Shown here piece by piece: positions 1-14,337 of a stretch of DNA of 14,337 nucleotides. How positions within the stretch are numbered: position 1 is the first letter of the stretch; each line of letters begins with the position of its first letter. A program made the translations under genes and the position numbers. The notes below the pieces were generated by a model. It saw only the letters and a program-made list of their open reading frames with translations, ran no database searches and had not been told where the DNA came from. The stretch comes from a virus. The DNA is taken from UHGV virus genome UHGV-1848636; one strand, written 5' to 3'.

Positions 1-457
1 TTATTTTATCAGAAGTTAATTATCACTCTGTTGCTATTCAGTACATCCCTGCAGGGTAAAGTCTTGTTTCGCCGGATATGAAGATGAAATATTGTTAGAA
101 GACAGTAGCTACCGGTTCCTGTAACCGAACGTTCATTTCTCGTTATTTTTCATGCTGGCCGGGCGCAGGTGCTTTGCATCTGTTGCCAGCCTTCTCCTGC
201 AGGCTTCAATAACCCATGCCGAAAAATTACCCGATCCCTTACGTTCAAGGGCAATATGGATTTGATTAATCATCTGGTTTGGGAAGCTTTATTTTTTGAT
301 GACATTGTGTTTTTCCGTGTTCAGTGCTGCTGATTTGTATTGTCTTAAGATGTCTTTACGTTAAGTTGACACAGATCAATTAATGCATGACTTGGACAAA
401 ATTGATTATTTGTCGTGGTTTTATGGTGTACGTGGGATGTGTGATGGTATTTATATA

Positions 458-476
458 AATGATAATTATTATCATT
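458..476. repeat. Near-perfect 19-bp palindrome (AATGATAAT-t-ATTATCATT) just upstream of cosQ
   Basis: Read directly: 9-bp inverted arms around a single central base. From memory, lambda has a palindrome of the same form (TGATAAT-c-ATTATCA) at the equivalent place in its right end. Confidence 0.5.
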
Positions 477-480
477 TATT

Positions 481-487
481 GGGTCCT
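481..487 (+). promoter_or_regulatory. cosQ: Putative cosQ (packaging termination element), GGGTCCT
   Basis: GGGTCCT lies about 24 bp upstream of the cohesive-end sequence, matching the position and (from memory) the sequence of lambda cosQ. Exact boundaries are uncertain. Confidence 0.5.
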
Positions 488-510
488 TTCCGGCGATCCG
501 GCAGGCTACG

Positions 511-522
511 GGGCGGCGACCT
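511..522 (+). other. cosN: cosN: 12-nt cohesive-end sequence GGGCGGCGACCT where terminase nicks
   Basis: Exact match to the lambda 12-nt cohesive end, followed by CGCGGGTTTTCGCTATTTATGAAAATTTTCCGG as at the lambda left end. The nick sites flank this segment. Confidence 0.9.
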
Positions 523-553
523 CGCGGGTTTTCGCTATTTATGAAAATTTTCC

Positions 554-690
554 GGGGAAAATCATGTCGGTACTTCTCGAACATAACTATTTGTTTTTTC
601 TAATATCGAATCCGTAAAAGGTCCGACATGAAAACGCCTAAAAAAGTCATTTTCGGGCACTTTCATGTCGGCCCCTGTATTTATTGTGAG
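554..690 (+). promoter_or_regulatory. cosB: cosB-like terminase small-subunit binding region, not lambda-type, with three copies of TCATGTCGG (direct, inverted, direct)
   Basis: Motif TCATGTCGG at 562-570 (+), its reverse complement CCGACATGA at 623-631, and TCATGTCGG again at 663-671. An AT-rich spacer (about 575-620) sits between the first two copies. The region lies between cosN and the Nu1 start, as lambda R3-I1-R2-R1 does, but the sequence is not the lambda cosB I recall. Confidence 0.6.
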
Positions 691-698
691 ACTGTTTC

Positions 699-1218
699 AT
701 GAAGGTTAATAAAAAGAAACTTGCCGAAATTTTCAACGTGGATCCGCGAACGATTGAACGCTGGCAGTCTCAGGGACTCCCTTGTGTCTCCGGAGGTGGT
801 AAGGGCGTTGAATCTGTATTTGATACCGCCATGGCAATTCAGTGGTATGCGCAGAGGGAAGCTGATATCGAAAATGAAAAACTCCGTAAAGAGGTTGAGG
901 ATTACAGGGCTGCCAGTGAGGCAGATCTCCAGCCTGGGACTATTGAGTACGAACGCCATCGACTTACGCGTGCGCAGGCCGACGCACAGGAGCTGAAGAA
1001 TGCCAGAGACTCCGCAGAGGTGGTGGAAACCGCATTCTGTACTTTCGTGCTGTCACGGATCGCAGGTGAAATTGCCAGTATTCTTGACGGGATCCCTCTC
1101 TCGGTACAGCGGCGTTTTCCGGAACTGGAAAACCGACATGTTGATTTCCTGAAACGGGATATCATCAAAGCCATGAACAAAGCAGCCGCGCTGGATGAAC
1201 TGATACCGGGGTTGCTGA

Positions 1219-1244
<26 letters not shown>
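699..1244 (+). CDS. nu1: Terminase small subunit (Nu1), 181 aa; N-terminal winged-HTH DNA-binding domain diverged from lambda, C-terminal part lambda-like
   Basis: ATG at 699, 181 aa as in lambda Nu1, first gene after cos. Residues from about 70 onward ([58 protein letters not shown]...) match lambda Nu1 as I recall it; residues 1-70 are only partly similar. Confidence 0.93.
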
Positions 1245-4925
<3,681 letters not shown>

Positions 4926-4945
<20 letters not shown>

Positions 4946-6245
4946 TCTCCCGCATATTGCCAGCATGGCCTTTAATGAGCCGCTGATGCTTGAACCCGCC
5001 TATGCGCGGGTTTTCTTTTGTGCGCTTGCAGGCCAGCTTGGGATCAGCCGCCTGACGGATGCGGTGTCCGGCGACAGCCTGACTGCCCAGGAGGCACTCG
5101 CGACGCTGGCATTATCCGGTGATGATGACGGACCACGACAGGCCCGCAGTTATCAGGTCATGAACGGCATCGCCGTGCTGCCGGTGTCCGGCACGCTGGT
5201 CAGCCGGACGCGGGCGCTGCAGCCGTACTCGGGGATGACCGGTTACAACGGCATTATCGCCCGTCTGCAACAGGCTGCCAGCGACCCGATGGTGGACGGC
5301 ATTCTGCTCGATATGGACACACCGGGCGGGATGGTGGCGGGAGCATTTGACTGTGCTGACATCATCGCCCGTGTGCGAGACATAAAACCGGTATGGGCGC
5401 TGGCCAACGACATGAACTGCAGTGCAGGTCAGCTGCTTGCCAGCGCCGCCTCCCGGCGTCTGGTCACGCAGACCGCCCGGACAGGCTCCATCGGCGTCAT
5501 GATGGCTCACAGTAATTACGGTGCTGCCCTGGAGAAACAGGGCGTGGAAATCACGCTGATTTACAGCGGCAGCCATAAGGTGGATGGCAACCCCTACAGC
5601 CATCTACCGGGTGATGTCCGGGAAACACTGCAGTCCCGGATGGATGCAACCCGCTGGATGTTTGCGCAGAAGGTGTCGGCATATACCGGCCTGTCCGTGC
5701 AGGCTGTGCTGGATACCGAGGCTGCAGTGTACAGCGGTCAGGAGGCCATTGATGCCGGACTGGCTGATGAACTTGTCAACAGCACCGATGCGATCACCGT
5801 CATGCGTGATGCACTGGATGCACGTAAATCCCGTCTCTCAGGAGGGCGAATGACCAAAGAGACTCAATCAACAACTGTTTCAGCCACTGCTTCGCAGGCT
5901 GACGTTACTGGCGTGGTGCCAGCGATGGAGGGCGAAAACGCCAGCGCGGCGCAGCCGGACGTGAACGCGCAGATCACCGCTGCGGTTGCGGCAGAAAACA
6001 GCCGCATTATGGGGATCCTCAACTGTGAGGAGGCTCACGGACGCGAAGAACAGGCCCGCGTGCTGGCAGAAACCCCCGGTATGACCGTGGAAACGGCCCG
6101 CCGCATTCTGGCCGCAGCACCACAGAGTGCACAGGCGCGCAGTGATACTGCGCTGGATCGTCTGATGCAGGGGGCACCGGCACCGCTGGCTGCAGGTAAC
6201 CTGGCATCTGATGCCGTTAACGATTTGCTGAACACACCAGTGTAA
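4926..6245 (+). CDS. C: Head maturation protease / minor capsid protein gpC, 439 aa (S49/ClpP-like)
   Basis: GTG start at 4926 preceded by AGGAGGA (4914-4920); product VTAELRNLPHIASMAFNEPLMLEPAYARVFF... matches lambda gpC. The 484-aa ORF in the six-frame track is an upstream in-frame extension overlapping B and is not the real start. Confidence 0.9.
5640..6245 (+). CDS. Nu3: Scaffolding protein Nu3, translated from an in-frame internal start within C and sharing its stop
   Basis: In-frame ATG at 5640 (MDATRWMFAQKVSAYTGLSVQ...) sits at the same offset from the C start (714 nt) as in the lambda annotation I recall. No strong Shine-Dalgarno is visible upstream. Confidence 0.6.
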   Translation: MDATRWMFAQKVSAYTGLSVQAVLDTEAAVYSGQEAIDAGLADELVNSTDAITVMRDALDARKSRLSGGRMTKETQSTTVSATASQADVTGVVPAMEGENASAAQPDVNAQITAAVAAENSRIMGILNCEEAHGREEQARVLAETPGMTVETARRILAAAPQSAQARSDTALDRLMQGAPAPLAAGNLASDAVNDLLNTPV

Positions 6246-6254
6246 GGGATGTTT

Positions 6255-6587
6255 ATGACGAGCAAAGAAACCTTTACCCATTACCAGCCGCTGGGCAACA
6301 GTGACCCGGCTCATAGCGCAACTGCGCCCGGCGGATTGAGTGCGAAAGCGCCTGCAATGACCCCGCTGATGCTGGACACCTCCACCCGTAAGCTGGTTGC
6401 GTGGGATGGCACCACCGACGGTGCTGCCGTTGGCATTCTTGCGGTTGCTGCTGACCAGACCAGCACCACGCTGACGTTCTACAAGTCCGGCACGTTCCGT
6501 TATGAGGATGTACTCTGGCCGGAGGCTGCCAGCGACGAGACGAAAAAACGGACCGCGTTTGCCGGAACGGCAATCAGCATCGTTTAA
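6255..6587 (+). CDS. D: Capsid decoration protein gpD, 110 aa
   Basis: [20 protein letters not shown]... matches lambda gpD. The ATG at 6255 is preceded by AAGGGA; the in-frame ATG two codons upstream at 6249 is less likely. Confidence 0.9.
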
Positions 6588-6604
6588 CCTTACCCTTCAT
6601 CACT

Positions 6605-6630
6605 AAAGGCCGCCTGTGCGGCTTTTTTTT
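6605..6630 (+). terminator. Intrinsic-terminator-like hairpin plus T8 run between D and E
   Basis: GCCGC (6609-6613) pairs with GCGGC (6618-6622) across loop CTGT, extendable by A-U and G-U pairs, followed immediately by TTTTTTTT (6623-6630). Confidence 0.45.
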
Positions 6631-6643
6631 ACGGGATTTTTTT

Positions 6644-7669
6644 ATGTCGATGTACACAACCGCCCAGCTGCTGGCGGCAAATGAGCAGAAATTTAAGTTT
6701 GATCCGCTGTTTCTGCGTCTCTTTTTCCGTGAGAGCTATCCCTTCACCACGGAGAAAGTCTATCTCTCACAAATTCCGGGACTGGTAAACATGGCGCTGT
6801 ACGTTTCGCCGATTGTTTCCGGTGAGGTTATCCGTTCCCGTGGCGGCTCCACCTCTGAATTTACGCCGGGATATGTCAAGCCGAAGCATGAGGTGAATCC
6901 GCAGATGACCCTGCGTCGCCTGCCGGATGAAGATCCGCAGAATCTGGCGGACCCGGCTTACCGCCGCCGTCGCATCATCATGCAGAACATGCGTGACGAA
7001 GAGCTGGCCATTGCTCAGGTCGAAGAGATGCAGGCAGTTTCTGCCGTGCTTAAGGGCAAATACACCATGACCGGTGAAGCCTTTGATCCGGTTGAGGTGG
7101 ATATGGGCCGCAGTGCGGCGAACAACATCACACAGTCCGGCGGCACGGAGTGGAGCAAGCGTGACAAGTCCACGTATGACCCGACCGACGATATCGAAGC
7201 CTACGCGCTGAACGCCAGTGGCGTGGTGAATATCATTGTGTTTGACCCGAAAGGCTGGGCGCTGTTCCGTTCCTTCAAAGCCGTCAGGGAGAAGCTGGAT
7301 ACCCGTCGCGGCTCTCATTCCGAACTGGAGACAGCGGTAAAAGACCTGGGCAAAGCGGTGTCTTATAAGGGAATGTATGGCGATGTGGCCATCGTCGTGT
7401 ATTCCGGACAGTACGTGGAAAACGGCGTCAAAAAGAACTTCCTGCCGGACAACACGATGGTGCTGGGTAACACTCAGGCACGCGGTCTGCGCACCTATGG
7501 CTGCATTCAGGATGCGGATGCACAGCGCGAAGGCATTAACGCCTCTGCCCGTTACCCGAAAAACTGGGTGACCACCGGCGATCCGGCGCGTGAGTTCACC
7601 ATGATTCAGTCAGCACCGCTGATGCTGCTGGCTGACCCTGATGAGTTCGTTTCCGTACAACTGGCGTAA
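6644..7669 (+). CDS. E: Major capsid protein gpE, 341 aa
   Basis: 341-aa ORF MSMYTTAQLLAANEQKFKFDPLFLRLFFRESYPFTTEKVYLSQ... is near-identical to recalled lambda gpE. Confidence 0.97.
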   Translation: MSMYTTAQLLAANEQKFKFDPLFLRLFFRESYPFTTEKVYLSQIPGLVNMALYVSPIVSGEVIRSRGGSTSEFTPGYVKPKHEVNPQMTLRRLPDEDPQNLADPAYRRRRIIMQNMRDEELAIAQVEEMQAVSAVLKGKYTMTGEAFDPVEVDMGRSAANNITQSGGTEWSKRDKSTYDPTDDIEAYALNASGVVNIIVFDPKGWALFRSFKAVREKLDTRRGSHSELETAVKDLGKAVSYKGMYGDVAIVVYSGQYVENGVKKNFLPDNTMVLGNTQARGLRTYGCIQDADAQREGINASARYPKNWVTTGDPAREFTMIQSAPLMLLADPDEFVSVQLA

Positions 7670-7672
7670 TCG

Positions 7673-7698
7673 TGGCCCTTCGGGGCCATTTTCTCTCT
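7673..7698 (+). terminator. Stem-loop with UUCG tetraloop and U-rich tail directly after the E stop codon
   Basis: TGGCCC (7673-7678) pairs with GGGCCA (7683-7688) across loop TTCG, followed by TTTTCTCTCT. It lies between E and the FI ribosome-binding site GGAGGAG (7701-7707). Confidence 0.4.
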
Positions 7699-7710
7699 GT
7701 GGAGGAGTTC

Positions 7711-8097
7711 ATGACGAAAGATGAACTGATTGCCCGTCTTCAGGAGCTGGGTGAGCAACTGAACCGTGATGTCAGCCTGACGGGAACGAAAGAAGAACTG
7801 GCGCTCCGTGTGGCAGAGCTGGAAGAGGAGCTTGATGACACTGCCGATCAGGATACCCCTATCAGCCCGGAAAATGCGCTGACCGGACATGAAAATGAGG
7901 TTGTATCAGCGCAGCCGGATACCGTGACTGATACGGCTGATCTGGTCACGGTTGTGGCACTGGTGACGCTGCATACTGATGCACTTCACGCCACGCGGGA
8001 TGACACTGTGGCATTTGTGCTGCCGGGAACGGCGTTCCGTGTCTCTGCCGGTGTGGCAGCCGAAATGACAGAACGCGGCCTGGCCAGAATGCAATAA
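7711..8097 (+). CDS. FI: gpFI, DNA-packaging accessory protein, 128 aa
   Basis: ATG at 7711 preceded by GGAGGAG; MTKDELIARLQELGEQLNRDVSLTGTKEELALRVAELEEEL... matches lambda gpFI. The upstream extension to 7672 in the ORF track overlaps the hairpin and lacks an RBS. Confidence 0.88.
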   Translation: MTKDELIARLQELGEQLNRDVSLTGTKEELALRVAELEEELDDTADQDTPISPENALTGHENEVVSAQPDTVTDTADLVTVVALVTLHTDALHATRDDTVAFVLPGTAFRVSAGVAAEMTERGLARMQ

Positions 8098-8108
8098 CGG
8101 GAGGCGCT

Positions 8109-8462
8109 GTGGCTGATTTCGATAACCTGTTCGATGCTGCCATTGCCCGCGCCGATGAAACGATACGCGGGTACATGGGAACGTCAGCCACCATGACATC
8201 CGGTGAGCAGTCCGGCGCAGTAATACGTGGTGTTTTTGATGACCCTGAAAATATCAGCTATGCCGGACAGGGCGTGCGCGTTGAAGGCTCCAGCCCGTCC
8301 CTGTTTGTCCGGACTGATGATGTGCGGCAGCTGCGGCGCGGCGACACGCTGAGCATCGGTGAGGAAAACTTCTGGATAGACCGGGTTTCGCCGGATGATG
8401 GTGGAAGCTGTCATCTCTGGCTTGGGCGGGGCGTACCGCCTGCCGTTAACCGTCGCCGCTGA
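8109..8462 (+). CDS. FII: gpFII head completion / head-tail connector protein, 117 aa
   Basis: GTG start at 8109 preceded by GGAGG (8099-8103); (M)ADFDNLFDAAIARADETIRGYMG... matches lambda gpFII in length and sequence. Confidence 0.9.
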   Translation: MADFDNLFDAAIARADETIRGYMGTSATMTSGEQSGAVIRGVFDDPENISYAGQGVRVEGSSPSLFVRTDDVRQLRRGDTLSIGEENFWIDRVSPDDGGSCHLWLGRGVPPAVNRRR

Positions 8463-8473
8463 AAGGGGGATGT

Positions 8474-9052
8474 ATGGCCATAAAAGGTCTTGAGCAGGCC
8501 GTTGAAAACCTCAGCCGTATCAGCAGAACGGCGGTGCCCGGTGCCGCCGCAATGGCCATTAACCGCGTTGCTTCATCCGCGATATCGCAGTCGGCGTCAC
8601 AGGTTGCCCGTGAGACAAAGGTACGCCGGAAACTGGTAAAGGAAAGGGCCAGGCTGAAAAGGGCCACGGTCAAAAATCCGCAGGCCAGAATCAAGGTTAA
8701 CCGGGGGGATTTGCCCGTAATCAAGCTGGGGAATGCGCGGGTTGTCCTGTCCCGCCGCAGGCGTCGTAAAAAGGGGCAGCGTTCATCCCTGAAAGGTGGC
8801 GGCAGCGTGCTTGTGGTGGGAAACCGTCGTATTCCCGGCGCGTTTATTCAGCAACTGAAAAATGGCCGGTGGCATGTTATGCAGCGTGTGGCCGGGAAAA
8901 ACCGTTACCCCATTGATGTAGTGAAAATCCCGATGGCGGTGCCGCTGACCACGGCGTTTAAACAGAATATTGAACGGATACGGCGTGAACGTCTTCCGAA
9001 AGAGCTGGGCTATGCGCTGCAGCATCAACTGAGAATGGTAATAAAGCGATGA
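8474..9052 (+). CDS. Z: Tail completion protein gpZ, 192 aa
   Basis: 192-aa ORF preceded by AGGGGGA, in the lambda gpZ position with matching length and sequence. Confidence 0.9.
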   Translation: MAIKGLEQAVENLSRISRTAVPGAAAMAINRVASSAISQSASQVARETKVRRKLVKERARLKRATVKNPQARIKVNRGDLPVIKLGNARVVLSRRRRRKKGQRSSLKGGGSVLVVGNRRIPGAFIQQLKNGRWHVMQRVAGKNRYPIDVVKIPMAVPLTTAFKQNIERIRRERLPKELGYALQHQLRMVIKR

Positions 9053-9444
9053 AACATACTGAACTCCGTGCAGCCGTACTGGATGCACTGGAGAAGCATG
9101 ACACCGGGGCGACGCTTTTTGATGGTCGCCCCGCTGTTTTTGATGAGGAAGATTTTCCGGCAATTGCCGTTTATCTCACCGGCGCTGAATACACGGGCGA
9201 AGAGCTGGACAGCGATACCTGGCAGGCGGAGCTGCATATTGAAGTTTTCCTGCCTGCTCAGGTGCCGGATTCAGAGCTGGATTCGTGGATGGAGTCCCGG
9301 ATTTATCCGGTGATGAGCGATATCCCGGCACTGTCAGATTTGATCACCAGTATGGTGGCCAGTGGCTATGACTACCGGCGCGACGATGATGCGGGCCTGT
9401 GGAGTTCAGCCGATCTGACTTATGTCATTACCTATGAAATGTGA
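9049..9444 (+). CDS. U: Tail terminator protein gpU, 131 aa
   Basis: 131-aa [34 protein letters not shown]... matches lambda gpU. Its ATG overlaps the Z stop (ATGA). Confidence 0.92.
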
Positions 9445-9451
9445 GGACGCT

Positions 9452-10192
9452 ATGCCTGTACCAAATCCTACAATGCCGGTGAAAGGTGCCGGGACCACCC
9501 TGTGGGTTTATAAGGGGAGCGGTGACCCTTATGCGAACCCGCTTTCAGACGTTGACTGGTCGCGTCTGGCAAAAGTTAAAGACCTGACGCCCGGCGAACT
9601 GACCGCTGAGTCCTATGACGACAGCTATCTCGATGATGAAGATGCAGACTGGACTGCGACCGGGCAGGGGCAGAAATCTGCCGGAGATACCAGCTTCACG
9701 CTGGCGTGGATGCCCGGAGAGCAGGGGCAGCAGGCGCTGCTGGCGTGGTTTAATGAAGGTGATACCCGTGCCTATAAAATCCGCTTCCCGAACGGCACGG
9801 TCGATGTGTTCCGTGGCTGGGTCAGCAGTATCGGTAAGGCGGTGACGGCGAAGGAAGTGATTACCCGCACGGTGAAGGTCACCAATGTGGGACGTCCGTC
9901 GATGGCAGAAGATCGCAGCACGGTGACGGCGACAACCGGCATGACGGTGACACCCGCCAGTGCTTCCGTAGTGAAAGGGCAGAGCACCACGCTGACCGTG
10001 GCATTCCAGCCGGAGGGCGCAACCGACAAGAGCTTCCGTGCGGTGTCTGCGGATAAAACAAAAGCCACCGTGTCGGTCAGTGGTATGACCATCACCGTGA
10101 AAGGTGTTGCTGCAGGCAAGGTCAACATTCCGGTCGTATCCGGTAATGGTGAGTTTGCTGCGGTTGCAGAAATCAACGTCACCGCCAGTTAA
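9452..10192 (+). CDS. V: Major tail tube protein gpV, 246 aa, with C-terminal Ig-like (Big_2-type) domain
   Basis: ATG at 9452 preceded by GAGGA; [31 protein letters not shown]... matches lambda gpV. The C-terminal ~90 residues ([33 protein letters not shown]...VTAS) are Thr/Val-rich beta-strand sequence typical of a Big_2 domain. Confidence 0.93.
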
Positions 10193-10207
10193 TCCGGAGA
10201 GTCAGCG

Positions 10208-10630
10208 ATGTTCCTGAAAACCGAATCATTTGAACATAACGGTGTGACCGTCACGCTTTCTGAACTGTCAGCCCTGCAGCGTATTGAGCATCTCGCCCTG
10301 ATGAAACGGCAGGCAGAACAGGCGGAGTCAGACAGCAACCGGAAGTTTACTGTGGAAGACGCCATCAGAACCGGCGCGTTTCTGGTGGCGATGTCCCTGT
10401 GGCATAACCATCCGAAGAAGACAAAGCTGCCTTCCATGAATGAAGCCGTTAAACAGATTGAGCAGGAAGTGCTTACCACCTGGCCCACAGAGGCAATTTC
10501 TCATGCTGAAAACGTGGTGTACCGGCTGTCCGGTATGTATGAGTTTGTGGTGAATGATGCCCCTGAACAGGCAGAGGACGCCGGGCCTGCAGAGCCTGTT
10601 TCTGCGGGAAAGTGTTCGACGGTGAGCTGA
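10208..10630 (+). CDS. G: Tail assembly chaperone gpG, 140 aa (zero-frame product)
   Basis: 140-aa ORF MFLKTESFEHNGVTVTLSELSALQRIEHL... matches lambda gpG. It contains the slippery heptamer GGGAAAG 18 nt before its stop. Confidence 0.92.
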   Translation: MFLKTESFEHNGVTVTLSELSALQRIEHLALMKRQAEQAESDSNRKFTVEDAIRTGAFLVAMSLWHNHPKKTKLPSMNEAVKQIEQEVLTTWPTEAISHAENVVYRLSGMYEFVVNDAPEQAEDAGPAEPVSAGKCSTVS

Positions 10631-11046
10631 GTTTTGCCCTGAAACTGGCGCGCGAGATGGGGCGACCCGACTGGCGTGCCATGCTTGCCGGGATGTCATC
10701 CACGGAGTATGCCGACTGGCACCGCTTTTACAGTACCCATTATTTTCATGATGTTCTGCTGGATATGCACTTTTCCGGGCTGACGTACACCGTACTCAGC
10801 CTGTTTTTCAGCGATCCGGATATGCATCCGCTGGATTTCAGTCTGCTGAACCGGCGCGAGGCTGACGAAGAGCCTGAAGATGTTGTGCTGATGCAGAAAG
10901 CGGCAGGGCTTGCCGGAGGTGTCCGCTTTGGCCCGGACGGGAATGAAGTTATCCCCGCTTCCCCGGATGTGGCGGACATGACGGAGGATGACGTAATGCT
11001 GATGACAGTATCAGAAGGGATCGCAGGAGGAGTCCGGTATGGCTGA
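10208..11046 (+). CDS. G-T: gpGT tail assembly chaperone fusion made by -1 programmed ribosomal frameshift (join 10208..10612, 10612..11046)
   Basis: Slippery site G_GGA_AAG at 10606-10612 is in the G frame. The -1 frame is open from that point to 11046 (T segment, VFDGELSFALKLAREMGRPDW...) and has no ATG or RBS of its own. The arrangement is the same as lambda G/GT. Confidence 0.85.
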
Positions 11047-13600
11047 ACCGGTAGGCGATCTGGTCGTTGATTTGAGTCTGGATGAGGCCAGATTTGACGA
11101 GCAGATGGCCAGAGTCAGGCGTCATTTTTCCGGTACGGAAAGTGATGCGAAAAAAACAGCGGCAGTCGTTGAACAGTCAATGAACCGGCAGGCGCTGGCT
11201 GCACAGAAAGCGGGGATTTCCGTCGGACAGTATAAAGCCGCCATGCGTATGCTTCCTGCACAGTTCACCGACGTGGCCACGCAGCTTGCAGGCGGGCAAA
11301 GTCCGTGGCTGATCCTGCTGCAACAGGGGGGGCAGGTTAAGGACTCCTTCGGCGGGATGATCCCCATGTTCAGGGGGCTTGCCGGTGCGATCACCCTGCC
11401 GATGGTCGGGGCCACCTCGCTAGCGGTGGCGACCGGTGCGCTGGCGTATGCCTGGTATCAGGGCAACTCAACCCTGTCCGATTTCAACAAAACGCTGGTC
11501 CTTTCCGGCAATCAGTCGGGTCTGACGGCAGATCGCATGCTGGTCCTGTCCAGAGCCGGGCAGGCGGCAGGGCTGACGTTTAACCAGACCAGCGAGTCAC
11601 TCAGCGCACTGGTTAAGGCGGGAGTAAGCGGTGAGGCTCAGATTGCATCCATCAGCCAGAGTGTGGCGCGTTTCTCCTCTGCATCCGGCGTGGAGGTGGA
11701 CAAGGTCGCTGAAGCCTTCGGGAAGCTGACCACAGACCCGACGTCAGGGCTGACAGCGATGGCACGCCAGTTCCATAACGTGACGGCGGAGCAGATTGCG
11801 TATGTTGCTCAGTTGCAGCGTTCCGGCGATGAAGCCGGGGCATTGCAGGCGGCGAACGAGGCCGCGACGAAAGGGTTTGATGACCAGACCCGCCGCCTGA
11901 AAGAGAACATGGGTACGCTGGAGACCTGGGCAGACAGGACAGTGCGGGCATTCAAATCCATGTGGGATGCGGTGCTGGATATTGGTCGTCCTGATACCGC
12001 GCAGGAGATGCTGATTAAGGCAGAGGCTGCGTTTAAGAAAGCGGACGACATCTGGAGTCTGCGCAAGGATGATTATTTTGTTAACGATGAAGCGCGGGCG
12101 CGTTACTGGGATGATCGTGAAAAGGCCCGTCTTGCGCTTGAAGCCGCGAGAAAGAAGGCTGAACAGCAGAGTCAACAGGACAAAAATGCGCAGCAGCAGA
12201 GCGATACTGAAGCGTCACGGCTGAAATATACCGAAGAGGCGCAGAAGGCTTACGAACGGCTGCAGACGCCGCTGGAGAAATATACCGCCCGTCAGGAAGA
12301 ACTGAACAAGGCACTGAAGGACGGGAAAATTCTGCAGGCAGATTACAACACGCTGATGGCGGCGGCGAAAAAGGACTATGAAGCGACGCTGAAAAAGCCG
12401 AAACAGTCCGGCGTGAAGGTGTCTGCGGGCGATCGTCAGGAAGACAGTGCTCATGCTGCCCTGCTGACGCTTCAGGCTGAACTCCGGACGCTGGAGAAGC
12501 ATGCCGGAGCAAATGAGAAAATCAGCCAGCAGCGCCGGGATTTGTGGAAGGCGGAAAATCAGTTCGCGGTACTGGAGGAGGCGGCACAACGTCGCCAGCT
12601 ATCCGCACAGGAGAAATCCCTGCTGGCGCATAAAGATGAGACGCTGGAGTACAAACGCCAGCTGGCTGCACTTGGCGATAAGGTCACGTATCAGGAGCAC
12701 CTGAACGCGCTGGCGCAGCAGGCGGATAAATTCGCACAGCAGCAACGGGCAAAACGGGCCGCCATTGAGGCGAAAAACCGGGGGCTGACTGACCGGCAGG
12801 CAGCGCGGGAAGCCACGGAACAGCGTCTGAAGGAACAGTATGGCGATAATCCGCTGGCGCTGAATAACGTCATGTCAGAGCAGAAAAAGACCTGGGCGGC
12901 TGAAGACCAGCTTCGCGGGAGCTGGATGGCAGGCCTCAAGTCCGGCTGGAGTGAGTGGGAAGAGAGCGCCACGGACAGTATGTCGCAGGTTAAAAGTGCA
13001 GCCACGCAGACCTTTGATGGTATTGCACAGAATATGGCGGCGATGCTGACCGGCAGTGAACAGAACTGGCGCAGCTTCACCCGCTCCGTGCTGTCCATGA
13101 TGACAGAAATTCTGCTTAAGCAGGCAATGGTGGGGATTGTCGGGAGTATCGGCAGCGCCATTGGCGGTGCTACCGGTGGCGGCGCATCAGCGTCAGGCGG
13201 TACAGCCATTCAGGCAGCTGCGGCGAAATTCCATTTTGCGACCGGAGGATTTACGGGAACCGGCGGCAAATATGAGCCAGCGGGGATTGTTCACCGTGGT
13301 GAGTTTGTCTTCACGAAGGAGGCAACCAGCCGGATTGGCGTGGGGAATCTCTACCGGCTGATGCGCGGCTATGCCACCGGTGGTTATGTCGGTACACCGG
13401 GCAGTCTGGCTGACAGCCGGTCGCAGGCGTCCGGGACGTTTGAGCAGAATAACCATGTGGTGATTAACAACGACGGCACGAACGGGCAGATAGGTCCGGC
13501 TGCTCTGAAGGCGGTGTATGACATGGCCCGCAAGGGTGCCCGTGATGAAATTCAGACACAGATGCGTGATGGTGGCCTGTTCTCCGGAGGTGGACGATGA
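11039..13600 (+). CDS. H: Tail tape measure protein gpH, 853 aa
   Basis: 853-aa ORF, the lambda gpH length, preceded by AGGAGG (11026-11031) and overlapping the T end by 8 nt. It has a charged, Ala/Gln/Lys-rich central region and a Gly-rich C-terminal segment (GSIGSAIGGATGGGASASGG...). Confidence 0.95.
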   Translation: MAEPVGDLVVDLSLDEARFDEQMARVRRHFSGTESDAKKTAAVVEQSMNRQALAAQKAGISVGQYKAAMRMLPAQFTDVATQLAGGQSPWLILLQQGGQVKDSFGGMIPMFRGLAGAITLPMVGATSLAVATGALAYAWYQGNSTLSDFNKTLVLSGNQSGLTADRMLVLSRAGQAAGLTFNQTSESLSALVKAGVSGEAQIASISQSVARFSSASGVEVDKVAEAFGKLTTDPTSGLTAMARQFHNVTAEQIAYVAQLQRSGDEAGALQAANEAATKGFDDQTRRLKENMGTLETWADRTVRAFKSMWDAVLDIGRPDTAQEMLIKAEAAFKKADDIWSLRKDDYFVNDEARARYWDDREKARLALEAARKKAEQQSQQDKNAQQQSDTEASRLKYTEEAQKAYERLQTPLEKYTARQEELNKALKDGKILQADYNTLMAAAKKDYEATLKKPKQSGVKVSAGDRQEDSAHAALLTLQAELRTLEKHAGANEKISQQRRDLWKAENQFAVLEEAAQRRQLSAQEKSLLAHKDETLEYKRQLAALGDKVTYQEHLNALAQQADKFAQQQRAKRAAIEAKNRGLTDRQAAREATEQRLKEQYGDNPLALNNVMSEQKKTWAAEDQLRGSWMAGLKSGWSEWEESATDSMSQVKSAATQTFDGIAQNMAAMLTGSEQNWRSFTRSVLSMMTEILLKQAMVGIVGSIGSAIGGATGGGASASGGTAIQAAAAKFHFATGGFTGTGGKYEPAGIVHRGEFVFTKEATSRIGVGNLYRLMRGYATGGYVGTPGSLADSRSQASGTFEQNNHVVINNDGTNGQIGPAALKAVYDMARKGARDEIQTQMRDGGLFSGGGR

Positions 13601-13926
13601 AAACCTTCCGCTGGAAAGTGAAACCCGGTATGGATGTGGCTTCGGCCCCTTCTGTAAGAAAGGTGCGCTTTGGTGATGGCTGTTCCCAGCGAGCGCCTGC
13701 CGGGCTGAATGCCAACCTGAAAACGTACAGCGTGACGCTTTCTGTCCCCCGTGAGGAGGCCACGGTACTGGAGTCGTTTCTGGAAGAGCACGGTGGCTGG
13801 AAATCCTTTCTGTGGACGCCGCCTTATGAGTGGCGGCAGATAAAGGTGACCTGCGCAAAATGGTCGTCGCGGGTCAGTATGCTGCGTGTTGAGTTCAGCG
13901 CAGAGTTTGAACAGGTGGTGAACTGA
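13597..13926 (+). CDS. M: Minor tail protein gpM, 109 aa
   Basis: 109-aa ORF MKTFRWKVKPGMDVASAPSVRKVRFGDGCSQRAP... matches lambda gpM. Its ATG overlaps the H stop (ATGA). Confidence 0.92.
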   Translation: MKTFRWKVKPGMDVASAPSVRKVRFGDGCSQRAPAGLNANLKTYSVTLSVPREEATVLESFLEEHGGWKSFLWTPPYEWRQIKVTCAKWSSRVSMLRVEFSAEFEQVVN

Positions 13927-14337
13927 TGCAGGATATCCGGCAGGAAACACTGAATGAATGCACCCGTGTGGAGCAGTCGGCCAGCGTGGTGCTCTGGGAA
14001 ATCGATCTGACAGAGGTCGGTGGAGAACGTTATTTTTTCTGTAATGAGCAGAACGAAAAAGGTGAGCCGGTCACCTGGCAGGGGCGACAGTATCAGCCGT
14101 ATCCCATTCAGGGGAGTGGTTTTGAACTGAATGGCAAAGGCACCAGTACGCGCCCCACGCTGACGGTTTCTAACCTGTACGGTATGGTCACCGGGATGGC
14201 GGAAGATCTGCAGAGTCTGGTCGGCGGAACGGTGGTCCGGCGTAAGGTTTACGCCCGTTTTCTGGATGCGGTGAACTTCGTCAACGGAAACAGCGACGCC
14301 GATCCGGAGCAGGAGGTGATCAGCCGCTGGCGCATCG
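13926..14337 (+). CDS. L: Minor tail protein gpL, 5' partial (runs off the window end)
   Basis: ATG at 13926 overlaps the M stop (TGATG). The reading frame is open to the window end and the translation MQDIRQETLNECTRVEQSASVVLWEIDLTEVGGERYFFCNEQNEKGEP... matches the lambda gpL N-terminus. Confidence 0.9.
   Translation, partial: MQDIRQETLNECTRVEQSASVVLWEIDLTEVGGERYFFCNEQNEKGEPVTWQGRQYQPYPIQGSGFELNGKGTSTRPTLTVSNLYGMVTGMAEDLQSLVGGTVVRRKVYARFLDAVNFVNGNSDADPEQEVISRWRI

Follow-up and report, generated by a model that had tools for sequence, protein, structure and literature searches.

A palindrome beside cosQ in a lambdoid prophage is very probably a Fur-binding site equivalent to those of nohA and nohB

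The DNA directly left of cosQ in a lambdoid prophage contains a perfect 25-bp palindrome (positions 455-479) that, judged from its sequence, is highly probably a Fur-binding site orthologous to the nohA and nohB sites of Escherichia coli K-12. Positions refer to the window, the whole 14,337-nt stretch of viral DNA that was analysed. Binding of Fur here is very likely because the window site is identical to the site in the K-12 prophage DLP12 (nohB/nohD) throughout the core (15/15) and at 18/19 positions over the centre +/-9, and the protein that would occupy the palindrome is most likely this host repressor and not terminase. Among lambdoid phages at large, the box is a frequent, position-constrained and dispensable neighbour of cosQ. 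The relevant features of the window are listed here.

133-273, minus strand: DUF3950 (YlcI/YnfO family) gene (PF13132, E = 8e-19), the nearest gene on the left, reading away from cos
455-479, no strand: perfect inverted repeat of 25 bp (12+1+12), arms ATAAATGATAAT and ATTATCATTTAT, central T at 467
460-474, no strand: predicted core Fur box TGATAATTATTATCA, an exact instance of the 7-1-7 motif TGATAATNATTATCA
475-480, plus strand: T-rich 6-bp linker TTTATT between box and cosQ
481-487, plus strand: cosQ, GGGTCCT, the packaging-termination subsite, occurring once in the window
511-522, plus strand: cosN cohesive end GGGCGGCGACCT, occurring once in the window, 0 mismatches
540-554, plus strand: I2 (IHF) region of cos, from alignment to the annotated phage 21 record
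560-676, plus strand: cosB of the phage-21 type, from alignment to the phage 21 record M81255
Parts of cosB: R3 at about 560-575, I1 at about 582-596, R2 at about 618-633 (inverted), R1 at about 661-676
CATGTCGG cores in cosB: 566-573, 624-631 (minus strand) and 665-672
699-1244, plus strand: small terminase subunit gene, Nu1 family (PF07471, E = 7e-91), with its start codon 232 bp right of the box centre

The window corresponds to positions 20001-34337 of our locus L001, which was taken from the E. coli chromosome NZ_CP090611.1, with 1 mismatch in 14,337, and the host of the matching prophage is the pig isolate E. coli DCE7. The window belongs to a lambdoid prophage integrated in the chromosome; genes for holin, lysozyme and spanin lie left of cos, and those for terminase, portal, head and tail right of it. 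This confirms the view of the first-pass annotation that the window is not a virion end. Because the prophage is integrated, cos is internal, with 510 bp of right-end-type DNA ahead of cosN; this gene order is normal for a prophage and unremarkable. The Nu1-family gene is followed by annotated genes for the large terminase subunit and the portal protein.

In its cos, the prophage follows the standard lambda type, with a cosB of the phage-21 type. The cohesive end at 511-522, previously called as a 12/12 match, is indeed exact and unique in the window, and the GGGTCCT that had been noticed to its left is an exact cosQ, separated from cosN by a gap of 23 bp that is the same in lambda, 434, 21, phi80 and N15; the records of 434, phi80 and 21 annotate the GGGTCCT subsite as cosQ or R4. 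Further right lie three R repeats, an IHF site and terminase genes of the Nu1 and gpA families. From lambda cos, the window conserves cosQ, the 23-bp spacer, cosN and I2, and its R3-I1-R2-R1 layout matches that of the annotated phage 21 record. A scan of 400-720 found no IHF consensus.

Two further observations concern this module. The segment that sets packaging specificity (window 523-1244) combines phage 21 and lambda parts in a natural hybrid. Its cosB (R3-I1-R2-R1) resembles that of phage 21, and so do about the first 70 residues of the small terminase subunit; beyond about residue 78, in the stretch that makes contact with the large subunit of lambda type, the protein is almost the same as the lambda-type NohD (overall identity, 65% to phage 21 gp1 and 82% to NohD). 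In addition, the base before GGGTCCT is C in most lineages regardless of the upstream DNA (TGC, TAC, GTC, GGC or TTC), and a T-run usually precedes that base; the window (478-480) has T just before cosQ instead of the common C. Recognition of cosQ might therefore extend slightly to the left of the 7 bp.

The 19-bp palindrome at 458-476 described in the first-pass annotation is real, although it is only the inner part of the 25-bp perfect repeat. First-order Markov simulations produced arms of 12 nt in 1 of 300 runs for the whole window and in 1 of 3000 runs for the AT-rich segment 300-720. All 14 specified positions of the 7-1-7 motif TGATAATNATTATCA are matched at 460-474, the sole match in the window even with 3 mismatches allowed. 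Against the 19-bp classical Fur consensus GATAATGATAATCATTATC, the two best matches in the window both fall on the palindrome, one per strand, each at 15/19 (455-473, plus; 461-479, minus), and the next best match anywhere in the window outside the box reaches 12/19. Functional Fur sites usually match the classical consensus at about 11 or more of the 19 positions. We saw no second Fur box worth noting in the 40.7 kb of this prophage that was examined, nor within -150 to +250 of the other cos sites.

The lambda palindrome had been described as having the same form and a different sequence. The form is indeed the same, but the sequence is not different where it counts for the motif: the lambda core TGATAATCATTATCA and the window core TGATAATTATTATCA are identical at all 14 arm positions and differ at the central base alone (14/15 overall), and what distinguishes the two palindromes is the outer extension of the arms.

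The same element lies at the same spot, 6 bp left of cosQ, in both cryptic prophages of K-12 that retain cos, Qin and DLP12, at 1,636,600 and 580,601 of NC_000913.3. Qin carries the lambda sequence GATGATAATCATTATCAC 6 bp left of GGGTCCT, and the DLP12 palindrome reads GATGATAATTATTATCAT. The palindrome of Qin is centred exactly 233 bp ahead of the nohA ATG, and Chen et al. (2007; PMC2189734) list a Fur site of 22.3 bits at -233 of nohA, gel-shifted as an oligonucleotide by 150 nM Fur; according to the same paper, Vassinova and Kozyrev had earlier recovered the fragment in an in vivo selection for Fur binding. The centre of the DLP12 palindrome, in the older coordinate system, coincides with the 'nohB' cluster of Chen et al. 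at 579824, which at 25.3 bits is the third strongest in the K-12 genome and for which that paper cites the Fur titration assay of Stojiljkovic et al. 1994 (PMC2189734). A ChIP-seq summit at 1634625, which falls on the Qin palindrome, is given among Fur-bound, Fur-repressed operons by Myers et al. 2013 (PMC3688515), in an experiment whose antibody was anti-FNR and not anti-Fur, which makes the summit indirect evidence. Both nohA and nohB are given as Fur-repressed in the secondary literature; neither gene was matched in the main text of Beauchene 2015 or the supplements of Sastry 2019.

Compared with these K-12 sites, the window site agrees in position, with cosQ 6 bp to its right and a Nu1-type gene about 232-233 bp downstream, and its core is identical to that of DLP12 and differs from that of Qin at the free central base only (14/15). 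It differs in that its arms are 5 bp longer and in that it stands in an apparently complete prophage with a phage-21-type cosB, whereas the K-12 sites stand in cryptic remnants. The Fur literature searched calls the K-12 sites 'nohA/nohB promoter' sites and leaves cos unmentioned; searches for 'Fur box' with lambdoid and for Fur with lambda host factors returned nothing on cos, and no link between the nohA/nohB Fur sites and cos was found in the Fur or packaging literature searched. A Fur box near cos is largely known already from K-12, through sites on record since 1994-2007. Their connection to cos may be under-appreciated, which would make the present result a small addition, without defining a novel type of element. 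The nohA and nohB/nohD sites, long carried as two 'odd' entries in the K-12 Fur regulon, would then simply represent the Fur box of a lambda-type cos module.

We scanned IMG/VR viral contigs for the pattern cosQ-N23-cosN, which gives a sample unbiased for the palindrome because the search pattern omits it. The collection comprised 122 lambdoid cos sites with 82 distinct sequences, a count that includes the window and two cos sites from a scan of genome contigs, and was divided by unrelated further-upstream DNA into 30 clusters, one of which (L186) looks like a chance match, leaving about 29 lineages. The Fur motif (at most 3 mismatches) was present in 19 of these about 29 lineages, ending 3-7 bp left of cosQ with a mode of 6, and each of the named phages lambda, 434, 21, phi80 and N15 has it at 5-6 bp from cosQ. 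The upstream gene, which reads rightward, has its stop codon within the box in N15 and ends a few bp short of it in phi80. Perfect motif matches in the 1.15 Mb of cos contigs were essentially all cos-linked. The genome-contig scan used cosQ-N21-CG-cosN and returned 120 matches, almost all of them chance occurrences in high-GC genomes; the only real cos sites, from Citrobacter (L144) and Kluyvera (L183), both have the box. A Fur box of the cos module would accordingly be shared by lambda, 434, 21, phi80, N15 and most of the lambdoid prophages surveyed.

Conservation was concentrated in the arms. Within the lambda-type family, 11/14 arm positions are invariant and the rest show 1-2 variants, with the central base (C, T or A), the linker and the upstream flank all variable. 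Linkers in the other lineages measure 3-7 bp and are T-rich, positions +8 to +10 from the box centre being T in 83-91%. Covariation across lambdoid right ends, which the first-pass annotation had proposed as a check, did not appear when the arms were compared: among arm pairs of 52 distinct sites from 19 lineages, 308 were at consensus, 55 had one-sided changes and 1 was compensatory (the 52 sites were pre-selected at no more than 3 mismatches, which inflates the consensus count of 308 and leaves the 55:1 contrast unaffected). Half-sites are therefore kept toward the Fur consensus and not toward mutual complementarity, the pattern of a dimeric protein site and not of a hairpin or cruciform.

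About ten clusters have a cos without the box. Five are ordinary phages with both terminase genes downstream, and boxless sites also occur in the records of isolated phages, namely IdasGreatGrand, 4A7 (and 1W) and Enterobacter phage MStein-2023a, in all of which cosQ-cosN is present and unrelated DNA runs right up to cosQ. Two further boxless clusters are PICI satellites of the EcCICFT073 type, which are packaged by lambda and phi80 (PMC6739421). In one, the gene after cos encodes a helix-turn-helix protein of 144 residues, as reported for RppA; in the other, cos is present as two inverted copies resembling cos1/cos2. The cos of these satellites has a near-identical cosQ and cosN at the same spacing (PMC6739421, PMC9026076) and differs from that of the window in lacking the Fur box; in one copy a genuine terminator hairpin sits directly left of cosQ (-14.1 kcal/mol, z -2.9), and the next gene is rppA and not of the Nu1 type. 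As boxless cos sites occur in isolated phages and PICIs, the palindrome does not behave as a required cos subsite. Of the role first proposed for it, the non-chance origin and the idea of protein binding held up; a structural or packaging role did not, given the lack of covariation and the boxless isolated phages and PICIs.

Some details of the satellite loci were recorded in passing. Inverted double cosQ-cosN sites about 560-770 bp apart, as in L012 (4162-4199, plus; 4720-4757, minus) and also in L043 and L045, match cos1/cos2 of the PICI EcCICFT073, and neither copy has a Fur box. A PICI-like locus (L005, 563-2987, minus strand) encodes, a short way upstream of cos, proteins homologous to major capsid protein E (PF03864) and decoration protein D (PF02924) of lambda; there, cosQ directly adjoins the terminator hairpin, and the gene after cos codes for an RppA-like helix-turn-helix protein of 144 residues.

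What Fur would do at this position is less clear than its binding. Our tentative preference, a possibility that we would not put higher, is that Fur represses or blocks rightward transcription toward cos and the terminase genes. In an iron-replete lysogen, a Fe2+-Fur dimer, or possibly two, would occupy the box directly left of the internal cosQ, as the near-identity (18/19) to the DLP12 site suggests, and the bound protein would repress or road-block rightward transcription that is independent of Q, the late antiterminator, and would otherwise enter cos and the terminase genes. Such a block could be useful to the lysogen because terminase can cut the prophage's own cos. The guess of an effect on rightward transcription derives from two points: the box follows cos and the small terminase gene whatever lies to the left, and nohA/nohB are listed as Fur-repressed in the secondary literature. 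The box would on this account be an iron-responsive accessory of the cos module and not a packaging signal. A simple consensus test found no sigma-70 promoter on either strand of 1-760, so there is no evident promoter for Fur to occlude. A purely transcriptional role, moreover, does not explain why the box stays 3-7 bp from cosQ; inheritance of cos as one small module could account for that proximity.

This constrained proximity is one argument for the rival idea, close to what the first-pass annotation suggested, that the palindrome is a packaging element, which, alone or bound by Fur or terminase, helps cosQ and cosN to be recognized at the end of packaging, either by slowing the translocating motor ahead of cosQ, like a speed bump, or through its structure, as a cruciform. 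Lambda DNA is packaged from the Nu1 end to the R end, so the motor would meet the box immediately ahead of cosQ, and the box keeps a distance of 3-7 bp (mode 6) from cosQ irrespective of the DNA beyond it; cosQ mutations are, reportedly from work of the Feiss laboratory, suppressed by slower packaging. We nevertheless regard this reading as unlikely. IdasGreatGrand, 4A7/1W and MStein-2023a are viable with cosQ-cosN and without the box, and the PICI cos sites that lambda and phi80 package have none either; the ratio of 1 compensatory to 55 one-sided changes indicates no selection for a cruciform; the linker varies in length by 4 bp, which excludes a fixed helical phasing with cosQ; and the unrelated cos regions of HK97 and P2 have no Fur box. 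Because three isolated phages and the PICI satellites do without it, the box is not needed for packaging and is probably no part of the packaging signal. Similarly doubtful is control in the other direction, in which box-bound Fur would control, as at an operator, the DUF3950 gene (ylcI/ynfO type), whose start lies 182 bp further left, as in divergent Fur-regulated promoters. At lambda-type right ends that gene is the nearest one and reads away from cos, in the window as do ynfO in Qin and ylcI in DLP12, and its promoter must sit between the gene start and cos, but the scan of 1-760 found no minus-strand promoter consensus, N15 and phi80 keep the box without a leftward gene (their rightward gene, gp59 or its homolog, stops close to the box or, in N15, inside it), and in 19 lineages the box tracks cosQ and not the upstream gene.

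Two further readings were weighed. An RNA element, in which the palindrome as a hairpin followed by U residues would form an intrinsic terminator before cos, is very improbable. The window RNA folds to a marginal -8.8 kcal/mol (z -2.1) and is followed by UUUAUU, and a GC-rich terminator hairpin occupies exactly the same position in a PICI and one other lineage (-14.1 kcal/mol, z -2.9). The stem of the window is, however, nearly pure A-U, the corresponding sequences of lambda, 21 and N15 fold no better than shuffles (z -0.6, +0.7 and -0.45), a terminator scan of 1-760 was empty, and the 1 compensatory against 55 one-sided changes amounts to no pattern of compensation; the palindrome thus shows neither the stable GC hairpin with a U tract nor the compensatory changes of an intrinsic terminator. 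The last reading holds that an AT-rich palindrome binds Fur by chance and hitch-hikes with cos without any function for the phage. Its dispensability in several phages and satellites and the inheritance of cos as a small module would fit, but the arms are far better conserved than the central base, the linker and the upstream flank, both in the lambda family and across the 19 lineages, and the sites are among the strongest Fur sites of the K-12 genome, making an absence of function improbable, if less so than a terminator.

A Fur site, with repression of rightward transcription as its tentative role, leaves room for one bolder but unlikely proposal, that Fur is an unrecognised host factor of lambda-type cos, its dimer 3-7 bp before cosQ modulating events there. 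We know of no role of Fur in packaging. If the proposal were true, Fur might pause the incoming packaging motor and so improve recognition of cosQ and cosN or, alternatively, gate cos cleavage and late read-through by iron status, and the box would be a fourth, optional cos subsite that is absent from the packaging literature and annotated records searched.

The nearest analogy for a host factor that could assist cos is the pair of IHF sites, I1 and I2, likewise sites for a host protein within cos that are conserved among lambdoid phages. These are located to the right of cosN, and their role in initiation has been demonstrated. The Fur box is absent from some working cos sites, and it is not among the cos subsites given in the records and literature searched. 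Fur boxes are also found at lambdoid-phage accessory genes, stx1 being one case. The sitABCD operon on lambda phages of the infant gut is another, with a Fur box before accessory genes (PMC6969025). Boxes of the sitABCD type likewise let host Fur tie a function borne by a lambdoid phage to iron status, but they overlap the promoter of the cargo gene, whereas the box of the window has no evident promoter and is tied to cos.

Identification of the palindrome as a probable Fur site would explain it by a known protein and remove the hint of an unknown packaging structure. It would also mean that cos fragments with the last ~60 bp of the lambda right end carry a top-ranked Fur site, and multicopy vectors with such fragments could titrate Fur. 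Titration of Fur by replicating phage DNA was itself considered as a role and rejected on the numbers involved, one site per genome in a few hundred genomes being small against several thousand Fur molecules per cell.

Directly left of window position 1 (L001 19674-20000), between its lysis genes and its DUF3950 gene, the matching prophage encodes a 'TonB family protein' of 108 residues. This is an iron-transport-related cargo gene, and a strong Fur box lies about 450 bp away, on its downstream side; no good Fur box was seen in front of it. A conserved stretch, GGTGGAAGAAAC(C/T/A)GGA, lies 3' of the lysis genes and resembles a recombination junction (L001 19480-19525; L008; L249 1420-1445). 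In some phages it is about 12 bp from the Fur box, and in others about 55 bp of different DNA, without a box, lead from it to cosQ; in this prophage the stretch and the box are separated by about 950 bp of inserted cargo, which comprises the TonB-like and DUF3950 genes.

Finally, several mechanically called open reading frames span cosN, in the window at 345-584 (minus), 383-544 (plus) and 459-617 (plus) and in L249 at 1359-1637, and several deposited phage records, for example that of IdasGreatGrand, annotate a 'hypothetical protein' over cos. These are probably annotation artefacts, as virion DNA would split them at cosN.

Follow-up and report, generated by a model that had tools for sequence, protein, structure and literature searches.

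The window (the whole stretch of DNA that was analysed, 14,337 bases of the viral genome UHGV-1848636) carries a cos region near its left end, followed by the genes for the small and large terminase subunits. The packaging termination subsite cosQ, GGGTCCT, is found at 481-487 on the + strand and equals the 7-base cosQ of phage 21 (OL657228, 42902-42908); lambda has the identical sequence at the same distance from the nick. The cosN region, mapped from the M81255 feature at 150-196, spans 494-540 (+) and includes the 12-base cohesive end GGGCGGCGACCT at 511-522, which is identical in lambda and phage 21. Over 503-542, identity is 97% to lambda and 93% to phage 21. An earlier note on this DNA had held that cosN and the putative cosQ match those of lambda, and for the cohesive end and the cosQ heptamer the match is complete. 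At 540-554 (+), alignment with the M81255 feature at 196-210 places I2, a putative IHF site by homology that is common to lambda and phage 21. The small terminase subunit gene, terS (699-1244, +), belongs to the Nu1/gp1 family (Pfam Phage_Nu1, E = 6.9e-91) and is a natural chimera of phage 21-like and lambda-like parts. It is followed by a lambda-like large subunit gene of the gpA type (1219-3144, +) containing the Pfam domains GpA_ATPase and GpA_nuclease. Identity between the window and lambda is 95.9% over 199-14335. Upstream of cos there is a small gene of the DUF3950 family (133-273, -), known from the annotation of the identical E. coli DCE7 prophage (locus 2654-2794), and a 'TonB family protein' gene is located further upstream, beyond the window.

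Between cosN and terS, the 9-mer TCATGTCGG is present at 562-570 (+), 623-631 (-) and 663-671 (+), so that the coordinates and the direct, inverted, direct orientations reported for it earlier were exact. The window sequence from 547 reads ...TTTTCCGGGGAAAATCATGTCGGTACTT..., and the spacer between the first two copies (571-622) is 71% A+T compared with 44% window-wide, which bears out its earlier description as AT-rich. Occurrence of the 9-mer at similar frequency elsewhere in the genome had been named as an outcome that would speak against the earlier reading, and the count of further copies in the 14,337 bases is zero. By chance 0.15 copies are expected, and three or more copies arose in 1 of 200 dinucleotide-preserving shuffles. 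Because TCATGTCGG had been picked after the data were seen, a post hoc test was also run on 9-mers of any kind. Segments of 137 bases holding any 9-mer three times, on either strand, begin only at 535-562, which is the cosB site, and a triple 9-mer of any kind appeared in 18 of 20,000 mononucleotide shuffles of 554-690.

Comparison with the cosB of phage 21 and of lambda

A BLASTN search with 470-760 as the query against 50,697 phage records matched three independent records of Escherichia phage 21 (M81255, X02501 and OL657228), each of them colinear with the window at ~86% identity. The features curated in M81255 are R4, cosN, I2, R3, I1, R2, R1 and I0, while those in OL657228 are the cohesive end, cosB R3, cosB I1 (IHF), cosB R2 (in the orientation opposite to R3 and R1) and cosB R1. 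The alignment to phage 21 cosB that had been proposed as a check succeeds, with all annotated R boxes and I1 falling in register.

R3 is the box AATCATGTCGGTACTT at 560-575 (+, core 562-570), the homologue of phage 21 R3 at 216-231 of M81255 and 50-65 of OL657228, and it matches the phage 21 sequence AATCGTGTCGGTACTT at 15 of 16 positions. R2 is inverted, reading TTTCATGTCGGACCTT on the - strand of 618-633 (core 623-631), and agrees with the R2 of phage 21 (M81255 273-288, OL657228 107-122) at all 16 positions. R1, TTTCATGTCGGCCCCT at 661-676 (+, core 663-671), shares 14 of 16 positions with its phage 21 counterpart TTTCATGTCGGGCCTT (M81255 316-331, OL657228 150-166). Counted in cos coordinates, R3 covers bp 50-65 and the terS ATG stands at bp 189, as it does in phage 21. 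In the window the R cores begin at bp 53, 113 and 154, compared with 53, 112 and 153 in phage 21 and with 53, 114 and 154 for the CGTTTCC cores of lambda. The segment has the position of a 21-type cosB, between cosN and the terS start with R3 ~50 bases from the left cohesive end, and it has the R3-I1-R2-R1 order with an inverted R2, in the register of the annotated phage 21 features. Its boxes are also of the phage 21 type, which is defined by the core C[A/G]TGTCGG with G at bp 56 and 59 of R3; in the window both bp 56 (position 566) and bp 59 (position 569) are in this phage 21 state. R3 bp 54 (position 564) is A here and G in phage 21, and as a result all three R cores in the window are identical (CATGTCGG). 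The same A is found in O157:H7, IdasGreatGrand, CEA224S and PhiR5_1, and the G in phage 21, Nissle and N61.

The A+T-rich spacer contains the IHF-like candidate AAACAAATAGTTA at 584-596 on the - strand (582-596 following M81255), which is the homologue of phage 21 I1, annotated at 74-86 of OL657228 and 238-252 of M81255. It has one mismatch to the IHF consensus WATCAANNNNTTR, but as consensus matches number 6 window-wide against 6.7 expected, a chance level, the assignment of I1 rests on positional homology. I1 is partly conserved among variants of the 21-type cosB.

The window segment and phage 21 cosB are alike in location, in the R3-I1-R2-R1 order, in the inversion of R2, in the CATGTCGG core and, to within 1 base, in spacing. 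They differ by ~14% divergence, concentrated chiefly in the R2-R1 spacer and downstream of R1, and by a one-base insertion in the window before R2. When divergent 21-type cosB sequences are aligned (phage 21, O157:H7, N61, Nissle, CEA224S and PhiR5_1), it is mainly the spacers that have taken substitutions, and the invariant columns concentrate in the R cores and in I1. Invariant cores and I1 with variable spacers would be the pattern expected of protein-binding sites. The cosB sequences of E. coli CEA224S and phage PhiR5_1 are ~75% identical and have altered R2 cores (CGACATC), and the corresponding TerS helices have T24 and D20 or N2. It is possible that these two stand between the phage 21 type and the lambda type, as intermediates or as additional specificity variants.

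Compared with lambda, identity in 40-base windows across 563-700 is 45-65%. A search of both strands over 500-700 found no CGTTTCC, and the lambda boxes (AGGCGTTTCCGTTCTT etc.) are absent. The lambda box is CGTTTCC(T/G)T where the window has CATGTCGG, and lambda TerS has Q20 and E24 where the window protein has E20 and S24, so the locus lacks both the CGTTTCC core and the TerS residue pair by which a lambda-type cosB is recognised. The likenesses to lambda lie in architecture and register, in an R3-R2 spacer with an IHF site (putative in the window), and in an identical cosQ and 12-base cohesive end. The earlier note had called the segment unrelated to lambda cosB, and this has to be revised, as it is rather a diverged homologue in the same register (cores at 53/113/154 versus 53/114/154). 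Alignment of the segment to lambda cosB after all, which the note had set as an outcome against its own reading, did not come about. Its further proposal, that the lambda R3-I1-R2-R1 layout is reproduced with another recognition sequence, was correct, including the inversion of R2. Mutual discrimination between lambda and phage 21 is put at >1000-fold in the account of it given in PMC4669245. The suggestion of a distinct packaging-specificity class stands insofar as the site differs from lambda; it falls insofar as an undescribed class was meant, the site being of the phage 21 type.

N15 and Monarch also have a lambda-like cos, with R3 about equally far from cosN (PMC4669245); in R sequence and recognition helix, both are described as differing from lambda and from phage 21 (PMC4669245). 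Monarch has a complex cosB in which the R boxes again number three and are accompanied by an IHF site (PMC4669245). The simple cosB of N15 consists of a single critical R3 and a remote inverted rR2 inside terS (PMC4669245). A simple cosB of the N15 type would have the single critical R3 with no IHF site and no R2 or R1 upstream of terS; unlike this, the window has three boxes and an I1 homologue upstream of the gene. A fourth CATGTCGG at 1133-1140 (-), a 21-type core ~470 bases downstream of cosB, loosely recalls the rR2 of N15. It was considered as a remote R box of that kind and rejected because lambda has the same bases (cos bp 624), phage 21 does not, and the flanks depart from the R consensus. 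It overlaps an IHF-like match at 1134-1146 (-) in the lambda-derived part of terS and is probably due to chance.

We are highly confident that 560-676 is a phage 21-type cosB, the docking site of the small terminase for the start of packaging.

A chimeric small terminase and the borders of the mosaic

The TerS protein encoded at 699-1244 matches PF07471 (Phage_Nu1) over all profile positions, 1-164 of 164, with 302.6 bits against a cut-off of 30. Its N-terminal winged-HTH DNA-binding domain (residues 1-68) is identical to phage 21 gp1 at 60 of 68 positions and to lambda at 41 of 68. The relationship is reversed in residues 73-181, where 107 of 109 are identical to lambda Nu1 and 54 of 109 to phage 21. 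The recognition helix, bearing E20 and S24, lies within residues 8-29, a segment that is the same as in phage 21. The 54-residue chain of PDB 7LWR is phage 21 gp1 residues 1-54 and matches TerS with E = 2e-28; the lambda structures 6HN7 and 1J9I also match. A literature search for descriptions of PDB 7LWR, 7LXS and 7LW0 returned nothing relevant. Over the first 54 residues TerS has five substitutions relative to phage 21 (K7, V30, G32, G34 and V37), and four of these are within residues 30-37 (window positions 786-809), which read VSGGGKGV versus ASKGSKGI in phage 21. They flank Lys35, a wing residue that contacts the minor groove (PMC9026076). The GGGKG motif in this region of TerS is lambda-like, and N61, CEA224S and PhiR5_1 have the GGG/GGS form, in view of which phage 21 itself may be the odd member.

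The 21-class material forms a specificity cassette at 555-917 (+), delimited by sliding identity and mismatch maps, within a head and tail region that is ~96% lambda-like. Mismatches to lambda begin at 556-558 and are dense until 917, with just three in 918-1000. In 40-base sliding windows from ~555 to ~870, identity is 70-97% to phage 21 and 45-78% to lambda, and from 921 onwards, in the interval examined, it is 88-100% to lambda save for a dip at 1221-1280. This dip covers the overlap of the terS and large subunit genes, where identity to lambda is 72-80% and the flanks are at 95-100%, and it touches the last TerS residue (D versus G) and the N-terminus of gpA. The stretch 875-917 (codons 59-73) fits both parents poorly, with ~10-19 mismatches to each per 43 bases. 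A recent cross of lambda with 21 is thereby made less likely than a junction of some age or a contribution from a third donor lineage. The 21-like part derives from a relative of phage 21, and not from phage 21 itself.

Phage 21 has a small subunit that is wholly 21-type and a large subunit that is also 21-type, whereas in the window the C-terminal half of the small subunit and the large subunit are lambda-type. In this respect the window resembles lambda-21 hy51, a hybrid made in the laboratory (Frackman, Siegele and Feiss 1985). As hy51 is presented in PMC4669245 and PMC9026076, it combines cosB-21 with a chimeric small subunit, phage 21 gene 1 having supplied the 5' half and Nu1 the 3' half. 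The same accounts have it as a viable 21-specific phage with lambda gpA and lambda heads, and as the standard 21-specific helper (PMC4669245; PMC9026076). Both hy51 and the window combine cosB-21 and a chimeric 21/lambda small subunit with a lambda large subunit. They differ in that hy51 came from laboratory crosses and its left-end segment is said to be ~600 bases, whereas the non-lambda segment of the window runs from cos bp 45 to ~407 with its junction at codons 58-74. Judged by its sequence, the module in the window is a natural counterpart of hy51.

Proposed working of the site

For cosB/TerS specificity, the textbook example is lambda and 21 (PMC4669245, PMC9026076). Under the accepted model, I1 is where IHF bends the DNA, and a TerS winged-HTH dimer docks on R3 and R2 across the bend (PMC9026076); the docked TerS then anchors TerL for accurate nicking at cosN (PMC9026076). 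The key contacts and clashes between lambda and 21 are placed by PMC4669245, in what it says of the pair, at R3 bp 56 and 59 and at TerS residues 20 and 24. Protein binding, IHF bending and packaging specificity at the window site are inferred from this published work on phage 21 and lambda. By analogy, the three CATGTCGG-centred boxes would act as R3 (560-575), inverted R2 (618-633) and R1 (661-676), and IHF would bind I1 (584-596) in the A+T-rich spacer and bend the DNA. The R boxes would be read by the TerS from 699-1244 through its phage 21 recognition helix, and the large subunit would in this way be anchored for an accurate nick at cosN (511-522). The lambda-type C-terminal half of TerS would pair with the lambda-type large subunit and the downstream head genes. 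The G at bp 56 and 59, together with the phage 21 helix, predicts 21 specificity, and the lambda-type C-terminal half would account, on the principle of hy51, for how TerS functions alongside gpA and head genes that are themselves lambda-type. If the 21 helix reads the boxes and the lambda half fits gpA, then cosB and the DNA-binding domain would make up one co-inherited cassette of ~360 bases.

A third, undescribed packaging specificity, in which the terminase would discriminate against both lambda and phage 21 DNA, could be read into the departures from phage 21. The cosB is just ~86% identical, bp 54 of R3 is changed along with 2 of the 16 positions of R1, and TerS has VSGGGKGV in place of ASKGSKGI at residues 30-37. 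We consider this very improbable. R2 is that of phage 21 over its whole length, its 8-base core included, as is the 8-base core of R1; bp 56 and 59 carry the phage 21 bases, TerS residues 8-29 with the recognition helix are unchanged, and the differences are located mostly in spacers. Even the change at R3 bp 54 makes R3 equal to the R2/R1 core of phage 21, leaving the recognition sequence the same. With cores and helix identical to those of phage 21, the small differences leave room just for changes in affinity. With A at R3 bp 54, affinity or fine specificity might not be quite that of phage 21.

It is still harder to credit that the R2/R1 dyad (615-679) serves as a hairpin in the late transcript or as an operator controlling the small terminase gene. 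The dyad is an inverted repeat with 30-base arms that are 77% complementary, and the RNA hairpin predicted on folding 555-705 covers 623-671 (-36.7 kcal/mol, z = -2.4, equalled by 3 of 200 shuffles). However, two inverted 16-base boxes pair automatically, which accounts for both the dyad and a modest hairpin, and neither a sigma-70-like promoter nor an intrinsic-terminator-like site was found in 300-900. An RNA or operator role also gives R3 and the IHF site no function, and the genetics of lambda and phage 21 assign the boxes to terminase binding (PMC4669245, PMC9026076). The dyad reaches past the 16-base boxes, and in phage 21 the extension pairs too, via other bases.

Defective members are numerous among the lambda-like prophages of E. 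coli, and the window, which is 100% identical to a prophage in E. coli DCE7, may itself be prophage-derived, but a chance repeat or a decayed remnant of a defective prophage can be set aside as the least credible reading, given three exact 9-mers against 0.15 expected in exactly the register of the phage 21 sites, head and tail reading frames that are all intact in the window and ~96% identical to lambda, the same module in a deposited phage genome, and boxes conserved across hundreds of genomes.

Distribution and meaning of the cassette

The 21-type cosB is widespread. With a 161-base query (540-700) and at least 80% of it covered, it is found in ~1195 of 5426 complete E. coli genomes, and its carriers include O157:H7 strains, Nissle and 83972. 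The chimeric module, searched as an 821-base query (cosB, the chimeric gene and the gpA start) with at least 80% covered, is found in ~541 of the 5426. It is 100% identical in the E. coli DCE7 prophage (NZ_CP090611.1), where it lies downstream of holin, lysozyme and lysis genes, and 98.9% identical in the deposited phage IdasGreatGrand (PP925829). A prophage of O157:H7 strain E32511 has the same chimeric TerS at 99% identity, and the TerS of Nissle is identical to that of phage 21.

These comparisons identify the site, at the level of sequence, as a cosB of the already-known phage 21 class, carried by a lambda-like prophage that is common in E. coli. Genetic and structural work on the cosB-TerS specificity pair of lambda and 21 goes back some forty years. 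Because the segment aligns to phage 21 cosB, the novelty implied earlier is gone, and a locus that is a close relative of the phage 21 site carries little weight as a discovery. The one thing that is mildly new is how common a natural small terminase of this 21/lambda make-up, the equivalent of the classic laboratory hybrid, is among E. coli prophages.

We tentatively propose, as an idea that has more against it than for it, that the cassette of cosB and the TerS DNA-binding domain (~360 bases) moves as a unit among lambda-like prophages, recombining repeatedly at the domain joint in codons 58-74, and that the chimera came to be present in roughly one in ten complete E. coli genomes because a switch of specificity spares lambda-like prophages resident in the same cell wasteful cross-packaging. 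The joint at codons 58-74 separates the DNA-binding domain from the oligomerisation and TerL-binding part. A population-level account of the cassette swap and of the 875-917 stretch may be unpublished.

The analysis has some practical value, in that cos subsites can be annotated correctly in E. coli prophages of a very common class, those of O157:H7 among them, and it predicts helper phages that would be able to mobilise such prophages or interfere with them. It also shows that the domain-swap chimera with which the functional domains of the small terminase were mapped in the laboratory has arisen in nature too.

Follow-up and report, generated by a model that had tools for sequence, protein, structure and literature searches.

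A lambda-like Escherichia coli prophage with a putative phage 21-class recognition cassette joined within nu1 to a lambda-type terminase

Introduction

The notion that the small terminase subunit (TerS) of a lambda-like phage can be divided between two parents is not a new one, and the hybrid architecture in question has been known for about 40 years from genetic crosses. Crosses of the two laboratory phages lambda and 21 gave rise to hy51 (Frackman, Siegele & Feiss 1985, J Mol Biol 183:225), in which, according to two later accounts (PMC4669245; PMC9026076), cosB of phage 21 and the 5' half of gene 1 are fused to the 3' half of Nu1, and which is viable, 21-specific and works with the large terminase subunit (TerL) of lambda. 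PMC4669245 also puts the 21 segment of hy51 at about 600 bp, and ascribes the discrimination between lambda and 21 to TerS residues 20 and 24 together with base pairs 56 and 59 of the R3 element of cosB. Packaging termination, on the other hand, is independent of cosB specificity (PMC4669245). At the other end of the protein, the C-terminal region of Nu1 is described as the TerL-binding domain (PMC9026076), and the title of Wu et al. 1988, as cited in PMC4669245, refers to protein-protein interaction domains at the N and C termini of TerL. Lambdoid mosaics arise for the most part through homology-driven recombination, which can proceed between diverged substrates (PMC3945230), and TerS-encoding Gram-negative PICIs have been recognized as a class (PMC6092414).

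Our literature search found no paper describing a natural chimera of the hy51 kind, from which we take it that such a chimera has not been described previously; a search on Escherichia phage IdasGreatGrand or PDB 7LWR, both of which figure below, returned nothing relevant. The chimera considered here lies in a stretch of viral DNA of 14,337 nucleotides (hereafter the window), in which an initial annotation had proposed a mosaic junction inside nu1. This prophage very probably has a recognition cassette of the phage 21 class, composed of cosB and nu1 codons 1 to ~60-70, in company with a remainder of nu1, a TerL and a head that are all lambda-type. Judged from its sequence, the packaging specificity of the allele would be 21-like, and the allele itself would be a natural counterpart of the Feiss laboratory hybrid hy51, with a shorter 21-type segment.

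Sequences and Comparisons

The window was aligned with lambda (PV340536), phage 21 (OL657228) and IdasGreatGrand, with identity determined per 100 nt, and the elements of cosB were placed by mapping the annotations of phage 21 (OL657228, M81255) onto it. Sites were considered informative when lambda and 21 differ and the window equals one of them, and synonymous and non-synonymous differences were counted by the method of Nei and Gojobori. The survey of Nu1 homologues comprised 227 proteins, drawn from the top 120 matches of each of two protein searches. The chimera was counted as present where at least 80% of window positions 500-1300 were covered. The Pfam family Phage_Nu1 (PF07471) has a gathering cut-off of 30.

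Results

The window contains the late region of a lambda-like E. coli prophage, with nu1 directly 3' of cos, its end overlapping the start of A, and the lambda head and tail genes following through H and M (Table 1). The 181-residue Nu1 matched the Phage_Nu1 profile at 302.6 bits and along its full length (residues 1-164 on profile positions 1-164 of 164), and the N-terminal peptide quoted in the initial annotation was indeed the translation of this gene. An ORF of 92 aa on the opposite strand (681-959) lies entirely within nu1 and cosB and was taken as spurious. A prophage of E. coli DCE7 (NZ_CP090611.1), whose early region is Qin/DicB-like and whose late region is lambda-like, differs from the window by 1 base. 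Upstream of cosQ, positions 1-450 had no megablast match to lambda and in the DCE7 record hold a gene for a TonB-family protein and a DUF3950 gene; IdasGreatGrand differs from the window across these same positions, suggesting that the right chromosome end is another exchangeable module. From gene Z through most of H (~8448-13350), lambda, 21 and the window are near-identical, with short dips, e.g., in V. Two patches are less lambda-like, one in the FI gene region (7685-7950, identity to lambda down to 84-91%) and the other in the 3' part of V (9848-10047, 89-90%), and both would represent further mosaic boundaries in the window.

Table 1. Features of the cos-nu1-A region, with identities to lambda and phage 21 (nucleotide identities or matching positions)
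Feature	Position	Strand	Lambda	Phage 21	Remarks
cosQ/R4-like element GGGTCCTTTCC	483-494	+			By alignment; conserved with lambda and 21
cosN 12-nt cohesive end GGGCGGCGACCT	511-522	+			Same in lambda and 21
cosN and I2	511-555		100%	91%	
I2	540-554	+	15/15		Ends the conserved stretch to the left of the swapped block
cosB	556-698		52-54%	80%	
cosB R3 AATCATGTCGGTACTT	560-575	+		15/16	21-type
cosB I1 (IHF site)	584-596	+		12/13	Per OL657228 annotation
cosB R2	618-633	-		16/16	Inverted relative to R3 and R1; per OL657228 annotation
cosB R1	661-677	+		15/17	21-type
nu1	699-1244	+			181-codon ORF, translated
nu1 codons 1 to ~59	699-874	+	62%	93%	21-type winged helix-turn-helix; 97% to island L006
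nu1 5' part	699-874 / 699-890		61-62%	93% (699-874)	
Junction zone, codons ~60-72	875-914	+			Mixed parental signals; nine window-unique sites
Junction zone	875-914 / 891-914		60-62%	68% (875-914)	
nu1 codons 73-181	915-1244	+			Lambda-type linker, self-association region, TerL-binding C-terminus
nu1 after the junction	915-1000		95%	71%	
nu1 after the junction, to the start of A	915-1218		96%		
Gene A (TerL)	1219-3144	+			Lambda-type; gpA ATPase and nuclease domains (Pfam); 5' end overlapped by nu1
Most of A through head genes			94-100%		

Identity across cosB and nu1 was far from uniform. In the sliding comparison, the stretch from 561 to 908 was 53-62% identical to lambda and 77-93% to phage 21, and from 909 on the relationship was inverted in a sharp step, with 92-100% to lambda and, up to gene Z, 40-75% to phage 21. 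Phage 21 matched the window over 540-903 with 86.6% nucleotide identity by blastn, and lambda had no match to the same interval at megablast sensitivity. The step was equally apparent in the protein, which is 60% identical to lambda Nu1 over residues 1-68 and 98% over residues 76-181, bearing out the initial description of the first ~70 residues as only partly lambda-like and of the remainder, along with the downstream genes, as near-identical to lambda. The divergent block had also been claimed to include cosB, and it was found to extend leftward over all of cosB and to stop at ~555, at the conserved cosN and I2.

The informative sites (21:lambda) numbered 119:24 up to position 910 and 2:42 from 914 on, so that the best breakpoint falls at 910-914 (Fisher p ~3e-22, uncorrected for the scanning of breakpoints), which makes the end coordinate of 910 first given for the block very nearly exact. 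Synonymous differences per site between the window and lambda were 0.87 (i.e., saturated) for codons 1-64 and 0.19 for codons 73-150, and those between the window and 21 were 0.20 and 0.63, respectively. This flip in synonymous divergence at the breakpoint identifies recombination rather than fast protein evolution as the cause, and the two halves of nu1 thus have separate histories. Protein-DNA recognition pairs can co-evolve, and the Nu1 homologues surveyed vary most in their N-terminal region, so it could be supposed that no recombination occurred and that rapid co-evolution of the protein and its site carried the N-terminal domain and cosB away from lambda in situ. Such a history is very improbable, however, and we consider it refuted both by the synonymous asymmetry and by the presence of the block elsewhere with different flanks; the nucleotide identity of the block to phage 21 (given above) and to island L006 (96-97%, see below) and the abruptness of the change, which is completed within ~40 nt, also count against it. 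With so abrupt a transition at codons ~60-72, the breakpoint inside nu1 that had been proposed to swap the cosB-recognition domain together with its target stood up to the comparison. The block spans exactly cosB and the winged helix-turn-helix, and elsewhere is joined to other C-terminal halves, both of which are in line with the swap as originally read. The donor type, which was left unnamed at that stage, appears to be a variant of the phage 21 packaging-specificity class.

The junction tract itself (875-914) is only 60-70% identical to each of lambda, 21 and island L006. Its being unlike all three candidate parents implies either that there was no clean crossover between two parents or that the true parents are unsampled, and it is possible that the tract came from a third, unsampled parent or that the junction was reworked. 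An AF2 model of Nu1 (mean pLDDT 77.5) has a strand at residues 2-4, a helix at 5-11, the recognition helix at 16-24, a wing, a strand at 40-42, a long helix at 43-74, a loop at 75-81 and then more helices, and in this model the junction would lie at the C-terminal end of helix 43-74, just past the DNA-binding domain. The 23-mer across the junction (891-913) had no exact match in the GTDB species-representative genomes, and was present in 55 IMG/VR contigs, every one of them this same chimera with window-type left flanks and lambda-type right flanks. What seemed to be a second IMG/VR group, with ~86% left-flank identity, was rejected, as it arose where sequences had been compared without gaps over a 1-bp indel in cosB.

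Among sequenced E. coli the allele is common: the chimera was present in 540 of 5,426 complete genomes. The cassette on its own (545-885) was found at ≥95% identity in ~553 E. coli records, and at 80-90% identity, the range of the true 21-type (e.g., Nissle 1917), in 815. A prophage of O157:H7 carries the chimera with 1 amino-acid difference, and IdasGreatGrand, a phage record from swamp mud, is 98.9% identical over 481-1300. That a single junction sequence occurs in all of the contigs and loci inspected suggests one spreading lineage and not repeated events. The same observations bear on whether the junction could be an artefact, either an assembly chimera or contamination by a laboratory lambda-21 hybrid, given that laboratory hybrids of such an architecture exist (PMC4669245). 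An artefact is close to inconceivable, since the junction recurs in the complete E. coli genomes from many sources, in the IMG/VR contigs and in the swamp-mud phage, and since the 21-type part is ~87% identical to 21 and the lambda part 95-98% to lambda, from which it follows that the chimera was not built from the laboratory strains; this combination of prevalence and divergence from both laboratory phages in our view refutes it. In one copy of the chimera (IMGVR_UViG_2531839584_000011, 12050-12090 of its locus), ACGGGGCGGAAGGCGCGCGGG replaces ACGGGGCGGCGACCTCGCGGG at the expected cosN, which may reflect a damaged cos or an assembly artefact.

The cassette resembles phage 21 both in the elements of cosB and in the recognition helix. 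The order R3-I1-R2-R1 with an inverted R2 matches the 21 architecture, the R-box cores (CATGTCGG) are of the 21 type, and bp 56 and 59 of R3 (window positions 566 and 569) are both G, as in 21, and not T and C as in lambda. In record M81255 of phage 21, R4 is annotated as CGGGTCCTTTCC. As for the protein, the recognition helix (Nu1 residues 16-26) is identical to that of 21, including E20 and S24, where lambda has Q20 and E24, and the N-terminal 56 residues are ~88% identical to gp1 of phage 21. Structures matched by phmmer were 7lwr_A (residues 1-54), 1j9i_A (1-68) and 6hn7_B (1-98), the first of which equals residues 1-54 of phage 21 gp1 in sequence and agrees with the window Nu1 at 50 of its 54 positions.

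Counting against a simple 21 identity, the cassette agrees with phage 21 at only 80% of positions in cosB and 93% in the 5' part of nu1. In the wing, residues 30-37 read VSGGGKGV in the window and ASKGSKGI in 21, a difference at four of eight positions that gives the window a lambda-like GGGKG motif; bp 54 of R3 is A where 21 has G; and R1 differs at two of its 17 positions. With the wing, R1 and the spacers all differing from 21, the specificity could conceivably be shifted or broadened. Taken further, these differences, along with the overall divergence of cosB and the separate identity cluster that the cassette forms in E. coli (at ≥95% as opposed to 80-90%, see above), would suit a specificity distinct from both lambda and 21, i.e., a further class alongside the N15 type. 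We regard such a class as improbable in view of the 21-type recognition helix, R-box cores and both discriminating base pairs, whose role is set out in PMC4669245. The A-run that separates I1 from R2 (614-618) differs in length by 1 bp between copies of the cassette that are identical in other respects; the window has GTAAAAGG, phage 21 and roughly half of the 55 IMG/VR copies have GTAAAGG, and the spacing of R3 and R2 is accordingly not fixed.

Past the junction, Nu1 is that of lambda in all but a few residues, with only L132I and G181D over residues 76-181 and G181D alone in the last 40. It is here that the likeness to phage 21 ends, as the C-terminal 106 residues are 50% identical to gp1 and lambda-type, and TerL and the head genes are likewise lambda-type (40-75% nucleotide identity to 21). 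The gpA differs from that of lambda at 8 residues, 7 of which fall within residues 8-37. The juxtaposition of a lambda-type C-terminus and a lambda-type TerL points to a TerS-TerL pairing of the lambda type, and the intactness of the allele in hundreds of prophages and in IdasGreatGrand offers indirect support for that interaction. A small patch at the start of gpA (window 1239-1330, including Nu1 residue 181) is 87% identical to lambda at the nucleotide level, with 97-100% on both sides. The patch was found at ≥95% identity in 473 E. coli records, and among the examples listed it adjoins genes annotated as "terminase small subunit" and not as "DNA-packaging protein", from which it seems to travel with the chimera; it may be compensatory or it may be hitch-hiking.

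The homologues surveyed revealed that nu1 has been divided in other ways as well, with junctions recurring at two conserved stretches, residues ~57-72 and 92-101. The N-domain of the window type occurs with the full 21-type remainder (P0123, plausibly a parental lineage), with a third kind of C-half that follows a further junction near residue 101 (P0111), and with a fourth kind in a protein of 194 residues (P0120), and lambda-type C-halves in turn follow N-domains of other types (P0004, P0007, P0011, P0020). Four further database proteins named "terminase small subunit" that have this N-domain type (P0005, P0140, P0142, P0144) are frameshifted or have unrelated sequence after ~residue 145, which looks like prophage decay or insertions in nu1. 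No reciprocal chimera, with a lambda N-domain and a 21 C-half, was present among the 227 homologues, weak evidence given that these were the top 120 matches per search. Such promiscuity raises the matter of direction, i.e., whether the combination of 21-type cassette and lambda-type C-half is the older one and lambda or phage 21 the recombinant. Lambda-type C-halves are joined to several other N-domains and 21-type N-domains to at least four kinds of C-half (21-type, lambda-type and those of P0111 and P0120), both of which would accommodate this reversed history, and there is no outgroup that polarises the event. The one shared junction sequence, however, fits a single and relatively recent origin of the chimera, and although nothing here is decisive, we hold the reversed order to be unlikely, if well worth keeping in mind.

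Outside the chimeric lineage, the nearest relative of the cassette that we found is in a small PICI-like island of a Logan contig (SRR30814273), L006 (positions 3780-4585), where the nucleotide identity to window 556-874 is 96-97%. The L006 island adjoins clpS/clpA, encodes a D5-like primase, an SSB, a lambda E-like capsid protein, a D-like decoration protein, a 137-aa Nu3-like ORF and a 194-aa TerS, and has a cosQ-like element, cosN and R3-I1-R2-R1 that are all intact. A second island, L067, adjoins phoQP and shares its capsid, decoration and TerS genes with L006; ahead of them stand int, alpA, an AAA_25 replication gene, SSB and PerC. A further locus of this kind is L068. No TerL gene lies within the L006 or L067 loci. 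Sister islands such as L067 have a true 21-type DNA-binding domain, a variant cosN (GGGCGTCGACCT) and variant R cores (CATGTCAG, CATGTCGT). The TerS of these E. coli islands is 193-194 aa long, and L006 shares cosQ, cosN, cosB and the N-domain with the window; unlike the window, the island proteins have a 21-like linker and a C-half of their own (54% identical to lambda).

Discussion

The features of the locus are those of a natural counterpart of hy51. As in that hybrid, a 21-type cosB and the helix-turn-helix-encoding 5' part of the small terminase gene run in frame into a 3' part of the lambda nu1 type, next to a TerL of the lambda type. The window's 21-type segment is the shorter of the two, ending ~400 bp from the cohesive end at codons ~60-72, as compared with the length given for hy51 in PMC4669245, and unlike that of hy51 it is only ~87% identical to phage 21, natural and widespread. 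With phage 21 itself (gp1 and cosB of OL657228 and M81255; PDB 7LWR), the locus shares its recognition helix, the arrangement of cosB and the R-box cores. Its lambda side is seen in Nu1 from residue 76 on (compare PDB 1J9I and 6HN7), in the identical cosQ, cosN and I2 and in a gpA with so few differences, and it departs from lambda in cosB (52-54%), in the DNA-binding domain (60%) and in having E20/S24 for Q20/E24.

In operation, the chimeric TerS would recognise the R sequences of the 21 type while IHF occupies I1, and its lambda-type C-terminus would hold the lambda-type TerL and present it to the shared cosN for nicking. The outcome would be a packaging specificity that is 21-like and not lambda, served by packaging and head proteins of the lambda type. 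For this, hy51 provides a working example of the same architecture (PMC4669245; PMC9026076). As to its origin, two lambda-like genomes resident in the same cell could have undergone homology-driven exchange in the conserved stretch ...WYA..R....IENEKLR of nu1, the left flank from cosQ through cosN to I2 being common to both parental types and the second boundary being set by terminase when it cuts cos. A single crossover in nu1 would be enough, given that the cassette stands at the extreme left end of the chromosome, that cosQ, cosN and I2 are shared and that packaging termination is independent of cosB type (PMC4669245). The DNA-binding domain and its target would travel together, we propose, for the reason that either alone would be non-functional. 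One such event, whose product then spread, would account for the chimera.

A bolder reading can be constructed around the island, namely that the cassette is a separate specificity variant, marked by the GGGKG wing and the altered R1 and spacers, that is shared with the PICI-like island (96-97% nucleotide identity) and has been exchanged between helper phages and their satellites, the gpA patch being compensatory. We attach little probability to it. Were it true, one crossover in nu1 would let a phage escape its satellites, or a satellite retarget the TerL of its helper, and the N-terminal changes in gpA would be a compensatory adaptation of the TerS-TerL interface.

As we read it, the chimera is an instance of the mosaicism usual in phages, here at a domain boundary already known, and calls for no new mechanism. 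It parallels the classic result that cosB binding and TerL binding reside in separable N- and C-terminal parts of the small terminase, and narrows the swap that is tolerated in nature to the ~60-70 N-terminal codons plus cosB. Its abundance suggests that, among E. coli prophages, those of O157:H7 included, a sizeable share of the lambda-type terminase and head modules recognise a 21-type cos and not that of lambda, a difference in specificity that is hidden by the current annotation of "terminase small subunit". This bears on any prediction of which prophages, cosmids, satellites and defective elements may be cross-packaged or transduced by a given helper.

Follow-up and report, generated by a model that had tools for sequence, protein, structure and literature searches.

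The overlap between two tail genes of a lambdoid prophage raises the question of whether gene T is reached by ribosomes that slip back one base near the end of gene G, and of what would set the rate of such a slip. The overlap lies in the UHGV virus genome UHGV-1848636, and the window, by which we mean the whole stretch of 14,337 nucleotides that was analyzed, is 100% identical to the chromosome of Escherichia coli isolate DCE7 (NZ_CP090611.1). It spans the Nu1-to-L morphogenesis genes of the prophage, and some part of it is matched by 5,199 of 5,426 complete genomes. Each of the 17 morphogenesis genes, Nu1 through L, is given as a CDS without a pseudogene flag, with L cut by the end of the window. 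On the - strand, the annotation also places a small DUF3950 gene at 133-273, shortly upstream of the gene for the terminase small subunit.

The genes surrounding the site are encoded on the + strand in the order V, G, T, H, which is the lambda arrangement and places the G/T overlap between the major tail and tape measure genes. Gene V (9452-10192) is assigned to the major tail tube protein based on its annotation, PF16461 (E 1.7e-70) and a Big_2 domain. The V open reading frame has 10 more codons upstream of the annotated start at 9452; these reach back to an ATG at 9422, within an overlap with U, and the C-terminal Big_2 Ig-like domain occupies residues 171-249 of this long form. The tail assembly chaperone G (10208-10630; PF06894 Phage_TAC_2, E 2.1e-59; gpG in PGAP) is the 0-frame product of 140 amino acids. 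It is preceded by the Shine-Dalgarno sequence GGAGAG at 10196-10201, with an anti-SD pairing energy of -6.6 kcal/mol and a spacing of 7. The T segment (10612-11046) consists of 144 codons plus a stop in the -1 frame and matches PF06223 Phage_tail_T (E 1.5e-13). Gene H (11039-13600), the tape measure gene by annotation, PF06791 (E 1.2e-69) and PF09718, has an ATG that overlaps the T stop (ATGGCTGA) and an anti-SD pairing energy of -10.3 kcal/mol. The PHROG matches are phrog_42 for G, phrog_39, and the GT-fusion family phrog_32165. The last of these, a family of fused GT proteins, spans the G-T junction, with G aligned to its residues 1-142 and T to its residues 140-285. No solved structures sequence-related to GT were found.

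Within G, the slippery heptamer GGGAAAG occupies exactly 10606-10612 (+ strand), where a preliminary description of the sequence had placed a -1 programmed ribosomal frameshift site. As G begins with the ATG at 10208, its codons include GGA at 10607 and AAG at 10610, so that the phase is G_GGA_AAG, again as described. After the heptamer, the G frame reads TGT TCG ACG GTG AGC (CSTVS) and closes with TGA at 10628-10630. The distance of 18 nt to the G stop given in the description is correct only if the stop codon is included; to the first base of the stop it is 15 nt. The -1 frame opens at 10567 and runs to TGA at 11044-11046, and with the 0 frame closing at 10630 the G/T overlap zone is 10567-10630 (+ strand). 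Counted from 10612, the -1 frame has 144 sense codons, the number claimed earlier. The predicted GT product has 135 + 144 = 279 amino acids, and its junction, ...PVSAGK|VFDGELSF..., was correctly foreseen in the preliminary description (junction peptide of the predicted product: ...AEPVSAGKVFDGELSFALK).

Counted alone, GGGAAAG is found 3 times in the window compared with 1.9 expected, and shuffled sequences contain it at least 3 times in 58 of 200 cases. As the bare count is not significant, we took significance from phase and context. Across the 15 annotated + strand genes, heptamers of the form X_XXY_YYZ occur in phase 7 times in total. Only the one in G, near the 3' end of its gene and six codons away from the stop, has a -1 frame that continues past the 0-frame stop (146 codons), whereas at the other six the -1 frame ends after 3-48 codons, well within the gene. 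The second + strand GGGAAAG, at 4254 in the portal gene, is out of phase. Gene Z contains A_AAG_GGG at 8770-8776, with 48 open codons in the -1 frame, and G_GGA_AAC at 8818-8824, with 32; the portal gene B contains T_TTT_TTC at 3595-3601, with 27. Slippage at these sites in Z and B would yield truncated products.

The correspondence with phage lambda is close. The lambda G/GT locus has the same heptamer, the same phase, the same distance to the G stop, the V-G-T-H order and a 279-residue fusion. G is identical to lambda G at 135 of 140 residues (96%) and T at 143 of 144 (99%), leaving five changes in G and one in T. Over the 117 nt of DNA from 10564 to 10680 there are 3 differences, at 10571, 10588 and 10653, and the heptamer is unchanged; it is also identical in phage 434, whose record annotates a joined GT CDS. 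The settings differ, in that the site studied here is part of a chromosomal prophage and lambda is the reference phage.

For lambda itself we took the experimental facts from reviews and from Maynard 2012, and the primary sources (Levin 1993, Xu 2004/2013/2014) are cited via PMC5009743, PMC3296357 and PMC7618472. According to these papers, the -1 shift at G_GGA_AAG is experimentally established in lambda, with a rate of ~4%, the 0 frame kept by ~96% of ribosomes, and a G:GT ratio of ~30:1 (PMC5009743, PMC3296357, PMC7618472). They also state that the right G:GT ratio is needed for tail assembly and that gpG and gpGT are both absent from the virion (PMC5009743, PMC3296357, PMC7618472). The G portion is described there as binding the tape measure protein H and the T portion as binding the major tail protein V (PMC5009743), and hypomodification of U34 in tRNA-Lys is described as giving more shift and a lower phage yield (PMC3296357).

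We directly observe the sequence, the phase, the architecture of the reading frames, the family membership, the near-identity to lambda and the conservation of the site. The reading of the overlap as a tail-chaperone G-T frameshift, already proposed in the preliminary description, is backed by synteny, protein families, likeness to lambda and homologue conservation. We consider it very probable that the site is the lambda G/GT programmed -1 ribosomal frameshift signal in an E. coli lambdoid prophage, and we found nothing in the sequence that speaks against this explanation. That the signal functions in this particular prophage is suggested by its near-identity to lambda.

An independent T gene would leave the heptamer incidental. 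The preliminary description had stated that T lacks both a start codon and a ribosome binding site. The first part of this statement does not hold, as a GTG is present at 10612, and a program-made list of open reading frames, PGAP and the lambda RefSeq record all begin T there. The second part does: there is no usable Shine-Dalgarno sequence before 10612. The best anti-SD pairing for T is -4.3 kcal/mol at 1 nt from the GTG, which is at the level of the window background (-3.4 +/- 2.6 kcal/mol). Most other real starts in the window range from -5 to -12 kcal/mol, although those of Nu1, B, E and U are no stronger than that of T. Initiation at the GTG is also at odds with the distribution of this codon: only the lambda type has it, other lineages have GTC, GCA or GCC in its place, and the downstream T residues remain conserved. 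The conserved T-frame residues, xFxGELxFxLKLAREMGRPDWRAMLAGM, begin at the codon after the slip site. In the other lineages the first ATG, GTG or TTG is found at codon +11, +17 or +25, within the conserved block. Conservation in the T frame thus sets in ahead of any start codon, and the block is accessible only to ribosomes coming from G.

The GT-fusion family phrog_32165, which spans the junction, and the lambda literature, which gives gpG and gpGT as the products, likewise disagree with a separate T. Based on the Shine-Dalgarno energy and the conservation pattern, independent initiation of T was rejected; in its favor stand the GTG and the use of this codon in annotations, and we regard it as very unlikely. 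The sequence evidence indicates that GTG 10612 is not a credible start and does not rescue an independent-start model, and that the sole translation product to contain T is the 279-residue GT, of which it forms the C-terminal part (join 10208..10612, 10612..11046). The separate T CDS is a gene-caller convention and does not count as evidence. The GTG begins at the last base of the heptamer. Both PGAP for this genome and the lambda RefSeq record NC_001416 give a free-standing T CDS from this codon (10612-11046 in the window; 1216-1650 in locus L001) and no joined GT, while the records of phages 434 and LLS do annotate the G-T join.

The frameshift explanation is supported by the conservation of the heptamer and of the reading-frame architecture across homologues. 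A search of viral contigs with the G protein alone retrieved only loci that are 97-100% identical, a set that informs on invariance and not on divergence. Among 57 distinct G-T sequences (80 near-identical viral contigs and the window), the heptamer never varies, compared with variation at 90 of 839 columns. The divergent set was built from alignments of divergent G and T proteins and comprises the phages VT1-Sakai, PhiR12_1, LLS and HK225 and 19 genomes of Escherichia and other Enterobacteriaceae. All 19 divergent loci (G identity 39-93%) and the 4 phage records have N_NNA_AAG in phase, as G_GGA_AAG, A_AAA_AAG or G_GAA_AAG. From the motif to the last base of the G stop there are 18 nt (6 nt in one case), and the -1 extension is 104-146 codons long. 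In the T family (101 loci), G_GAA_AAG occurs in 96, G_GGA_AAG in 4 and A_AAA_AAG in 1. A pattern scan of 119 loci recovered GGGAAAG in 72 and GGAAAAG in 44, plus three single outliers, AGAAAAG, AGGAAAG and GGGAAAA. Across ~220 related loci, a shift-prone motif ending in A_AAG (A_AAA in one) is found at the same place.

The three outliers, in phase A_GAA_AAG, A_GGA_AAG and G_GGA_AAA, are located in contigs L242 (482-488, +), L243 (2130-2136, +) and L311 (- strand), respectively. L242 and L311 keep full-length -1 extensions; in L243 the T frame is cut to 60 codons, and its mutated heptamer together with the truncated frame suggests a decaying prophage. This contig illustrates how the site in the window could itself be a relic, namely a heptamer without present function in a defective prophage that no longer expresses G and T. 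The window is indeed a chromosomal prophage segment. However, no Nu1-to-L gene in the window carries a pseudogene flag, and G, T and the heptamer are undamaged and differ little from those of functional lambda, so we consider a relic extremely improbable.

Some further features of the homologues were recorded. The G stop ends 6 nt rather than 18 nt past the heptamer in 34 of the 101 T-family loci (TAG in ...AAAAGCCCTAGCC...), which makes the part of gpG added after the slip site dispensable. These loci include the viral contigs L132, L137, L141 and L144-L156, with the heptamer at 701-707, and their stop lies upstream of the predicted stem discussed below instead of abutting it. The C-terminus of lambda-type T (10900-11043 in the window) contains two copies of a motif, LMQKAAGLAGGVRFGPDG and LMTVSEGIAGGVRYG, compared with a single copy in the HK97-, N15- and VT1-Sakai-type T proteins, which are ~30 residues shorter. 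The pair is a tandem duplication, perhaps within the portion of T that contacts V. Finally, G genes 89-100% identical to that of the window (most ~96%, the level of lambda) occur in genome contigs assigned to unrelated organisms (L088-L100, L103, L105-L108, L111 and L113), from assemblies of Neobacillus, Oceanobacillus, Kitasatospora, Pseudomonas, Shewanella, Chromatium, Leeuwenhoekiella, Bradyrhizobium and Enterococcus, among others. The coverage given in the contig names is mostly ~1x (two at ~2-3x and 10x), and some contigs measure ~48.4-48.5 kb. They look like contamination with lambda DNA used as a size standard or spike-in, and not like real prophages.

Conservation also bears on whether the slip would be made by the ribosome or by RNA polymerase, which could produce indel mRNAs by slipping on the GGGAAA run. 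The homopolymers known to trigger polymerase slippage are far longer than the runs found here, which comprise 3 G and 3 A, although the VT1-Sakai variant A_AAA_AAG does contain six consecutive A. Slippage during transcription can look like ribosomal frameshifting, and some sites may have both (PMC5009743). However, the feature conserved across lineages is the codon-phased A_AAG and not the length of a run, and the lambda G:GT ratio responds to thiolation of U34 in tRNA-Lys, which is a translational effect (PMC3296357). We therefore give polymerase slippage next to no probability.

The slip itself, its rate and the roles of the proteins are carried over from the lambda literature, and by analogy ribosomal frameshifting in the prophage would proceed as follows. 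Most ribosomes would pass G_GGA_AAG without changing frame, continue through CSTVS to the stop at 10628-10630 and release the 140-residue gpG. A few percent would slip back one base during the decoding of GGA and AAG, with tRNA-Gly re-pairing from GGA to GGG and the single tRNA-Lys of E. coli (mnm5s2UUU) from AAG to AAA. The slipped ribosomes would then read GTG TTC GAC and onward to 11046, giving the 279-residue gpGT. As described for lambda, gpG and gpGT would both coat the tape measure protein H through their G part, and the T part of the rare gpGT would recruit the tail tube protein V. The slip frequency would in this way hard-wire the G:GT ratio at ~30:1.

Downstream of the heptamer, folding and comparative pairing predict a 3' RNA structure at 10620-10690 (+ strand), a candidate frameshift stimulator. 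It comprises an outer stem of 8 bp (10620-10627 with 10683-10690), an inner GC-rich hairpin (10646-10653 with 10674-10681) and apical pairs (10658-10661 with 10666-10669), all on the + strand and all from the predicted fold. The stem starts 7 nt past the heptamer, and the G stop codon abuts its 5' arm. Folding of 10613-10700 gives a minimum free energy of -38.1 kcal/mol (z -2.7 relative to dinucleotide shuffles). At 10653 the window has C where lambda has T, so that a predicted U-G pair becomes C-G. The same fold is predicted in 5 of 6 divergent relatives (z -2.2 to -4.7), and RNAalifold gives the same consensus; the predicted stem is absent in the Phytobacter-type clade (L124-L128). A search of Rfam found no match within 10400-10900 at E <= 1.

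Comparative pairing is consistent with the prediction. Among 53 distinct sequences, 90.7% of cells are paired, compared with 29-40% in controls with the partners shifted by 1-3 columns. The pair 10621-10689, which is G-C in 19 and A-U in 29 of these sequences, ranks first in mutual information among 690 variable column pairs (0.994 bit; the next has 0.81). One of its bases is the first position of a Gly/Ser codon, and the other, 68 nt away, is a synonymous third position in an Ala codon. Neighbour-joining trees of the flanking sequence imply 2-3 independent switches at this pair, and when viral contigs were scanned with a pattern open to any of the four combinations, G-C was recovered 81 times, A-U 37 times, G-U once and A-C not at all. 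An apical pair (columns 55-63) also covaries (GC 23, CG 12), but with 14 unpaired cells it was not counted as strong evidence. Third-position entropy is 0.95 bit in stems versus 1.29 bit in non-stems (p = 0.06). Compared with synonymous recodings, the native sequences of 10 out of 12 lineages have z values between about -1.2 and -2.9, and those of the other two have z ~0. These modest values indicate that the protein sequence itself supplies much of the folding potential, through the GC-rich codons that it requires, and for this reason we do not claim the structure as established.

Reviews state that no stimulator seems to be involved in the lambda frameshift (PMC5009743). In the E. coli reporters of Sharma et al. 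2014, bare G_GGA_AAG shifted at 0.277%, the addition of the moderate IS911 stimulators brought the value to 3.80%, and the IS3 pseudoknot brought it to 43% (PMC4066793 Table S3); the ~4% of lambda matches the moderate-stimulator value. In the same study the gpG cluster is flagged 'N' for a Shine-Dalgarno element and 'Y' for structure (PMC4066793 Table S4), so a conserved hairpin had already been recognized by computation. In the literature consulted, we found no experimental test of this hairpin. We infer that the structure at 10620-10690 may help to lift the slip rate to the few-percent level. The specific proposal is that the G/GT frameshift is not free of stimulators and that the conserved structure 7 nt downstream may raise the slip from ~0.3% to ~4%; we put this forward tentatively, holding it to be somewhat less probable than its opposite. 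If it acts as a stimulator, the structure would be positioned at the mRNA entrance while the slip codons are decoded.

Other frameshift systems provide points of comparison. The HK97-/N15-type site G_GAA_AAG, for example in phage LLS, is associated with homologous G and T and has the same distance of 18 nt to the last base of the G stop. It also resembles the window in the motif at the N-terminus of T and in the stem predicted downstream, but its G is just 39-50% identical to that of the window. The phage LLS record annotates a 'minus-one programmed translational frameshift site GGAAAAG'. The P-site codon of this type is GAA, and re-pairing to GGA leaves a mismatch at the second position; G_GAA_AAG alone has been rated unfavourable for slippage in vitro (PMC6924986). 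The heptamers of E. coli dnaX and of IS911/IS3 belong to the same A_AAG-ending class, decoded by the single E. coli tRNA-Lys. These systems combine X_XXA_AAG with a hairpin or pseudoknot on the 3' side and, in some cases, an upstream Shine-Dalgarno element; their stems start about 5-9 nt past the heptamer, and the predicted spacing of 7 nt in the window is the usual one for a stimulator. The published efficiency of dnaX is ~50%, compared with ~4% for lambda G/GT. The site in the window has no evident upstream Shine-Dalgarno-like element, and the structure is a candidate for the stimulatory role. The E/E' tail chaperone frameshift of phage P2 occurs in a contractile-tail phage, and its reported efficiency is 2-3 fold higher (PMC5009743).

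The G/GT site is already known and is the textbook lambda recoding signal. The site itself brings nothing new: it repeats a recoding signal that is among the best known, and lambdoid prophages such as this one number in the thousands in E. coli. A practical point concerns annotation: as T is annotated as free-standing, the 279-residue GT, the actual product, is missing from many protein sets. The predicted downstream structure is a lead that could settle a mismatch in the literature, in which bare G_GGA_AAG shifts at ~0.3% in reporters whereas lambda reaches ~4%, supposedly without a stimulator. If the lead is true, the structure would matter even more for the weaker G_GAA_AAG found in most relatives.
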